Source of the DNA: Escherichia coli
GTDB lineage: Bacteria > Pseudomonadota > Gammaproteobacteria > Enterobacterales > Enterobacteriaceae
Assembly (NCBI RefSeq): GCF_029227855.1
Contig: NZ_CP074356.1
Length of the DNA stretch: 64,000 nucleotides
Direction: 5' to 3' (one strand)
Part shown: positions 1 through 64,000 of the stretch, piece after piece
Layout of the letters: each line of letters opens with the position of its first letter
How positions within the stretch are numbered: the stretch's first letter is position 1
Notes under the pieces: model-generated
Seen by the model: only the letters and a program-made list of their open reading frames with translations
Database searches by the model: none
Told to the model about the DNA's origin: nothing
Made by a program: the position numbers and the translations under genes

Positions 1-234
1 ACGTAAAATCATTAGCCCGATCACCACCAGCGGCATCCACACCAGCACGGAGCGATCTGTTTTACCAAAGCCATCATCAAGAAGTGGCTTAAGGAGCGAT
101 AACATGAAGGTATCGCTGGCTGCGTTGAGGATTAACGCTACGCCCGCCACGATCAGACCCGCTTTAAAAGGCGCAATGGTTGGCCACAGTCGGCGGAATG
201 TCTGCCACGTAGAGAGATCTTTGTCGTTATGCAT
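1..234 (-). CDS. msbA: Lipid A/phospholipid flippase MsbA, N-terminal fragment (gene runs off the left edge)
   Basis: Reverse-strand frame starts with ATG at 232-234 and translates [38 protein letters not shown], the MsbA N-terminus as I recall it. Sits directly downstream of ycaI as in the ycaI-msbA-lpxK cluster. Only about 78 codons are in the window. Confidence 0.85.
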
Positions 235-270
235 TCAAAAAACCAGCATTTGTTGAAATAGCCGCATATT

Positions 271-2535
271 CTACCCGTTATCCACTGGCACGCCAAACCA
301 CTGATGATACCAACGAGGTAAAATTTGCTCCCTGAGGCTGCTAATCCGCCAGCCTTGCGCTGAAAAATTGACCGTTATTTGCCCCTGATGAGGAGTATCA
401 AGCCACGTATAACCCTGTTGTTGATAGCGATGTTTAACTTTGCTTGAGGGCAATCGCCATGCGTTATAGCGCGATGCCGATGCGAGTGCCACTTTTCCAT
501 TCACTCGCTGAATTAATGGTAACGATGATGAGGTATTACTGCCATGATGAGGTACCTGAAGTAATGTTGCCTGCATTTGCTGCCAGTAACGGCTTAGCAT
601 CTTTTGTTCAGCAGGGGCTTCAATATCACCGGTTAGAAGAATGCTATTCGTCCCGTCATCAACCTTAACCACACAGGAATGGTTATTTCCTTTATCGTTG
701 CTACCTTGTAAAGGCCAGTGCGCGCTGAAACGCAATCCTTGCCATTGCCACGCTTCGCCACGCACACAGGGCTGATGATGTTCCCAGTTTAACGGACTTC
801 TGATCCATAACATCGGCCATATATGCAATATTGAATCCAGCCCTCCCCGGTGATCCAGATGTTCATGGCTCAGAATAACGCCTTCCGGTTCAAGATTATG
901 CCAGTGGAGCCAAGGGATAATCAGTTGTTGCCCACTATCTCCTTCAGGCCAGGCCATTCCCGTGTCATAGAGAATCGCTTTGCCGTTTCTGGCTATCACC
1001 ATTGCCAGCCCTTGCCCGACATCAAGCATGTACACTTGCCACTCGTCAGGTCGAGGTTTTTGCCACAGCGGCCAGCACATCAGCAAGCCTACAGCCACAC
1101 ACATTGCTGGCAACGTTCGCCAGGCGTTTAATCGCCATACCACCAGTAAGAACCATGGGGAAAATGTTAGCCATTGCCAACGTTCAGCAATGTTGATCCA
1201 CCCTTCCGGCAAACTCTTTAACCCCCAGAAAAGTAAAGCTAAAGACCGGTCGGCAAGAAACCATAATCCCTCTTCCAGGATTAACGGCCCGCTTAAATGC
1301 ACAACCATAGCGGCGAGGATCAACGGAACCGTGATAAATGTCACCAAGGGAATTGCAAATAGATTTGCAATAAACGAGGTCAGACTAATGCCATGAAATA
1401 TGACGATTTGCACGGGCATAAGCAGGAGGGTGATTCCCAGCTGCAGATGGATGAGGGAAACAACCGCGCGCAATACCGGCGGCAGTTGCCACTCCGGACA
1501 GGGAAACCACTGATACCAAAAAATCAGTGCCGCGACCGCAGCGGCAGAGAGCCATAAACTTTGCGAGAGAATGGCAACAGGATCCATCAGCAAAATTGCC
1601 GCCAGACAACATATCCATACATCCCAGCCACTCCACTGTCGCCCACTTAACTTAAGCATTCCCCACGTAGCAAGCGCCACCACGGTACGAAATGCAGGAG
1701 GTTGCATTCCCGTCAGCCAGGCATAAAAAGCAGCACAGCAGATTCCGCCAATTAATGGCATTTGCCAGTGGATCCAGCGCCCAGGCAGAAAAATTTGTCC
1801 ACTGCGAATGAGTCCGGCAGCCAGCAACGCCGCAAAAGCGATATGCAATCCCGATATCGCCATTAAATGCGCCGTTCCAGTATCGCGCATGATATTTTTG
1901 ATTTCTTTGGGAACGGATAACCGTTCCCCCATACCTAAACCAAGAATAACCGCATTCCACGGATAGGGTTGCAGCGTTGTTTGTAATGACGCCAGATACT
2001 GTGCACGCAGGCTACAATTCGGTTCAATGACACTTACCTGCAGAAAGCGGCCGGTCAGCGGCTGATGCTGGGCAATGGCATAACGCTGGCTATCAAAGCC
2101 GCCATCATTAAGTTGGCCATGAACTGCACGAACTTTGAGTTTCATTGACCACAGTTGCCCAGCACAAACCGCTTGCGGAAGATATTCGCCATACAGCACG
2201 AGGCCTGGCGCAGGGAATATACGTCGACCTTGTAGATGAGTAATTTGACCGTAATGAGTGGTCATACCGTCAGTAGCAGTGATCTCAACAATTGCATCCT
2301 GCGTCGCGCCAGTTAAGGTTTCTCCTGCCCACAAAATTTGCTTTGCTGCTAATATGCCCCAAACGAAAAACAGCAACGTCAGCGCGATATAACGGACAGT
2401 TTTAAAAGGGATAAATACCAGTACGCAGGCGAAGACGGTCAGAGACGCAAGGGGTAATGTCCCAGGCAATTGTGGCAAAACCAGCAACGGAAAAATTCCG
2501 CAAATTATGCATACGCCGACTGTCGTTATTTTCAT
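271..2535 (-). CDS. ycaI: ComEC/Rec2-family inner-membrane protein YcaI (cryptic competence-type DNA channel homolog)
   Basis: 780-aa ORF; polytopic membrane N-terminal part plus C-terminal metallo-beta-lactamase-like HxHxDH motif (LSHEHLDHRGG). Start trimmed to the internal Met (MKITTVGV...) to give 754 aa, the K-12 length as recalled. Confidence 0.85.
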   Translation of the reverse strand: MKITTVGVCIICGIFPLLVLPQLPGTLPLASLTVFACVLVFIPFKTVRYIALTLLFFVWGILAAKQILWAGETLTGATQDAIVEITATDGMTTHYGQITHLQGRRIFPAPGLVLYGEYLPQAVCAGQLWSMKLKVRAVHGQLNDGGFDSQRYAIAQHQPLTGRFLQVSVIEPNCSLRAQYLASLQTTLQPYPWNAVILGLGMGERLSVPKEIKNIMRDTGTAHLMAISGLHIAFAALLAAGLIRSGQIFLPGRWIHWQMPLIGGICCAAFYAWLTGMQPPAFRTVVALATWGMLKLSGRQWSGWDVWICCLAAILLMDPVAILSQSLWLSAAAVAALIFWYQWFPCPEWQLPPVLRAVVSLIHLQLGITLLLMPVQIVIFHGISLTSFIANLFAIPLVTFITVPLILAAMVVHLSGPLILEEGLWFLADRSLALLFWGLKSLPEGWINIAERWQWLTFSPWFLLVVWRLNAWRTLPAMCVAVGLLMCWPLWQKPRPDEWQVYMLDVGQGLAMVIARNGKAILYDTGMAWPEGDSGQQLIIPWLHWHNLEPEGVILSHEHLDHRGGLDSILHIWPMLWIRSPLNWEHHQPCVRGEAWQWQGLRFSAHWPLQGSNDKGNNHSCVVKVDDGTNSILLTGDIEAPAEQKMLSRYWQQMQATLLQVPHHGSNTSSSLPLIQRVNGKVALASASRYNAWRLPSSKVKHRYQQQGYTWLDTPHQGQITVNFSAQGWRISSLREQILPRWYHQWFGVPVDNG

Positions 2536-2741
2536 GCACCCCTCCCTGTTTATGGAAAGTGTGCAACTTTGTTGAGCGGTTGTCTGGTGGGAATTTTGCG
2601 TTCCCCGAGGCACGTTCAGAAGAATTTAACGAGAGGGTGAAAACTGCTCAAAACTCTGCGAGGCAGCTTCCAGTTCCAGATTAGAGAAATGAAAAAAGCA
2701 CCCGACAGGTGCTTTTCTCGCGTTCAAGTTTGAGTAAAAAC

Positions 2742-3026
2742 TTAACCGTAAATATTGGCGCGATCGCGCAGTTCTTTACCTGGTTTAAAGTGAGGAACGT
2801 ATTTTCCTTCCAGTTCTACTTTATCGCCAGTCTTCGGATTACGTCCGGTACGTGGTGCGCGGTAGTGCAAAGAGAAACTGCCGAAACCGCGGATTTCAAT
2901 ACGCTCGCCCTGCGCAAGAGTCGAGGCCATATGCTCCAGCATCTCTTTTACTGCATCTTCAACCGTCTTGGCGGGAATGTGCGATTGCTGGGTGGCAAGT
3001 CTTTCTATCAATTCTGACTTGGTCAT
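2742..3026 (-). CDS. ihfB: Integration host factor beta subunit
   Basis: 94-aa translation [11 protein letters not shown]...[12 protein letters not shown] is the IHF-beta sequence; position downstream of rpsA. Confidence 0.97.
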
Positions 3027-3185
3027 GATTCCTCCGGTTCCTTAAAGGCAAATTAAGCGGCTGCTGTTGCTGCATTGATTAAGGGCGGCCGTAGCCGCCC
3101 TTAGTGCTTGATTACAGGACGAAACCTGCAATCTGTCAAGTAAACTCAACAAACTTCGGAATAAAAATCCCGAAGAGTCAGAGAA

Positions 3186-4859
3186 TTACTCGCCTTTAGC
3201 TGCTTTGAAAGCTTCAGCCATTGCGTTGTTGGAGAAGTTTGCATCTTCCTGTTTGTTAACAGTTGCGATTGCATCTTTCTCGTCAGCTTCGTCTTTCGCA
3301 CGAACAGACAGGCTGATTGCGCGGTTTTTACGATCAACGCCGGTGAATTTAGCTTCAACTTCGTCGCCAACGCTCAGAACCAGGGTAGCGTCTTCAACGC
3401 GGTCACGGGATGCTTCAGAAGCACGCAGGTAACCTTCAACGCCGTCAGCCAGTTCTACGGTTGCGCCTTTAGCGTCAACTGCAGTTACTTTACCGGTTAC
3501 GATAGCGCCTTTCTTGTTCAGAGCAACCCAGTTGTTGAACGGATCTTCTGCGAGCTGTTTAACGCCCAGGGAGATACGTTCACGTTCTGCGTCAACCTGC
3601 AGAACAACTGCAGCGATTTCGTCGCCTTTTTTGTATTCACGAACTGCTTCTTCGCCTGCAACGTTCCAGGAGATGTCAGACAGGTGAACCAGGCCGTCGA
3701 TGCCGCCGTCCAGGCCGATGAAGATACCGAAGTCAGTGATAGACTTGATTTTACCTTCAACACGGTCACCCTTGTTGTGGGTTTCCGCGAACTGCTGCCA
3801 CGGGTTAGCTTTGCACTGTTTCAGACCCAGGGAGATACGACGACGTTCTTCGTCGATATCCAGAACCATAACTTCCACTACATCGCCAACGTTAACAACT
3901 TTGGACGGGTGGATGTTTTTGTTGGTCCAATCCATTTCGGAAACGTGTACCAGGCCTTCAACGCCTTCTTCGATTTCAACGAAGCAGCCGTAGTCGGTCA
4001 GGTTGGTCACGCGACCAGTCAGTTTGGTACCTTCCGGATAACGTTTAGCGATAGCTACCCACGGATCTTCGCCCAGCTGTTTCAGGCCCAGGGATACACG
4101 GGTACGTTCGCGGTCGAACTTCAGCACTTTAACAGTGATTTCGTCGCCCACGTTGACGATTTCGCTCGGATGCTTAACGCGTTTCCAGGCCATATCAGTG
4201 ATGTGCAGCAGGCCGTCAACGCCGCCCAGATCAACGAATGCACCGTAGTCAGTGAGGTTCTTAACGATACCTTTAACTTCCATGCCTTCCTGCAGGTTTT
4301 CCAGCAGCTGATCGCGCTCTGCGCTGTTTTCGGATTCGATAACGGCACGACGAGAAACAACAACGTTGTTGCGCTTCTGATCCAGCTTGATTACTTTGAA
4401 TTCAAGCTCTTTGCCTTCCAGGTGCAGAGTGTCACGCACCGGACGAACGTCTACCAGAGAACCTGGCAGGAACGCACGAATACCGTTCAGCTCAACAGTG
4501 AAGCCGCCCTTAACTTTGCCGTTGATAACACCGGTAACAGTTTCAGCATCTTCGTAAGCTTTTTCCAGCGTGATCCAGGCTTCGTGACGTTTAGCTTTCT
4601 CACGGGACAGCAGAGTTTCACCGAAGCCGTCTTCTACTGCGTCCAGAGCAACGTCAACTTCGTCACCTACCTGGATTTCCAGCTCGCCCTGGGCGTTTTT
4701 GAACTGCTCAGCCGGGATGGCGGACTCAGATTTCAGACCAGCGTCAACCAGTACTACGTCTTTGTCGATAGCAACAACAACGCCACGAACGATAGAACCC
4801 GGGCGGGTTTCGATTTCTTTTAAGGACTCTTCAAAGAGTTGAGCAAAAGATTCAGTCAT
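3186..4859 (-). CDS. rpsA: 30S ribosomal protein S1
   Basis: 557-aa ORF with repeated S1 domains, N-terminus [16 protein letters not shown]; cmk-rpsA-ihfB order. Confidence 0.98.
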
Positions 4860-4969
4860 GTTTAATCTTCAGGTTTATATTTAACGTCCACCTGGCTCCA
4901 TGCCGGATGGGGTTGTTTAACATACCCGCTGTCATTCCATTGCAACGGGGGTACTGCAAATTCGGTCGC

Positions 4970-5653
4970 TTATGCGAGAGCCAATTTCTGGCGCGCGTAT
5001 TGTAGCGCTTTTTCAATCACTTGCTCAATGCTTAAGGTGGTGGAATCCAACACTAAAGCATCGGCTGCCGGAACCAGTGGCGCTACCGCTCGGTTACGAT
5101 CGCGGTCGTCGCGTTCTTTGATCTCGGCCAAAAGGCGCTCAAAGTTAACACTAAAGCCCTTCTCCTGCAACTGTAGCATGCGGCGATGCGCACGTTCTTC
5201 CGAGGAGGCGTCAAGGAAAATTTTCACTGGCGCATCAGGGAATACCACCGTTCCCATATCGCGGCCATCGGCAATCAAGCCTGGTAATTCGCGAAACGCG
5301 CGTTGGCGACGCAATAATGCTTCACGAACGCGTGGGAATGCCGCGACTTGTGAAGCAGCATTCGCCACTTCCTGAGTACGAATTTCGCCGCTGACATCTT
5401 CCCCTTCGAGGATCACTTCCAGATTGCCATTGGTCGACACAAAACGTACATCCAGATGGGATGCCAGCGGCACGAGCGCATCTTCCGATGCAACATCAAC
5501 ATGGTGATGTAATGCCGCCAGTGCCAGTACGCGATAAATTGCACCCGAGTCCAGCAGATGCCATTGCAACGCTTCCGCCATAGCCTTACACAAGGTGCCT
5601 TTCCCTGCACCGCTTGGGCCATCAATGGTAATAACCGGGGCAATTGCCGTCAT
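4970..5653 (-). CDS. cmk: Cytidylate kinase
   Basis: 227-aa ORF with P-loop GPSGAGKGT near the N-terminus; immediately upstream of rpsA. Confidence 0.96.
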
Positions 5654-5825
5654 CTTTATCTCCTTAAAACAGGCGTACCGTTAACATAACCGCGCGCATT
5701 ATACGCGCCGACGCCACAAATCGTTAACGTTGTGTGCAAAAACCAGTTTTGTCTGTATTCAGATGGGGATTTATTGCGCAATTATAGCGGGCTGGCAGAA
5801 GACCAGCCCGAAAGATGACAATGAT

Positions 5826-6590
5826 TTACTTACCAGAGGCGATACGATCACGGATGTGTTGCGCACGCTCTGTTGATGGTGGGTGAGAGTCAAACATGGA
5901 CTGGGTACGACCGCCATCCAGGCTGGCCAATTTTTCAAAGCTGCCAACCAGCCCCTGGGTGCTGATGCCACGTTTCTTCAACAGATCAAAGGAGAAATCA
6001 TCTGCTTCGGACTCTTTATCGCGGGAGTATTTAGCATTGATCGCGCCTTCTGCGATATCACCTAATTGTGAGCGGGAAAGCTGGGAAGCCACACCGCTGG
6101 TAGCGGAAATCGCATCACGTGCGGCAACGATCGCATAAGAAGCTTTCATTTCAGCCAGCGAGTGACCCAACGCGACGTGGCCCAGTTCATGACCCAGAAC
6201 GCCTTCAATTTCGTTGTCGTTCATCATGTCCATCAGGCCACTGTAGACACGAACACAGCCGTTCGCCATCGCCCATGCGTTGACGTCGCTGGTCATATAA
6301 ACCTTATAGTTGACCGGCGTGCCATTAATATTGTTACCCAATGCTTTGGCGATTTTTGCCAGACGTTTACCGTACTTGCTGGATTTACTTGCGACTTGAT
6401 TGCCGCGGTCCATTTCGGCACAGCCCTGATTGGCAATCGCTTTTGCATCAGCATCGCTTAACGTTGCTGCTTTATAGGCATTTAAACCTGAGCTGATAGC
6501 CATATTGGTATCAATACCGTGGGTATTTTGACACCCTGTCAGTAATGCTGCAGAGGCCGCAATCGCCAGCAGTAATTTAGTATTCTTCAT
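5826..6590 (-). CDS. loiP: Outer-membrane lipoprotein metalloprotease LoiP/YcaL (M48 family)
   Basis: Lipoprotein signal with LTGC lipobox and HELGH zinc motif; start trimmed to MKNTKLLLAIA (254 aa) rather than the longest ORF. Confidence 0.9.
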   Translation of the reverse strand: MKNTKLLLAIAASAALLTGCQNTHGIDTNMAISSGLNAYKAATLSDADAKAIANQGCAEMDRGNQVASKSSKYGKRLAKIAKALGNNINGTPVNYKVYMTSDVNAWAMANGCVRVYSGLMDMMNDNEIEGVLGHELGHVALGHSLAEMKASYAIVAARDAISATSGVASQLSRSQLGDIAEGAINAKYSRDKESEADDFSFDLLKKRGISTQGLVGSFEKLASLDGGRTQSMFDSHPPSTERAQHIRDRIASGK

Positions 6591-6758
6591 GTGAATCATC
6601 CGTTGATTAATCATATATAAATATTATGTATCAATAACTTACATTGACAAACGACGCTACCATTAATCAAAATGACTCACAAGGTCCGAAAAAAAACGCC
6701 GGCAATGTGCCGACGTTTTGATAAAGAAAGATTTGGCTATTTATTGCACGTTGTTCAT

Positions 6759-8042
6759 TCAGGCTGCCTGGCTAATCCGCGCCAGCTGCTCGAAATAATC
6801 CGGAAATGTTTTGGCCGTGCATTTGGGATCAAGAATCGTCACTGGTGTATCTGACAACGCCACCAGCGAGAAACACATCGCCATCCGGTGATCATTGTAT
6901 GTTGCGATCTCGGCAAAGTTCAGTTTTTCCGGTGGAGTGATACGAATGTAATCGTGCCCCTCTTCTACTTCCGCACCAACTTTACGCAGTTCTGTTGCCA
7001 TCGCAAACAGGCGATCGGTCTCTTTAACACGCCAGTTATAGATATTGCGCAGCGTGGTGGTGCCTTTTGCAAATAACGCCGCCGTGGCAATGGTCATCGC
7101 CGCATCAGGAATATGGTTCATATCCATATCAATAGCGTTCAGTTCACCCCGCGTGCAGGAAATATAATCATCGCCCCAGCAAATGGTCGCGCCCATTTTT
7201 TCCAGCACATCAGCAAAGCGAATATCACCCTGCATACTGTTGCGTCCAATGCCGGTCACTTTTACAGTGCCGCCTTTGATTGCTGCTGCTGCCAGGAAGT
7301 AAGAAGCCGAAGATGCATCGCCTTCGACCAAATAAGTACCCGGAGACTGATAAGACTGCCCGCCTTTTACGACAAATTGTTGATAGTGCTGATTTTCAAT
7401 TTCAACACCAAACGTCTTCATCAGATTGAGTGTGATGTCGATATAAGGTTTAGAAACCAGATCGCCTTTAATACGAATCACCGTATCTTCCGGTGCAAGA
7501 GGCGCAGTCATTAACAGTGCGGTGAGGAACTGGCTGGAAACGGAGCCATCAACGTCAACGTTGCCGCCAGTAAAGCCGCCCTGTAAACGCAATGGTGGAT
7601 AATTTTCTTGTTCCAGGTAAGTGATCTTCGCCCCGCCCAGGCGCAGCGCATCCACCAGATGACCAATCGGGCGCTCTTTCATACGCGGCTCACCAGTCAG
7701 CACAATATCATTGCTACCCAGACAAAGAGCTGCCGCCAGCGGGCGCATTGCCGTTCCGGCGTTTCCGAGGAACAACTCCAGGGCACCTTCTGCGTGTAAT
7801 GGACCGCCGTTACCGATAATTTCGCAACGCGTACGATCAGCTGAAAGCGTATAGCTTACCCCTAACGCTGCTAATGCATTCAGCATATGGCGCACGTCAT
7901 CGCTATCCAGCAGATTGGTTAATACTGTTTTGCCGTGTGCTAATGCCGCCAGCAATAAAGCGCGGTTAGAAACGCTCTTGGAACCGGGCAGATTAATAGT
8001 GCCATCGACACGAGCGATGGGTTGTAACGTCAGGGATTCCAT
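6759..8042 (-). CDS. aroA: 3-phosphoshikimate 1-carboxyvinyltransferase (EPSP synthase)
   Basis: 427-aa [27 protein letters not shown]-terminus typical of AroA; serC-aroA operon order. Confidence 0.97.
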
Positions 8043-8112
8043 GAACTCAACTCTCTACAACAGAAATAAAAACCCCACAGGCTGGCTGTGGGGATTAAGC
8101 AAAATTTCGGCA

Positions 8113-9201
8113 TTAGCCGTGACGGCGTTCGAACTCAACCATGAAGTCTGTCAGCGCTTTAACGCCTTCCAGCGGCATGGCGTTATAAATAGACGCGCGC
8201 ATTCCGCCGACCACACGGTGACCTTTCAGCGCATGAAGGCCAGCAGCAAAAGACTCTTCAAGGAACAATTTGTCAAGCGCACTGTCCGCCAACTGGAACG
8301 GCACGTTCATCCGCGAACGGTTAGCTTTCGCCACGTCATTGCGGTAGAAATCGCTGTTATCAATCACCCCATACAGCAGTTCTGCTTTTTGCTGATTGAT
8401 TTTATCCATTTCAGCTACACCGCCGTTCGCTTTCAGCCATTTAAAGACCAGACCAGACAGATACCAGGCAAATGTCGGCGGCGTGTTAAACATGGAGCCG
8501 TTATCGTTGAGGATGGAATAATCCAGAATCGACGGACACGCGATATTCGCTTTGCCCAGCAAATCTTCACGAACGATGACGATTGTCAGGCCTGCCGGGC
8601 CGATATTTTTCTGCGCGCCAGCGTAAATTACACCATAACGGCTGACGTCAATCGGACGGGAAAGAATGGTTGAAGAGAAGTCGGCGGCGACCACCACATC
8701 TTTGCCGAAGTCTGGCGTTTCGTCGATAGCGATACCGTCGATGGTTTCATTCGGGCAGTAATGCATATAAGCAGCATTATCAGAGAGTTGCCATTCGCGC
8801 ATTGGCTTAACCGCGCGCAGACCATCAACAGTCACTTTGGCGTCGAAGACATTAGGCGTGCAATATTTTTTCGCTTCTTTAATGGCACTTGCCGCCCAGT
8901 AACCGGCATCAACATAATCTGCGGTGGTTTTATCACCGAGAATATTCAGCGGAACAGCAGCAAACTGACCGCGACCGCCGCCATGGCAGAACAATACCTT
9001 GTAGTTGGAGGGGACATTAAGAAGATCGCGAAAATCCTTCTCGGCTTCCTCTGCAACCTGAATGAACTCTTTGCCACGGTGACTCACTTCCATCACCGAC
9101 GTACCAAGACCGTTCCAGTCGCGCAGTTCCTGTTGAGCCTGTTTAAGCACCTCTGCCGGTAGCATTGCCGGACCAGAACTAAAATTGAAGATTTGAGCCA
9201 T
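8113..9201 (-). CDS. serC: Phosphoserine aminotransferase
   Basis: 362-aa [19 protein letters not shown]-terminus; upstream of aroA. Confidence 0.97.
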
Positions 9202-9399
9202 TTCCCCTCACCACGTTGCGTTGCTATTAACCCGCGGTCAATCGATTGCGACCACAGGTAATACATTATTCCTGTGGCTATCGGTTTTATCATTCAGTGA
9301 CACACATCGCAATGAGTAAAACCGTTGAGGGCAAAAATGTGGCTTGCATCACACAAAAGAATCTCTTGGATTATTAGCAAAAAGCCGATGTTTTTACTG

Positions 9400-10092
9400 T
9401 CACGTCACCCGTTTTGCCCGACTTGCCTTCGTCCATTCTGGATTTGCACAGCGCGGACATAATTGTTTTTCCCCCGCGTTCATATGAATGATTTCACTGC
9501 AACGAATGCAGGCATAGTCCGCCGACTCGGGTACCACTTTGTAACGCTGAGTACAGTCACTGGGTAAAATAAGTAAGCCCGGTTTCACCTTGTCATCTTC
9601 AAAGAAATAGACACTGATTTGCCCGTTGGTTTCGAGAATCGCCAGACGTACTTGCCCCAACTGCTCTACACCGCGCAATCGTAGCTCCATAAAGAACTCA
9701 AATTCCGTCATGTTGGAGTTATTGAGTTTCGACCAGGCCAGCTCGCCATCTTCAATAATGACAACCGGCTTACCTTCCAGAAGATCTTCCAGTTTTTCAC
9801 TGTGTGCCATCAACCACATTACCAGGCGGTATAACAACGCCAGAGTAATAAAGACGATAAGTACCGGGACCATCGGCACATCATCATAAAACGCCACATC
9901 TCCCGCCGCTGATCCCAGCGTCAGAATGATTAACACTTCAAAAAGCGACATCTGCCGCACACCGCGTCTTCCGGTCATTTTGAGGAACAAAAAAACCAGT
10001 ACAAAGGTATAAAGACTACGTAGTGCCACTTCGCCAAGGAAATCAAAAGGCACTTTATCAAATGCCATACGGTGGAGATCAAACGCCTTCAT
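9400..10092 (-). CDS. ycaP: DUF421-family inner-membrane protein YcaP
   Basis: 230-aa ORF with N-terminal transmembrane segments; position between serC and ycaO matches K-12. Confidence 0.85.
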   Translation of the reverse strand: MKAFDLHRMAFDKVPFDFLGEVALRSLYTFVLVFLFLKMTGRRGVRQMSLFEVLIILTLGSAAGDVAFYDDVPMVPVLIVFITLALLYRLVMWLMAHSEKLEDLLEGKPVVIIEDGELAWSKLNNSNMTEFEFFMELRLRGVEQLGQVRLAILETNGQISVYFFEDDKVKPGLLILPSDCTQRYKVVPESADYACIRCSEIIHMNAGEKQLCPRCANPEWTKASRAKRVT

Positions 10093-10221
10093 TTTTATGC
10101 TCTTATCGTGGTTTATCCACTAAAAGCATAGTCAACAGTTCATCGGCATGGCGGCGGTGATAGCGCCTTTGAGATAAAACCCGTATTATTGCGCGCTTTC
10201 CGTACGACTAAAGTGATTTTC

Positions 10222-11982
10222 ATGACGCAAACATTTATCCCCGGCAAAGATGCCGCACTGGAAGATTCCATCGCTCGCTTCCAGCAAAAACTTTCAGACC
10301 TCGGCTTTCAGATTGAAGAGGCCTCCTGGCTGAATCCGGTGCCTAACGTCTGGTCTGTACATATTCGCGACAAAGAGTGCGCACTGTGTTTTACCAACGG
10401 TAAAGGCGCAACCAAAAAAGCGGCGCTGGCTTCTGCACTCGGTGAATATTTCGAGCGTCTCTCAACCAACTACTTTTTTGCTGATTTCTGGCTGGGCGAA
10501 ACCATCGCCAACGGTCCGTTCGTGCATTATCCCAACGAAAAATGGTTCCCACTGAGCGAAAATGACGATGTGCCAGAAGGGCTGCTCGATGACCGTCTGC
10601 GCGCATTTTACGATCCGGAGAATGAATTGACCGGCAGTATGCTGATTGACCTGCAATCCGGTAACGAAGATCGTGGTATTTGCGGTCTGCCGTTTACGCG
10701 CCAGTCCGACAATCAGACCGTTTATATTCCGATGAATATCATTGGTAACCTGTACGTTTCTAACGGTATGTCCGCTGGCAATACCCGCAACGAAGCACGC
10801 GTTCAGGGGTTGTCCGAAGTTTTCGAACGCTACGTGAAAAACCGCATTATTGCTGAAAGCATCAGCTTGCCGGAAATCCCGGCAGACGTGCTGGCGCGTT
10901 ACCCAGCGGTGGTTGAAGCCATCGAAACGCTGGAAGCAGAAGGTTTCCCAATCTTTGCTTATGATGGTTCGCTTGGCGGCCAGTATCCGGTGATTTGCGT
11001 GGTACTGTTTAATCCTGCTAACGGCACCTGCTTTGCCTCTTTCGGTGCGCATCCTGATTTTGGCGTAGCACTGGAACGTACCGTGACCGAGCTGCTGCAA
11101 GGTCGTGGCCTGAAAGATTTGGATGTGTTTACTCCGCCAACCTTCGATGATGAAGAAGTTGCTGAACATACCAACCTCGAAACGCACTTTATCGATTCCA
11201 GCGGCTTAATCTCCTGGGACCTGTTCAAGCAGGATGCCGATTATCCGTTTGTGGACTGGAATTTCTCCGGCACCACGGAGGAAGAGTTTGCTACGCTGAT
11301 GGCTATCTTCAACAAAGAAGATAAAGAAGTTTATATTGCCGATTACGAGCATCTGGGCGTTTATGCTTGCCGAATTATCGTGCCTGGCATGTCCGATATT
11401 TATCCGGCTGAAGATCTGTGGCTGGCGAATAACAGTATGGGCAGCCATTTACGTGAAACGATTCTTTCGTTACCAGGCAGCGAGTGGGAAAAAGAAGATT
11501 ACCTGAACCTCATCGAGCAACTGGATGAAGAAGGTTTTGATGACTTTACCCGCGTGCGTGAGCTGTTGGGTCTGGCGACCGGGTCGGATAACGGTTGGTA
11601 CACCCTGCGTATCGGTGAATTAAAAGCCATGCTGGCGCTGGCTGGTGGCGATCTGGAACAGGCTCTGGTCTGGACCGAATGGACGATGGAGTTTAACTCA
11701 TCAGTATTTAGTCCGGAACGCGCCAACTATTATCGCTGCCTGCAAACGTTGTTATTACTGGCGCAGGAAGAAGATCGCCAGCCGCTGCAATATTTGAATG
11801 CGTTTGTTCGCATGTACGGCGCAGATGCCGTGGAAGCCGCCAGTGCGGCAATGAGCGGCGAAGCGGCGTTTTATGGCTTGCAACCAGTAGATAGCGATCT
11901 GCACGCGTTTGCAGCACATCAGTCGTTGTTGAAGGCCTACGAAAAGCTGCAGCGCGCCAAAGCAGCATTCTGGGCAAAATAA
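10222..11982 (+). CDS. ycaO: YcaO-domain protein (founding member of the YcaO ATP-dependent amide-activating superfamily)
   Basis: 597-aa ORF trimmed to MTQTFIPGKD (586 aa); location upstream of focA-pflB. Confidence 0.93.
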   Translation: MTQTFIPGKDAALEDSIARFQQKLSDLGFQIEEASWLNPVPNVWSVHIRDKECALCFTNGKGATKKAALASALGEYFERLSTNYFFADFWLGETIANGPFVHYPNEKWFPLSENDDVPEGLLDDRLRAFYDPENELTGSMLIDLQSGNEDRGICGLPFTRQSDNQTVYIPMNIIGNLYVSNGMSAGNTRNEARVQGLSEVFERYVKNRIIAESISLPEIPADVLARYPAVVEAIETLEAEGFPIFAYDGSLGGQYPVICVVLFNPANGTCFASFGAHPDFGVALERTVTELLQGRGLKDLDVFTPPTFDDEEVAEHTNLETHFIDSSGLISWDLFKQDADYPFVDWNFSGTTEEEFATLMAIFNKEDKEVYIADYEHLGVYACRIIVPGMSDIYPAEDLWLANNSMGSHLRETILSLPGSEWEKEDYLNLIEQLDEEGFDDFTRVRELLGLATGSDNGWYTLRIGELKAMLALAGGDLEQALVWTEWTMEFNSSVFSPERANYYRCLQTLLLLAQEEDRQPLQYLNAFVRMYGADAVEAASAAMSGEAAFYGLQPVDSDLHAFAAHQSLLKAYEKLQRAKAAFWAK

Positions 11983-12387
11983 AATCAAATAGCCTACGCA
12001 ATGTAGGCTTAATGATTCGTCTGAGTTATATTACGGGGCGTTTTTTTAATGCCCCGCTTTACATATATTTGCATTAATAAAATAATTGTAATTATAAAGT
12101 TAAATGTCGGTAATTTGTATTTAATAAATACGATCGATATTGTTACTTCATTCGCCTGGTGCTCCCTTTTAATTAACTGTTTTAGCGGAGGATGCGGAAA
12201 AAATTCAACTCATTTGTTAATTTTTAAAATTTATTTTTATTTGGATAATCAAATATTTACTCCGTATTTGCATAAAAACCATGCGAGTTACGGGCCTATA
12301 AGCCAGGCGAGATATGATCTATATCAATTTCTCATCTATAATGCTTTGTTAGTATCTCGTCGCCGACTTAATAAAGAGAGAGTTAGT
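11983..12387 (+). promoter_or_regulatory. focA-pflB multi-promoter control region (anaerobically regulated; FNR/ArcA/IHF sites expected)
   Basis: About 400-bp AT-rich non-coding leader upstream of the focA GTG start. The very long regulatory region with multiple promoters is established for this operon; individual sites were not mapped here. Confidence 0.6.
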
Positions 12388-13245
12388 GTGAAAGCTGACA
12401 ACCCTTTTGATCTTTTACTTCCTGCAGCAATGGCCAAAGTGGCCGAAGAGGCAGGTGTCTATAAAGCAACGAAACATCCGCTTAAGACTTTCTATCTGGC
12501 GATTACCGCCGGTGTTTTCATCTCAATCGCATTCGTCTTCTATATCACAGCAACCACTGGCACAGGAACAATGCCCTTCGGCATGGCAAAACTGGTTGGC
12601 GGCATTTGCTTCTCTCTGGGGCTGATTCTTTGTGTTGTCTGCGGAGCCGATCTCTTTACTTCCACAGTGTTGATTGTTGTTGCTAAGGCGAGTGGGCGAA
12701 TCACCTGGGGTCAGTTGGCGAAAAACTGGCTAAATGTCTATTTTGGCAACCTGGTCGGCGCACTGCTGTTTGTACTTTTAATGTGGCTTTCCGGCGAGTA
12801 TATGACCGCGAATGGTCAATGGGGACTAAACGTCCTACAAACCGCCGACCACAAAGTGCACCATACTTTTATTGAGGCCGTCTGCCTTGGTATCCTGGCA
12901 AACCTGATGGTATGTCTGGCAGTATGGATGAGTTATTCTGGCCGCAGCCTGATGGATAAAGCGTTCATTATGGTGCTGCCGGTCGCGATGTTTGTTGCCA
13001 GCGGTTTTGAGCACAGTATCGCAAACATGTTTATGATCCCGATGGGTATTGTAATCCGCGACTTCGCATCTCCGGAATTCTGGACCGCTGTCGGTTCTGC
13101 ACCGGAAAATTTTTCTCACCTGACCGTGATGAACTTCATCACTGATAACCTGATTCCGGTTACGATCGGTAATATTATCGGCGGTGGTTTGTTGGTTGGG
13201 TTGACATACTGGGTCATTTACCTGCGTGAAAACGATCACCATTAA
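12388..13245 (+). CDS. focA: Formate channel FocA
   Basis: Translation from GTG at 12388 (VKADNPFDLLLPAAMAKV...) gives the 285-aa formate-nitrite transporter family protein. The 398-aa ORF in the track is an upstream in-frame extension through the promoter region. Confidence 0.93.
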   Translation: MKADNPFDLLLPAAMAKVAEEAGVYKATKHPLKTFYLAITAGVFISIAFVFYITATTGTGTMPFGMAKLVGGICFSLGLILCVVCGADLFTSTVLIVVAKASGRITWGQLAKNWLNVYFGNLVGALLFVLLMWLSGEYMTANGQWGLNVLQTADHKVHHTFIEAVCLGILANLMVCLAVWMSYSGRSLMDKAFIMVLPVAMFVASGFEHSIANMFMIPMGIVIRDFASPEFWTAVGSAPENFSHLTVMNFITDNLIPVTIGNIIGGGLLVGLTYWVIYLRENDHH

Positions 13246-13299
13246 TGGTTGTCGAAGTACGCAGTAAATAAAAAATCCACTTAAGAAGGTAGGTGTTAC

Positions 13300-15582
13300 A
13301 TGTCCGAGCTTAATGAAAAGTTAGCCACAGCCTGGGAAGGTTTTACCAAAGGTGACTGGCAGAATGAAGTAAACGTCCGTGACTTCATTCAGAAAAACTA
13401 CACTCCGTACGAGGGTGACGAGTCCTTCCTGGCTGGCGCTACTGAAGCGACCACCACCCTGTGGGACAAAGTAATGGAAGGCGTTAAACTGGAAAACCGC
13501 ACTCACGCGCCAGTTGACTTTGACACCGCTGTTGCTTCCACCATCACCTCTCACGACGCTGGCTACATCAACAAAGCGTTGGAAAAAGTTGTTGGTCTGC
13601 AGACTGAAGCTCCGCTGAAACGTGCTCTTATCCCGTTCGGTGGTATCAAAATGATCGAAGGTTCCTGCAAAGCGTACAACCGCGAACTGGACCCGATGAT
13701 CAAAAAAATCTTCACTGAATACCGTAAAACTCACAACCAGGGCGTGTTCGACGTTTACACTCCGGACATCCTGCGTTGCCGTAAATCCGGTGTTCTGACC
13801 GGTCTGCCAGATGCTTATGGCCGTGGTCGTATCATCGGTGACTACCGTCGCGTTGCGCTGTACGGTATCGACTACCTGATGAAAGATAAACTTGCACAGT
13901 TCACCTCTCTGCAGGCTGATCTGGAAAACGGCGTAAACCTGGAACAGACTATCCGTCTGCGCGAAGAAATCGCTGAACAGCACCGCGCTCTGGGTCAGAT
14001 GAAAGAAATGGCTGCGAAATACGGCTACGACATCTCTGGTCCGGCTACCAACGCTCAGGAAGCTATCCAGTGGACTTACTTCGGCTACCTGGCTGCTGTT
14101 AAGTCTCAGAACGGTGCTGCAATGTCCTTCGGTCGTACCTCCACCTTCCTGGATGTGTACATCGAACGTGACCTGAAAGCTGGCAAGATCACCGAACAAG
14201 AAGCGCAGGAAATGGTTGACCACCTGGTCATGAAACTGCGTATGGTTCGCTTCCTGCGTACTCCGGAATACGATGAACTGTTCTCTGGCGACCCGATCTG
14301 GGCAACCGAATCTATCGGTGGTATGGGCCTCGACGGTCGTACCCTGGTTACCAAAAACAGCTTCCGTTTCCTGAACACCCTGTACACCATGGGTCCGTCT
14401 CCGGAACCGAACATGACCATTCTGTGGTCCGAAAAACTGCCGCTGAACTTCAAGAAATTCGCTGCTAAAGTGTCCATCGACACCTCTTCTCTGCAGTATG
14501 AGAACGATGACCTGATGCGTCCGGACTTCAACAACGATGACTACGCTATCGCTTGCTGCGTAAGCCCGATGATCGTTGGTAAACAAATGCAGTTCTTCGG
14601 TGCGCGTGCAAACCTGGCGAAAACCATGCTGTACGCAATCAACGGTGGCGTTGACGAAAAACTGAAAATGCAGGTTGGTCCGAAGTCTGAGCCGATCAAA
14701 GGCGATCTCCTGAACTACGATGAAGTGATGGAGCGCATGGATCACTTCATGGACTGGCTGGCTAAACAGTACATCACTGCACTGAACATCATCCACTACA
14801 TGCACGACAAGTACAGCTACGAAGCCTCTCTGATGGCGCTGCACGACCGTGACGTTATCCGCACCATGGCGTGTGGTATCGCTGGTCTGTCCGTTGCTGC
14901 TGACTCCCTGTCTGCAATCAAATATGCGAAAGTTAAACCGATTCGTGACGAAGACGGTCTGGCTATCGACTTCGAAATCGAAGGCGAATACCCGCAGTTT
15001 GGTAACAACGATCCGCGTGTAGATGACCTGGCTGTTGACCTGGTAGAACGTTTCATGAAGAAAATTCAGAAACTGCACACCTACCGTGACGCTATCCCGA
15101 CTCAGTCTGTTCTGACCATCACTTCTAACGTTGTGTATGGTAAGAAAACTGGTAACACCCCAGACGGTCGTCGTGCTGGCGCGCCGTTCGGACCGGGTGC
15201 TAACCCGATGCACGGTCGTGACCAGAAAGGTGCAGTAGCCTCTCTGACTTCCGTTGCTAAACTGCCGTTTGCTTACGCTAAAGATGGTATCTCCTACACC
15301 TTCTCTATCGTTCCGAACGCACTGGGTAAAGACGACGAAGTTCGTAAGACCAACCTGGCTGGTCTGATGGATGGTTACTTCCACCACGAAGCATCCATCG
15401 AAGGTGGTCAGCACCTGAACGTTAACGTGATGAACCGTGAAATGCTGCTCGACGCGATGGAAAACCCGGAAAAATATCCGCAGCTGACCATCCGTGTATC
15501 TGGCTACGCAGTACGTTTCAACTCGCTGACTAAAGAACAGCAGCAGGACGTTATTACTCGTACCTTCACTCAATCTATGTAA
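13300..15582 (+). CDS. pflB: Pyruvate formate-lyase 1 (formate C-acetyltransferase)
   Basis: 760-aa [19 protein letters not shown]-terminus, glycyl-radical motif RVSGYAV near the C-terminus. Confidence 0.98.
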
Positions 15583-15619
15583 TTAGATTTGACTGAAATC
15601 GTACAGTAAAAAGCGTACA

Positions 15620-15652
15620 ATAAAGGCTCCACGAAAGTGGGGCCTTTTTTAG
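15620..15652 (+). terminator. Rho-independent terminator after pflB
   Basis: GC hairpin (aggctccacgaaagtggggcct) followed by a T-run, 40 bp past the pflB stop. Confidence 0.6.
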
Positions 15653-15773
15653 CACGAGAGCCTTTTTTGTCAGCTATCTATACTTTAAGGTGACTGCCAA
15701 AACAGACTCGACGTAGCCTTCGAGCTGCGCACCAACACGGCCTCAGATGGGCCACATCTGGAGAAACACCGCA

Positions 15774-16514
15774 ATGTCAGTTATTGGTCGCATTCACTCC
15801 TTTGAATCCTGTGGAACCGTAGACGGCCCGGGTATTCGCTTTATCACCTTTTTCCAGGGCTGCCTGATGCGCTGCCTGTATTGTCATAACCGCGACACCT
15901 GGGACACGCATGGCGGTAAAGAAGTTACCGTTGAAGATTTAATGAAAGAGGTGGTGACCTATCGCCACTTTATGAACGCTTCCGGCGGCGGCGTTACCGC
16001 ATCCGGCGGTGAAGCAATCCTGCAAGCTGAGTTTGTTCGTGACTGGTTCCGCGCCTGCAAAAAAGAAGGCATTCATACCTGTCTGGACACCAACGGTTTT
16101 GTTCGTCGTTACGATCCGGTGATTGATGAACTGCTGGAAGTAACCGACCTGGTAATGCTCGATCTCAAACAGATGAACGACGAGATCCACCAAAATCTGG
16201 TTGGAGTTTCAAACCACCGCACGCTGGAGTTCGCCAAATATCTGGCGAACAAAAATGTGAAGGTGTGGATCCGCTACGTTGTTGTCCCAGGCTGGTCTGA
16301 CGATGACGATTCAGCGCATCGCCTCGGTGAATTTACCCGTGATATGGGCAACGTTGAGAAAATCGAGCTTCTCCCCTACCACGAACTTGGCAAACACAAA
16401 TGGGTGGCGATGGGTGAAGAATACAAACTTGATGGTGTTAAACCACCGAAGAAAGAGACCATGGAACGCGTGAAAGGCATTCTTGAGCAGTACGGTCATA
16501 AGGTAATGTTCTAA
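15774..16514 (+). CDS. pflA: Pyruvate formate-lyase activating enzyme (radical SAM)
   Basis: CxxxCxxC radical-SAM motif ([10 protein letters not shown]); start trimmed to [10 protein letters not shown] (246 aa). Confidence 0.96.
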
Positions 16515-16522
16515 TTTCCCCG

Positions 16523-16558
16523 TAAAGCGGCAACTTTTTTGAGTTGCCGCTTTTTTAT
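16523..16558 (+). terminator. Rho-independent, probably bidirectional terminator between pflA and ycaM
   Basis: Perfect hairpin gcggcaact/agttgccgc flanked by A-run upstream and T-run downstream. Confidence 0.6.
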
Positions 16559-16723
16559 TCCGCTCTGCATAAATAATTCAGAGCTCTATTTCTAACGCCC
16601 TTACAGCACAGCTTCCAAATGTATTACCCAAACCGCCAGTATATGTCCTGCGGCTTACGCGCATTTCTCGATTATGTAAAAACGGGTCAGATCTGCCAGA
16701 GTCAGCGTCACCGACCACAATAA

Positions 16724-18154
16724 TTATTTACCATTCGCTTTACGCGCCAGCAGCGGGAATATCAGTCCTAATCCTACCAACACAAACGGCGTTGCAACAT
16801 TCAGCGCCAACTGGAAGGTCCACTCTGCAGTGAAGGCTTCCATTTTCGGGAAGATCCCCGTCAAACAGGCAAAGGCGGTAAAGGCAAAACACCAAATCCC
16901 GACGGTCATTGCCAGAGGCTTATTACGAATAAAGACATATTCTGGTTTATATTTCTGCGCCAGGCGAACGACTGCAATAAATGCAACAAATACCCATAAA
17001 TAACGCAGCGGCATCACTACCGAATTAAGGTTCAACAGCCATTTATAGAGATTGTTCATATCACCAATGCCGAGAGTCGGTAGCATTATCAGAATCGCCA
17101 CCAGCACCAGGGTCAGAAAATAGCCATTAACGGGCGTACCAGAAGCGTTGGTACGACATAAACTGGCTGGAATATATTTGCTGTCAGCATCGCCTAATAA
17201 CACTTTAAGCGGCGCATCAATCGAGAATACCAGCGCAGCTACTTGTCCCAGGGTATTCGCAATGGCATAAATCACCATTAAAGTATTACCCATGTTGTAA
17301 TACTCGCCCAGCTTCTGAAAGGCGTAATACTGACCGTTAGTCATTAAGTCATCCGGGATATTACGCGAGTCAAACATCATCCCCATCGCCAGTGAGCCCA
17401 GAATGGCACAAACCGCAACCATCACCGCCAGGCATAACATCCCTTTTGGAAATTCTTTTCCTGGGTTGCGCGTTTGATTAACGTAAGGAGAAATCTTCTC
17501 TGCTCCGCCAACCGCGAAAACCAGCATTGAAATAGTGGTAATGTAGGTAAAGTCGATATGAGGAATGAACGTTTCCCAGGTAATGTTTGTGGTCGCAATA
17601 TGCACTTCAGTAATCGCAGGCGCGGTTACCGCCATCGCCACATACAGGAGCGACATAACAAACATCGCAATCCCTGCCACAGAACCGACGATTTTCAGCG
17701 ATTTCATACCGCGTGAAGCAACCCACATAAAGAAGATAAACAGCACCAGCGTTAACCCCTGTAACGCTACGACTGAATATTCTTTGATTAACGAACCGTC
17801 GCCTTTCATCGCCCAACCGAGCGCAATCAGTATTGCCTGGGGTTTTTGTGCCAGATAGGGAATATGCACTACCCAGTAGGTCCACGCGGCGAGGTAAGCC
17901 AGTCCGGGTCCCATCGTGTGTTTAATCCAGGTACTGACCCCGCCCTTCCCATCTTTGAAGGTCGAGCCTAACTGACCAACAATTAGCGCATAAGGTGTGA
18001 AATAGAGCGCAAAGATAAACACCCATGAAAAAACAACCACCAGCCCCTGGTTGGCGTAGTTATTAACAACGTTGCCAAAACCCCAGACAGTGATAAAAGA
18101 CATCAGCGCAATGTTGTACCATCGCAGCTGTTTTTCCTGAACATTCCCAGCCAT
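16724..18154 (-). CDS. ycaM: APC-superfamily amino-acid transporter YcaM
   Basis: Polytopic membrane protein; start trimmed to MAGNVQEKQLRWYNIALMSF (476 aa). The 540-aa ORF is an upstream extension. Confidence 0.88.
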   Translation of the reverse strand: MAGNVQEKQLRWYNIALMSFITVWGFGNVVNNYANQGLVVVFSWVFIFALYFTPYALIVGQLGSTFKDGKGGVSTWIKHTMGPGLAYLAAWTYWVVHIPYLAQKPQAILIALGWAMKGDGSLIKEYSVVALQGLTLVLFIFFMWVASRGMKSLKIVGSVAGIAMFVMSLLYVAMAVTAPAITEVHIATTNITWETFIPHIDFTYITTISMLVFAVGGAEKISPYVNQTRNPGKEFPKGMLCLAVMVAVCAILGSLAMGMMFDSRNIPDDLMTNGQYYAFQKLGEYYNMGNTLMVIYAIANTLGQVAALVFSIDAPLKVLLGDADSKYIPASLCRTNASGTPVNGYFLTLVLVAILIMLPTLGIGDMNNLYKWLLNLNSVVMPLRYLWVFVAFIAVVRLAQKYKPEYVFIRNKPLAMTVGIWCFAFTAFACLTGIFPKMEAFTAEWTFQLALNVATPFVLVGLGLIFPLLARKANGK

Positions 18155-18317
18155 AGACAAATCCTTCGCCAAAATTAAAGGGGCATCTGTAAAACGAGGG
18201 ATTATGCGCGGCAAATAAGAAGTGCGGAAATAGCGAAATGCAAAATTATAACCTGCTGCACATTTTATTTTTAAACGAATAAAATTTGGAATAAAGCAAG
18301 TCAGATAGAAGAAACAA

Positions 18318-18354
18318 AAAAGCAGAGTGTGAAACAGTAAGTTCACACTCTGCT
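18318..18354 (-). terminator. Rho-independent terminator after ycaD
   Basis: Hairpin gcagagtgtgaa/ttcacactctgc followed on the minus strand by a T-run, just below the ycaD stop. Confidence 0.6.
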
Positions 18355-18363
18355 TGAATTCAT

Positions 18364-19512
18364 TTACACGTGAGCAACGGGTTTCGGCGTATGACCGGCG
18401 TTGCGAAGCAGCATCAGCAAATAGATAAACGATACGCTGGCGATCATGATAAACAATAAATTATCGGAGAAATTCTGCATTAGCATGGCAGTAAATGACG
18501 GGCCAAGCAGACTTCCCACGGTATAGCTCAACAGTAAGGCCTGGTTCATCGCCACCAGTTGATGATGTTCAACTTTCTCGCAAGCCCATGCCATCGCCAC
18601 CGGATATAACGTAAAGCCAGCGGCACCGAGGATGAATAACGCTGGGGCCATCGCCGCCTGGCTAAGCATCGCGATACTGCCGAGAATGACGACAAAGACC
18701 TGAACACGCAACACCAGCAGTCGACCAAACTTATCCGCCAGACGTCCAATCGGCCATTGTCCAAGGATACCCGCACTGACCAGTACCGCCATCCAGAAAC
18801 CAATGCTGGCATTGCTCACCCCTTTGTGATTGAGGTACAGCGGCATCAGGCCATATAGAGATCCCAGAACGATTCCTGAGATAATGCAGCCATTCACGCC
18901 AAGCCGCGCCTGACGGAGTTTTAGCATTGACGTAATTGACGTCGAATCATGGTTTTCAGCCTGCTGATTCAGCACACGCGTAAACAACAGCGGTAAGATC
19001 CCTGCCAACGTCAAACCTGTAACCCACGGCAATACGGACATCAGCTCGGTTGAAACTTTGCTGACCAGTAACTGGCCTAAAAACGTTCCCACGTAATAAA
19101 CCATCATATACGCAGCAAGCAAACGCCCACGGTTACGTGACGTCCCACTGCACATCAGCGCGCTCTCAACAACCACCCAAATCATGGCACAGCCGACGCC
19201 GGCGACAAAACGCCAAGCCAACCAGCTCCAGAATCCAATCATCAGGCCAAGGCCGGCACAGCCAGCGGCAAAAATGAAGGAGGCCAGATAATAGCTGCGG
19301 TTAAAGCCAATGCGCTTAATGACATACCCTGTCAGCAATGTACCGACCAGGTTGCCGGTAAAATAGGATGAGCTGACAACGCCTACCTGCCATGTGGACA
19401 TGTGTTCCTGGGCGAGCCAAAGCGGCACGAGTGTATTTAACACTGCGATCGCCAGAGTCAACAAAAGCAGGCCAGACAGCAAAAGCATGACAGGCCGGGT
19501 ATACGTGGACAT
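18364..19512 (-). CDS. ycaD: MFS transporter YcaD
   Basis: 382-aa 12-TM-type protein; position between ycaM and ycaC. Confidence 0.88.
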
Positions 19513-19826
19513 GAATTAAAACCGTGAGGAAGTTCAAATTTCATGCGCATCATGCCACCGCCAAAAACATTGTCAATGGGTGAAAATACGCGCATATCGC
19601 AGCGGAGGTATTATCGATTTATATTACTCATTCATAACGCTAATGCTGGAGAGACGATTAATCTCATCTGATTGTTTTTATTGATCTAACACAAATTTCA
19701 TACGCTTCGTTCAGTCGAAAAATTTCATGGTCAAAGCAAACTCATATTTCCCGTCTATGCTTTCAGAGCAATGCATCGCGTCTGACCGATTTCAGACGTA
19801 CCACTGACTCTCGAAAGGAGAAGAGG

Positions 19827-20453
19827 ATGACCAAACCGTATGTTCGTCTTGATAAAAATGATGCTGCCGTTTTGCTTGTTGATCACCAGGCTGGTTTACT
19901 TTCCCTTGTACGGGATATCGAACCCGATAAGTTTAAAAATAACGTGCTGGCGCTGGGCGACCTGGCTAAGTATTTCAACTTACCTACTATTCTTACCACC
20001 AGTTTTGAAACCGGTCCTAACGGCCCATTAGTTCCAGAACTGAAAGCACAGTTCCCCGATGCACCTTACATTGCTCGCCCGGGCAATATTAACGCCTGGG
20101 ATAACGAAGATTTTGTAAAAGCTGTCAAAGCGACAGGTAAAAAACAGTTAATTATTGCCGGTGTGGTAACCGAAGTTTGCGTGGCATTCCCGGCGCTTTC
20201 AGCCATTGAAGAGGGGTTTGATGTATTTGTCGTGACTGATGCATCAGGGACCTTTAATGAAATTACCCGGCATTCGGCGTGGGATCGCATGTCGCAAGCT
20301 GGTGCGCAATTGATGACATGGTTCGGCGTGGCTTGCGAGCTGCACCGTGACTGGCGTAATGATATTGAAGGACTGGCGACGTTGTTCTCTAACCACATTC
20401 CTGATTATCGTAATTTGATGACCAGTTATGACACATTAACGAAGCAGAAATAA
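19827..20453 (+). CDS. ycaC: Isochorismatase-family hydrolase YcaC
   Basis: 208-aa ORF with a cysteine-hydrolase fold signature (VAFPALS, VVTDASG); adjacent to dmsC. Confidence 0.88.
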   Translation: MTKPYVRLDKNDAAVLLVDHQAGLLSLVRDIEPDKFKNNVLALGDLAKYFNLPTILTTSFETGPNGPLVPELKAQFPDAPYIARPGNINAWDNEDFVKAVKATGKKQLIIAGVVTEVCVAFPALSAIEEGFDVFVVTDASGTFNEITRHSAWDRMSQAGAQLMTWFGVACELHRDWRNDIEGLATLFSNHIPDYRNLMTSYDTLTKQK

Positions 20454-20488
20454 AAGAGAACCGGGGTCGAAACCCCGGTTGTTACTGA

Positions 20489-21352
20489 TTAGCTTGCGAC
20501 GGCCATCCCCACGGTCATATGCAAACCATAGAATACGCCGCGGCCGATTAATTCTCCTGCCAGAAGCAGAATGAATGAGACGGATAGTAGCGGAACCGCA
20601 GGCTGATAACCTTTTAGCTGTGGTGCAATCCACAAACACAGGGCAACAGCCAAAAGCACGATCCGCCAGGACATCAGCGCACCATAGTCCGGCACCAGCG
20701 CTGCGGCCTGCTGCACAGAACTATGAATAGTCGCCAGCTCTGCGCCCTGCATCACTGACATCACACCACTCACTACCAGTGCCAGTACAGAAATGGCTGG
20801 CAGCAGACGCATCGCCCAGCCATCGACGCCAGCCAGACTCAGCAACAGGTAACCCAGTAACGGGCCGCCCATAAACATCGTCAGGAAGAAGCCCATCGGC
20901 GTCCAGATGCTGTACCAGGTCGGAACGGTATGAATGCTGTTATACACACGCACCATCATCCAGACAAAGATGACGCCAAGAACCATCGTCACTATCAGCC
21001 ACAGCGTACGCAATGCCGGTGACAGCTTTTTCAGCATTGCCAGCAACCAGCCGATGCCACCAACAGCAAAAAAGATCGAACCGCTGGCGATTTCGTTACT
21101 GAGTGCTGAAGCCCCTACCCGGTTGAGCGAGTTAAAGGCGCGCATCGGTGAACCAAGATGAAGCATAGAGGCGATAAAGCCAATGCCCATCAGCACCCAT
21201 AAACCAAACATGCAGGCAATAACACGCTGCTGGGCTTCTGCTCGCAGGTCGCCTTTGAGCAGCGCCAAAGCCAGAACGATAAAACCACCCGCTACACATT
21301 GCCCGAAGACCGTGAAGATCATCAGCGGCCATTCATGCCATCCACTTCCCAT
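20489..21352 (-). CDS. dmsC: DMSO reductase membrane anchor subunit
   Basis: Hydrophobic 287-aa protein starting MGSGWHEWPLMIF; start overlaps the dmsB stop. Confidence 0.93.
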   Translation of the reverse strand: MGSGWHEWPLMIFTVFGQCVAGGFIVLALALLKGDLRAEAQQRVIACMFGLWVLMGIGFIASMLHLGSPMRAFNSLNRVGASALSNEIASGSIFFAVGGIGWLLAMLKKLSPALRTLWLIVTMVLGVIFVWMMVRVYNSIHTVPTWYSIWTPMGFFLTMFMGGPLLGYLLLSLAGVDGWAMRLLPAISVLALVVSGVMSVMQGAELATIHSSVQQAAALVPDYGALMSWRIVLLAVALCLWIAPQLKGYQPAVPLLSVSFILLLAGELIGRGVFYGLHMTVGMAVAS

Positions 21353-21353
21353 C

Positions 21354-21971
21354 TCACACCTCCTTCGGGTTTGCCAGATAGCCAGTGGTATCCCCGGTCG
21401 GGCGGCTGTTGGCATTGGGTTTGATCACAATATTCGGTTTGGTAAAGTGAGCTCGCGGCAACGGCGCAACGGCCGCCAGATCGCCATGTTTTTTACGCAG
21501 CTCGTCGATAGGGCCGAAATCCAGCGCCCGCAGCGGGCAAGATTCAACACAGATCGGCTTTTTCCCCTCCGCAACACGGTCATAACAACCATCGCATTTG
21601 GTCATATGGCCTTTCGTTTCGTTATATTGCGGTGCGCCATACGGGCAAGCCATATGGCAGTAGCGGCAGCCAATGCACACATCTTCATCGACTACAACAA
21701 AACCATCTTCACGTTTATGCATCGCACCACTCGGGCAGACTTTAGTACAAGCCGGATCTTCGCAGTGGTTACATGAAATCGACAGATAGTAGGCAAACAC
21801 GTTCTGATGCCAGACACCGTTATCTTCCTGCCAGTCACCGCCAGCATATTCATAAATGCGGCGGAAGCTGACTTCCGGCGTCAGATCTTTATAGTCTTTA
21901 CAGGCCAGCTCGCAGGTTTTGCAACCGGTGCAACGGCTGGAATCAATAAAAAATCCATACTGGGTTGTCAT
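21354..21971 (-). CDS. dmsB: DMSO reductase iron-sulfur subunit
   Basis: 205 aa with four CxxCxxCxxxCP ferredoxin-type clusters. Confidence 0.96.
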   Translation of the reverse strand: MTTQYGFFIDSSRCTGCKTCELACKDYKDLTPEVSFRRIYEYAGGDWQEDNGVWHQNVFAYYLSISCNHCEDPACTKVCPSGAMHKREDGFVVVDEDVCIGCRYCHMACPYGAPQYNETKGHMTKCDGCYDRVAEGKKPICVESCPLRALDFGPIDELRKKHGDLAAVAPLPRAHFTKPNIVIKPNANSRPTGDTTGYLANPKEV

Positions 21972-21981
21972 CGGTTACTCC

Positions 21982-24426
21982 TTACACCTTTTCAACCTGA
22001 ACAAGGTTTGTATGTGACGGATTCCCCTTAGCGAGAGGAGACGGACGTTGAGTGGTCAGTACGTTGATACAACCGCCCTTATCGACACGTTTTGCATCCG
22101 GGTCATACCAGGCACCTTCACCCAGTGCGACCACACCCGGCATCATTCGTGGCGTCACTTTCGCCTCAATATGAACCTCACCACGATCGTTAAAGATCCT
22201 GACTTTATCGCCGTTGTTGATACCGCGTTTTTGGGCATCAAGCGGGTTGATCCACATTTCCTGACGGCAAGCCGCTTTCAGCACATCAACGTTGCCGTAA
22301 GTTGAGTGAACGCGAGATTTATAGTGGAAACCCGTAAGCTGCAGCGGATACTGTTTGTTCAGCGGATCCTGATAACTTTCAAAGCCCGGCGTGTAGATCG
22401 GCAGTGGATCGATCACATCGCCTTCTGGCAATTCCCAGGTAGCGGCAATGTCAGCCAGCGCCTGCGAATAAATCTCAATTTTACCCGATGGCGTGGTCAG
22501 TGGATTTGCCTGCGGATCTTCACGGAAGGCTTTATAAGCAACGTGATGCCCTTGTGGGTCGCGCTTTTTAAAGATCCCCTGCTTGCGGAACTCTTCAAAC
22601 GTTGGCAGTTCAGGAATCGCTTCCCGCGACTGGGCATACAGATGCTGCATCCACTCTTCCTGGGTACGGCCTTCAGTAAACTGTTGCTCAACGCCAAGAC
22701 GTTTTGCCAGTTCGCTGGTCATTTCATAGATGGTCTTACATTCAAAGCGCGGTTTAATCACCTGATCGTTGAAAATCACGTAAGACATATTCCCGCAGGA
22801 TGCATCCAGTGCAAAGTCCATCTGTTCGGAAGCGGTGCAGTCAGGCAGCAGGATGTCAGCATATTTCACCGATGAGGTCATGTGGCAGTCGATAACCACA
22901 ATCAGCTCGCACTTCTTATCATCCTGAAGGATTTCATGGGTACGGTTGATTTCAGAATGCTGGTTAATCAGGCAGTTACCAGCATAGTTCCAGATCATTT
23001 TGATCGGCACATCCAGCTTATCTTTCCCGCGCACACCATCACGCAGCGCCGTCATTTCCGGGCCACGTTCAATGGCATCGGTCCACATAAACATCGAAAT
23101 GCTGGTCTGGATCGGGTTTTCGAGGGTCGGCATACGGACAAACGGTAAGCTGTATGAACCTTCACGCGCGCCGCTGTTCCCCCCGTTAATACCAACGTTA
23201 CCGGTCAGAATCGCCAGCATCGAGATAGCACGGGTTGCGATTTCACCGTTAGCGTGACGCTGCGGGCCCCATCCCTGGCTGATAAACGCCGGTTTGGTAC
23301 TACCGATTTCACGAGCCAGTTTGATGATTTTGTCTGCCGGAACACCGGTGATTTGCGAGGCCCATTCCGGCGTTTTAGCCACGCCATCTGGCCCTTCACC
23401 CAGAATATAAGCTTTATAGTGACCATTTTTCGGCGCACTGGCTGGCAGTGTTTTCTCGTCGTAGCCAACGCAATATTTATCGAGGAATGCCTGATCCACC
23501 AGGTTTTCGGTGATCATGACATACGCCAGACCGTTAACCAGTGCGGCATCTGTTCCCGGACGAATAGGGATCCACTCATCTTCGCGCCCGGCTCCGGTGT
23601 CGGTATAGCGCGGATCGATGATGATCATGCGAGCATTAGATTTCTGACGCGCCTGTTCAAGATAGTAAGTCACCCCACCGCCACTCATTCGCGTTTCGCC
23701 AGGGTTATTACCAAACAGCACTACCAGTTTACTGTTTTCGATATCCGACGGGCTGTTACCATCTGCCCAGCCGCCGTAGGTATAGTTCAAACCTTCCGCA
23801 ATTTGCGCGGAAGAGTAGTCACCGTAATGGTTCAGATAACCGCCGCAGCAGTTCATCAGGCGAGCGACCAGGGTATTTCCCGGCGGCCAGGAGCGGGTCA
23901 TGGTGCCACCCAGCGTACCGGTGCCATAGTTCAGATAGATGGATTCGTTGCCGTACTCTTTGATCAGGCGCTGCATATTGGTCGCGATGATGTCGTAGGC
24001 TTCTTCCCAGCTAATGCGCTCGAATTTGCCTTCACCGCGCGCCCCGACTCGTTTCATCGGATATTTCAGGCGGTCCGGATTGTAGACACGGCGACGCATG
24101 GAACGACCACGCAGACAGGCGCGCACCTGGTGCAGGCCGTCATAGTTGTCATCGCCAGTATTATCCGTTTCAACATATTTGATTTCACCGTCCACGACGT
24201 GCATACGTAGCGGGCAGCGACTACCACAGTTAACTGTACAGGCGCTCCAGATAACCTTTTCGTCTGATTTTGTTGGAATGGCGCTATCGACAGCGTGCGC
24301 AATCCGACTAAAAGGTAATGTTAATGCGCTGCTGGCCATTGCCAGGCCGCCGATCGCTGTCGTTTTTACCAAACCACGGCGACTCACCTCAGCAGCCAAT
24401 ACCGCATCAGGGATTTTCGTTTTCAT
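21982..24426 (-). CDS. dmsA: DMSO reductase catalytic subunit (molybdopterin), Tat signal
   Basis: 814 aa with twin-arginine signal (SRRGLVKTTAIGGLA) and molybdopterin oxidoreductase features. Confidence 0.97.
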   Translation of the reverse strand: MKTKIPDAVLAAEVSRRGLVKTTAIGGLAMASSALTLPFSRIAHAVDSAIPTKSDEKVIWSACTVNCGSRCPLRMHVVDGEIKYVETDNTGDDNYDGLHQVRACLRGRSMRRRVYNPDRLKYPMKRVGARGEGKFERISWEEAYDIIATNMQRLIKEYGNESIYLNYGTGTLGGTMTRSWPPGNTLVARLMNCCGGYLNHYGDYSSAQIAEGLNYTYGGWADGNSPSDIENSKLVVLFGNNPGETRMSGGGVTYYLEQARQKSNARMIIIDPRYTDTGAGREDEWIPIRPGTDAALVNGLAYVMITENLVDQAFLDKYCVGYDEKTLPASAPKNGHYKAYILGEGPDGVAKTPEWASQITGVPADKIIKLAREIGSTKPAFISQGWGPQRHANGEIATRAISMLAILTGNVGINGGNSGAREGSYSLPFVRMPTLENPIQTSISMFMWTDAIERGPEMTALRDGVRGKDKLDVPIKMIWNYAGNCLINQHSEINRTHEILQDDKKCELIVVIDCHMTSSVKYADILLPDCTASEQMDFALDASCGNMSYVIFNDQVIKPRFECKTIYEMTSELAKRLGVEQQFTEGRTQEEWMQHLYAQSREAIPELPTFEEFRKQGIFKKRDPQGHHVAYKAFREDPQANPLTTPSGKIEIYSQALADIAATWELPEGDVIDPLPIYTPGFESYQDPLNKQYPLQLTGFHYKSRVHSTYGNVDVLKAACRQEMWINPLDAQKRGINNGDKVRIFNDRGEVHIEAKVTPRMMPGVVALGEGAWYDPDAKRVDKGGCINVLTTQRPSPLAKGNPSHTNLVQVEKV

Positions 24427-24615
24427 AATGGCTCACTCAAGCTTGCTCACGATTGATTCCAGTAACAAACCGTATTGTGTAATTATTTCTATAGCAGGTC
24501 GCTATATAGGCTTGTATACATCGAATAATTTGAAAATCAAAGAGATAGGTAGATTTTCACTCGAAAGTAGTATTACGTGTAAGTGAGGAGTAATTATTGT
24601 TCGGTATCAAAGGGA

Positions 24616-24648
24616 GACAAAAAAAGCGCCCGCAGGCGCTTTTTAGAT
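24616..24648 (-). terminator. Rho-independent terminator after serS
   Basis: Hairpin agcgcccgcaggcgct with flanking A/T runs about 20 bp past the serS stop. Confidence 0.6.
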
Positions 24649-24664
24649 TCAGAAAAATTGGGTA

Positions 24665-25978
<1,314 letters not shown>

Positions 25979-26047
25979 TTAAATGGGAGATGTGGCCACA
26001 GCCTGCGACCACAGGGATACAGTAACAACATTACCGCAACGATAACA

Positions 26048-27391
26048 TTAACGGTAGCGTTTTATGGGGCTATTTTGATCCTGTTCAGCCAGCCAGGCGA
26101 GCTTTTCGCCAATCTTGCCTTCAAGGCCCCTGTTTGTCGGGAAATAATAGCGTGTTTGTGCTATTTCCGGCGGGAAATAAACCTCACCGGCAGCATAAGC
26201 GTTTGCTTCATCATGAGCGTAACGATATTCCTGCCCGTAGCCCATTTCCTTCATTAATTTCGTCGGCGCATTACGCAAATGAACCGGCACGTCATAATCC
26301 GGACGTTCGCGAGCATCCGCCAGCGCGGCTTTAAACGCAGTGTAGACAGCGTTGCTTTTTGGCGCGCAGGCCAGGTAAACAATCGCCTGAGCAATGGCGC
26401 GTTCACCTTCCGCCGGGCCAACTCGGGTAAAGCAATCCCAGGCCGCAATTGCCACCTGCATCGCTCGTGGATCAGCATTACCCACATCTTCCGACGCTAT
26501 CGCCAGACAGCGACGCGCGACATATAACGGATCGCCACCGGCAGTAATAATTCGTGCATACCAGTACAGCGCCGCATCGGGTGCGCTACCACGTACCGAC
26601 TTATGCAGTGCGGAAATGAGATCGTAAAAGCGATCGCCTTTGTTATCAAAGCGGGCGCTACGTTCACCGGCGATTTCGGTCAGTAATTCAGGCTTCAGGA
26701 CCCGCTTACCGCTATCATCGACTTCGGCCATATCCGCCATCATTTCCAGCGTATTTAACGCCCGGCGCGCGTCGCCATTCACCAGTTCAGCAATGGCGCG
26801 TCGTGTTTCATCTGGCAGAACAATATCCTGACCACCATAGCCACGGGTTTTGTCTTCCATCGCCTGAGTCAGTACTTGCTCAATATCCTCTGTACTCAGG
26901 GATTTCAGCAGATAGACACGGGCACGGGAAAGCAGTGCCGAATTAAGCTCAAATGACGGGTTTTCAGTGGTTGCACCAATAAAAGTGATGGTGCCGTCTT
27001 CAATATGTGGCAGAAACGCATCCTGCTGGCTTTTGTTGAAACGGTGAACTTCGTCAACAAAAAGAATAGTGCGGCGACCAGCATTGCGGTTTTGCCGAGC
27101 GCGCTCGATCGCCTCGCGAATCTCTTTCACGCCAGAAGTAACGGCAGAAATACGTTCCACATCAGCGTTCGCATAGCGGGCAATCACTTCAGCGAGGGTT
27201 GTTTTGCCGGTACCCGGCGGCCCCCAGAGGATCATAGAATGCAAATGCCCGGCTTCGATAGCGCGCGGCAACGGCTTCCCCGCAGCCAGCAAATGTTGCT
27301 GGCCGATATACTGTGCTAAATTTTCTGGCCGCATACGCGCGGCCAGAGGTTGAAAAGTATTATCCGAAAAATCGAGCGACAGATTGCTCAC
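26048..27391 (-). CDS. rarA: Replication-associated recombination protein A (AAA+ ATPase)
   Basis: 447 aa with Walker [10 protein letters not shown]; between lolA and serS. Confidence 0.96.
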
Positions 27392-27401
27392 TCAGGTGCC
27401 T

Positions 27402-28013
27402 CTACTTACGTTGATCATCTACCGTGACGCCTTGCGGCGGGGTGAAGGTAAATTTCGCTGCATCCACAGTCCCATTTTGCTGGGATTTCAGCTGATAACT
27501 GCTGCGCTGATCGTCCTGCTCCACCGCGCTAAACTGATGGATTGTGCCATCACGTCCCACGTTAATGGTGAACTGCTTCAGATTGCCATTGCTGGCTTTC
27601 GGCGTCAGGACAAAGTCATCGCCATTCTGTTTGATATTGTACTGCTGCCAGTCGCTGGACTGGTTGCGGGCAATCAGCATAAACGGCGTATTACCGGTGG
27701 CATCTTTCAGCCAGGTTGCCGTAGCTTGCTCAACGAACGGGTTATAGAACCACAGTGTTTTACCGTCAGAAACCAGAATGCTTTCATCAGGTTGAGTCAT
27801 ATGCCAGTTGAATAAGTTTGGACGTTTCACCCACAGATCGCCCTGGCCTTCCTGCACCGCCGCGCCGCTACCGTCAGTCACTTTTTGTGTGAAGCTGGCG
27901 TGGAAGCTGCTGACTTTATCCAGGCGGCTTTTAAGATCGCTTGCGGCATCAGCCCAAACGCTGCTTGCTACTAAGCTTGAGAGTAATGCACAGGTGATGG
28001 CAATTTTTTTCAT
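27402..28013 (-). CDS. lolA: Outer-membrane lipoprotein carrier protein LolA
   Basis: Signal peptide plus LolA sequence; start taken at the second Met ([11 protein letters not shown]). Confidence 0.95.
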
Positions 28014-28125
28014 CATTATTCCTCAAATTACGTCACTCCCGATCGGGAGTTCCCTCTACTCTCTATTCCAGGCTAATAATCAGCTTGAGGAAAGAAGAAA
28101 ATACTGAATTTTCAGTTGTTAGAGT

Positions 28126-28161
28126 GCCGGATGCGACGCTACCGAGCCTTATCCGGCCTAC
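28126..28161. repeat. REP (repetitive extragenic palindromic) element
   Basis: gccggatgcgacgctaccgagccttatccggcctac matches the canonical E. coli REP/PU shape (GCCGGATG...TCCGGCCTAC); lies in the lolA-ftsK intergenic gap. Confidence 0.8.
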
Positions 28162-28171
28162 GATGCATTAA

Positions 28172-31100
28172 TTAGTCAAACGGCGGTGGGGCCAGCACTT
28201 CACGATTACCGTTGTGCCCCTGTTCGCTGACAATCCCCTGCGCTTCCATCTGTTCGATAATACGCGCTGCACGGTTATAACCAATGCGGAACTGACGCTG
28301 TACGCCAGAAATTGATGCTTTGCGTTTTTCAGTGACAAACTGCACCGCCTGATCGAACAACGGATCCAGCTCTTCAGCGCCATCGAAACCGCCCGCGCCA
28401 CCTTCGCTTTCGCTGTCGGAGGTGATGCCATCAACATACTGTGGGCGACCACGCGCTTTCCAGTCCTGCACCACGGCATGAACTTCCTGATCGCGAACAA
28501 AAGCACCATGGACACGTACCGGCAACGTGGAGTTCGGCCCAGAGTAGAGCATATCCCCCATACCCAGCAGTGATTCCGCACCAGCCTGATCAAGAATGGT
28601 ACGTGAGTCAATCTTACTGGATACGGTAAAGGCGATACGGGTCGGAATATTCGCTTTAATCAGACCAGTAATAACATCAACCGATGGACGCTGCGTTGCC
28701 AGTACGAGGTGGATACCCGCGGCACGGGCTTTTTGCGCCAGACGTGCTATAAGCTCTTCCACTTTTTTACCTACCGTCATCATCAGGTCGGCAAATTCGT
28801 CCACCAACACCACAATGTACGGTTCTTTTTTCAGCACCGGATGCTGGGCATCCATACTGTCACCCGGCTTCCAGTACGGGTCTGGAATCGGACGCATCAT
28901 GCGATCGGCTTCAGCAATTTTTTCGTTATAACCCGCCAGATTACGCACACCTAGGGCGGACATCAGCTTATAACGACGTTCCATTTCATTTACGCACCAG
29001 CGCAAAGCGTTGGCAGCATCTTTCATGTCGGTAACGACTTCCGTTAACAGATGCGGAATGCCTTCATAAACCGAAAGCTCCAGCATTTTCGGGTCGATCA
29101 TGATGAAACGCACATCTTCTGGCTGTGCTTTATAAAGCATGCTCAGGATCATCGCGTTCACCCCGACAGACTTACCGGAACCGGTAGTCCCCGCAACCAA
29201 CAAGTGCGGCATTTTCGCCAGATCGGCAACCACCGGCTCACCGGCGATATCTTTACCCAGCACCACGGTTAATGGCGACGGATTATCGCGGAATTTGGCG
29301 TTATCCAATACTTCGCGCAGATAAACGGTTTGTCGTTTTTTATTCGGTAACTCCAGACCTACATAGGGTTTGCCAGGAATAACTTCAACGACACGCACCG
29401 CCACCGTCGAAAGTGAACGGGCAAGGTCCCGTGACAAGTTAGAAATGCGCGCCGCTTTTACGCCCGGTGCCAGGTTAAGTTCAAAGCGAGTGATAACCGG
29501 CCCCGGAGAGTAATTGACGACATCGGCTTTAATACGGAAATCAGCCAGACGCGCTTCCACCAGACGCGCCATTTGTTCAAGCGCAAAGGTATCTACCGGC
29601 TCCACTTCGCTCGGCGGCGGTGTCAGCAAATCCAGAGAAGGCAGCGGCGTCGTCGGTTTATGCAACGGACGGCTGTCACCATTGCGCATCAACAGCGGAT
29701 GAAGCAGGGTATCATGCGGCTGCGGCGCAACTGGCTGTTGCGGCTGCTGATATTGCGGCTGCTGTGCAACCGGCTGTTGCGGCTGCTGATATTGCTGCTG
29801 CGGCGCAACCGGTTGTTGTGGCTGCTGATATTGCTGCTGCGGTGCAACCGGCTGTTGCGGCTGCTGATACTGCGGCTGCGGCGCAACTGGTTGCTGCGGC
29901 TGCTGATACTGTTGCTGCGGTGCAATCGGTTGTTGCGGCTGCTGTACAGGTTCAACAATTGGCGTAAACAGCGGTTCGTGTGGACCATCATCCAGCAACG
30001 CTTTCATTGGCGAAAATTCAAAATCATCCAGCGTGAACGGATTCGCCCCAGCCGGTTGTTCGCCGGAATAACGTTGTTGTTGAGTTTGAGCAAACTGACG
30101 AGCCAGTTCAGCCTCTGCCGCAGCATCTGCATCTTCTGCGTTCGCGGGCACATCATGTTGATACTGTTCGCCATAGCGTTGCTGCTGTGTCTGGGCGAAC
30201 TGACGTGCCAGTTCATCCTGCTGCATCGCATCGATTTCATCATCGTTATAATGATCGCCGGAATCGTACTGATTGCGCTGGGCTTCACGGGCTTTTTCTT
30301 CTGCCGCACGCTGTGAGGGCAGCTTAATACCGTAAGACGCCAGTTCACGACGAGTTGGCACGCGGATACGTTTCGGTCGTGGCAACTGCGGGCCAATCCC
30401 CTCTTTGACCTGCGGACGCGGTCCACCGCTATTTGCCAGACTGAAGACTGGCGCGGCAACGGTTGCGGCAGCCCCCGTCGCCAGTGTCGCTTTTTTCACG
30501 CCAGATGCCAGCGGAGAAACAGCGGCAGCGGCTTCTACTGGAGGTACTGCTGCAACAGAAGGTGCTTTCAGCGAAGATTTGATCGGTTCTGGTTCTTTAA
30601 CCGGTTCTGGAATCGGTTGATACCAGGCCGCAAGTTGTTCACGTTCACGGGCTCGCTTCTCTTCCACTTCTTCAAAGTAGTAAAGCGGCGGACGCGCGGG
30701 TTTTGTCTCTTCTACAACGGGTTCAGGCTCCACAACAGGCTGCTGTTCAACAGGTTGCGGCTGTTGGTACAACGGCTCCTGAGCGACTGGCTGCTGATAA
30801 GTTTGCTCAGTCTGGTATGTAGACTGTGGAGCAAAAGTGGATTGCTGCTCTTCGGCTTGCCAGGCGTTACCTGCCACCGATTGTTCTGGCGCAGGGGCGT
30901 AATACGGCTGTTGCGCAGACTGTTCCGGCGCAGGGGCGTAATACGACTGTTGCGCAGACTGTTCCGGCGCAGTTGCGTAATACGGTTGCTGAACAGGTTG
31001 TTCCGCCGCAGGCGCATAATACGGCTGCTGTGGCTGTACAGGTTGTTGCAGCGGCTCATTATATTGCACTGCAGGCTGCGCATATTGTGGCTGCTGTGGG

Positions 31101-32239
31101 TAACCTTCCGGTGCCGGAGCAATCACCGGCTCTCCCGTTTGTGGCCCCGGTACAGGCTGCCAGGCTACTGTAGGTTGTGCAGGTGCAACATCAACAGAGG
31201 CAACAGGTGGCGTCTGAGTCACAGGTTCAACCGGTGCAGCCCAGCTTTGCGTCGCCGTGGTAGCAGCAGCTGCTACAGCAACAGGTTCGGTAATTGGCGC
31301 ACCGTTTAATAATGGATCGTACTCGTCATATTCTGGCTGCGTTGCACGATTGCCCGAAAAGAGGACGTCGTCAGGGTCGGCAGCCACACCGCGTGCAGTG
31401 TAGGTAATCTCTTCTTCATCATCCATCCGCTTACCGGAGAACAACGCAGCATCTGTTTGCCGCCCCATCGGATTAATAAATTTTTCCGCCAACCGTTTAC
31501 GACGCGCTAGCGCGCCGCGAAGAATACGGGCACGGCGTGATTCATGCTGTTTGCCGTGATTTTCATCTTCATACTCTTCGTCGTCTTCATACTCATCTTC
31601 ATCGACCCAGGTATCATCGCGACGGGTACGATTACTGGCGAAGGTAAGAATATTTAAAATCCAGCCGCCGAGTTTTTCAGCAATGGTCACCCATGACCAA
31701 CCGGTGAACAGCGTCAGGCCCGCTGCCCAAACGCAGAGCAGCGCAATAGTTCCCCCGCTACTGTGTAGCAGTGGTTGTAGCGTAGTGCTTAGTAAGCTGC
31801 CAATGACGCCACCGGAGGCAAAATACCAGATATCGTCAGCGTTGATTGCCGCCAGACCACAGGAGGTAAGGATGAGCGCCAAAACGCCAATGATGCGTAG
31901 CGAAACGGCAAAATAATCAATGTATTCGTCGCTGGACTGATGACGCCAGGCAAACCAACAACCGCCGACAATAATGACGGGAATGGTGTAAGCCATCACG
32001 CCAAAAATAAAGAACAGCGTATCTGCCAGCCACGCACCGGGCATCCCACCTAAATTATGGATAGGTTCATGCCAGGCCGTTTGCGACCAGCTGGGGTCCG
32101 AAGGGTTAAAGCTTAGTAAGGCAGCCATCAACCAGACGGCAAACAGGACAATAAGGATCAGCAACGCCTCCAGAAGGCGGCGGCCGCTACTTAACTTTGT
32201 CAATGTGACTTCTTTGTCTTCAGTGTATTCCTGGCTCAA
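28172..32239 (-). CDS. ftsK: DNA translocase FtsK (with expanded Pro/Gln-rich linker)
   Basis: 1355-aa ORF: N-terminal membrane domain, long PQ-rich linker, C-terminal motor with Walker A GTTGSGKS. 26 aa longer than the K-12 length I recall (1329 aa). Confidence 0.97.
29715..29950 (-). repeat. In-frame 39-bp tandem repeats (about 6 units) encoding the [13 protein letters not shown] linker motif of FtsK
   Basis: Near-identical 39-nt units (ctgttgcggctgctgatattgctgctgcggcgcaaccgg and variants) visible directly in the sequence. Confidence 0.85.
30883..31040 (-). repeat. Second in-frame 39-bp tandem repeat block (about 4 units) encoding [13 protein letters not shown] in the FtsK linker
   Basis: Repeated ttccggcgcaggggcgtaatacggctgttgcgcagactg units seen in sequence. 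Confidence 0.8.
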
Positions 32240-32373
32240 GAAAGGCTCTCCAGGTTACAGGCTTTTCCTGCCCGATGCTAAAACGGACAACAGTACCAGG
32301 TTACCCCAGTACTGTTGCTGTATGGATTAACAGGAGTGTAATCAAAATACGCCGATTTTGCACCTGTTCCGTG

Positions 32374-32868
32374 TTAGCGCGTCTTAATAACCAGACGATT
32401 ACTCTGCTTGACTTCTTCCATAACAACGTATGTCCGTGTGTCATTGACGCCAGGCAGACGCAGCAGGGTTTCCCCCAGCAACTTACGGTAAGCTGACATA
32501 TCCGGCACGCGTGTTTTCAACAGGTAGTCGAAATCACCGGATACTAAATGACACTCCTGAATTTCTTCAAGTTTTTGTACAGCGGTATTGAATTGTTCAA
32601 ACACATCCGGTGCGCCACGATTCAGAGTAATCTCAACGAATACCAGAAGTGATGCATCCAGATAATGGGGGTTCAGCAGCGCCGTATAGCCCTGAATAAA
32701 CCCTTGTCTTTCCAGCCGACGCACACGCTCAAGGCACGGCGTTGGGGAAAGTCCCACACGTTTAGAAAGCTCGACGTTAGAAATACGCCCATCCTTTTGC
32801 AACTCATTAAGAATGTTACGATCGATACGGTCGAGATCTTTGCCAGGGCGCTTCTTGCTATCTACCAT
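32374..32868 (-). CDS. lrp: Leucine-responsive regulatory protein
   Basis: Start trimmed to MVDSKKRPGKDLDRIDRNILNELQKDGR (164 aa); AsnC-family HTH. Confidence 0.96.
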   Translation of the reverse strand: MVDSKKRPGKDLDRIDRNILNELQKDGRISNVELSKRVGLSPTPCLERVRRLERQGFIQGYTALLNPHYLDASLLVFVEITLNRGAPDVFEQFNTAVQKLEEIQECHLVSGDFDYLLKTRVPDMSAYRKLLGETLLRLPGVNDTRTYVVMEEVKQSNRLVIKTR

Positions 32869-33295
32869 TATTATTGTCTCTCTGTATTCCTTCCCTACTC
32901 CTGTCTGACCCTGAAACATCACTGTTCAGAGTCGCTACCCGTCACGATAGACCGAAATCATGAAGATTCACGGCGCGCAATGCCTGGGTCTACGGTGAGA
33001 AGACCGTTGCCTTGTGGCAGCTATCGACATCACGAATGGCGTCTGTCCGCGCCATACGTAGATTTCACTAGCACGGTAAACATGGTATTTACATGCATGG
33101 TTATGCGCATATAAGAATACTGTTTTTTTTCTTCCTCGAATGTTTTCGCAAAACACCAGGGGATTGTCAAAGCAAAACATCGATTTTTAGTACAACATGC
33201 CAGATATTCATTAACAGGGGCGTTTATTCATCATTTAATCGGCTTATAAAGCGGGAAATTTAAGTAGCAGAGGTGATAATGACGGGAGAATTTGA

Positions 33296-34378
<1,083 letters not shown>

Positions 34379-34405
34379 TTTTACAAATCAGTAACAAAAG
34401 TAAAG

Positions 34406-34446
34406 AAGGCGACACCATGCGACTATGGGTCGCCTTTATTTTTTCC
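34406..34446 (+). terminator. Putative rho-independent terminator after trxB
   Basis: Hairpin aaggcgac...gtcgcctt followed by tattttttcc. Confidence 0.5.
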
Positions 34447-34500
34447 TCGTTGTAACATTGCTCTGCAAATAATTCTGATAACTCACCTGCTAAGCGTGCA

Positions 34501-36267
34501 ATGAATAAATCCCGTCAAAAAGAGTTAACCCGCTGGTTAAAACAGCAAAGCGTCATCTCCCAACGTTGGCTGAATATTTCTCGTCTGCTGGGCTTTGTGA
34601 GCGGCATATTGATCATTGCCCAGGCCTGGTTCATGGCGCGAATTCTGCAACATATGATTATGGAGAATATTCCCCGTGAAGCCCTGCTGCTTCCCTTTAC
34701 GTTACTGGTTCTGACCTTTGTACTGCGCGCATGGGTGGTCTGGTTACGCGAACGGGTGGGTTATCACGCCGGGCAGCATATCCGCTTTGCCATCCGCCGT
34801 CAGGTTCTCGACCGTCTGCAACAAGCAGGGCCAGCGTGGATTCAGGGTAAACCGGCGGGGAGCTGGGCGACGCTGGTACTCGAGCAAATTGACGATATGC
34901 ATGATTACTATGCACGCTACCTGCCGCAAATGGCGCTGGCAGTGTCGGTGCCGTTGCTGATTGTGGTGGCTATCTTCCCCTCTAACTGGGCTGCGGCGCT
35001 CATTCTGCTGGGCACTGCTCCGTTAATTCCGTTGTTTATGGCGCTGGTTGGAATGGGGGCTGCCGATGCTAACCGACGTAACTTTCTCGCTCTTGCTCGC
35101 TTAAGTGGGCATTTTCTCGATCGCCTGCGCGGCATGGAAACATTGCGTATTTTTGGTCGTGGTGAAGCTGAAATTGAAAGTATTCGTTCTGCTTCGGAAG
35201 ATTTCCGCCAACGGACAATGGAAGTGCTACGGCTGGCGTTTTTATCCTCCGGCATTCTCGAATTTTTTACCTCGCTGTCAATTGCTCTGGTGGCGGTCTA
35301 CTTTGGTTTTTCCTATCTCGGCGAGCTGGATTTTGGTCACTATGATACTGGCGTGACGCTGGCTGCGGGTTTTCTGGCCCTGATCCTTGCGCCGGAGTTT
35401 TTCCAGCCATTACGCGATCTCGGTACGTTTTATCATGCTAAAGCCCAGGCTGTTGGCGCAGCTGACAGTCTGAAAACGTTTATGGAAACCCCGCTCGCCC
35501 ATCCGCAACGTGGTGAGGCGGAATTAGCATCAACCGATCCGGTGACCATTGAAGCCGAGGATCTGTTTATTACATCACCAGAAGGTAAAACGCTGGCTGG
35601 ACCGCTGAACTTTACTTTGCCAGCAGGCCAACGTGCAGTGTTGGTTGGTCGCAGCGGTTCAGGTAAAAGCTCACTGCTGAACGCGCTTTCTGGTTTTCTC
35701 TCATATCAGGGATCGCTACGAATCAACGGGATAGAATTACGCGATTTATCACCGGAATCATGGCGTAAACATCTCTCCTGGGTTGGGCAAAACCCACAAT
35801 TACCGGCAGCAACACTACGGGATAACGTACTACTGGCACGACCTGATGCCAGCGAACACGAGTTACAAACAGCGCTGGATAACGCCTGGGTCAGTGAGTT
35901 TCTACCGCTCCTGCCACAAGGCGTTGATACGCCTGTTGGCGACCAGGCTGCCCGCCTTTCCGTGGGGCAGGCACAGCGCGTGGCGGTGGCCCGAGCATTA
36001 CTAAATCCCTGTTCGCTATTACTGTTGGATGAACCCGCTGCCAGCCTTGATGCTCACAGTGAACAGCGCGTAATGGAGGCGCTTAATGCCGCCTCTCTGC
36101 GCCAGACAACGTTAATGGTCACCCACCAGTTAGAAGATCTTGCTGACTGGGATGTCATTTGGGTAATGCAGGATGGTCAGATTATTGAGCAAGGACGTTA
36201 CGCGGAATTAAGCGTGGCTGGTGGTCCTTTCGCCACATTGCTGGCCCATCGTCAGGAGGAGATTTAA
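34501..36267 (+). CDS. cydD: Cysteine/glutathione ABC exporter CydD (needed for cytochrome bd assembly)
   Basis: 588-aa ABC permease-ATPase fusion with Walker A GRSGSGKSS; followed immediately by cydC. Confidence 0.96.
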   Translation: MNKSRQKELTRWLKQQSVISQRWLNISRLLGFVSGILIIAQAWFMARILQHMIMENIPREALLLPFTLLVLTFVLRAWVVWLRERVGYHAGQHIRFAIRRQVLDRLQQAGPAWIQGKPAGSWATLVLEQIDDMHDYYARYLPQMALAVSVPLLIVVAIFPSNWAAALILLGTAPLIPLFMALVGMGAADANRRNFLALARLSGHFLDRLRGMETLRIFGRGEAEIESIRSASEDFRQRTMEVLRLAFLSSGILEFFTSLSIALVAVYFGFSYLGELDFGHYDTGVTLAAGFLALILAPEFFQPLRDLGTFYHAKAQAVGAADSLKTFMETPLAHPQRGEAELASTDPVTIEAEDLFITSPEGKTLAGPLNFTLPAGQRAVLVGRSGSGKSSLLNALSGFLSYQGSLRINGIELRDLSPESWRKHLSWVGQNPQLPAATLRDNVLLARPDASEHELQTALDNAWVSEFLPLLPQGVDTPVGDQAARLSVGQAQRVAVARALLNPCSLLLLDEPAASLDAHSEQRVMEALNAASLRQTTLMVTHQLEDLADWDVIWVMQDGQIIEQGRYAELSVAGGPFATLLAHRQEEI

Positions 36268-37989
36268 ATGCGCGCTTTGCTACCCTATCTGGCACTGTAT
36301 AAACGTCATAAATGGATGTTAAGTCTTGGTATTGTGCTGGCAATTGTCACACTGCTCGCCAGTATCGGTCTGTTGACACTTTCCGGCTGGTTCCTCTCCG
36401 CCTCAGCGGTAGCGGGGGTTGCCGGACTGTATAGCTTCAACTATATGCTACCCGCTGCGGGCGTGCGTGGCGCAGCAATCACCCGTACTGCCGGGCGCTA
36501 TTTTGAACGTCTGGTAAGTCACGACGCGACTTTCCGCGTGTTGCAGCATCTGCGCATTTACACCTTCAGCAAATTGCTGCCCCTATCCCCTGCCGGACTG
36601 GCGCGCTATCGTCAGGGCGAATTGCTCAACCGCGTGGTGGCGGATGTTGATACGCTCGATCATCTTTACCTGCGCGTTATCTCGCCGCTGGTGGGCGCTT
36701 TTGTGGTGATTATGGTGGTGACAATCGGGTTAAGTTTCCTTGATTTCACCCTCGCCTTTACGCTGGGCGGCATTATGTTACTGACGCTTTTCCTTATGCC
36801 ACCACTGTTTTATCGTGCGGGAAAAAGCACCGGGCAAAATCTGACTCATCTTCGCGGGCAGTATCGCCAACAACTGACGGCCTGGCTGCAAGGGCAAGCT
36901 GAGCTGACCATTTTTGGTGCCAGCGATCGTTATCGCACGCAGTTAGAGAATACCGAAATTCAGTGGCTGGAAGCGCAACGTCGTCAATCTGAACTCACCG
37001 CATTGTCGCAAGCGATAATGCTGCTCATTGGCGCGTTAGCGGTGATCCTGATGCTGTGGATGGCGTCTGGCGGCGTTGGCGGCAATGCTCAACCCGGCGC
37101 GTTAATTGCCCTGTTTGTCTTCTGCGCGTTAGCCGCGTTTGAAGCACTGGCACCAGTAACGGGTGCATTTCAGCATCTGGGGCAAGTCATTGCCTCTGCC
37201 GTACGGATCACTGACTTAACGGATCAAAAACCGGAGGTCACCTTCCCTGATACCCAAACTCGTGTTGTCGATCGCGTTTCGCTGACGTTACGGGATGTTC
37301 AGTTCACTTATCCGGAGCAATCCCAACAGGCACTTAAAGGGATTTCTCTTCAGGTAAACGCCGGAGAACATATAGCGATTCTCGGGCGAACCGGATGCGG
37401 CAAATCAACACTGTTACAACTGCTGACCCGCGCATGGGACCCGCAACAGGGCGAGATTTTGCTTAACCATAGCCCCATAGCCAGCCTGAATGAAGCGACT
37501 CTACGACAGACCATCAGCGTTGTGCCACAGCGAGTGCATCTGTTTAGCGCCACGCTGCGTGATAATCTGTTACTCGCCTCACCTGGCAGTAGTGATGAGG
37601 CTCTGGCGGAGATCTTACGTCGCGTTGGTCTGGAGAAGCTGCTCGAGGATGCAGGTCTCAACAGTTGGTTAGGTGAAGGCGGACGCCAGCTCTCCGGTGG
37701 TGAACTGCGCCGTCTGGCTATCGCCCGTGCGCTGTTACATGATGCGCCTCTGGTATTGCTGGATGAACCTACAGAAGGCTTAGATGCCACAACCGAAAGT
37801 CAGATCCTTGAATTGCTTGCAGAAATGATGCATGAGAAAACGGTGTTAATGGTCACCCATCGACTTCGCGGACTCTCTCGTTTCCAACAAATAATAGTGA
37901 TGGACAACGGGCAAATTATTGAGCAAGGTACTCACGCAGAACTGCTTGCCAGACAGGGGCGTTATTACCAGTTTAAGCAGGGTTTGTAA
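36268..37989 (+). CDS. cydC: Cysteine/glutathione ABC exporter CydC
   Basis: 573-aa ABC fusion protein, Walker A GRTGCGKST; start abuts the cydD stop. Confidence 0.96.
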   Translation: MRALLPYLALYKRHKWMLSLGIVLAIVTLLASIGLLTLSGWFLSASAVAGVAGLYSFNYMLPAAGVRGAAITRTAGRYFERLVSHDATFRVLQHLRIYTFSKLLPLSPAGLARYRQGELLNRVVADVDTLDHLYLRVISPLVGAFVVIMVVTIGLSFLDFTLAFTLGGIMLLTLFLMPPLFYRAGKSTGQNLTHLRGQYRQQLTAWLQGQAELTIFGASDRYRTQLENTEIQWLEAQRRQSELTALSQAIMLLIGALAVILMLWMASGGVGGNAQPGALIALFVFCALAAFEALAPVTGAFQHLGQVIASAVRITDLTDQKPEVTFPDTQTRVVDRVSLTLRDVQFTYPEQSQQALKGISLQVNAGEHIAILGRTGCGKSTLLQLLTRAWDPQQGEILLNHSPIASLNEATLRQTISVVPQRVHLFSATLRDNLLLASPGSSDEALAEILRRVGLEKLLEDAGLNSWLGEGGRQLSGGELRRLAIARALLHDAPLVLLDEPTEGLDATTESQILELLAEMMHEKTVLMVTHRLRGLSRFQQIIVMDNGQIIEQGTHAELLARQGRYYQFKQGL

Positions 37990-38030
37990 GCTATTATTGA
38001 ACGATCCGACTTGCGTGGAGTTTTGCGGTC

Positions 38031-38735
38031 ATGCGCCTGGTTCAGCTTTCTCGCCATTCAATAGCCTTCCCTTCCCCGGAAGGCGCATTACGTGAGCCTA
38101 ACGGCCTGCTGGCACTTGGGGGCGATCTTAGCCCTGCGCGCCTGTTAATGGCTTACCAGCGTGGTATTTTTCCGTGGTTTTCTCCCGGCGACCCCATCCT
38201 CTGGTGGTCGCCCGATCCCCGCGCGGTGCTTTGGCCTGAATCACTGCATATCAGCCGTAGTATGAAGCGATTTCATAAACGCTCGCCCTATCGTGTCACG
38301 ATGAATTACGCTTTTGGTCAGGTCATTGAAGGCTGTGCCAGCGATCGCGAAGAAGGAACCTGGATTACGCGTGGCGTGGTCGAAGCCTACCATCGCCTTC
38401 ACGAACTCGGTCATGCCCACTCCATTGAAGTCTGGCGTGAAGATGAGCTTGTCGGCGGTATGTACGGCGTGGCCCAGGGAACGCTATTTTGTGGCGAGTC
38501 CATGTTCAGCCGGATGGAAAATGCGTCTAAAACGGCGCTTCTGGTATTCTGTGAGGAATTTATTGGTCATGGCGGTAAGCTTATCGACTGCCAGGTCCTT
38601 AACGATCACACAGCGTCGCTTGGTGCCTGCGAAATTCCCCGCCGGGATTACCTTAATTATCTCAATCAAATGCGCCTCGGACGATTGCCGAATAATTTCT
38701 GGGTACCACGGTGCTTGTTTTCACCACAAGAATGA
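38031..38735 (+). CDS. aat: Leucyl/phenylalanyl-tRNA--protein transferase
   Basis: 234-aa ORF; location between cydC and infA. Confidence 0.93.
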
Positions 38736-39016
38736 ATGTTTTCGGCACATTTCTCCCCAGAGTGTTATAATTGCGGTCGCAGAGTTGGTTACGCTCATTA
38801 CCCCGCTGCCGATAAGGAATTTTTCGCGTCAGGTAACGCCCATCGTTTATCTCACCGCTCCCTTATACGTTGCGCTTTTGGTGCGGCTTAGCCGTGTGTT
38901 TTCGGAGTAATGTGCCGAACCTGTTTGTTGCGATTTAGCGCGCAAATCTTTACTTATTTACAGAACTTCGGCATTATCTTGCCGGTTCAAATTACGGTAG
39001 TGATACCCCAGAGGAT

Positions 39017-39238
<222 letters not shown>

Positions 39239-39276
39239 TTGTTTTACCGCCTGATGGGCGAAGAGAAAGAACGAGT

Positions 39277-39307
39277 AAAAGGTCGGTTTAACCGGCCTTT
39301 TTATTTT
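39277..39307 (+). terminator. Rho-independent terminator after infA
   Basis: Hairpin aaaggtcggtt/aaccggccttt followed by a T-run. Confidence 0.6.
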
Positions 39308-39491
39308 GTGATATGTATGAAGTACTTTGGAAGTATAAATCCATAACTTGTCTCGATGTAGATATACTGCACAACTTGTTTACAGTATGAGCAAACAATA
39401 ATTATCATTAAAATTCTTCTTGACCGTTTTACTCCAACTCCCTATAGTAGCGCCCCGTTGCCACCCATGAGGTTTGGCAGCAAAACAATTT

Positions 39492-39579
39492 GGTGAGGTG
39501 TCCGAGTGGCTGAAGGAGCACGCCTGGAAAGTGTGTATACGGCAACGTATCGGGGGTTCGAATCCCCCCCTCACCGCCA
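39492..39579 (+). tRNA. serW: tRNA-Ser (anticodon GGA)
   Basis: 88-nt sequence GGTGAGGTGTCCGAGTGGCTGAAGGAGC...GGTTCGAATCCCCCCCTCACCGCCA with long variable arm and GGA anticodon; infA-adjacent copy, hence serW rather than serX. Confidence 0.95.
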
Positions 39580-39590
39580 TATTCAAAGAA

Positions 39591-39620
39591 GAGCTCGTAC
39601 GAAAGTACGAGTTTTTTTTC
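39591..39620 (+). terminator. Rho-independent terminator after serW
   Basis: Hairpin gagctcgtac/gtacgagttc followed by eight T residues. Confidence 0.7.
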
Positions 39621-39629
39621 GCATTTTAT

Positions 39630-39708
39630 CTGCCTGTACGGCAGTGAACGGTATAAAAATCGAGTTTTTCTTTCGGTTGGCTTTCTAAGCTGCCTGTACG
39701 GCAGTGAA
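39630..39708 (+). repeat. Two direct copies of a 19-20-bp hairpin-forming motif (tgcctgtacggcagtgaac) spaced about 59 bp apart
   Basis: Exact duplicate seen at 39631-39649 and 39690-39708 downstream of the serW terminator; each copy is itself a small palindrome (ctgcc-tgtac-ggcag). Confidence 0.7.
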
Positions 39709-39858
39709 CTCAAATACTACACGTTTAGTCCGTTATTAATAAAGCAAAACCATCTCATTTTCCTGCTACCACCCTTTTTTATCCTTACCTTCCCGCAGCA
39801 CTAATTATCAACAACTTACCATCATCATCAAAAAAAGGGTCTGAACCTCCTCCACCCC

Positions 39859-40565
39859 ATAAATAAATATCCTCCGGCATAGCCGGAGGTTTTTCAAATG
39901 CGCCTATAAGGCTCTCTTACCAGCCGCGCCCTAACAGGCGCACACGATCTGACATTTGCATCCAACTTCGTTACTTACGGCCCGTAAACGGGCTGCCCGG
40001 ATAGGGAATCGATAACTGCTCTCCCATTTTATCCTCTTCAAGCTGGTGCTTTATGTAATCCTGTATCTTCGCCGTGTTCTTACCCACTGTATCGACGTAG
40101 TACCCTCTGCACCAGAACTCCCTGTTCCTGTATTTGAATTTCAAATCACCAAACTGCTCGTAAAGCATCAGACTGCTTTTCCCTTTCAGATATCCCATAA
40201 ACCCGGATACGCTCATTTTGGGCGGGATCTCCACAAGCATATGGATATGATCTGCACAGCATTCAGCTTCCAGAATCCGTACGCTTTTCCACTCACACAG
40301 CTTTCTCAAAATACTGCCTATTGCTCTACGCTTCTCTCTGTAGAACACCTGTCTTCGGTATTTTGGCGCAAAAACTATGTGATATTTACAGTTCCATCGG
40401 GTGTGCGCTAAGCTCTTTTCGTTCCCCATTGGGACCCCCTTTTGATTTCTTGTTTGACACTTGCAGTTGCCAGACCGCAAAGTGTTTTAACAAATCAAAA
40501 GGGGTTTTAATAACTGGCTCAAAGCTGAAAGCTTTCCGGAACCCCCAGCCTAGCTGGGGGTTTTC
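39859..40565 (-). mobile_element. IS200-type insertion sequence (IS200/IS605 family, single tnpA); ends approximate
   Basis: Y1/HUH transposase ORF plus IS200-type architecture: RBS-sequestering stem-loop just upstream of the tnpA start (40440-40500) and a perfect 8-bp-stem hairpin cccccagc-cta-gctggggg at 40538-40556. The serW-clpA gap here is about 709 bp longer than I recall for K-12. Ends estimated from typical IS200 geometry, plus or minus 20 bp. Confidence 0.6.
39971..40429 (-). CDS. tnpA: IS200 transposase TnpA (Y1 HUH transposase)
   Basis: 152-aa protein from MGNEKSLAHTRWNCKYHIVFAPKYRRQVFY with HUH-type motif (HIHMLV) and catalytic Tyr region, characteristic of IS200 TnpA. Confidence 0.9.
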   Translation of the reverse strand: MGNEKSLAHTRWNCKYHIVFAPKYRRQVFYREKRRAIGSILRKLCEWKSVRILEAECCADHIHMLVEIPPKMSVSGFMGYLKGKSSLMLYEQFGDLKFKYRNREFWCRGYYVDTVGKNTAKIQDYIKHQLEEDKMGEQLSIPYPGSPFTGRK

Positions 40566-40568
40566 TGT

Positions 40569-40607
40569 GCACAAAAAAGTCCGTAACCTCTTTCGAGATT
40601 ACGGACT
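40569..40607 (-). terminator. Rho-independent terminator after clpA
   Basis: On the minus strand, hairpin gtccgtaatctcgaaagaggttacggac followed by ttttttgtg, 25 bp past the clpA stop. Confidence 0.65.
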
Positions 40608-40631
40608 TCACCAACCTACCTGACAATCAGA

Positions 40632-42908
40632 TTAATGCGCTGCTTCCGCCTTGTGCTTTTGTGCACTCTGGAATCCATAAGTCAGCTCATTTTTCTCTTT
40701 ATCCAGCGCAACCGTCACCTGACCGCCGTCCACCAGCGAACCAAACAACAGTTCGTTGGCGAGCGGTTTTTTCAGGTTGTCCTGGATGACACGCGCCATC
40801 GGACGTGCGCCCATTGCCCGGTCGTAACCTTTCTCGGCCAGCCAGTTACGCGCTTCCTGGCTCACTTCCAGAGAAACACCTTTCTGATCCAACTGAACCT
40901 GCAACTCGACGATGAATTTATCCACTACCTGATGGATCACTTCGGTGGAGAGATGATCGAACCAGATAATGTTGTCGAGACGGTTACGAAACTCCGGCGT
41001 AAAGATCTTCTTGATCTCTTCCATCGCATCGGTGCTGTTGTCCTGGTGGATAAGACCAATCGATTTACGCTCAGTTTCTCGTACCCCAGCGTTGGTGGTC
41101 ATCACCAATACCACGTTACGGAAGTCCGCTTTGCGTCCGTTGTTATCGGTCAGCGTACCGTTGTCCATCACCTGCAACAGAATATTGAACACGTCCGGGT
41201 GCGCTTTCTCGATTTCGTCCAGCAGCAGCACCGCATGTGGATGCTTGATGACCGCATCAGTCAGCAAACCGCCCTGATCAAAACCAACGTATCCCGGAGG
41301 CGCACCAATCAGACGGCTGACGGTATGGCGTTCCATATACTCGGACATATCAAAGCGCAGAAGCTCAATGCCCAACGCTTTCGAAAGCTGTACCGTCACC
41401 TCTGTTTTCCCGACCCCGGTAGGGCCTGCAAACAGGAACGAACCGACCGGTTTATGTTCGTGACCTAAACCTGCACGCGCCATCTTAATGGCTTCAGTCA
41501 GCGCCTCAATGGCTTTATCCTGACCGAAGACCAGCATTTTCAGGCGATCGCCGAGGTTTTTCAGGGTATCGCGGTCACTCTGCGAAACACTCTTCTCTGG
41601 AATGCGCGCAATACGGGCCACCACGGACTCAATATCCGCCACATTAACGGTTTTCTTGCGTTTGCTTACCGGCATCAGGCGTGCGCGAGCGCCCGCTTCG
41701 TCGATAACATCAATGGCTTTATCCGGCAGATGACGATCGTTAATGTATTTCACCGCCAGCTCTACCGCTGCACGCACCGCTTTTGCGGTATAACGCACGT
41801 CGTGGTGCGCTTCATACTTCGGTTTCAGGCCATTGATGATTTGAACAGTTTCTTCGATCGACGGTTCAGTAATATCAATTTTCTGGAAGCGACGCGCCAG
41901 AGCACGGTCTTTCTCGAAAATGTTGCTGAACTCCTGATAGGTTGTCGAACCAATTACGCGAATTTTACCGCTGGAGAGCAGCGGTTTGATCAGGTTAGCC
42001 GCATCGACCTGGCCACCAGAGGCTGCACCCGCACCGATAATGGTGTGGATCTCATCAATAAACAGGATGCTGTTAGTATCCTGCTCCAGCTGCTTGAGCA
42101 ACGCTTTAAAACGTTTTTCAAAGTCGCCGCGATATTTTGTGCCCGCTAACAGAGAACCGATATCGAGAGAGTAAATCGTACAGTCAGCCATCACTTCCGG
42201 CACATCGCCCTGAACAATTCGCCAGGCAAGACCTTCCGCAATCGCGGTTTTACCGACACCAGATTCCCCCACCAGCAGCGGGTTGTTTTTACGGCGACGG
42301 CAGAGAACCTGAATAGCACGCTCCAGCTCCTTCTCACGACCAATCAGTGGGTCGATTCCTCCCACGCGCGCAAGCTGATTCAGGTTCGTCGTGAAATTCT
42401 CCATACGTTCCTCCCCACCAGCTTGTTCTTCGCTGTTTGGCTGGCTGCCAGGATCAGAAGACTGTGTCGGCTCGTCTTTACGCGTGCCATGAGAGATAAA
42501 GTTCACCACATCGAGACGGCTGACTTCATGTTTACGCAACAGATATGCCGCCTGCGACTCCTGTTCGCTAAAAATAGCGACCAGAACGTTTGCACCGGTA
42601 ACCTCATTGCGACCGGAGGACTGGACATGGAAGACCGCACGTTGCAGTACACGCTGAAAACTCAGCGTCGGCTGTGTGTCGCGCTCCTCTTCACTGGCAG
42701 GCAGAACGGGTGTGGTTTGTTCAATAAAGGCTTCCAGTTCCTGACGGAGCGCAACCAAATCCACAGAACACGCTTCCAGCGCCTCCCGGGCAGATGGGTT
42801 ACTGAGCAGCGCCAGTAACAAGTGCTCGACGGTCATAAACTCATGACGGTGCTCGCGCGCTCTGGCGAAAGCCATATTTAAACTGAGTTCCAGTTCTTGA
42901 TTGAGCAT
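40632..42908 (-). CDS. clpA: ATP-dependent Clp protease ATP-binding subunit ClpA
   Basis: Two AAA+ modules ([16 protein letters not shown]); start trimmed to [19 protein letters not shown] (758 aa). Confidence 0.97.
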
Positions 42909-42938
42909 AGGCACCTCCCCCAATTTTTATGCCTGCAT

Positions 42939-43259
42939 TCAGGCTTTTTCTAGCGTACACAGCAATGGATGCTCATTCTCCCTCGCGTACTTGTTCACCA
43001 TCGCCACTTTGGTTTCTGCAACCTCGGCGGTAAAGACTCCGCAAATGGCCTTCCCCTGGTAGTGAACAGCGAGCATCAATTGCGTTGCACGTTCTACATC
43101 ATAAGAAAAGAATTTTTGTAACACGTCAATAACAAACTCCATCGGAGTGTAATCATCATTGACTAATATCACTTTATACATAGATGGCGGTTTTAGCGCG
43201 TCGCGAACTTTTTCTTCCGCCAGTTGATCAAAGTCCAGCCAGTCGTTCGTTTTACCCAT
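42939..43259 (-). CDS. clpS: ClpAP adaptor ClpS (N-end rule)
   Basis: 106-aa ORF immediately upstream of clp[44 protein letters not shown]. Confidence 0.96.
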
Positions 43260-43581
43260 TGTCAGTTATCATCTTCGGTTACGGTTATCGGCAGAACGCC
43301 CTGCCGCTGACAAGAGCTTATTTGCCTGACCAATCTACTCTACATGATAGATAACTATCATCTATCGTTGGCATCAGCGACATCTGTCACATTCCTGTCA
43401 ATAGCGTTAACTGCTTCAAATTTTTGATTCATACCTGCCCCCTGGCCCCTGTCAAATGCTTGACGGCTCGCCCTAATTCTCTAAATTGTATTTCTAGAGT
43501 TGGCGAGGTTTTGAACAGCCCCCTCTCTGACCCCGGTTTATTCCATCTTACTTGTATAAGATTTGCGAAGGATGTCGAAGC

Positions 43582-43806
43582 ATGGAAAAGGGTACTGTTA
43601 AGTGGTTCAACAATGCCAAAGGGTTTGGTTTCATCTGCCCTGAAGGCGGCGGCGAAGATATTTTCGCTCATTATTCCACCATTCAGATGGATGGTTACAG
43701 AACGCTAAAAGCTGGACAATCCGTTCAGTTTGATGTCCACCAGGGGCCAAAAGGCAATCACGCCAGTGTTATTGTGCCCGTCGAAGTAGAAGCGGCAGTC
43801 GCATAG
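43582..43806 (+). CDS. cspD: Cold-shock-domain protein CspD (stationary-phase replication inhibitor)
   Basis: Start trimmed to MEKGTVKWFNNAKGFGFI (74 aa), RNP1-type motif. Confidence 0.95.
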   Translation: MEKGTVKWFNNAKGFGFICPEGGGEDIFAHYSTIQMDGYRTLKAGQSVQFDVHQGPKGNHASVIVPVEVEAAVA

Positions 43807-43838
43807 CTCTTCTGTCTCATTGTGTACATCCTAAAGGC

Positions 43839-43868
43839 AAAATGCCAGCCCGATCGGCTGGCATTTTT
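43839..43868. terminator. Bidirectional rho-independent terminator between convergent cspD and macB
   Basis: Hairpin aaatgccagcc-cgat-cggctggcattt with A-run on one side and T-run on the other. Confidence 0.65.
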
Positions 43869-43878
43869 ATCTCAAAAA

Positions 43879-45825
43879 TTACTCTCGTGCCAGAGCATCT
43901 ACTGGATCCAGTCGTGCCGCATTTCGTGCGGGTAACCAGCCAAATAAAATCCCGGTGACCGTCGAGCAGAGAAACGCCAGCAGCAGCGCCAACGGTGAAA
44001 AACCAATCTCCCAGCCGGGTAAGAAAAGCTGCAAGGTAAAAGCAATTAACAGTGACAGTGTTATTCCCAACGCGCCACCGACCAGGCAAACCAGCACGGC
44101 TTCGATCAGGAACTGTTGCAACACATCACTTGCTCGCGCACCTACAGCCATGCGAATGCCAATTTCCCGCGTCCGCTCGGTCACTGACACCAGCATAATA
44201 TTCATTACACCAATACCGCCCACCACTAGCGAAATCACCGCCACCAACGTCAGAAACAGTTGTAAAGTACGTGTGGTCTTTTCAACGGTTTTCAAGACGC
44301 CGTCCATGTTCCAGGTAAAGAAATCCTTCTTACCGTGGCGCAGTGAAAGTAAACGCGTGAGTTGCTGTTCCGCCTCGGCGCTGTCAAATCCTTCTTTCAC
44401 CCTGACAGTAATGGAGTTCAGCCACGACTGGCCCATAACTCGCCCGGACATCGTGCTGTAAGGTAGCCAGACACGCAGCACTTTACTGCTACCAAACATC
44501 GACTGTTTTTCTTCCGCCACACCAATGACTCTGGCGGGCATATTGCCGACCAGAATCACCTCGCCAACCACATCTGCTTTATGGGGGAAAAGCTGGCGGC
44601 GAGTATTACTGTCGAGAACTACGACCTGCGCACGACCGTTCAGCTGCTCCTGATTAAAGGTGTTCCCTTCACTGAAGGTCATGCCATAGACATTAAAATA
44701 ATCGCCGCTCACGCCATTGGCACTGGCAGCAACATCAACATTGTTATAACGCAGGCGCAGGTTTTGCGAGACGGCAGGTGTGGCTGAGGCGACCCACGGT
44801 TGTTTTTGGATGGCGATTAAGTCGTCGTACTTCAGCGCCTGCTGATATTGCGGATCGTCATCGCCAAAATCTTTCCCGGGATAGACATCAATAGTATTCG
44901 TACCAATAGAACGAATATCCGCCAGCACCATTTGTTTGGCGGCGTCGCCCACCACGACAATTGAAACCACCGACGCAATACCGATAATAATCCCCAGCAT
45001 GGTCAGTAAAGTACGCATTTTATTCGCTGCCAGCGCCCTCCATGCCATCGTCAGCGCTTCGTTAAAACCGCTGACAAATTGCCGCCAGCCAGAGGCCGTG
45101 TTGACAACAGGTTCCGTCCCGCCAGCAACATTCACTTTTTCAACGGCGGGAGGATTGCGCACAATTTCGCCGTCGCGAATTTCGATCACCCGCTCGGCCT
45201 GAGCAGCGACCTGCGGATCGTGGGTAACGATAATCACCGTATGCCCGCGATCGCGCAGCTGATGCAGGATCGCCATCACCTCTTCGCCAGAATGGCTGTC
45301 CAGTGCGCCGGTTGGTTCATCGGCAAGAATTACCTGACCGCCGTTCATCAATGCCCGCGCGATGCTGACGCGCTGTTGCTGACCCCCCGAAAGCTGTGCC
45401 GGGTAATACTCTGTACGGTCTTCCAGCCCCAGTCGTTGCAGTAACTCCTGGGCGCGAAGCAGCCGCTGTTTCCGCTCAAGACCGGCATAGACGGCGGGTA
45501 CTTCAACGTTCTGCTCGGCGGTTAAATGCGAAAGCAAATGGTAACGCTGGAAAATAAAGCCGAAGTGTTCGCGACGCAGTTGCGCCAGCGCATCGGCGTC
45601 CAGCGTGGCAACATCCTGACCGGCTACGCGATAGGTGCCGCTGGTGGCCTTATCCAGGCAGCCGAGAATATTCATCAGGGTCGATTTACCGGAACCCGAA
45701 GCGCCGACAATCGCCACCATCTCACCAGCATAAATATCGAGGCTGATGCCCTTCAGCACCTCAACCTGCTCATCACCGGCAGGATAGCTGCGACGAATAT
45801 CCTTTAATTCGAGCAAGGGCGTCAT
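43879..45825 (-). CDS. macB: Macrolide ABC exporter ATPase/permease MacB
   Basis: 648 aa, N-terminal ABC domain (GASGSGKST) fused to FtsX-like permease; overlaps the macA stop by 4 bp. Confidence 0.96.
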
Positions 45826-46937
45826 TGTGCAGCTCCTGGTTTGGCCTCACCAATCACCACTTCATCGCCCGCTTCCAGCCCTTTGACAATCTCAACATCG
45901 GTATCGTTACGTGCGCCAATCGTCACTTCACGCTCGCGTGTTTCACCATTACGCAACAATTTGACTTTATAACGATTATCGCCAACCGGATCGCCTAACG
46001 CCGACAGAGGGATCGTCAGCACATTTTTCACATCGGTGAGCTGAATATGCACTTGCGCGGTCATATCCAGCCGCAGCAAACCATTGGGGTTGGGTACTTC
46101 AAAACGGGCGTAATAGAAAATAGCGTCGTTAACCTTTTCCGGCGTCGGTAGCACATCCTTGATTTGCCCTTCGTAGCGCGTCAGCGGATCGCCAAGCACC
46201 GTAAACCAGGCTTTTTGCCCCGGCTTCAGGTGGATTACATCCGCTTCAGAAACCTGCGCTTTTACCAGCATGGTGCTCATATCTGCCAGCGTCAGAATGT
46301 TCGGTGCTTGTTGTGCGGCAATCACCGTCTGGCCTTGCAGAGTGGTGATTTGCGTGACTTCCCCGGCCATCGGGGCAACGATGCGGGTGTAATCGAGATT
46401 GGTTTTAGCCGTATCGAGTGAGGCCTGATTGCGCTTGATTTGCGCGTCAATGGTGCCAATTTGCGCCTGTTTCACAGCCATCTCCGTCGCGGCGGTGTCG
46501 AGATCCTGCTGTGAAACCGCCTGCGTTTGTGCAAGACGTTGCTGACGGGAATACGTCACCCGCGCCAGTTTCAGCTCCGCTTCCGCCTGCTGCCGCTGCG
46601 CGCGTAGCTCCATCAGCGTTGCTTCCACCTCCTTGATCTGGTTTTCAGCCTGTTCAGGATCAATAACCCCTAAAAGCTGGTCTTTTTTTACTTTATCGCC
46701 AATCGCCACCGACAGCGTTTTCAACTGACCGCTGACCTGCGCGCCCACATCAACCTTACGCAGCGCGTCCAGCTTTCCGGTCGCCAGCACGCTTTGCTGT
46801 AAATCACCGGGGCGCACAATCAGCGTCTGATAAGTCGGCACGGGTGCGTTAAGAATTCTCCATAACGTAATCAGCCCGGCGATGACTATCACCAGCGCAA
46901 TAACGTAACGCTTCTTCACGGTTTTCCGCTTTTTCAT
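45822..46937 (-). CDS. macA: Macrolide efflux periplasmic adaptor MacA
   Basis: Membrane-fusion-protein family; start trimmed to [18 protein letters not shown] (371 aa). Confidence 0.95.
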
Positions 46938-47051
46938 AAATATTCTGAATACTCCATATGCCAATCCGGGTCATTAACTTCAACGAAATATCAACAAAAC
47001 CCTAAAATTTACGTTAATAATCACACTATTGATGTTTGGTTAAGATACGCA

Positions 47052-64000: not shown

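Follow-up and report, generated by a model that had tools for sequence, protein, structure and literature searches.

The ycaI gene of Escherichia coli encodes an intact ComEC/Rec2 ortholog with a lineage variant of the metal-binding motif

Introduction

Metal-dependent DNase activity of the ComEC metallo-beta-lactamase-like (MBL) domain is known only for Moorella orthologs (PMC12455585; bioRxiv 10.64898/2026.04.23.720307). In the ComEC of M. glycerini, mutation of most of the residues H598, D600, D602, H603, D700, H725 and S728 kills nuclease activity; the D600A and S728A enzymes are slower by about 5-fold and about 3-fold, respectively (PMC12455585). The equivalent mutations in Legionella ComEC abolish transformation, with the exception of S662A, the counterpart of S728 (PMC12455585). 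HxDxDH is the normal form of the ComEC metal-binding motif and is seen in M. glycerini (H598-x-D600-x-D602-H603; PMC12455585) and, at Asp573, in B. subtilis (PMC5031224). In enterobacteria, CRP-S sites of the type TGCGA-N6-TCGCA have been predicted at competence promoters (PMC1635313), and E. coli was found to take up DNA in a hofQ-dependent manner when Sxy was expressed together with lambda Red, in an assay that examined hofQ and not ycaI (PMC3330819).

The window analysed here is a 64,000-nucleotide stretch of E. coli DNA (RefSeq assembly GCF_029227855.1, contig NZ_CP074356.1). A preliminary description of it had pointed to YcaI as an intact homolog of the ComEC/Rec2 DNA-uptake channel. The comparison with ComEC and Rec2 that it proposed was made through the TIGR00361 model, Moorella ComEC, the Rec2/ComEC chains of known structure and the 134 closest representatives in the database. 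The ycaI gene is presumably annotated in all E. coli genomes, and its homology to ComEC/Rec2 has been under discussion since the 1990s.

Results

Identity and reading frame of ycaI

The ycaI gene lies on the minus strand, which the preliminary description had not given, and runs from ATG 2535-2533 to TAG 273-271 over 755 codons encoding 754 amino acids. The frame from 271 to 2535 was read through with no internal stop and no frameshift, so the full length claimed for it holds. The open reading frame was a 100% match to the annotated ycaI of E. coli JNEC-KY178, and its product scored 1310 bits against PRK11539 (cut-off 969) and 1103.4 bits against the equivalog model TIGR00361 ComEC_Rec2, where residues 65-718 covered profile positions 1-663 of 663 and exceeded the curated cut-off of 190 (both NCBIfam), giving full-length membership of the family. 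An open reading frame of this size with such family scores is far beyond chance. The region is YcaI, the Enterobacterales ortholog of ComEC/Rec2, and is an ordinary, already annotated gene, in agreement with the identity and the low novelty first assigned to it. The coordinates of the features are collected in Table 1.

The ATG at 2535 was taken as the better start because AGGGAGGGG precedes it, because it is the RefSeq start in JNEC-KY178 and because homologs align from residues 1-8. Mechanical extension of the frame upstream gave a GTG start at 2613 and a protein of 780 amino acids; this candidate was rejected, as it lacks a ribosome-binding site, differs from the annotated start and lies upstream of the ATG at which homologs begin. 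The mechanical list of open reading frames also held candidate plus-strand frames overlapping the interior of ycaI, for example at 980-1396, in favour of which nothing speaks.

Table 1. Positions of ycaI, its predicted domains and motifs, and neighbouring signals in the window.
Feature	Position	Strand	Evidence
Intrinsic terminator of ihfB, separating ycaI from ihfB transcription	2691..2719	minus	Stem and T-run fully conserved in 10 genera
CRP-S-like dyad, one half matching, -137..-122	2657..2672	minus	Half-sites conserved, spacer and flanks vary
Promoter-like pair CAGACA (-51..-46), 17-nt spacer, CACACT (-28..-23)	2558..2586	minus	Inferred; both blocks are conservation islands in a diverged intergenic alignment
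Shine-Dalgarno sequence AGGGAGGGG	2539..2547	minus	Upstream of ATG 2535; in 10 Enterobacteriaceae it is kept as CAGGGAGG
ycaI coding sequence (754 aa and TAG stop), ComEC/Rec2-family protein	271..2535	minus	Open reading frame and translation, RefSeq annotation in identical strain, TIGR00361, PRK11539
Three N-terminal TM helices, residues 1-74, before the OB fold	2314..2535	minus	AlphaFold2 helices 3-18, 26-40 and 45-74, pLDDT >90
Periplasmic OB-fold (DUF4131) domain, residues 78-171	2023..2304	minus	Five strands and helix 149-155 in AlphaFold2 model
Competence (channel) domain PF03772, residues 201-467	1135..1935	minus	Pfam, E=3e-53
Invariant S228-G-L-H231 in Competence domain	1843-1854	minus	Alignment of homologs
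C-terminal MBL nuclease domain, residues 499-737	325..1041	minus	Pfam PF00753; structural match to 9ic4
Metal-binding motif H557-E-H559-L-D561-H562	850..867	minus	Aligns to H598-x-D600-x-D602-H603 of 9ic4
D637 (625-627) and P662-H663-H664-G665-S666 (538-552), remaining catalytic/substrate residues	538..627	minus	Aligned with M. glycerini D700, H725 and S728
Promoter-like TTGGCG-17-TAGAAT overlapping ycaI stop, 36 bp before msbA start 234	268..296	minus	Consensus scan

Domain architecture and predicted structure

The AlphaFold2 model of YcaI (pLDDT 94.6, pTM 0.92) predicted a complete ComEC build of three TM helices, OB fold, multi-helix channel and C-terminal MBL domain. The OB fold was placed after the three TM helices by the model, as expected of a ComEC/Rec2 protein; the DUF4131 family was matched in YcaI orthologs and, at residues 25-157 of YcaI itself, with E=1e-4 and 22.4 bits, below the Pfam gathering score of 31.6. 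The polytopic Competence channel retained the conserved channel residues of ComEC/Rec2, with H223, I227, S228, G229, H231, Y271, R283, N391 and P404 invariant in 103 aligned homologs. Lactamase_B (PF00753) was matched at residues 505-686 with E=8e-24, and both of the domains originally described, the competence channel and the C-terminal MBL domain, were recovered by their Pfam families. [quoted passage not shown] This isolated domain was the sole ComEC match of the Foldseek search against the PDB, in a structure library without the full-length ComEC entries that the sequence search had found.

Nuclease residues and the HxHxDH variant

In the alignment of YcaI with M. glycerini ComEC, residues H557, H559, D561, H562, D637, H663 and S666 corresponded to H598, D600, D602, H603, D700, H725 and S728, and these positions were invariant or nearly so in the 134 closest representatives. 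The full set of metal ligands expected of a ComEC/Rec2 protein (H557, H559, D561, H562, D637 and H663) was found, and, as judged by alignment, YcaI contains all residues on which the nuclease activity of ComEC is known to depend. The preliminary description had named loss of the metal-binding motif on careful alignment as the result that would speak against it; the motif was complete, and the conservation of the catalytic residues could be confirmed.

The same description had regarded HxHxDH as retained, which is correct in that the motif is intact and needs refining as to its form. HxDxDH was present in 110 of the 134 representatives and HxHxDH in 22, the latter including the ten nearest; HxHxDH was also found in all 14 named Enterobacterales species. 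As the ComEC norm is HxDxDH, the YcaI motif is a lineage variant and not a simple retention. The Moorella enzymes depend on Mn2+, and the histidine at the second position may therefore affect which metal is preferred. The change to the canonical MBL form in Enterobacterales could mark altered substrate handling or a switch in metal use from Mn2+ to Zn2+, which in turn might reflect repurposing of the protein, such as for DNA scavenging, in a lineage for which natural transformation is not known; we regard this reading as unlikely.

Conservation and selection

Of 5426 complete E. coli genomes, 5425 had the gene and one lacked a match; coverage was below 80% in two. A gapless ycaI of 2265 bp was present in 59 of 60 evenly sampled genomes. 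The dN/dS ratio across six E. coli alleles was 0.13-0.25, with a value of about 0.13 in the channel and MBL domains. Orthologs were intact with all catalytic residues in each of the 14 named Enterobacterales species examined; ycaI of Enterobacter sp. Cy-643 was intact, with a GTG start. The gene is under purifying selection, which bears out the earlier suggestion of selection for some function.

An alternative reading is that ycaI is a decaying relic, intact by chance in this strain. Some signs of decay do exist: a Mu-like prophage has inserted into ycaI in strain 90-3040, the missing and shortened copies mentioned above represent further rare disruptions, the protein diverges rapidly between genera (72% identity to Citrobacter and 61% to Enterobacter), and residue 505, an aspartate in all of the other 134 aligned sequences, is alanine in one sampled strain (D505A). 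The counterpart of D505A in M. glycerini, D541A, however, leaves nuclease activity at the wild-type level (PMC12455585), and the low dN/dS, the gapless alleles and the intact orthologs already contradict the idea of a relic, which was rejected as scarcely credible.

Gene neighbourhood and upstream region

The gene order and orientation ihfB-ycaI-msbA were kept across Enterobacterales, and the 36-bp ycaI-msbA spacing and the order ihfB-ycaI-msbA-lpxK were kept down to 42% protein identity. This arrangement speaks for the alternative that YcaI is kept for a reason other than DNA import, such as an envelope or membrane role with msbA-lpxK or 3'-end signals for expression of the essential msbA-lpxK. 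In H. influenzae, Rec2 is also beside an msbA homolog, according to the title of Clifton et al. (1994), cited in PMC5031224, and chemical and ultrasound transformation were lower in a ycaI nonsense mutant (PMC12844161). A consensus scan for sigma-70 promoters found a single promoter-like site, where 3.2 would be expected by chance, and this site overlaps the ycaI stop codon. It is suggestive of a possible msbA promoter, which would fit the tolerance of insertions in ycaI. A cis-acting role would nevertheless not account for a dN/dS as low as about 0.13 over the channel and MBL domains, nor for the invariance of all catalytic residues across 14 species. Moreover, a Kan-cassette insertion (PMC8151780), a deletion (PMC3890546) and the Mu-like prophage insertion of strain 90-3040 are all tolerated, and msbA expression is therefore independent of intact ycaI. 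We consider it very unlikely that the gene is kept for a reason unrelated to DNA import.

The same scan returned no promoter upstream of ycaI, the promoter-like pair listed in Table 1 being too weak. Further upstream, the candidate CRP-S dyad with a TCGCA/TGCGA half-site, here TCGCA at 2657-2661, was found at the same position in Escherichia, Citrobacter, Lelliottia and Trabulsiella, with a poor second half-site. In Enterobacter sp. Ag1, Enterobacter sp. Cy-643 and the locus that encodes representative P0002 the dyad was inverted (TGCGA-N6-TCCTG/TCCAG), and Cedecea neteri kept the TGCGA half alone. A search of the window for CRP-S patterns, exact and near, gave 29 hits where 42.9 were expected and so showed no enrichment, and the upstream site is defined solely by its position and half-site conservation across species. 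Its distance of about 113 bp from the inferred ycaI transcription start is unusual; the conserved dyad fits the published CRP-S prediction (PMC1635313). A second CRP-S-like site at -77..-62 (2597-2612) was conserved within Escherichia only and was dropped.

Discussion

The best explanation as a whole is probably that YcaI is a ComEC/Rec2 ortholog acting in Sxy/CRP-induced DNA import, and its most likely role is that of a predicted Sxy/CRP-inducible single-strand DNA importer and nuclease. In this scheme the competence regulon of E. coli would be turned on by Sxy with cAMP-CRP, and double-stranded DNA would enter the periplasm via the HofQ/PpdD pilus machinery. The OB fold would hold the DNA while the MBL domain digests the 5'-leading strand; the other strand would pass 3'-first through the channel to the cytoplasm, where it could supply nucleotides or become a substrate for recombination. 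The gene itself would be expressed from its own weak promoter region, located after the ihfB terminator and carrying the conserved CRP-S-like dyad, an arrangement that fits activator dependence and silence in laboratory conditions.

A literature search found no experiment in which YcaI transported or cleaved DNA in E. coli. Spontaneous plasmid transformation, which is ComEC-independent, was unaffected by ycaI inactivation (PMC6135910, PMC3306417), and in work on fatty acids a ycaI deletion was without phenotype (PMC3890546). The non-naturally-competent context in which the gene was initially placed needs qualifying, as Sxy with lambda Red gives hofQ-dependent uptake in E. coli (PMC3330819).

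The same molecular mechanism could serve a different purpose, YcaI being kept for DNA catabolism, in which extracellular DNA yields nucleotides, carbon, nitrogen or phosphate in stationary phase, and not for transformation. Transformation was barely detectable even under sxy induction (PMC3330819), purifying selection continues in lineages with no known transformation, and Cameron and Redfield see nucleotides as the immediate gain from uptake (PMC1635313). A ycaI nonsense mutant also had a slightly lower stationary-phase OD, a weak effect from a single study (PMC12844161). Against this, feeding and recombination are not separable from sequence. The studies of DNA as a nutrient by Finkel and Kolter in 2001 and by Palchevskiy and Finkel in 2006 reportedly did not have ycaI among the genes tested, and our literature search found no test of ycaI in that role. 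The nutrient role that the preliminary description had raised is a conjecture, and catabolism as the purpose for which YcaI is kept appears somewhat doubtful.

The finding is mostly confirmatory and matters little beyond housekeeping, as the gene and its homology were already known. Because ycaI is under purifying selection and its active site and channel are complete, the long-standing puzzle of an import channel in 'non-competent' enterics is real and not an annotation artefact. For the proposed role in induced DNA import, the new ComEC structures and mutagenesis point to the exact YcaI residues to mutate, H557, D561, D637 and H663, and the existing uptake assay with Sxy and lambda Red makes a direct test of YcaI straightforward.

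Comparison with known systems

The MBL-fold nucleases RNase J and CPSF-73, as well as the phosphorylcholine esterase Pce, have the alpha-beta/beta-alpha fold and the canonical HxHxDH motif in common with YcaI, but contain beta-CASP or other accessory domains, lack a membrane channel and OB fold, and are 10-17% identical to it.

The best solved-structure relatives of YcaI are the putative gamma-proteobacterial Rec2/ComEC chains 9vc9, 9vcb and 9vcf (E=1e-76 over residues 24-747), in which the motif reads H-x-A-x-A-H compared to HxHxDH in YcaI. A natural catalytic loss was rejected as the origin of this sequence; the chains are probably engineered nuclease-dead D-to-A variants, since natural relatives read HGDNDH or HSDNDH. 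A literature search on the three PDB codes returned nothing relevant. For the gamma-proteobacterial Rec2/ComEC proteins, regulation of the CRP-S/Sxy type has been reported (PMC1635313).

The ComEC proteins of Firmicutes (B. subtilis; M. glycerini and N. carbonis, PDB 9ic4 and 30bt) combine OB fold, channel and MBL nuclease as YcaI does, and their metal-ligand and substrate positions are conserved with YcaI at an MBL identity of about 27%. [quoted passage not shown] The second motif position is histidine in YcaI and aspartate in the Firmicutes proteins (M. glycerini D600, B. subtilis Asp573), and Firmicutes ComEC is proven to be essential for transformation, whereas the role of YcaI is predicted.

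The closest described system is YcaI of E. coli K-12 (b0913, WP_000705764.1, annotated as 'ComEC family protein'), which is the same gene, with 754 amino acids, the neighbours msbA and ihfB and the same motifs. The allele in the window is uncommon: 22 of 5425 genomes match the gene at 99% identity or more, and the closest among the remaining genomes sampled reach 97.7%. Its product is 96.3% identical to the K-12 protein, and the 28 substitutions between them are allelic only, none of them falling at a catalytic or invariant residue.

Active-site motif of YcaI

Translation of ycaI gave an uninterrupted, full-length protein of 754 residues, as the preliminary description had stated. In the ComEC protein of M. 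glycerini the active site comprises H598-x-D600-x-D602-H603, D700 and H725, with S728 for substrate, while D541 is a conserved non-catalytic control (Stedman et al., PMC12455585). These residues were mapped by phmmer alignment to 9ic4, and every active-site position was found to be filled in YcaI, with His in place of D600. When 134 full-length cluster representatives were aligned, D505, H557, D561, H562, D637, H663 and S666 were invariant save in one aberrant sequence. At position 559, 110 representatives had Asp and 22 had His; the ten nearest relatives of YcaI were among the latter. Because of these counts, and because ComEC has been observed to carry Asp where the template has His (Asp573 in B. 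subtilis; Baker et al., PMC5031224), the HxHxDH sequence of YcaI is the canonical metallo-beta-lactamase (MBL) motif, yet a minority form among ComEC proteins. Of the metal-ligand mutations, D600A had the least severe effect on the M. glycerini domain in vitro, an about 5-fold loss, yet it abolished transformation in Legionella (PMC12455585).

The motif is therefore intact, as first described, but it is a lineage variant of a usual HxDxDH and not a simple retention. Histidine is a normal ligand at the equivalent position of other MBL enzymes, so the sequence gives no reason to think the YcaI nuclease inactive. The low novelty assigned to ycaI was confirmed, since both the gene and its family are already known and it behaves as expected; only the replacement of Asp by His in the nuclease motif across Enterobacterales is mildly new.

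E. coli EH01-18-04-A (locus L012, 301-2565) carries D505A, reading LAVGQG against LDVGQG; all of the other 134 ComEC sequences in the alignment have Asp here, and in M. glycerini the corresponding D541A left nuclease activity at the wild-type level (PMC12455585). The closest solved chains, 9vc9_A, 9vcb_A and 9vcf_A, read SH(G/S)ANAHAGG. Since natural relatives have SH(G/S)DNDHAGG (HGDNDH or HSDNDH), these chains were probably engineered as D-to-A double mutants lacking nuclease activity, and their HxAxAH might be misread as natural motif loss. A literature search found no publications citing the three PDB codes.

Positions of features in the window and in YcaI (domains from Pfam, NCBIfam and the AlphaFold2 model; negative positions counted upstream from the ycaI ATG at 2535)
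Feature	Position	Strand	Remarks
msbA start codon	234-232	minus	36 bp downstream from ycaI stop
ycaI ORF	271-2535	minus	754 codons and TAG stop
Shine-Dalgarno AGGGAGGGG	2547-2539	minus	precedes ycaI ATG 2535
Weak promoter-like pair CAGACA, 17-nt spacer, CACACT	-51 to -23	minus	conserved island
Candidate dyad TGGAA-N6-TCGCA	2657-2672 (-137 to -122)	minus	half-sites kept, spacer variable
ihfB intrinsic terminator	2691-2719	minus	strong; fully conserved
ihfB	2742-3026	minus	upstream neighbour of ycaI
STnc130	24517-24651	plus	Rfam gathering-score match, 140.1 bits
STnc490, Hfq-binding sRNA	40439-40562	minus	Rfam gathering-score match, 144.6 bits
Pfam DUF4131	residues 25-157		22.4 bits, under 31.6 gathering score
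Pfam Competence (PF03772)	residues 201-467		E=3e-53
Pfam Lactamase_B (PF00753)	residues 505-686		E=8e-24
NCBIfam PRK11539	residues 1-754		1310 bits (cut-off 969)
NCBIfam TIGR00361 ComEC_Rec2	residues 65-718		1103 bits (cut-off 190)
Three N-terminal helices	residues 3-74		model
Strand-rich domain with one helix	residues 78-171		model
Helical membrane domain	residues 176-491		model
Alpha-beta/beta-alpha domain	residues 499-737		model
Non-catalytic control	D505		M. glycerini D541
Metal ligand	H557		M. glycerini H598
Metal ligand	H559		M. glycerini D600
General base	D561		M. glycerini D602
Metal ligand	H562		M. glycerini H603
Metal ligand	D637		M. glycerini D700
DNA binding	H663		M. glycerini H725
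Substrate	S666		M. glycerini S728

Maintenance and divergence of ycaI

The gene was present in 5425 of 5426 complete E. coli genomes, in 5423 with coverage of at least 80%. Sixty genomes were sampled at even steps along the match ranking, and in 59 the gene gave one ungapped match of 2265 bp, carrying the annotation 'ycaI: ComEC family protein'. In the remaining one, strain 90-3040 (NZ_CP027459.1), a Mu-like prophage was inserted after about codon 395; ycaI is therefore dispensable and the essential downstream msbA is independent of it. The prophage (locus L003, 1-5960) carries tail fibre genes, a Gin-like recombinase, a Com regulator and a DNA methyltransferase, and adjoins the N-terminal ycaI fragment (5962-7185), annotated as a pseudogene.

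All six translated E. coli alleles were intact, with pairwise dN/dS of 0.13-0.25 and dS of 0.055-0.12. Against K-12, dN/dS was 0.13 for the channel, 0.14 for the MBL domain and 0.32 for the N-terminal part, which is thus less constrained. Orthologs were surveyed by scanning the genome collection once for a conserved pattern at the 3' end of ihfB. The 14 named Enterobacterales species with a whole ycaI covered Escherichia, E. albertii, three Citrobacter, Lelliottia, Enterobacter, Trabulsiella, Cedecea, Acerihabitans and Erwinia; all had an intact ORF of 751-757 aa immediately after ihfB and the sequence SHxHxDHxGG, and three used a GTG start. The selection for function that had been suggested is supported by the dN/dS range, the near-universal presence and these 14 species.

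YcaI differed from the K-12 protein at 28 of 754 positions (about 96% identity) and was 88% identical to that of E. albertii. The window allele is uncommon: only 22 of the 5425 genomes were at least 99% identical, the best identity in the other sampled genomes was 97.7%, and 13 genomes were only 90-95% identical. Measured against K-12, dS reached 0.093 in ycaI compared with 0.016 in ihfB and 0.036 in the first 78 codons of msbA, where sites are few. The YcaI protein of SCPM-O-B-8794 (NZ_JAATUR010000002.1; locus L075, 3015-5276), a GTDB species representative labelled E. coli, was 92% identical to that of the window, nearer to the E. albertii value than to the E. coli alleles compared; the strain is probably a member of a cryptic Escherichia lineage.

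Gene start, neighbours and upstream region

ATG 2535 is the better start codon, because it follows a Shine-Dalgarno sequence, is the start that RefSeq annotates in E. coli JNEC-KY178 (100% identical DNA across window 1-3100) and corresponds to the start in orthologs; GTG 2613, the upstream limit of the mechanical ORF, was rejected on these grounds. Further upstream on the same strand lie rpsA and cmk, and the order cmk-rpsA-ihfB-ycaI-msbA-lpxK was retained in relatives as far as 42% identity. At the locus of P0018, a more distant relative with the motif HQDNDH (L006, 292-2490), the ComEC gene lies away from ihfB and msbA and adjoins ribA, pgpB, lapA and lapB homologs, so the link to msbA is lineage-specific.

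Outside the terminator, the 206-bp ihfB-ycaI spacer was poorly conserved among ten Enterobacteriaceae but for three islands, the third being the Shine-Dalgarno sequence. The dyad was inverted at the same distance (TGCGA-N6-TCCTG or TCCAG) in Enterobacter sp. Ag1, Enterobacter sp. Cy-643 and the locus of representative P0002, and Cedecea neteri retained the TGCGA half with the second half absent. Sxy-dependent CRP (CRP-S) sites are characterised by the half-site TGCGA/TCGCA; Cameron and Redfield predicted CRP-S sites at the promoters of competence genes in enterobacteria, in an analysis whose orthologs included rec2 (PMC1635313). The dyad is considered a putative CRP-S site, with a poor second half-site and an unusual spacing to the inferred promoter. 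A sigma-70-like TTGGCG-17-TAGAAT (268-296, minus) could plausibly serve msbA-lpxK as an internal promoter; its -10 hexamer contains the ycaI stop, and msbA starts 36 bp further on.

Elsewhere in the window, two CRISPR repeat copies 60 bp apart (39630-39709) adjoin a tRNA (39492-39576); they share a 20-nt core, 39682-39709 is a full Rfam CRISPR-DR4 match, and no array was seen beyond the two copies. The element presumably resembles the orphan type I-F (CRISPR4-type) remnant of E. coli near infA and clpA.

Function and comparison with known ComEC proteins

Spontaneous plasmid transformation is unaffected by ycaI inactivation, dsDNA entering by a different route (PMC6135910, PMC3306417). In work on fatty acids, deleting ycaI produced no noticeable phenotype (PMC3890546), and a ycaI kan insertion is a routine linked marker for msbA (PMC8151780). 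In DH5alpha, a ycaI nonsense mutation came with somewhat reduced transformation by chemical and ultrasound methods, and the mutant reached a slightly lower OD in stationary phase (PMC12844161). The description of E. coli as non-naturally competent needs qualifying: sxy expression with lambda Red gave hofQ-dependent transformants, hofQ being the gene tested (PMC3330819), so the E. coli uptake machinery works. From its orthologs we infer that YcaI would hold DNA at the OB fold (DUF4131), degrade the 5' strand with the MBL domain and pass the 3' strand through the channel. The physiological purpose may be nutrition, as first suggested, or repair or recombination.

The Pfam and NCBIfam matches bore out the presence of both the channel and the C-terminal MBL-like domain. 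[quoted passage not shown] The AlphaFold2 model, with 103 homologs as input, was very confident (mean pLDDT 94.6, pTM 0.92). Using Foldseek, its C-terminal domain superposed on 9ic4 with a TM score of 0.80 and an rmsd of 2.8 Å, followed by Pce, RNase J and CPSF-73. In the membrane domain two short strands (382-384 and 446-448) bracket two long helices. Cryo-EM of N. carbonis ComEC revealed three TM helices, then an OB fold, and a small antiparallel sheet bracketing helices NS6/NS7 (bioRxiv 10.64898/2026.04.23.720307). The predicted YcaI structure agrees with this description both in placing three TM helices ahead of the OB fold and in the strand-bracketed helices.

Follow-up and report, generated by a model that had tools for sequence, protein, structure and literature searches.

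Genome-mining pipelines flag YcaO domains as markers of RiPP pathways, and the ycaO gene carried by a 64-kb stretch of Escherichia coli DNA (the window) raises the question of what such a gene does where no biosynthetic cluster surrounds it. The coding sequence occupies positions 10222-11982 on the plus strand, with coordinates identical to those of the RefSeq CDS, and encodes a protein of 586 amino acids. The frame is intact over 586 codons from the ATG at 10222, which is also the RefSeq start, and the EcYcaO chain in the PDB is likewise 586 aa long, matching this start; a mechanical list of open reading frames opens the frame further upstream, at a TTG at 10189. A 4.5-kb query around the gene was 100% identical to strain JNEC-KY178, and of 5426 complete E. 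coli genomes, all but seven (5419) carried the ycaO region at a coverage of at least 80%. The encoded protein matches a cluster of 1425 member sequences (P0002) at 100% and agrees with the chain of PDB entries 4Q84, 4Q85 and 4Q86 at 585 of 586 positions, the sole difference being a serine at position 112, where K-12 has threonine. This difference is conservative, and the position lies outside the residues mutated in published scans of the interface and the ATP site (PMC13063428). In length, domains, isoelectric point and neighbours, and in how it is oriented with respect to ycaP and focA, the gene matches EcYcaO (UniProt P75838; the three PDB entries above). The window gene is an ordinary E. 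coli ycaO; earlier publications cover its structure, its substrate and the fact that it stands alone.

Two domains account for most of the protein. The YcaO ATP/Mg2+-binding catalytic domain, which includes Glu202, spans 10396-11394 on the plus strand (Pfam PF02624, aa 59-391) and aligns over the full model (1-325 of 325), scoring 254.9 bits (cutoff 25.7; E=1.6e-75) and placing the protein in the YcaO superfamily; TIGR00702 likewise scored 573 against a cutoff of 75.65. The C-terminal helical, TPR-like YcaO_C domain follows at 11440-11964 on the same strand (PF18381, aa 407-581; 220 bits, E=2.5e-65) and identifies a member of the group that carries this domain of roughly 150-170 residues, for which dimerisation and possibly uL16 docking have been discussed as roles (PMC13063428). 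The NCBIfam equivalog NF040716 was matched over positions 1-570 of its 571, at 917.1 bits (cutoff 700). The protein is also strongly acidic, having 92 Asp and Glu residues against 42 Lys and Arg and a computed pI of 4.38, compared with a published pI of 4.4 for EcYcaO, whose acidity is complementary to the basic uL16 (PMC13063428). A pI below 6 was common to 87 of 93 full-length representatives. Since a word-index homologue search returned only relatives of at least 84% identity, the distant ones came from an exhaustive search of representatives. Residues E75, E78, E199, E202, R203 and R286 are all present in the window protein and are near-invariant among 59 representatives (50% clustering), with Glu at position 202 in 57 of the 59. 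The assignment of this putative ATP-site set is supported by that conservation together with the published E202A variant, which served as the inactive ATP-site control (PMC13063428). With E202 intact and near-identity to the characterised enzyme, the window protein falls in the uL16-thioamidating group.

What this group does has been established outside the window. A thioamide between Met82 and Gly83 of uL16 was first seen by 2-Å cryo-EM and mass spectrometry, and YcaO was proposed as the responsible enzyme (Watson et al. 2020, PMC7550191); EcYcaO has since been shown to thioamidate uL16 Met82 in an ATP-dependent manner, on the evidence of a knockout, of co-expression and of reconstitution in vitro (Rice et al. 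2026, PMC13063428). According to the latter study, the Met82 thioamide is absent from ribosomes of a ycaO deletion, and co-expression of ycaO leads to complete modification of uL16, which ATP-site variants such as E202A fail to achieve. Purified MBP-EcYcaO modified full-length uL16 only with Na2S, MgCl2 and ATP, the sulfide source being non-physiological, and did not modify 11- and 21-residue peptides or GluC fragments of uL16 (PMC13063428). The two proteins bind with a Kd of ∼10 nM through a wide interface of complementary charge, and when the whole proteome was screened against EcYcaO with AlphaFold3, only uL16 (0.81), uL29 (0.84) and YcaO itself (0.88) scored with confidence; orthologues from Klebsiella and Pseudomonas also thioamidate uL16 (PMC13063428). 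The enzyme places a rare backbone thioamide beside the peptidyl-transferase centre of the ribosome. Deletion of ycaO by itself gives no growth phenotype, and any physiological role of the thioamide would take in its epistasis with the hydroxylation of Arg81 by RoxA. The gene for the substrate, rplP (uL16), is present in E. coli and lies outside the 64-kb window.

We therefore assign a probability of about 0.93 to the reading that the window gene is EcYcaO, a homodimeric, acidic, ATP-dependent amide-activating enzyme that thioamidates Met82 of uL16 and stands alone; the published functional evidence comes from K-12/BW25113 and BL21, and the window strain carries T112S. The sequence searches yielded no evidence against this identity or function. 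In this reading the extended basic loop of folded uL16 reaches into the YcaO active site. By analogy with the general YcaO mechanism, from which the order of the chemical steps is taken, a sulfide equivalent would attack the backbone carbonyl of Met82. The resulting oxyanion would then be phosphorylated by ATP, and elimination of phosphate would leave the Met82-Gly83 thioamide near the peptidyl-transferase centre. In our reading ycaO stands alone because recognition of uL16 needs neither a partner protein nor a leader peptide.

The surroundings of the gene agree with such an arrangement. The RefSeq annotation supports the original prediction that ycaO is flanked by ycaP and focA: ycaP, encoding a DUF421/YetF membrane protein, lies at 9400-10092 on the minus strand, and focA, encoding a formate channel (Form_Nir_trans) and starting with GTG, lies at 12388-13245 on the plus strand. 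Both are regarded as neighbours rather than partners. Farther out, RefSeq lists rpsA, cmk, ycaL, aroA, serC and ycaP upstream and focA, pflB, pflA and ycaM downstream, and the Pfam families found over ∼6 kb on each side correspond to this list (S1, Cytidylate_kin, Peptidase_M48, EPSP_synthase, Aminotran_5 for SerC and DUF421; then Form_Nir_trans, PFL-like/glycyl radical, Radical_SAM for PflA and AA_permease). No TfuA, ThiF/E1-like, ThiS, RRE/PqqD or McbC-type dehydrogenase was found by Pfam or in RefSeq within ∼6 kb on either side. The class-V aminotransferase family, to which SerC belongs in Pfam, also takes in cysteine desulfurases. As a sulfur donor, SerC was nevertheless rejected, being a well-known phosphoserine aminotransferase with an ipTM of only 0.12 with YcaO (PMC13063428). 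The candidacy of ycaP as a partner was rejected because it is missing beside ycaO in two Pantoea-type loci; the supplementary table of PMC13063428 lists an AlphaFold3 ipTM of 0.11 for its product with EcYcaO.

Precursor peptides were sought by collecting every ORF of at least 10 aa from the spacers on both sides of ycaO (towards ycaP and towards focA) in four enterobacterial loci, those of E. coli and Klebsiella (L002) and two of Pantoea type (L010 and L011). No small ORF was conserved in either spacer among the four. The only cross-species peptide matches were frames over the padded ends of ycaO and focA, rejected as precursors for their overlap with the ycaO or focA coding sequence, and one 12-codon frame within a conserved block at 12310-12387, rejected since it lies inside the focA promoter block and is kept in Klebsiella only. 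The check attached to the original prediction, a search for precursor peptides and TfuA or E1-like genes over 5 kb on either side, was thus run and came out negative, and the description of a stand-alone housekeeping YcaO rather than a RiPP cluster was borne out by the lack of partner families and of any conserved small ORF. The absence of RiPP partners at ycaO is now tested rather than assumed, and E. coli YcaO is a counter-example to the use of the domain as a RiPP marker. The same prediction had placed azoline and thioamide chemistry in YcaO enzymes elsewhere, acting with partners; the gene does stand alone here, but EcYcaO itself installs a thioamide, with no TfuA to assist it and with a folded ribosomal protein as substrate.

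Eight other orthologue loci, from about seven lineages, had no neighbour common to all. Klebsiella keeps the order ycaP, ycaO, focA-pflB-pflA; the two Pantoea-type loci have no ycaP, and serC abuts ycaO. In a relative of 46% identity (P0129) focA is still downstream, and one of 67% identity (P0121) lies between genes of the RNase E/G family and the Methyltransf_9 family of methyltransferases. Elsewhere ycaO was found with a CLC channel gene on one side and a YkuD-like gene on the other (P0122) and upstream of a Usp gene (P0126), and a gene in which YcaO is fused to an OsmC-like domain (P0123) had unrelated neighbours. No sulfur carrier or RiPP partner was found beside ycaO in the orthologue loci examined, and neither RRE, TfuA nor a precursor peptide was present nearby at the window locus or in the eight orthologue neighbourhoods. 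The stand-alone description holds generally across lineages, in agreement with the report that E. coli has no TfuA homologue and that no TfuA occurs near any uL16-type ycaO (PMC13063428).

The non-coding DNA on both sides was analysed as well. The divergent intergenic region between ycaP and ycaO, 129 bp at 10093-10221, presumably holds the ycaO promoter and contains no conserved small ORF; a consensus scan of this region gave no strong sigma-70 match and no convincing ycaO promoter. Just 3′ of the ycaO stop codon, RNA folding predicted two stable hairpins on the plus strand, at 11991-12009 and 12034-12056. The fold of 11991-12056 reached -31 kcal/mol (z = -4.05), and none of 200 shuffles folded as well; the hairpin at 11991-12009 was also found by a terminator scan, on the minus strand. 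These hairpins probably act as a terminator that ends the ycaO transcript and separates it from focA-pflB. Among four genera, the only strongly conserved part of the 405-bp ycaO-focA spacer is a non-coding block at 12310-12387 on the plus strand, directly upstream of focA. It contains TGATCTATATCAA and CTATAAT, which, going by established features of the focA-pfl promoters, we take to be a putative FNR site and a putative -10 element; the block probably is regulatory DNA of focA-pflB and not of ycaO. A scan against Rfam at gathering thresholds gave no hit to any RNA family within ycaO or its vicinity.

Other explanations for the gene were weighed against these results. The original prediction linked it to a housekeeping role in methylthiolation of ribosomal protein S12; its ribosome-related, housekeeping side stands, and the S12 function has been superseded by the uL16 activity reconstituted in vitro (PMC13063428). 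The name S12 methylthiotransferase accessory factor is carried by RefSeq, NCBIfam and the PDB, and goes with the idea that the main job of YcaO is to aid RimO in methylthiolating Asp88 of uS12. As summarised in PMC13063428, Strader et al. (2011) observed that YcaO co-purified with tagged uS12 and that deletion of ycaO lowered uS12 modification from 99% to 84%. An effect of this size can be indirect, and against an accessory role stand the findings that RimO by itself is enough to modify a uS12 peptide in vitro, that deletion of rimO abolishes uS12 modification completely, that AlphaFold3 gives YcaO an ipTM of 0.31 with uS12 and 0.16 with RimO as opposed to 0.81 with uL16, and that direct ATP-dependent catalysis on uL16 has been reconstituted (PMC13063428). 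An accessory role as the main function is accordingly judged very unlikely; the S12 name is a legacy label that is out of date, and the protein should be labelled a uL16 Met82 thioamidase in place of an S12 accessory factor.

Two further alternatives start from the position of the gene. Its place directly upstream of focA in Escherichia, Klebsiella, the Pantoea-type loci and the relative of 46% identity, together with the ycaO-focA synteny across Gammaproteobacteria noted by Watson et al. (PMC7550191), might point to a functional tie with focA-pflB-pflA, such as modification of PflB or co-regulation. This linkage is missing, however, in four of the loci (P0121, P0122, P0123 and P0126), and in the window ycaO is separated from focA by 405 bp of spacer, in which the two strong hairpins and a separate conserved promoter block are located. 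The uL16 thioamide was found in aerobically grown cells, and the same paper cites Sawers for independent transcription of focA-pfl (PMC7550191); PflB has an ipTM of only 0.14 with YcaO (PMC13063428). A functional tie seems highly improbable on these grounds, and the adjacency is treated as conserved gene order without functional coupling. Still less credible is an overlooked precursor or partner that would make this a cryptic RiPP locus, even though many YcaO enzymes are RiPP enzymes and the mechanical listing has dozens of short ORFs around ycaO. Beyond the coding-end and focA-block frames, no short ORF is conserved among the Escherichia, Klebsiella and two Pantoea-type loci, no E1/ThiF, RRE, TfuA, ThiS or dehydrogenase gene is nearby, and the TOMM/SagD model TIGR03604 gives the protein 43.7 bits, far short of its cutoff of 219.25. 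The neighbourhood also differs in each distant lineage, and the locus is core to E. coli, as its presence in 5419/5426 genomes shows. A RiPP role for the locus is effectively refuted.

Among known systems, the methanogen YcaO that acts on a glycine of McrA (TIGR03266; for example PDB 6PE3, MJ1094) has the same chemistry as the uL16 thioamidase EcYcaO. Both perform ATP-dependent exchange of a backbone oxygen for sulfur on a protein that is not a RiPP, and they have the ATP-binding core in common, with weak homology over aa 175-306 of the window protein. The methanogen enzyme, however, has no counterpart of the 150-residue YcaO_C domain, can act on short peptides and frequently occurs with TfuA, whereas EcYcaO needs a folded substrate and works without TfuA. 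The window protein scored 39.1 bits with TIGR03266 against a cutoff of 365, and its flanks hold no TfuA; it works like the McrA-type family, in that it carries out thioamidation, but is not a member. The RiPP cyclodehydratases (TOMM enzymes SagD, McbD and BalhD; cyanobactin enzymes LynD and PatD) likewise have the YcaO ATP-binding fold and amide O-phosphorylation in common with EcYcaO. They depend on an E1-like or RRE component, either as a partner or fused, and on a precursor peptide encoded next to them, often with a dehydrogenase as well, none of which the window locus has; with a TIGR03604 score below the cutoff and with partners and precursor missing, the window protein falls outside that family.

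A third group of relatives consists of the OsmC-YcaO fusions of Bacteriovoracales and Halobacteriovorax. One of them (P0123) was the third-best match in the exhaustive representative search; its YcaO and YcaO_C parts are 54% identical to EcYcaO, with a pI of 4.72, and score 866.6 with NF040716 against the cutoff of 700. The fusions carry an additional N-terminal OsmC-like domain of ∼147 aa, which the E. coli protein does not have: no OsmC domain was detected in it by Pfam, and its score with the fusion model TIGR03549, 682 bits, stays under the cutoff of 900 and covers model positions 148-722 only. Among solved structures, the OsmC domain of the fusion comes nearest to members of the OsmC/Ohr family, though with weak E-values. 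All three cysteines in this domain (C50, C59 and C112) were invariant throughout the 120 clusters compared, whose median pairwise identity is 72%, and this is only moderate evidence of constraint. In Bacteriovoracales the acidic YcaO never occurs without this N-terminal domain and its cysteines. A tentative and rather doubtful proposal can be made, namely that uL16 thioamidation might draw its sulfur from a cysteine-based carrier of OsmC-related fold; the fusion would then mark a persulfide or sulfide relay, or a redox partner, for which primary metabolism would be the in-trans source in E. coli. The published AlphaFold3 screen lends no support to the free-standing OsmC of E. coli as a stand-in for the fused domain: its ipTM with EcYcaO is 0.15, and the values for TusA (0.16) and MoaD (0.17) are equally low (PMC13063428). 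The literature searched contained no discussion of the OsmC-YcaO fusion. The fusion forms a large family, with Halobacteriovorax, Bacteriovorax and Bacteriovoracaceae among its source names.

A feature of the wider YcaO family that may bear on the sulfur donor for uL16 thioamidation lies outside the window, in orthologues of EcYcaO, the ycaO product, from Bacteriovoracales/Halobacteriovorax (protein clusters P0123 and P0271-P0389). These proteins carry an OsmC-like domain fused N-terminally to YcaO, as in the fusion gene at 6001-8190 of L006, one of the loci of relatives. The OsmC-like domain contains three cysteines, all of which are invariant (120 of 120 clusters), and no discussion of the OsmC-YcaO fusion was found in the literature searched.

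Within the window, ycaP (9400-10092, minus strand) encodes a DUF421/YetF membrane protein and adjoins ycaO in Escherichia and Klebsiella; it is absent from beside ycaO in the Pantoea-type loci. At its C-terminus YcaP has a CxxC-(X16)-CxxC motif (ACIRCSEIIHMNAGEKQLCPRCANPEW), which resembles a zinc ribbon. On the other side of ycaO, the mechanically called focA open reading frame (12049-13245, plus strand; 398 codons) begins at an upstream ATG, while the RefSeq start is a GTG at 12388, giving 285 amino acids. The Pfam domain in the 398-codon frame begins only at residue 128, and the extra 113 codons 5′ of the GTG, which overlap the AT-rich regulatory spacer between ycaO and focA, showed no conservation across the genera compared.

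A minimal CRISPR array was identified at 39622-39709 (minus strand). It has a single full repeat of 28 nt (GTTCACTGCCGTACAGGCAGCTTAGAAA; Rfam CRISPR-DR4, 50 bits) and a degenerate second repeat 60 nt from the full copy, leaving one spacer of 32 nt. The array lies upstream of clpA, with tRNA-Ser (39492-39579) on one side and the gene for an IS200C transposase (about 39971-40429) on the other, and no cas genes are annotated nearby; it appears to correspond to a cas-less type I-F remnant known from the E. coli clpA-infA site. Directly abutting the IS200C copy is an Rfam match to the sRNA STnc490 (40439-40562, minus strand; 144.6 bits), and a second sRNA, STnc130, was matched at 24517-24651 (plus strand; 140 bits).

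An IS110-family element (about 51325-52350, minus strand; WP_059341307.1, labelled 'RNA-guided transposase' by RefSeq) lies between aqpZ and lysO as an insertion in this strain. Two annotated pseudogene fragments were also noted. One, of 111 nt, lies directly 3′ of pflA (about 16613-16723, plus strand; 'hypothetical protein, missing N-terminus'); the other is a pentapeptide-repeat gene with a frameshift, located where the window ends (about 63165-64000, minus strand).

Follow-up and report, generated by a model that had tools for sequence, protein, structure and literature searches.

The 209-bp spacer that separates pflA from ycaM in this Escherichia coli chromosome is very probably the scar of a chromosomal deletion of ~1.5 kb, as judged from its sequence. 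We studied it within a window of 64 kb (the whole stretch of DNA that was analysed), which is 99.99% identical to E. coli JNEC-KY178 across its full length. In K-12, the genes ycaK and ycaN lie at this place. The deletion would have taken ycaK (bar its last few codons), the divergent promoter region between ycaK and ycaN and the first ~266 of the 302 ycaN codons. In fact, 12% of ycaN is left in the window, and there is no ycaK open reading frame.

The spacer and its gene remnants

The gene order in an MG1655-derived record is pflA - ycaK(-) - ycaN(+) - ycaM(-) - ycaD(-), with ycaN and ycaK divergent and 99 bp apart. The distance from the pflA stop to the ycaM stop is 1,680 bp in that record versus 209 bp in the window, a net difference of 1,471 bp. 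A preliminary description of this DNA had placed pflA and ycaM on opposite strands with a 209-bp gap and had given ycaK and ycaN as lying between the two genes in K-12. Both statements are borne out: the stops lie at 16514 and 16724, and K-12, with its 1,680 bp, does not share the short spacer.

Both neighbours of the spacer are intact (Table 1). The pflA product of the 99.99%-identical genome is WP_000111043.1 (RefSeq), the same protein as in K-12, and YcaM (476 aa) is 99.8% identical between the window and K-12. The last base of the pflA stop codon is at 16514, and the ycaM stop codon (16724-16726, minus strand) abuts the stop of a ycaN relic. Elsewhere in the window, the annotation of the 99.99%-identical genome places an IS200C-family transposase gene (~39971-40429, minus strand) between a tRNA-Ser gene (~39492-39579) and clpA. 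An IS110-family transposase ('RNA-guided transposase', ~51325-52350, minus strand) is inserted between aqpZ and lysO, and a pentapeptide-repeat protein gene (63165-64000, minus strand) is annotated as a frameshifted pseudogene that continues past the window end.

Table 1. Features of the pflA-ycaM region, numbered along the 64-kb window
Feature	Position	Strand	Basis or remark
focA	5' of pflB in local order		
pflB	13300-15582	+	Identity confirmed by NCBIfam
pflA, pyruvate formate-lyase 1 activating enzyme, intact	15774-16514	+	NCBIfam NF008356, 524 bits
pflA-ycaM spacer	16515-16723		Exactly 209 bp
pflA intrinsic terminator	16524-16559	+	Hairpin 16524-16553 and T-tract 16554-16559; terminator scan
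Relic of pflA-ycaK intergenic DNA, last ~4-5 ycaK codons and stop	16560-16610	-	Anchored alignments
Probable deletion junction	16605-16616		Pairwise alignments with K-12 left and right flanks, E. albertii, L005 and L006
ycaN pseudogene relic, last 36 codons and stop of a LysR-type regulator	16613-16723	+	tblastn, PGAP
ycaM, APC-family amino-acid permease, intact	16724-18154	-	Pfam AA_permease_2; annotation of 99.99%-identical genome
ycaD	18364-19512	-	NCBIfam, 730 bits
ycaC	3' of ycaD in order	+	NCBIfam, 408 bits
dmsCBA	Next to ycaC	-	

With K-12 queries, tblastn found no YcaK match anywhere in the 64-kb window, and YcaN matched through residues 267-302 and nowhere else in it. This one match aligns 36/36 codons at 97% amino-acid identity (E = 2e-19), and 4/111 positions differ from the K-12 DNA. 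The relic lies flush against the ycaM stop, in exactly the syntenic position and orientation that it has in K-12. In the public annotation (PGAP/NCBI) of identical genomes, as well as of O157 genomes, a pseudogene with a truncated N-terminus already has these coordinates; it is named 'LysR family transcriptional regulator' or 'hypothetical protein'.

By its domain content, the relic cannot be a functional LysR-type regulator, because the helix-turn-helix domain of K-12 YcaN (Pfam HTH_1) lies at residues 7-63 and its effector domain (LysR_substrate) at 91-290. Residues 267-302 alone are retained, which leaves no part of HTH_1 and the last 24 residues of LysR_substrate, and the relic on its own has no Pfam match. 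It lacks a start codon, and the in-frame sequence upstream holds a stop codon. An ATC to ATG substitution does give the relic an in-frame ATG and thus a potential 34-codon open reading frame (window 16619-16723, MYYPNRQYMSCGLRAFLDYVKTGQICQSQRHRPQ). No Shine-Dalgarno-like sequence is visible upstream of this frame, which is probably not expressed.

The relic reads FQMYYPNRQYMSCGLRAFLDYVKTGQ..., and the YcaN homologue of locus L058 (the distant 'Enterobacteriaceae bacterium 89') ends in ...FQLYYPNREYMSCGLRTFLDYIRSQ. The shared ending shows that the relic encodes an authentic C-terminus of the family and is not spacer DNA that an insertion had captured. Searches with blastn and tblastn over 80 Enterobacteriaceae loci found relic matches in Escherichia (L005, L006, L008 and L009) and in the intact homologue of L058 only. 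The sequence thus behaves as a gene relic should, with syntenic similarity to an intact gene and with no counterpart in lineages that appear never to have carried it.

To the left of the ycaN relic, the picture is less clean. In BLAST, the window can be aligned with K-12 as far as 16570, a point 25 bp short of the K-12 ycaK stop, and again from 16611 onwards, 113 bp short of the ycaN stop, so that 1,511 bp of K-12 (ycaK and most of ycaN) are replaced by 40 bp in the window. When window 16565-16615 was aligned locally, without anchors, with the K-12 deleted segment, the score was 24 and the mean of the shuffles 24.8, which suggested foreign filler. Anchored alignments with other Escherichia led us to reject this idea in favour of a diverged relic. 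The stretch from 16560 to 16610 is colinear with the intergenic DNA and ycaK end of K-12, L005 and L009, with indels and many substitutions, and the relic of the ycaK stop codon is the TTA at 16601-16603. Over these left-hand 50 bp, ~18/26 alignable bases match K-12, with indels in addition, compared with 98.4% identity in the flanks. The sole significant blastn match outside E. coli is in E. albertii (77-78%). This window-type version of the intergenic DNA reads CATAAATAATTCAGAGC..., and we found no intact long allele that carries it. Since remains of both genes are present, the 3' relic of ycaN and traces of the end of ycaK, the spacer cannot be called an empty site.

The junction joins the 3' end of ycaK to ycaN codon ~264-267, and its position is ambiguous within about 10 bp. 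No IS remnants, terminal inverted repeats or target-site duplication were found there. The sole inverted repeat is that of the terminator, what direct repeats there are form short, imperfect families of two copies, and the 40-bp stretch is unique in the window. An IS- or transposon-mediated deletion was therefore rejected for want of supporting repeats at the junction. We propose that the deletion would have arisen by illegitimate, short-homology recombination and not through a mobile element, with the candidate microhomology read from K-12 as a proxy sequence.

We likewise considered, and rejected, that the spacer might encode a structured RNA or a known sRNA: Rfam gave no match near any gathering score on the spacer, and the minus strand of the relic region folds no better than shuffles (z = 0.24). 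One promoter-like match on the minus strand (16699-16671) is of the kind expected by chance.

The spacer still holds the pflA terminator. It is built on a perfect 12-bp inverted repeat (16524-16535 / 16542-16553) and is 93% conserved in E. albertii. On the plus strand, the predicted RNA has a 13-pair stem (-20.3 kcal/mol, z = -6.1) followed by TTTTTTATT. On the minus strand the hairpin also forms (-19 kcal/mol), followed by UUUA only, and the terminator scanner makes no call. Thus, the preliminary description, which spoke of a bidirectional terminator, was right for the plus strand and overstated the minus strand; it also overlooked the ycaN relic.

Three alleles in E. coli and their relatives in Escherichia

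How common is the scar? We counted alleles in 5,426 complete E. coli genomes. The window junction occurs in one piece in 1,021 of them (~19%), O157:H7 included. Some part of the K-12 ycaK-ycaN segment is found in 3,341 genomes, at least 80% of it in 3,318, and the native pflA-ycaK junction in 3,316. In a third allele (1,047 genomes, strain H105 and ST131 being examples) ycaK, ycaN and ycaM are all absent and the pflA terminator is joined almost directly to the ycaD terminator: the T-tract of pflA connects, via about 4-8 unmatched bases (GTGC...), to the hairpin of the ycaD-ycaM intergenic region (window 18300-18330; L004 6805-6830). Together, the three alleles account for about 5,384 to 5,409 of the 5,426 genomes. 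Records classed as plasmids hold 5 of the 3,361 places that match the K-12 ycaK-ycaN segment, and on the EC96 chromosome the segment is interrupted by IS1.

The scar class includes O157:H7 and the nearest relatives of the window, at 99.5% over 22 kb. These are several strains named "405" and one O102:H6 strain, which we take to point to ST405 and phylogroup D. The 209 bp of the scar differ at 3 positions between the window and an O157 strain, the same divergence as in the flanking genes (98.7%). Since scar and flanks have diverged alike, the scar would be as old as the split between the window lineage and O157.

Other Escherichia carry related scars. In the E. albertii type strain (L008), the junction is colinear with the window and the left-hand 50 bp are of the same version, at 78% identity. 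In L005 and L009, representatives of cryptic lineages, the junction lies 5 bp away and the intergenic relic is K-12-like. One event followed by a 5-bp indel may lie behind the window-type and L005-type scars, or a single short imperfect repeat may have been the site of more than one event. The junction of L006 (Escherichia sp. MOD1-EC7003) is plainly of another kind: codons 250-301 of ycaN are left, and ycaK is gone but for its stop. From these junctions we infer at least three distinct losses: the window type, the L006 type and the pflA-ycaD type. A second scar type within E. coli was also considered, by searching for the L005-type junction in the 5,426 genomes, and was rejected; only the 1,021 window-type junctions matched, at ~79.5%. 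L005 itself is labelled E. coli, has about 95% identity in the flanking genes and behaves as a separate Escherichia lineage.

One further genome, L007, is labelled E. coli E69 and is a non-coli Escherichia at 91% nucleotide identity. It has no relic, and no pflA within 7 kb. Its synteny breaks exactly at the ycaM stop. Between 8620 and 15984, a hairpin and an EAL-CHASE9 / GAPES2-GGDEF / BcsA-like GT2-PilZ gene set (a c-di-GMP/cellulose-synthase-like operon) take the place of pflA after ycaM.

The relics of other Escherichia species contain indels that break the frame: E. albertii has lost 1 bp and L009 has lost 7 bp. A 56-bp core of the relic (window 16622-16677) shows only 3 differences from E. 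albertii. The identity of the relic core to that species is put at 87-90%, compared with only 47-69% at the four-fold degenerate sites of pflA, ycaM and ycaD. Selective constraint on the core was considered as an explanation and rejected, given that the 7-bp deletion of L009 lies inside it and that in L005 and L006 its conservation does not exceed that of neutral sites; exchange between species seems likelier. Because the left-hand 50 bp are far more diverged than the flanks and the relic, and because the E. albertii core lies above the four-fold sites, these patterns appear to indicate that alleles moved between Escherichia lineages by homologous recombination, either spreading the scar or restoring the module in the K-12 clade via the relic.

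A variable interval and the rival histories of the locus

To place the locus in a wider frame, we scanned one genome per species with YcaD, annotating 80 Enterobacteriaceae loci by tblastn; ycaD and pflA were both found in 72. The interval between ycaD or ycaM and pflA ranges from ~45 bp to 5.8 kb across these 72 loci, and ycaM adjoins pflA in 23 of them. The order ycaD-ycaM-pflA, with a spacer of 50-160 bp before pflA, is that of Salmonella, many Citrobacter, Kluyvera, Yokenella and a Pluralibacter MAG, and blastn and tblastn over the 80 loci found no ycaN relic in such spacers outside Escherichia. In most other genera, ycaD adjoins pflA or unrelated cargo lies between them, for instance a secreted G/N-rich protein, a 266-aa secreted protein, a 5-kb PTS/transketolase/RpiR operon, another LysR gene or an invasin-like gene. 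The G/N-rich protein (189 aa) occupies the ycaD-pflA interval at 13 loci of Enterobacter, Leclercia, Lelliottia and related genera. The ~5-kb operon is found there in Klebsiella, Raoultella and some Citrobacter (L012, L023, L027, L051, L059, L069, L083), and its translated frames look like those of a PTS EIIA/EIIB/EIIC, split-transketolase and RpiR-type set.

The sole non-Escherichia locus with homologues of YcaN (68%) and YcaK (60%) is L058. At 11094-12673 of this locus they stand in the same orientation by pflA, and ycaM is absent. This suggests that ycaK-ycaN is a small module able to occupy the hotspot independently. Chromosomal integration hotspots between conserved core genes are a general concept, and the ycaD/ycaM-pflA interval resembles them in its variable size and unrelated cargo; unlike them, it shows no integrase, tRNA or mobile-element signature at the window site.

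The most economical reading of these data, we infer, would be a gain followed by losses. An Escherichia ancestor would have acquired ycaK-ycaN at a variable hotspot between ycaD/ycaM and pflA; later, the module would have been deleted in the window lineage, and a larger deletion would have removed ycaK, ycaN and ycaM in ST131-type strains. Could the window instead preserve an ancestral, never-occupied site, into which K-12 alone inserted ycaK-ycaN? The spacers of 50-150 bp without ycaK or ycaN in Salmonella, Citrobacter, Kluyvera and Yokenella would fit such a history, as would the low G+C content of the segment (44.5% versus 50.8% for the window), but we hold it to be highly improbable. An insertion cannot leave the 3' end of the insert at an empty site, and yet the spacer contains 36 in-frame codons of a LysR C-terminus that are 97% identical to K-12 YcaN and share their closing motif with the L058 homologue. 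It also contains traces of the ycaK stop region, and the outgroup spacers are without any relic. The preliminary description had left the choice between a deletion here and an insertion in K-12 undecided, holding that the regulatory surroundings of pflA and ycaM differ in either case, and both halves of this alternative are true, at different depths. For the window lineage, the answer is a deletion, because the spacer keeps the last 36 ycaN codons and traces of the ycaK 3' end. At a deeper timescale only, ycaK-ycaN is an insertion, because the non-Escherichia relatives with ycaD-ycaM-pflA have neither the genes nor the relic. That the two genes have simply moved elsewhere in the genome is hardly conceivable. 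Neither YcaK nor any further part of YcaN matches in the 64-kb window, and, because the 3,318 genomes that hold 80% or more of the segment are matched by almost as many native junctions (3,316), displaced copies are essentially excluded by these population counts, which leave the 1,021 scar genomes practically no room for them. A fault of assembly or sequencing can be dismissed altogether, as 1,021 complete genomes, each assembled independently, share the junction, and other Escherichia species have it too.

A weak point of the deletion reading is the left-hand 50 bp, which are far more diverged than one would expect if the deletion were recent and its ancestor K-12-like. A different history concerns K-12 and is compatible with the window being a deletion scar. 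Here, the scar would be the older E. coli state, shared by E. albertii, the window lineage and O157:H7 (we take the latter two to be phylogroups D and E), and the A/B1/C clade that includes K-12 would have regained ycaK-ycaN from another Escherichia lineage by homologous recombination, with the pflA terminator and the ycaN relic as homology. We consider this possible, on the doubtful side. It would account for the occurrence of the same junction in E. albertii, for the equal divergence of scar and flanks between the window and O157, for the homology between K-12 and the window breaking exactly at the segment borders, and for a K-12 pflA-ycaK intergenic region that resembles the cryptic-clade version (L005, L009, L006) and not that of the window and E. 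albertii. The long-allele strains that we saw presumably belong to A/B1-type groups, which would also fit. However, we found no lineage outside E. coli that has an intact module and could have been the donor, and the pattern is accounted for just as well if the scar allele itself passed between lineages. Moreover, the relic core of E. albertii, at 87-90% against 47-69% at flanking neutral sites, points to exchange between species, in one direction or the other, and not to vertical descent. Beyond the deletion itself, we tentatively envision a locus at which a regulator-enzyme pair was repeatedly lost from a hotspot while alleles moved between species; the left-hand 50 bp would then be two old haplotypes discordant with the flanking divergence, and the ycaK-ycaN module of the K-12 clade might have been restored via the relic and not retained.

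Known parallels and consequences for E. coli

The scar recalls several known situations. Segments specific to K-12 and absent from O157:H7 (K-islands or K-loops) were reportedly defined in the first genome comparisons of O157:H7 with K-12. Like them, the present segment is a short piece of K-12 (1,511 bp) that O157:H7 and further lineages lack at the syntenic place, between stretches of colinear backbone; unlike them, its polarity can be read from relics, which suggest that the segment was present and then deleted and is not simply K-12-specific DNA. Bacterial pseudogenes erode by deletional bias, and here too a non-functional fragment stands beside intact neighbours, with indels in the relics of other Escherichia. 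In contrast to gradual decay, most of the loss would be due to a single 1.5-kb event with a defined junction. Lastly, the deleted unit is exactly a pair of a LysR regulator and its divergent neighbour, as described for YcaN-YcaK in K-12 (PMC9068703), a regulatory module that the window does without.

What would the loss entail? K-12 YcaK is an NAD(P)H oxidoreductase with a Flavodoxin_2 domain (Pfam), and it has been included in candidate panels of E. coli nitroreductases. Deletion of ycaN in K-12 lowers ycaC expression, raises that of ycaD and focA and gives a negative formate-utilisation phenotype (PMC9068703). In the same study, E. coli K-12 and Shigella boydii were the only carriers reported for the ycaN-ycaK-ycaM cluster (PMC9068703). 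Extrapolating from this knockout study, scar carriers would lack YcaN control of ycaC, ycaD and focA, together with YcaK activity. Termination of pflA and the coding capacity of ycaM would be unaffected, and no change in pyruvate formate-lyase activation is expected, because pflA keeps its own terminator.

The scar is an ordinary structural polymorphism, real, well supported and already visible in public annotation; the mildly novel angle is only the history of its alleles across species. As such, it offers a clean, small example of a gain followed by several independent losses at a hotspot between core genes, with a polarity that can be read from relics. In fact, YcaN and YcaK are missing from ~38% of complete E. 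coli genomes (1,021 with the scar and 1,047 with the larger deletion), among them major pathogen lineages such as O157:H7, ST131 and the close relatives of the window. Thus, the regulatory links inferred in K-12, to ycaC, ycaD, focA and formate utilisation, are not transferable to these strains.

Follow-up and report, generated by a model that had tools for sequence, protein, structure and literature searches.

The feature of interest in the window (the whole 64,000-nt stretch of Escherichia coli contig NZ_CP074356.1 analyzed here) is located in a long minus-strand ORF, 28172..32239, with a TTG start codon and a predicted product of 1355 aa. It is flanked by lrp upstream and by lolA and rarA downstream, and the lrp-ftsK-lolA-rarA gene order matches that of K-12 and other annotated genomes. 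Pfam analysis of the translated product identified an N-terminal four-helix membrane domain (FtsK_4TM, PF13491; aa 20-191, E 5e-42), the motor alpha domain (FtsK_alpha, PF17854; aa 866-966), the P-loop ATPase (beta) domain of the motor (FtsK_SpoIIIE, PF01580; aa 974-1187, E 9e-88) and a C-terminal winged helix (FtsK_gamma, PF09397; aa 1290-1350, E 3e-28). A Walker A motif (GTTGSGKS) was also present. The membrane domain, the alpha and beta motor domains, the gamma domain and the orthologous gene position are those of the FtsK/SpoIIIE family, and on this sequence evidence the predicted product is E. coli FtsK. The FtsK gamma domain reads KOPS and activates XerD, and the corresponding region of the window protein is identical to that of K-12. 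Given its near-identity to K-12 FtsK, the window protein would be expected to function in DNA translocation and in activation of XerCD-dif recombination.

The annotated ftsK of E. coli JNEC-KY178 (NZ_AP045174.1) matches the window gene with 100% identity, and a search of 5,426 complete genomes of E. coli found an ftsK 95-99% identical to the window copy in nearly all of them. The same search returned 13 match places on plasmids and, in many genomes, a second match place that probably represents repeat-shifted alignments of one gene.

Two 39-bp tandem arrays in the FtsK linker

The membrane domain is joined to the motor by a Pro/Gln/Ala-rich linker of approximately 670 aa (approximately aa 192-865; 29645..31666, minus strand), in which the Pfam search of the window FtsK identified no domains. 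Proline and glutamine account for 13.6% and 15.4% of linker residues, as against 7.1% and 3.4% of motor residues. This linker contains two in-frame tandem arrays with a 39-bp (13-aa) unit, here designated blocks A and B. Block A (30872..31027, minus strand), which corresponds to the VNTR locus ms06 (allele 4), consists of four parsed 39-bp units of the PYYAPAPEQ type, each encoding 13 residues on the coding strand and differing from one another at several bases. Tandem Repeats Finder placed this array at 30882-31027 with a period of 39 bp, 3.7 copies, 85% matches and a score of 201. Block B (29715..29944, minus strand), corresponding to the VNTR locus ms07 (= CVN001), lies at ftsK nt 2290-2525 and was reported by Tandem Repeats Finder at 29715-29944 with a period of 39 bp, 5.9 copies, 87% matches and a score of 334. 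It was parsed into five full QQPVAPQ(Q/P)QYQQP units and one partial unit, and its QQQ and QPQ unit variants give rise to a 78-bp super-period (2.9 copies by Tandem Repeats Finder). The arrays thus extend over approximately 156 nt (block A) and 230 nt (block B).

A second repeat search agreed with Tandem Repeats Finder on both arrays. Identity at a lag of 39 nt was 0.86 in block B and 0.80 in block A, with no value above 0.38 in the rest of ftsK, and the maxima obtained in 2000 codon shuffles of the array segments were 0.61 and 0.52, respectively. A first-pass annotation of this DNA had described an FtsK of 1355 aa with two blocks of 39-bp repeats located in the linker between membrane anchor and motor. 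The ORF list and Tandem Repeats Finder bear out this description, including the coordinates, unit sequences and counts given there, and both arrays fall within the Pfam-free stretch.

Several other repetitive features were observed in the linker. Lone degenerate copies of the 13-residue block B unit are found elsewhere, at window positions 30754-30796 and 31074-31098, and suggest that the linker was built by older duplications of one motif. A 14-aa motif occurs twice, at FtsK aa 676-689 and 711-724 (35 aa apart; window approximately 30068-30109 and 30173-30214), and is similarly duplicated in K-12 FtsK; the two copies are dispersed and do not form a tandem array. At window positions 31562-31603 the plus strand carries seven copies of TTCATC, a 6-bp repeat encoding a 14-residue acidic run of FtsK. 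Strains CM2 and 98218 have one additional Glu codon in this repeat, accounting for their FtsK proteins of 1369 and 1356 aa, and it represents a third, small length-variable site in ftsK. Plus-strand ORFs antisense to ftsK span the arrays at 29573-30316, 29620-29967, 30617-31309 and 30826-31173, with repetitive Leu/Arg- or Ala/Val-rich translations. These are by-products of the repeats in a conserved gene rather than separate genes.

Comparison with K-12 FtsK

FtsK of K-12 MG1655 (NC_000913.3, b0890, NP_415410.1) is 1329 aa long and its gene likewise has a TTG start codon. Protein alignment with the window FtsK, a comparison that had been proposed in the first-pass annotation, gave 15 substitutions over 1329 aligned residues and a sole gap of 26 aa. 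The window segment without a K-12 counterpart was aligned at 30917..30994 (78 nt, minus strand; FtsK aa 416-441), its placement inside the array being arbitrary. This gap is equivalent to two 13-aa units, as had been supposed from the length of the protein, and lies wholly in block A, which has four units in the window and two in K-12. The number of block B units is the same in the window and in K-12. The earlier arithmetic consequently holds, with block A accounting for the whole of the excess; a contribution from both blocks is ruled out by the equal length of block B in the two proteins.

Copy number variation across E. coli

A survey of repeat copy number across E. coli genomes had also been proposed. 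Three systematic samples, each of 60 rows taken at even intervals along the ranked hits from the 5,426 complete genomes, gave 50 usable rows for whole-gene length (full coverage) and 59 each for block A and block B with their flanks; the collection is clinically biased and the census consists of samples rather than a full count. The most frequent ftsK length was 3990 nt (14 of 50 genomes), followed by 4107 nt (12), the 4068 nt of the window (nine) and 4029 nt (eight). Two genomes had a gene of 4044 nt, and lengths of 3951, 4071, 4083, 4110 and 4146 nt were each seen once. All sampled lengths were multiples of 3 and most steps between them were of 39 nt.

Both arrays were found to vary in 39-nt steps. 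Block A had four units in 19, three units in 21 and two units in 19 of 59 sampled genomes. Block B had the same count as the window in 21 of 59 genomes and one unit more in 24, with smaller numbers having two more (five genomes), three more (two) or one fewer (two). A further five genomes exceeded the window block B by 15 nt. Strains GN06489, 21KM1392 and Nissle 1917 have such a 15-nt partial unit (an additional QYQQP) within block B, and this produces gene lengths that do not fit the 39-nt series (4044 and 4083 nt, for instance). The linker in the window had been described as lengthened by extra units. This is true relative to K-12 (26 aa), but beyond K-12 four block A units are one of three near-equally common states, and the one outgroup analyzed has two.

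When the samples are taken together with 17 alleles that were parsed, block B ranged from one to nine units, and the FtsK proteins of these 17 alleles ranged from 1277 to 1381 aa. The longest has nine block B units. The shortest, from strain 2012C-4227 (locus 2401-6234), has block B reduced to a single unit where the closest sampled relatives have nine, indicating that a natural near-deletion of block B is tolerated. A length of 1355 aa was reached by at least three combinations: four block A and six block B units in the window, two and eight in CREC-544, and three and seven in E600003 and APEC O2-211. Compensation between the arrays that would hold total length constant was unsupported in the small sample of 18 parsed alleles, in which two block A units occurred with five to eight block B units, three with one to nine, and four with six or seven.

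History of the window allele

A neighbor-joining tree was constructed from the ftsK DNA that remained once the two arrays had been cut out. Close relatives on this tree differ in copy number. K-12 has six block B units and PK6 five, the PK6 block being the K-12 array without its first unit, and CREC-544 and CM2 have two and three block A units, respectively. Strain 2012C-4227, with its single block B unit, adjoins two strains with nine. Alleles with four block A units occur in two separate clades and their unit sequences are different, which indicates independent expansions.

Among the sampled strains, KK05-19 lies nearest to the window allele, with 0.66% divergence when the repeats are left aside, and it has three block A units. 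Its last 13-residue unit combines the head of window unit 3 with the tail of window unit 4, a signature that a one-unit register shift between neighboring copies would produce. The polarity of block A was assessed with a single outgroup, Escherichia sp. MOD1-EC7003 (locus 6407-10459; 4.75% divergence), which has two block A units and approximately eight block B units. Most of these block B units carry a 13-residue variant of their own. Such homogenization indicates concerted evolution and continuing turnover of units.

When species-representative genomes were scanned with a degenerate pattern from beside block A, the sole match was MOD1-EC7003, yet all 17 of the E. coli loci fetched carry the pattern. 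It seems that the E. coli representative is either absent from the scanned set or divergent at this pattern.

Array length was constant within clones. At least 37 genomes with an ftsK 98.9% identical to that of the window all have a gene of 4068 nt, and the sampled K-12 derivatives and O157:H7 genomes each show a single length at both blocks. As the block A units of the window differ at several bases and the allele is found lineage-wide, it is of long standing and was inherited rather than produced by fresh slippage. Recent slippage in this strain is thereby ruled out. The arrays are slow-changing and not hypermutable.

Correspondence to known typing loci

The length polymorphism described here is already known, the two arrays being the established strain-typing VNTR loci ms06 and ms07/CVN001. 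The generic E. coli MLVA scheme that includes CVN001 is reportedly that of Lindstedt and co-workers from 2007. Primers for ms06 and ms07 are listed with attribution to a French Shigella study (Shigella/E. coli MLVA scheme), ms06 having a 39-bp unit, alleles 2, 3 and 4 and amplicons of 301-379 bp, and ms07 having amplicons of 392-821 bp (PMC8215070). CVN001 primers are likewise listed for generic E. coli MLVA, where this locus has a 39-bp unit and is among the most polymorphic of the scheme (PMC8143711), and elsewhere the locus is labelled 'CNV001 (ftsK)' (PMC11773471).

These primer sites were located in the window. The ms06 forward site is at 31121..31140 (minus strand, one mismatch) and the reverse site at 30762..30781 (plus strand, exact). 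Forward sites for ms07 (30185..30204) and CVN001 (30039..30057) are exact matches on the minus strand, and the two reverse sites, also exact, overlap at 29613..29637 on the plus strand (CVN001, 29613-29632; ms07, 29618-29637). In silico PCR of ms06 gave 379 bp for the window (allele 4) and 301 bp for K-12 (allele 2), the two ends of the published range, whilst ms07 (587 bp) and CVN001 (445 bp) amplicons were equal in size in the window and K-12. The arrays therefore have flanking published primers, a 39-bp unit, polymorphic copy number and, for ms06 and ms07, amplicons inside the published ranges, all features of the VNTR loci.

Origin and significance of the window allele

Taken together, these data are best explained by an ordinary, lineage-specific, inherited ftsK allele that arose from old gains and losses of units, with a near-neutral change in length, an interpretation to which we assign a probability of approximately 0.9. 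Two arrays of 13-codon units in an unstructured Pro/Gln-rich linker would gain or lose whole units over evolutionary time, and the pattern of alleles suggests that this turnover occurs by slipped-strand mispairing or unequal recombination between neighboring units. Any gain or loss is in frame, since 39 bp is exactly 13 codons, and alters linker length alone. Four block A units (two in K-12) and approximately six block B units (as in K-12) would in this way give rise to the 1355 aa of the window protein compared with 1329 aa in K-12.

Assembly is known to go wrong at tandem repeats, and a 1355-aa product could in principle be unreal if the 39-bp arrays had been expanded or collapsed by the assembler. 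The arrays are short however (approximately 156 and 230 nt), and the 100% identical 4068-nt gene of NZ_AP045174.1 comes from an independent complete genome. Among the matches listed, 37 more complete genomes, of many different host and laboratory origins, carry a gene of 4068 nt at 98.9% identity, the exact FtsK protein is recorded under several NCBI accessions on 17 contigs, and amplicons of the predicted ms06 size (379 bp) have been obtained by PCR from unrelated isolates. The occurrence of an identical gene or one of equal length in so many independent complete genomes rules out an assembly artefact, for which we see next to no probability. The location of the repeats inside a coding region might also suggest a contingency locus, in which a hypermutable array switches FtsK within a clone in a manner resembling phase variation. 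A 13-codon unit makes frameshifting or on/off switching impossible, and all observed lengths are multiples of 3. Lengths are moreover constant within clones, namely the at least 37 genomes of 4068 nt at 98.9% identity, the K-12-derived strains and O157:H7. The in-frame unit and stable clonal lengths rule out such a switch, which we consider extremely improbable. The arrays had been called slippage-prone in the first-pass annotation, and this is apt on an evolutionary time scale, over which copy number varies in 39-nt steps, but not in the short term.

Unit number might instead be under selection, setting how far the tether that joins septal anchor and DNA motor can reach, how stiff it is, or how it contacts divisome proteins, the four-unit allele then having a functional consequence. 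The FtsK linker is unstructured, varies in length between species and is needed for full activity; parts of it contact FtsQ, FtsL, FtsI and FtsZ, and large linker deletions impair FtsK function (PMC5357621). The reading frame is also kept in all natural variants, although with a 39-bp unit this is automatic. Against selection for a particular length, natural alleles span one to nine block B and two to four block A units with no sign of compensation between the arrays, one strain has a single block B unit, and equal total lengths result from different combinations of A and B. The 26 aa separating the window and K-12 proteins represent approximately 4% of the linker of approximately 670 aa, and the natural range of FtsK length exceeds 100 aa. 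In the one direct test of a natural repeat indel that was found, an 84-bp ftsK difference was swapped between two Salmonella Enteritidis strains, and survival in egg white, the sole phenotype assayed, was unchanged (PMC6137255). We therefore regard adaptive tuning as very unlikely. A still more doubtful proposition is that copy number of the two arrays is non-neutral through tuning of motor reach from the septum or of divisome engagement, so that lineages would differ measurably in when, or how efficiently, chromosome dimers are resolved and the septum closes over DNA. Most likely the 26-aa change has little or no effect on fitness.

Interpreted as an inherited allele of this kind, the feature is an ordinary example of a known VNTR polymorphism and is neither new nor surprising. 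It types the strain as ms06 allele 4 with a K-12-sized ms07/CVN001 allele, information that is useful for typing alone. For annotators it is a reminder that, where E. coli genomes differ in FtsK length, the variants are genuine alleles and not errors. Were linker length to affect function, the natural series of one to nine units would be a ready experimental set; the present data give no hint of such an effect.

Relationship to known systems

Compared with K-12 FtsK, the window protein and its gene are alike in domain order, TTG start codon and gene neighborhood and differ by two additional block A units (26 aa). Block A is the same locus as ms06, with the same unit and primers, and the window carries the largest published allele. 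CVN001 is the same array as ms07, and for this array the window block B allele is equal in length to that of K-12. A 39-bp repeat in Salmonella ftsK is also used for typing, as MLVA locus STTR7/SENTR2 (PMC2430564), and the natural 84-bp indel of Salmonella Enteritidis is located at ftsK nt 2269-2352 (PMC6137255). STTR7/SENTR2 shares its 39-bp repeat with block B, and the indel has the same relative position as block B; although from another species, the Salmonella enterica array is probably orthologous to it, as judged by position alone.

Follow-up and report, generated by a model that had tools for sequence, protein, structure and literature searches.

An orphan CRISPR4.1-2 array of Escherichia coli with spacers directed against cas genes was reportedly described by Diez-Villasenor et al. 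in 2010. In the literature that uses this name the array is assigned to the CRISPR-III locus (PMC3903273; PMC4489801), and those passages of the cited literature that deal with the array state that its spacers match type I-F cas genes "almost invariably". Complete type I-F CRISPR-Cas systems of the kind present in LF82, ED1a and PMV-1 comprise six cas genes and two arrays of 7–15 or more spacers. The PAM of E. coli CRISPR-4 is GG on the leader-proximal side (CC on the spacer-sense strand considered here), and a GGC motif has been shown experimentally to support interference (PMC3506596). Furthermore, mini-CRISPR arrays with one spacer, a full and a truncated repeat and no cognate cas genes, which rely on Cas proteins in trans, have been described from viruses and mobile elements, where they are aimed at competitors (PMC8616872). 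Direct repeats beside a tRNA gene are also found at the att sites of genomic islands; in this case the repeats copy the 3' end of the tRNA and bracket kilobases of island together with an integrase.

Here we analyzed a pair of direct repeats beside the tRNA gene serW in a stretch of 64,000 nucleotides from E. coli (the window), which is 100% identical to strain JNEC-KY178 and in which the gene order is trxB-cydDC-aat-infA-serW-[array]-IS200C-clpA-clpS. It is close to certain that the pair is an orphan type I-F CRISPR array of E. coli, namely CRISPR4.1-2 at the clpA-infA CRISPR-III locus. It shares with this class the clpA-infA locus, the 28-nt repeat, the leader and the layout with one spacer; as in the class, this spacer targets an I-F cas gene and the PAM is the correct one. 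There is no essential difference. The array has thus already been described as a class and is a member of it that genome annotation omits. Specific to the strain are only the csy3-directed spacer allele, carried instead of the cas1f-directed allele of K-12, and a rare IS200C insertion upstream of the leader. With the complete systems of the LF82/ED1a/PMV-1 type the array has an identical repeat, the CRISPR4.1 leader, the chromosomal site and the PAM in common; unlike them the window contains neither cas genes nor CRISPR4.2, and has another serW-infA interval and another T-stem allele of serW. The viral and mobile mini-arrays resemble it in organization, but the array in the window is chromosomal and vertically inherited and targets the cas genes of its own machinery.

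Identity of the repeat pair

The repeats are most easily seen as a 19-mer, TGCCTGTACGGCAGTGAAC, which is present in two exact copies in direct orientation in the 64-kb window, at 39631-39649 and 39691-39709. An earlier note on this DNA had recognized both copies, placing the second one nucleotide too early at 39690-39708. In 100 dinucleotide-preserving shuffles no match to the 19-mer was found, even with up to 3 mismatches allowed. The exact repeat is 20 nt long (CTGCCTGTACGGCAGTGAAC, 39630-39649 and 39690-39709), with a distance of 60 from start to start. Each copy folds into the proposed ctgcc/ggcag mini-hairpin, with a stem of 5 bp, a loop of 5 nt and a folding energy of -8.6 kcal/mol. The full unit comprises 28 nt on the minus strand, GTTCACTGCCGTACAGGCAGCTTAGAAA at 39709-39682 and GTTCACTGCCGTACAGGCAGATAAAATG at 39649-39622, and the two units are identical at 23 of 28 positions. 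The 32 nt between them form a separate unit, and the sum of 28 and 32 gives the 60-nt period of type I-F CRISPR arrays. The 28-nt unit on the minus strand, the 32-nt spacer as a unit and the I-F period had all been overlooked in the earlier note.

We scanned the region with the Rfam model RF01317 (CRISPR-DR4, gathering score 35). The leader-proximal repeat (39682-39709, minus strand) scored 50.1 bits over model positions 1-28, a perfect match to the consensus. The terminal, leader-distal repeat (39622-39649, minus strand) reached 29.7 bits, which is under the gathering score: its first 20 nt including the hairpin are intact, while its last 8 nt are degenerate. Such a degenerate end is usual for the terminal repeat of a CRISPR array. 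The same end, ...GGCAGATAAAATG, is also found in K-12, GmM066, GN25, OkiPb01681 and Ecol_867. In both copies the hairpin takes the Rfam consensus structure at repeat positions 6-20, the recognition element of Cas6f. The array is read on the minus strand, from the clpA side towards serW. In the window the 60-nt period consists of one interval only, corresponding to one spacer; it is also seen in an array of GN25 with 4 repeats and in the arrays of cas+ strains.

No cognate I-F cas genes were detected in the window, either in the RefSeq annotation or by tblastn with I-F Cas proteins, and the array is therefore an orphan and not a complete CRISPR-Cas system. With Csy3 as tblastn query the sole match in the window was the spacer itself. 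Among 5426 complete E. coli genomes 241 contain csy3. The RefSeq annotation holds no feature at the array, so that the earlier statement that no annotated gene explains the motif is correct for the annotation, but not for the literature (PMC3903273, PMC4489801, PMC8616872).

Two features of annotation in this region may be mentioned here. The GN25 array (4 repeats, 3 spacers; repeats at 1228-1408 of the extracted locus) is overlapped by a PGAP "hypothetical protein", WP_012602745.1 (1105-1503), which is probably not a real CDS but a prediction that runs through the CRISPR array. The mechanical ORFs at 39429-39713 (minus strand) and 39506-39688 (plus strand) of the window are of the same kind.

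Leader, serW and flanking sequences

On the serW side the order of elements agrees with what had been noted: the repeat follows directly after serW and its terminator. serW encodes tRNA-Ser(GGA) at 39492-39579 on the plus strand (ARAGORN, Rfam tRNA; identical to K-12 serW) and lies outside the array. Its terminator hairpin was found by a terminator scan at 39586-39619 (plus strand), and the terminal repeat ends 2 nt from it. On the minus strand, too, the scan rated this hairpin as terminator-like (39611-39594), and on this basis it probably bounds the transcript of the array as well.

This position next to a tRNA gene had led to the proposal that the repeats are att-site scars, i.e. traces of an island or phage that once integrated at serW and was excised again, leaving direct repeats behind. 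Besides the adjoining tRNA gene, a mobile element, IS200C, is indeed located at a distance of about 150 bp. However, the 3' end of the tRNA is not duplicated: its 25-mer occurs once in the window, and the repeat sequence is unrelated to the tRNA. The repeats lie 60 bp apart with the csy3-derived 32-mer alone between them; they neither copy a tRNA end nor bracket an island with its integrase, and IS200C is inserted elsewhere (39864-40571) without relation to the repeat. Island-free K-12 contains the same two repeats, again 60 bp apart, and both are present in every other strain examined, i.e. they are not absent from empty sites. Since the repeat sequence furthermore equals the I-F CRISPR consensus, we give the att scar practically no chance of being correct.

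Alternatively the hairpins could act in a plus-strand RNA by terminating, stabilizing or processing the serW transcript, or could represent a generic REP-like repeat. Their location just past the serW terminator and the ability of the palindromic stem to form on either strand are in line with such a role, but the terminator that precedes them is strong and carries an 8-T run, and in cas+ strains cas6f, and not the repeats, comes after the same serW and terminator. The motif is moreover unique in the window and is missing next to serX, an identical tRNA gene. We therefore regard an action on the serW transcript, or a REP-like nature, as very unlikely. The suggestion of transcript-processing hairpins is right insofar as these are CRISPR repeat hairpins and as such Cas6f sites of a pre-crRNA; the transcript concerned is, however, the minus-strand one running toward serW and not that of serW, and no Cas6f is encoded. 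The earlier note had named a motif present identically at serX and spread genome-wide as a generic repeat as an argument against a scar. With up to 3 mismatches allowed the motif is absent from the serX locus of K-12 and is unique to the serW locus, so that the scar is rejected on other grounds than this one; a generic motif flanking tRNA-Ser(GGA) genes was rejected on the same observation at serX.

The A/T-rich sequence between the clpA side and the first repeat (39710-39863, minus strand) is a leader of the CRISPR4.1 type. Between the clpA terminator and the first repeat the window aligns colinearly with K-12 and with the cas-F+ strains 503025 and PMV-1, which indicates that the orphan array has kept the CRISPR4.1 leader and reads from the clpA side to serW. 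A consensus scan placed a putative sigma-70-like promoter, TTGATG-16-GATAAT, at 39831-39804 within the leader. In K-12 the leader, the two repeats and the junction with the serW terminator are as in the window, with a different spacer between the repeats.

Upstream of the leader the window carries IS200C at 39864-40571 (minus strand), identified from the annotation, an Rfam STnc490 match and the empty site in K-12. The element of 708 bp contains tnpA (39971-40429) and the STnc490/IS200 5' RNA (40439-40562; Rfam STnc490, 144.6 bits). Its insertion point separates the clpA terminator (about 40575-40608) from the CRISPR leader, 154 bp upstream of the first repeat, and the element is oriented like clpA and the array. 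A terminator-like hairpin at its 3' end (39889-39871) faces the leader, and the insertion could alter the activity of the leader in this lineage. The configuration is rare, being found in 6 of 5426 complete genomes, counted as those covering at least 80% of a 1.2-kb query that includes IS200C.

In cas-F+ strains the same chromosomal site has the order clpA-leader-CRISPR4.1-cas1f-cas3f-csy1-csy2-csy3-cas6f-serW-leader-CRISPR4.2-infA. All orphan arrays examined share the same junction between the terminal repeat and serW. The sequence ATAAAATGCG at this junction showed just a weak "ATGCG" resemblance to the cas6f-serW interval of cas+ strains.

We also compared serW itself between the window (39492-39579) and two cas-F+ loci (9818-9905 and 9814-9901). 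The serW genes of cas-less strains (window, K-12) and of cas-F+ strains differ by a compensatory base-pair swap in the T-stem, G61C with C77G. From this sequence difference the cas-serW-CRISPR4.2 segment as a whole is suggested to be a distinct haplotype. The serW-infA interval of cas-less strains (39239-39491 in the window) is unrelated to the leader and CRISPR4.2 of the cas+ locus (9902-10744), and in cas+ strains serW sits between CRISPR4.1 and CRISPR4.2. Taken together, these two observations rule out an origin by simple recombination between CRISPR4.1 and CRISPR4.2 repeats, the name CRISPR4.1-2 notwithstanding.

Small RNA elements were also seen in this part of the genome. In GmM066 serW and the array are separated by about 135 nt that are annotated as RtT sRNA (1024-1158 of the extracted locus). 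This element is also found in FDAARGOS_1077 and is absent from the window. The Rfam enterobacterial sRNA STnc130 at 24517-24651 of the window (plus strand, 140.1 bits, above the gathering score) is unrelated to the array.

Targets of the spacer

The single spacer (39650-39681, minus strand; crRNA sense GCCAACCGAAAGAAAAACTCGATTTTTATACC) has 32 nt and is a copied piece of csy3 (cas7f), one of the genes that encode the I-F effector complex. In a blastn search of complete E. coli genomes the 32-mer gave about 379 identical copies in unannotated DNA as well as csy3 matches in cas-F+ strains. The identical copies are the same orphan array in other strains. The csy3 matches cover 30 of 32 positions in both allele groups, the 503025 type and the PMV-1 type. 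In 503025 the protospacer is mismatched at spacer positions 26 and 29 and in PMV-1 at positions 2 and 23, all four differences being synonymous and at the third codon position. Directly upstream of the protospacer both csy3 alleles have 5'-CC, and the full motif is GGC.

The two allele groups differ in where the mismatches fall. In I-F systems spacer position 2 lies in the seed. The position-2 mismatch is found in the commoner group, the PMV-1/ST95-like csy3 of about 200 genomes, and against this allele direct interference may therefore be weak, so that only priming may remain. Against csy3 of the 503025 type the mismatches are PAM-distal only.

In order to search more widely for the source of the spacer we carried out a wobble-degenerate, PAM-anchored scan of 100,044 species-representative genomes. 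Six csy3 sites were found, the best of which matched at 31 of 32 positions (Escherichia whittamii and Escherichia sp. E1V33). An exact csy3 match was neither among the matches listed from the 5426 E. coli genomes nor in the 100,044 species representatives. By blastn against 50,697 phage and 72,556 plasmid records we found no credible phage or plasmid target, the partial matches being at chance level. An ordinary immunity spacer against phages or plasmids was rejected, the sole full match being an E. coli chromosome filed as a plasmid. This record from the plasmid collection, NZ_CP134663.1, has 4.9 Mb, is evidently chromosomal, and contains the orphan-array spacer of the window.

We extracted the arrays of six strains and found six different spacers with the same repeats and flanks. 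When these six spacers, including that of K-12, were compared with two I-F operons, all of them matched in cas1f, cas3f or csy3 with 0–3 mismatches, and the CC PAM was present in each of the 12 spacer/operon pairs. The matches of the five spacers other than that of the window fell in cas1f or cas3f. No site with 8 or fewer mismatches in the I-F operons was obtained for 200 shuffled spacers. In the arrays of two cas+ strains none of 43 spacers matched the cas operon, a further difference between the complete systems and the orphan arrays. The K-12 spacer, directed against cas1f, is found in about 2,300 genomes; the K-12 allele accounts for ~43% of complete genomes and the csy3-directed allele for ~7%.

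These data also bear on the possibility that the array is an inert fossil, which records past self-targeting that either brought about the loss of the I-F cas genes or went along with it, is without function today and is kept by drift. Such a reading would agree with the lack of cas genes at hand to use the array, with the degenerate terminal repeat, which in K-12 and OkiPb01681 also has a stem mutation, and with the lack of a perfect spacer target in current genomes. On the other hand, conservation between distant lineages extends to the first repeat, to the second repeat's hairpin and to the leader, and the spacer varies by lineage yet is always directed against cas genes with a correct PAM. 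This combination argues for turnover under continued encounters rather than decay. In addition, native orphan arrays have been found to interfere in experiments, according to the summary in PMC8616872, which cites Almendros 2016. We consider an inert fossil unlikely, though clearly less so than a scar or hairpins acting on the serW transcript. It is also not mutually exclusive with an active role of the array, as it concerns its origin rather than its present effect.

The shared junction, the different anti-cas spacers and the fact that no spacer can be added without Cas1 and Cas2-3 together suggest that the array may have been rewritten repeatedly. Possibly this took place during transient invasions of I-F cas operons, with primed acquisition, loss of the invader and loss of older spacers; the synonymous differences in csy3 could then be escape variants selected by the spacer and not the sign of an unsampled source allele. 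We put this scenario forward only tentatively and regard it as rather doubtful.

A proposed barrier to type I-F cas genes

The explanation that we favor with high confidence is that the orphan I-F CRISPR4.1-2 mini-array with its csy3 spacer would act as a heritable barrier against re-acquisition of the I-F system. This analysis itself shows that the array is of type I-F, how it is oriented, that the window lacks cas genes, and which target (csy3) and PAM the spacer has; transcription, processing and interference are taken from the literature. For orphan arrays constitutive expression, interference with plasmids carrying I-F cas genes and priming of spacer acquisition were found by Almendros et al. 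(2016, Nat Microbiol 1:16081), as summarized in PMC8616872.

In the proposed mechanism the mini-array would be transcribed from its own leader and would be inert by itself, the cell having neither Cas6f nor Csy proteins. Upon entry of a functional I-F cas operon, the Cas6f made from it would process the transcript by cleavage at both repeat hairpins. Because the last 8 nt of the first repeat and the first 20 nt of the second are retained, the spacer is still excisable, and by the established I-F processing rule this single spacer could yield one canonical 60-nt crRNA, in which the spacer (32 nt) is preceded by the 8-nt handle CUUAGAAA and followed by the 20-nt hairpin (GUUCACUGCCGUACAGGCAG). 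This crRNA would direct the Csy complex and Cas2-3 encoded by the operon to the protospacer next to CC in the newly arrived csy3. Destruction of the cas-bearing DNA would follow, and primed acquisition of spacers against it would be set off. The result would be a heritable block on re-acquiring the I-F system.

With this assignment a stretch of unannotated intergenic DNA is explained, which RefSeq/PGAP leaves unmarked, and the false lead of an integration scar at serW is removed. An array that works against its own system would be one reason why most E. coli are without type I-F CRISPR-Cas, an idea which, as far as the summarized literature conveys it, has been published since 2016.

Follow-up and report, generated by a model that had tools for sequence, protein, structure and literature searches.

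The 64 000 nt stretch of Escherichia coli chromosome analysed here (the window), which is 100 % identical, feature by feature, to strain JNEC-KY178, raises the question of what occupies the space between two convergent genes, serW and clpA, and how it came to lie there. The tRNA-Ser(GGA) gene serW (39492–39579, plus strand), which has infA (39020–39238, plus strand) as a neighbour and its own terminator beside it (39586–39619), is separated from clpA (40632–42908, minus strand) by 1052 bp, which is 709 bp more than the 343 bp found in K-12. An earlier reading of the letters alone (the sequence-only reading) had put the two spacers at approximately 1053 and 344 bp and had attributed the excess to one 0.7 kb copy of an IS200-type element. 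This attribution was borne out by the measured lengths, by the agreement of gene calls and IS200 models, and by alignment with the K-12 clpA–serW spacer, which revealed approximately 0.7 kb of extra DNA rather than colinearity. Positions 39862–40572 (minus strand) almost certainly represent one intact IS200C, a minimal member of the IS200/IS605 family, which is 711 nt in length (5'-GTGCACAGAAAACCCCC...CCGGAGGATATTTATT-3') and lies behind the clpA terminator. No second copy of the element was found elsewhere in the 64 000 nt of the window. Its right end is 282 bp from serW, in keeping with the 280 bp proposed earlier, and 59 bp, not the proposed 65 bp, separate its left end from the clpA stop codon. 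The copy at clpA is a known, catalogued insertion sequence, and the type of site that it occupies is usual for this element.

The gene content of the element is limited to tnpA (39971–40429, minus strand; 459 of the 711 nt), which lies on the same strand as clpA and downstream of it, and no other gene was called or annotated. The 152 aa Y1/HUH transposase had been predicted at exactly these coordinates, and the ORF matched both the Pfam Y1_Tnp model (E=3.8e-38) and the NCBIfam transpos_IS200 equivalog (147.7 bits, cut-off 55), the latter placing it in the IS200 group rather than in another insertion sequence family. Alignment to the solved Y1 transposases 2ec2, 2f4f, 2a6m and 2xm3 (Sulfolobus, IS608 and ISDra2) located the HUH motif at H61-I-H63, the catalytic tyrosine at Y125 and a glutamine at Q129. 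The protein sequence is intact and identical across many genomes, and the RefSeq label of the identical protein in the JNEC-KY178 genome (WP_000526135.1) is IS200C family transposase. Two other identities were considered and rejected. A RAYT would be expected to reach the cut-off of 80 for NCBIfam REP_Tyr_transpos, under which tnpA scored 32.2 bits, and a two-gene, tnpB-bearing element of the IS605/IS608 type would have no space for its second gene, the right end being only 109 nt past the tnpA stop.

The K-12 alignment revealed the extra DNA, and the exact ends came from other filled and empty alleles. Two pairs gave exact junctions, namely PRO_A against the K-12-type empty allele and MEW against the GPEC206-type empty allele. 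The PRO_A junction reads TTTTTGTT / GTGCAC...GGATATTTATT / TATGGGG, where the K-12-type empty allele is TTTTTGTTTATGGGG, and the MEW junction is the same with A for G. In both genomes the arrangement is thus TTTTT(G/A)TT / IS / TATGGGG, against empty alleles of TTTTT(G/A)TTTATGGGG, with no target duplication at insertion. The TATGGGG past the right end (39855–39861, minus strand) directly continues the terminator T-tract in the empty alleles. At the K-12 empty sites yccU–hspQ and kdsA–ldrA the inserted DNA fits 711 nt, and at galU–hns and fabF–pabC filled minus empty came to 712 nt, with an uncertainty of 1 nt in the runs of T. The trailing AT(T) belongs to the element, as it is missing from the K-12 empty sites at all four of these loci. 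A length of 711 nt was found in all eight copies compared, and another copy of 711 nt, 100 % identical, is present at another location. Terminal inverted repeats are absent, with no match between the left end (GTGCACAGAAAA) and the reverse-complemented right end (AATAAATATCC).

Alignment with K-12 and GPEC206 had first been read as a clean 709 bp insertion (39865–40573), and this was ruled out by the four K-12 empty loci together with PRO_A and MEW. Under the 709 bp reading, the right-end flanks of independent copies all began with ATT, except for one that began with TTT. The fit looked exact because the ATT that terminates the element, followed by TATGGGG, imitates the GPEC206 allele ATTTATGGGG. 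The ends proposed in the sequence-only reading, 39859 and 40565, were 3 and 7 nt from the true ends at 39862 and 40572, although the proposal of one 0.7 kb element stands. Boundary conventions may also differ, with a reference ending ...GGATATTT or starting TGTGCAC. The exact 711 nt ends should be of practical use, given that A/T-rich ends can make a false boundary mimic a clean insertion.

In the window and JNEC-KY178 the element is preceded by TTTTTT, which is 2 nt shorter than the TTTTTNTT of every other filled genome. An empty allele that was already shorter before insertion (T7 then ATGGGG) was considered as the source of this junction and rejected, as none was found among 5412 genomes, in which the best full-length matches were all 2 nt longer. 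The flank thus lost 2 nt at insertion or later, and the spacer excess over K-12 is 709 bp because 711 nt were inserted and 2 nt of T-tract were lost. The cause may be a small deletion at either of these stages or, less probably, an assembly error that JNEC-KY178 shares.

The internal layout of the element, numbered from the G of GTGCAC, was compared to that published for IS200, in which a terminator hairpin at nt 12–34 blocks transcription coming from outside, a stem-loop at nt 69–138 hides the ribosome-binding site, and art200, an RNA of 90 nt that starts at nt 153/154, has a good −35 but a −10 that can hardly be recognised (PMC4513863). The window copy carries a perfect left-end hairpin with a 10 bp stem and a 3 nt loop (40540–40562, minus strand; element nt 11–33; −18.7 kcal/mol), the existence of which had been noted previously, although at 40538–40556. 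The predicted occlusion of the ribosome-binding site, formerly placed at about 40440–40500, was also found to be real; the stem-loop, recovered by both folding and Rfam, spans 40436–40504 (minus strand; element nt 69–137), and within it the Shine–Dalgarno G-run pairs with an upstream C-run. A small second hairpin is also present in the fold of the 5' region. Folding of the first 159 nt of the element gave −60.5 kcal/mol (z=−4.57), a stability that none of 200 shuffled sequences reached. The Rfam model STnc490 (IS200 RNA) matched 40439–40562 with 144.6 bits (gathering score 56). This match is to the strand that is sense for tnpA, and so opposite to the published STnc490/art200 RNA, which runs antisense to the tnpA 5'UTR; the two strands of 40439–40562 fold alike because the region is largely palindromic.

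Mapping of the published landmarks on the sequence predicted an art200 antisense RNA region at 40385–40511 (plus strand), comprising a putative −35 TTTACA (40385–40390), a poor putative −10 TAAGCT (40409–40414), a start at approximately 40420/40421, corresponding to the published nt 153/154, and a predicted terminator of hairpin plus TTTTAAT (approximately 40505–40511). The right end (39862–39889, minus strand) consists of a hairpin, CCTCCGGC-TAT-GCCGGAGG (39871–39889; element nt 684–702), that is terminator-like on both strands, and then ATATTTATT (39862–39870). Runs of A lie just 5' of the hairpins, as GAAAA at the left end and GAAAAA at the right end. At the level of sequence, the features of all published IS200 silencing layers are present in the window copy, and the expression-dampening layout that had been recognised earlier fits the landmarks of PMC4513863. 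From the experiments in Salmonella and E. coli reported there, we infer that these features would also be functional in this copy.

The site of insertion is the intrinsic terminator of clpA (40573–40608, minus strand), a hairpin followed by a T-tract. The left end of the element directly abuts this T-tract, after TT(G/A)TT in the filled alleles, and the element is co-oriented with clpA. A consensus terminator scan did not flag the clpA terminator, but direct folding does show a 14 bp hairpin (40577–40608; −21.7 kcal/mol).

In 2063 of 5426 complete E. coli genomes (approximately 38 %), a copy was found that spans 80 % or more of the element, at up to 35 places per genome, and copies at an identity of at least 99 % were found in 921 records; JNEC-KY178 itself has about two dozen matching places. 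The clpA terminator is filled in only seven of the 5426 genomes (JNEC-KY178, MEW, GMF065, 98224, PRO_A, O158:H23 CFIAFB20140388 and ECSC054). These copies are distributed over at least four sequence types, both the G and the A flank alleles and differing clpA backgrounds, and the clpA terminator is therefore a recurrent landing site with repeated gain of the element. All of these types entered the clpA terminator at one and the same nucleotide, after TT(G/A)TT, including the copy in ECSC054, a variant (95 %) that differs at 22–24 of its 711 nt. In an eighth genome, isolate 362, a variant lies elsewhere in the spacer, after TTCTT and behind the hairpin of a serW-terminator-like repeat on the clpA-sense strand. 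Recognition of the clpA terminator as a recurrent IS200 landing site should be of practical use.

The context of the insertion was then compared across copies, using contigs that encode the identical protein and species-representative genomes scanned with the left-end hairpin sequence. This sample covered 35 sites in nine genera (Escherichia, Citrobacter, Kluyvera, Brenneria, Pluralibacter, Mangrovibacter, Kosakonia, Entomohabitans and Yersinia), which together supplied 37 distinct left-end flanks. A GC-rich hairpin and a T-run directly precede the element in 37/37 flanks, with the foot of the hairpin 1–8 nt (mostly 3–7) from the junction. Positions −1 and −2 are T in every flank and −4 to −6 in nearly all, while position −3 is free, giving the motif TTNTT. 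As a control, 115 kb of K-12 showed a hairpin at 61 of 319 intergenic TTNTT sites (19 %; P~1e-27). Contig look-up revealed a co-oriented gene ending approximately 150–210 bp before tnpA at 9 of 10 places, and the flank hairpins are therefore most likely the terminators of those genes. The right end of the element shares this terminator layout, with a hairpin and then a T-rich stretch ending TTATT.

The general pattern of insertion next to terminators is already reported at the family level, terminator-like sequences being enriched just upstream of insertion sequences and most strongly in IS200/IS605 (10.1101/2025.07.22.666184). Beyond this family-level enrichment, no explicit IS200 target rule was found in full-text searches, although older subscription papers and ISfinder/TnPedia may have one. 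We tentatively suggest, as a possibility drawn from the comparison of copies, that IS200C actively homes to intrinsic terminators, with the single-stranded DNA of a terminator mimicking the right end of the element and being read by its A-runs, and with the resulting copies being harmless and shielded. The A-runs 5' of each hairpin would probably pair with T-rich cleavage sites, a guide role proposed because of the analogy with IS608 guide sequences. The resemblance between a terminator (hairpin and T-tract) and the right end may be the reason that terminators are targeted. New copies would be placed behind a host terminator, co-oriented with the terminated gene and shielded from incoming transcription.

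The strongest competitor to active homing, which we consider somewhat unlikely, holds that the transposase does not recognise the hairpin context at all, that insertion takes place after any TTNTT, and that only harmless, silent, post-terminator copies survive selection. Insertions in genes or promoters would indeed be purged, the 19 % of intergenic TTNTT sites with a hairpin provide plentiful raw material, and the study that reported the family-level enrichment reads the upstream terminator-like sequences as contexts that limit transposase expression (10.1101/2025.07.22.666184). However, a hairpin at 37/37 sites is extreme against 19 % even within intergenic sites, the distance between hairpin and junction is narrow, and many other neutral intergenic TTNTT sites are unused. 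In addition, one nucleotide of the clpA terminator has been used by two IS200 variants. If active homing is true, the nucleotide-level rule (hairpin, T-tract ending TTNTT, element), together with the mimicry mechanism, would be new, and such a targeting rule could explain how a near-silent element reaches dozens of copies without harm.

The orientation of the copies bears upon the route of transposition. At six loci (clpA, kdsA, galU, fabF, yccU and pheP), a small sample from one replichore, the upstream co-oriented gene is on the K-12 plus strand at 0.6–1.3 Mb. Given where oriC and the terminus are known to lie, this interval belongs to the clockwise replichore. With the co-oriented gene on the plus strand of that replichore, the strand that is sense for tnpA is the lagging-strand template. 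The IS200/IS605 family is described as moving by single-strand, replication-coupled peel-and-paste with a bias for the lagging-strand template (PMC5371812), and the orientation at the six loci is consistent with use of that template. Arrival by peel-and-paste would have involved the excision of a single-stranded circle and its entry into the lagging-strand template, on the 3' side of a short T-rich sequence (TTNTT), with 2 nt of the flanking T-tract probably being lost during or after insertion in the lineage of the window.

Whether the element has any effect upon its host was considered in two ways. The first is that it is retained mainly as a source of regulatory RNA (art200 and the processed tnpA 5' end) acting on host genes. 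The left-end RNA region is wholly intact and strongly structured, and regulation of the host by the 5' tnpA RNA is reported in two Salmonella studies (PMC5435999; bioRxiv 10.1101/2024.06.26.600842). Nevertheless, we regard retention for this purpose as improbable: the presence of the element varies between strains and reaches 35 places per genome, its recurrent insertion at one site shows ongoing mobility, tnpA is intact with its protein identical in many genomes, and no RNA function is tied to the clpA locus.

The second is a local effect, namely that the insertion alters clpA expression through the 3' end or terminator of the gene, as the sequence-only reading had raised with respect to clpA 3' processing or termination. 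The clpA stop codon is close to the element start, and the distal U-tract (G/A-UUUAU) is replaced by GUGCACAG in the filled allele of the window. However, the native clpA hairpin, sought previously at 40569–40607, is unchanged and keeps its −21.7 kcal/mol fold; although the T-tract is 2 nt shorter, it retains six consecutive U's (40573–40578), and the element brings a second terminator hairpin of its own 10 nt inside its left end. We therefore consider altered clpA expression very improbable, and the earlier suggestion is not supported by the sequence. Because the hairpin and six U's are kept, and because the element has a terminator-like hairpin of its own on either side, little or no change is expected at either gene, and the effect of the insertion on clpA and serW expression is probably close to nil.

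A history in which the 0.7 kb segment is ancestral and was lost by precise excision from K-12 and most strains is hardly credible, for although excision in the IS200/IS605 family is seamless and no scar would be expected, the seven filled genomes among 5426, with their multiple sequence types, flank alleles and clpA backgrounds, indicate repeated gain.

Several further features were observed in the rest of the serW–clpA spacer. An orphan type I-F CRISPR array lies outside the element (39622–39709, minus strand), with repeats at 39682–39709 and 39622–39649 (the latter degenerate) and a spacer at 39650–39681; the Rfam model CRISPR-DR4 matched the two repeats with 50.1 and 29.7 bits. The 32 nt spacer differs from that of K-12, matches the type I-F cas gene csy3 at 30–31 of 32 positions in strains carrying the system, and is unchanged in approximately 380 genomes. 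This fits the anti-cas spacers of orphan E. coli arrays, as described in PMC5972030, which cites Almendros et al. 2016. A promoter-like site (39804–39831, minus strand; TTGATG, 16 nt, GATAAT) lies between the right end of the element, 31 bp upstream of it, and the first CRISPR repeat, and its motifs and position make it a candidate for the leader promoter of the array.

Repeats of approximately 180 bp, annotated as 'RtT sRNA', are present beside serW in one to three copies in several strains, with none in the window (39580–39620); they start with a partial tRNA-Ser 3' end and finish with a terminator-like hairpin. On the clpA-sense strand, the hairpin of the serW terminator (39586–39611, minus strand) is followed by CTCTTCTTTG, an arrangement of the hairpin-plus-TTCTT type seen in isolate 362, and this is a second potential IS200 target within the spacer, which is empty in the window. 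In the O158:H23 genome (NZ_CP076709.1, locus 1535–2400), IS200C lies between the clpA terminator on the left and a serW-proximal repeat on the right, and the CRISPR array has been lost together with its leader. Recombination between two IS200 copies in the same orientation, one of the clpA-terminator type and one of the isolate 362 type, appears to have caused this deletion, which would also remove the anti-cas spacer. Weak Rfam matches near infA (sraA, ar35 and AaHKsRNA41) were far below their gathering scores and were treated as chance.

Among known systems, the closest is IS200C of E. coli, in the RefSeq/PGAP usage of the ISfinder name, which has an identical TnpA (WP_000526135.1) and the same hairpins and ends, and which is represented at further loci in other E. 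coli genomes by 711 nt copies with 100 % identity. The element itself is no different in the window; its rare location (7 of 5426 genomes) and the loss of 2 nt from the T-tract are what set this copy apart. The Salmonella IS200 landmarks (nt 12–34, 69–138 and 153/154) all map onto the window copy, as does the STnc490 model, although that element belongs to another host species and another sequence subtype, and its published length of 707 or 710 bp differs by 1–4 nt from the 711 nt found here. IS608 and ISDra2 share the Y1/HUH fold family, hairpins near both ends, the lack of a target duplication and insertion 3' of a motif that abuts the left end, and the orientation of the window copy is consistent with the lagging-strand template. 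They differ in that the window element is without tnpB and in that its target is the T-rich TTNTT rather than TTAC or TTGAT; to our knowledge, a host hairpin that always adjoins the target is not part of the IS608 model. RAYTs are distantly related Y1 transposases that act on hairpin-forming repeats, but the element in the window is a discrete mobile unit, as opposed to a single-copy gene flanked by REP sequences.
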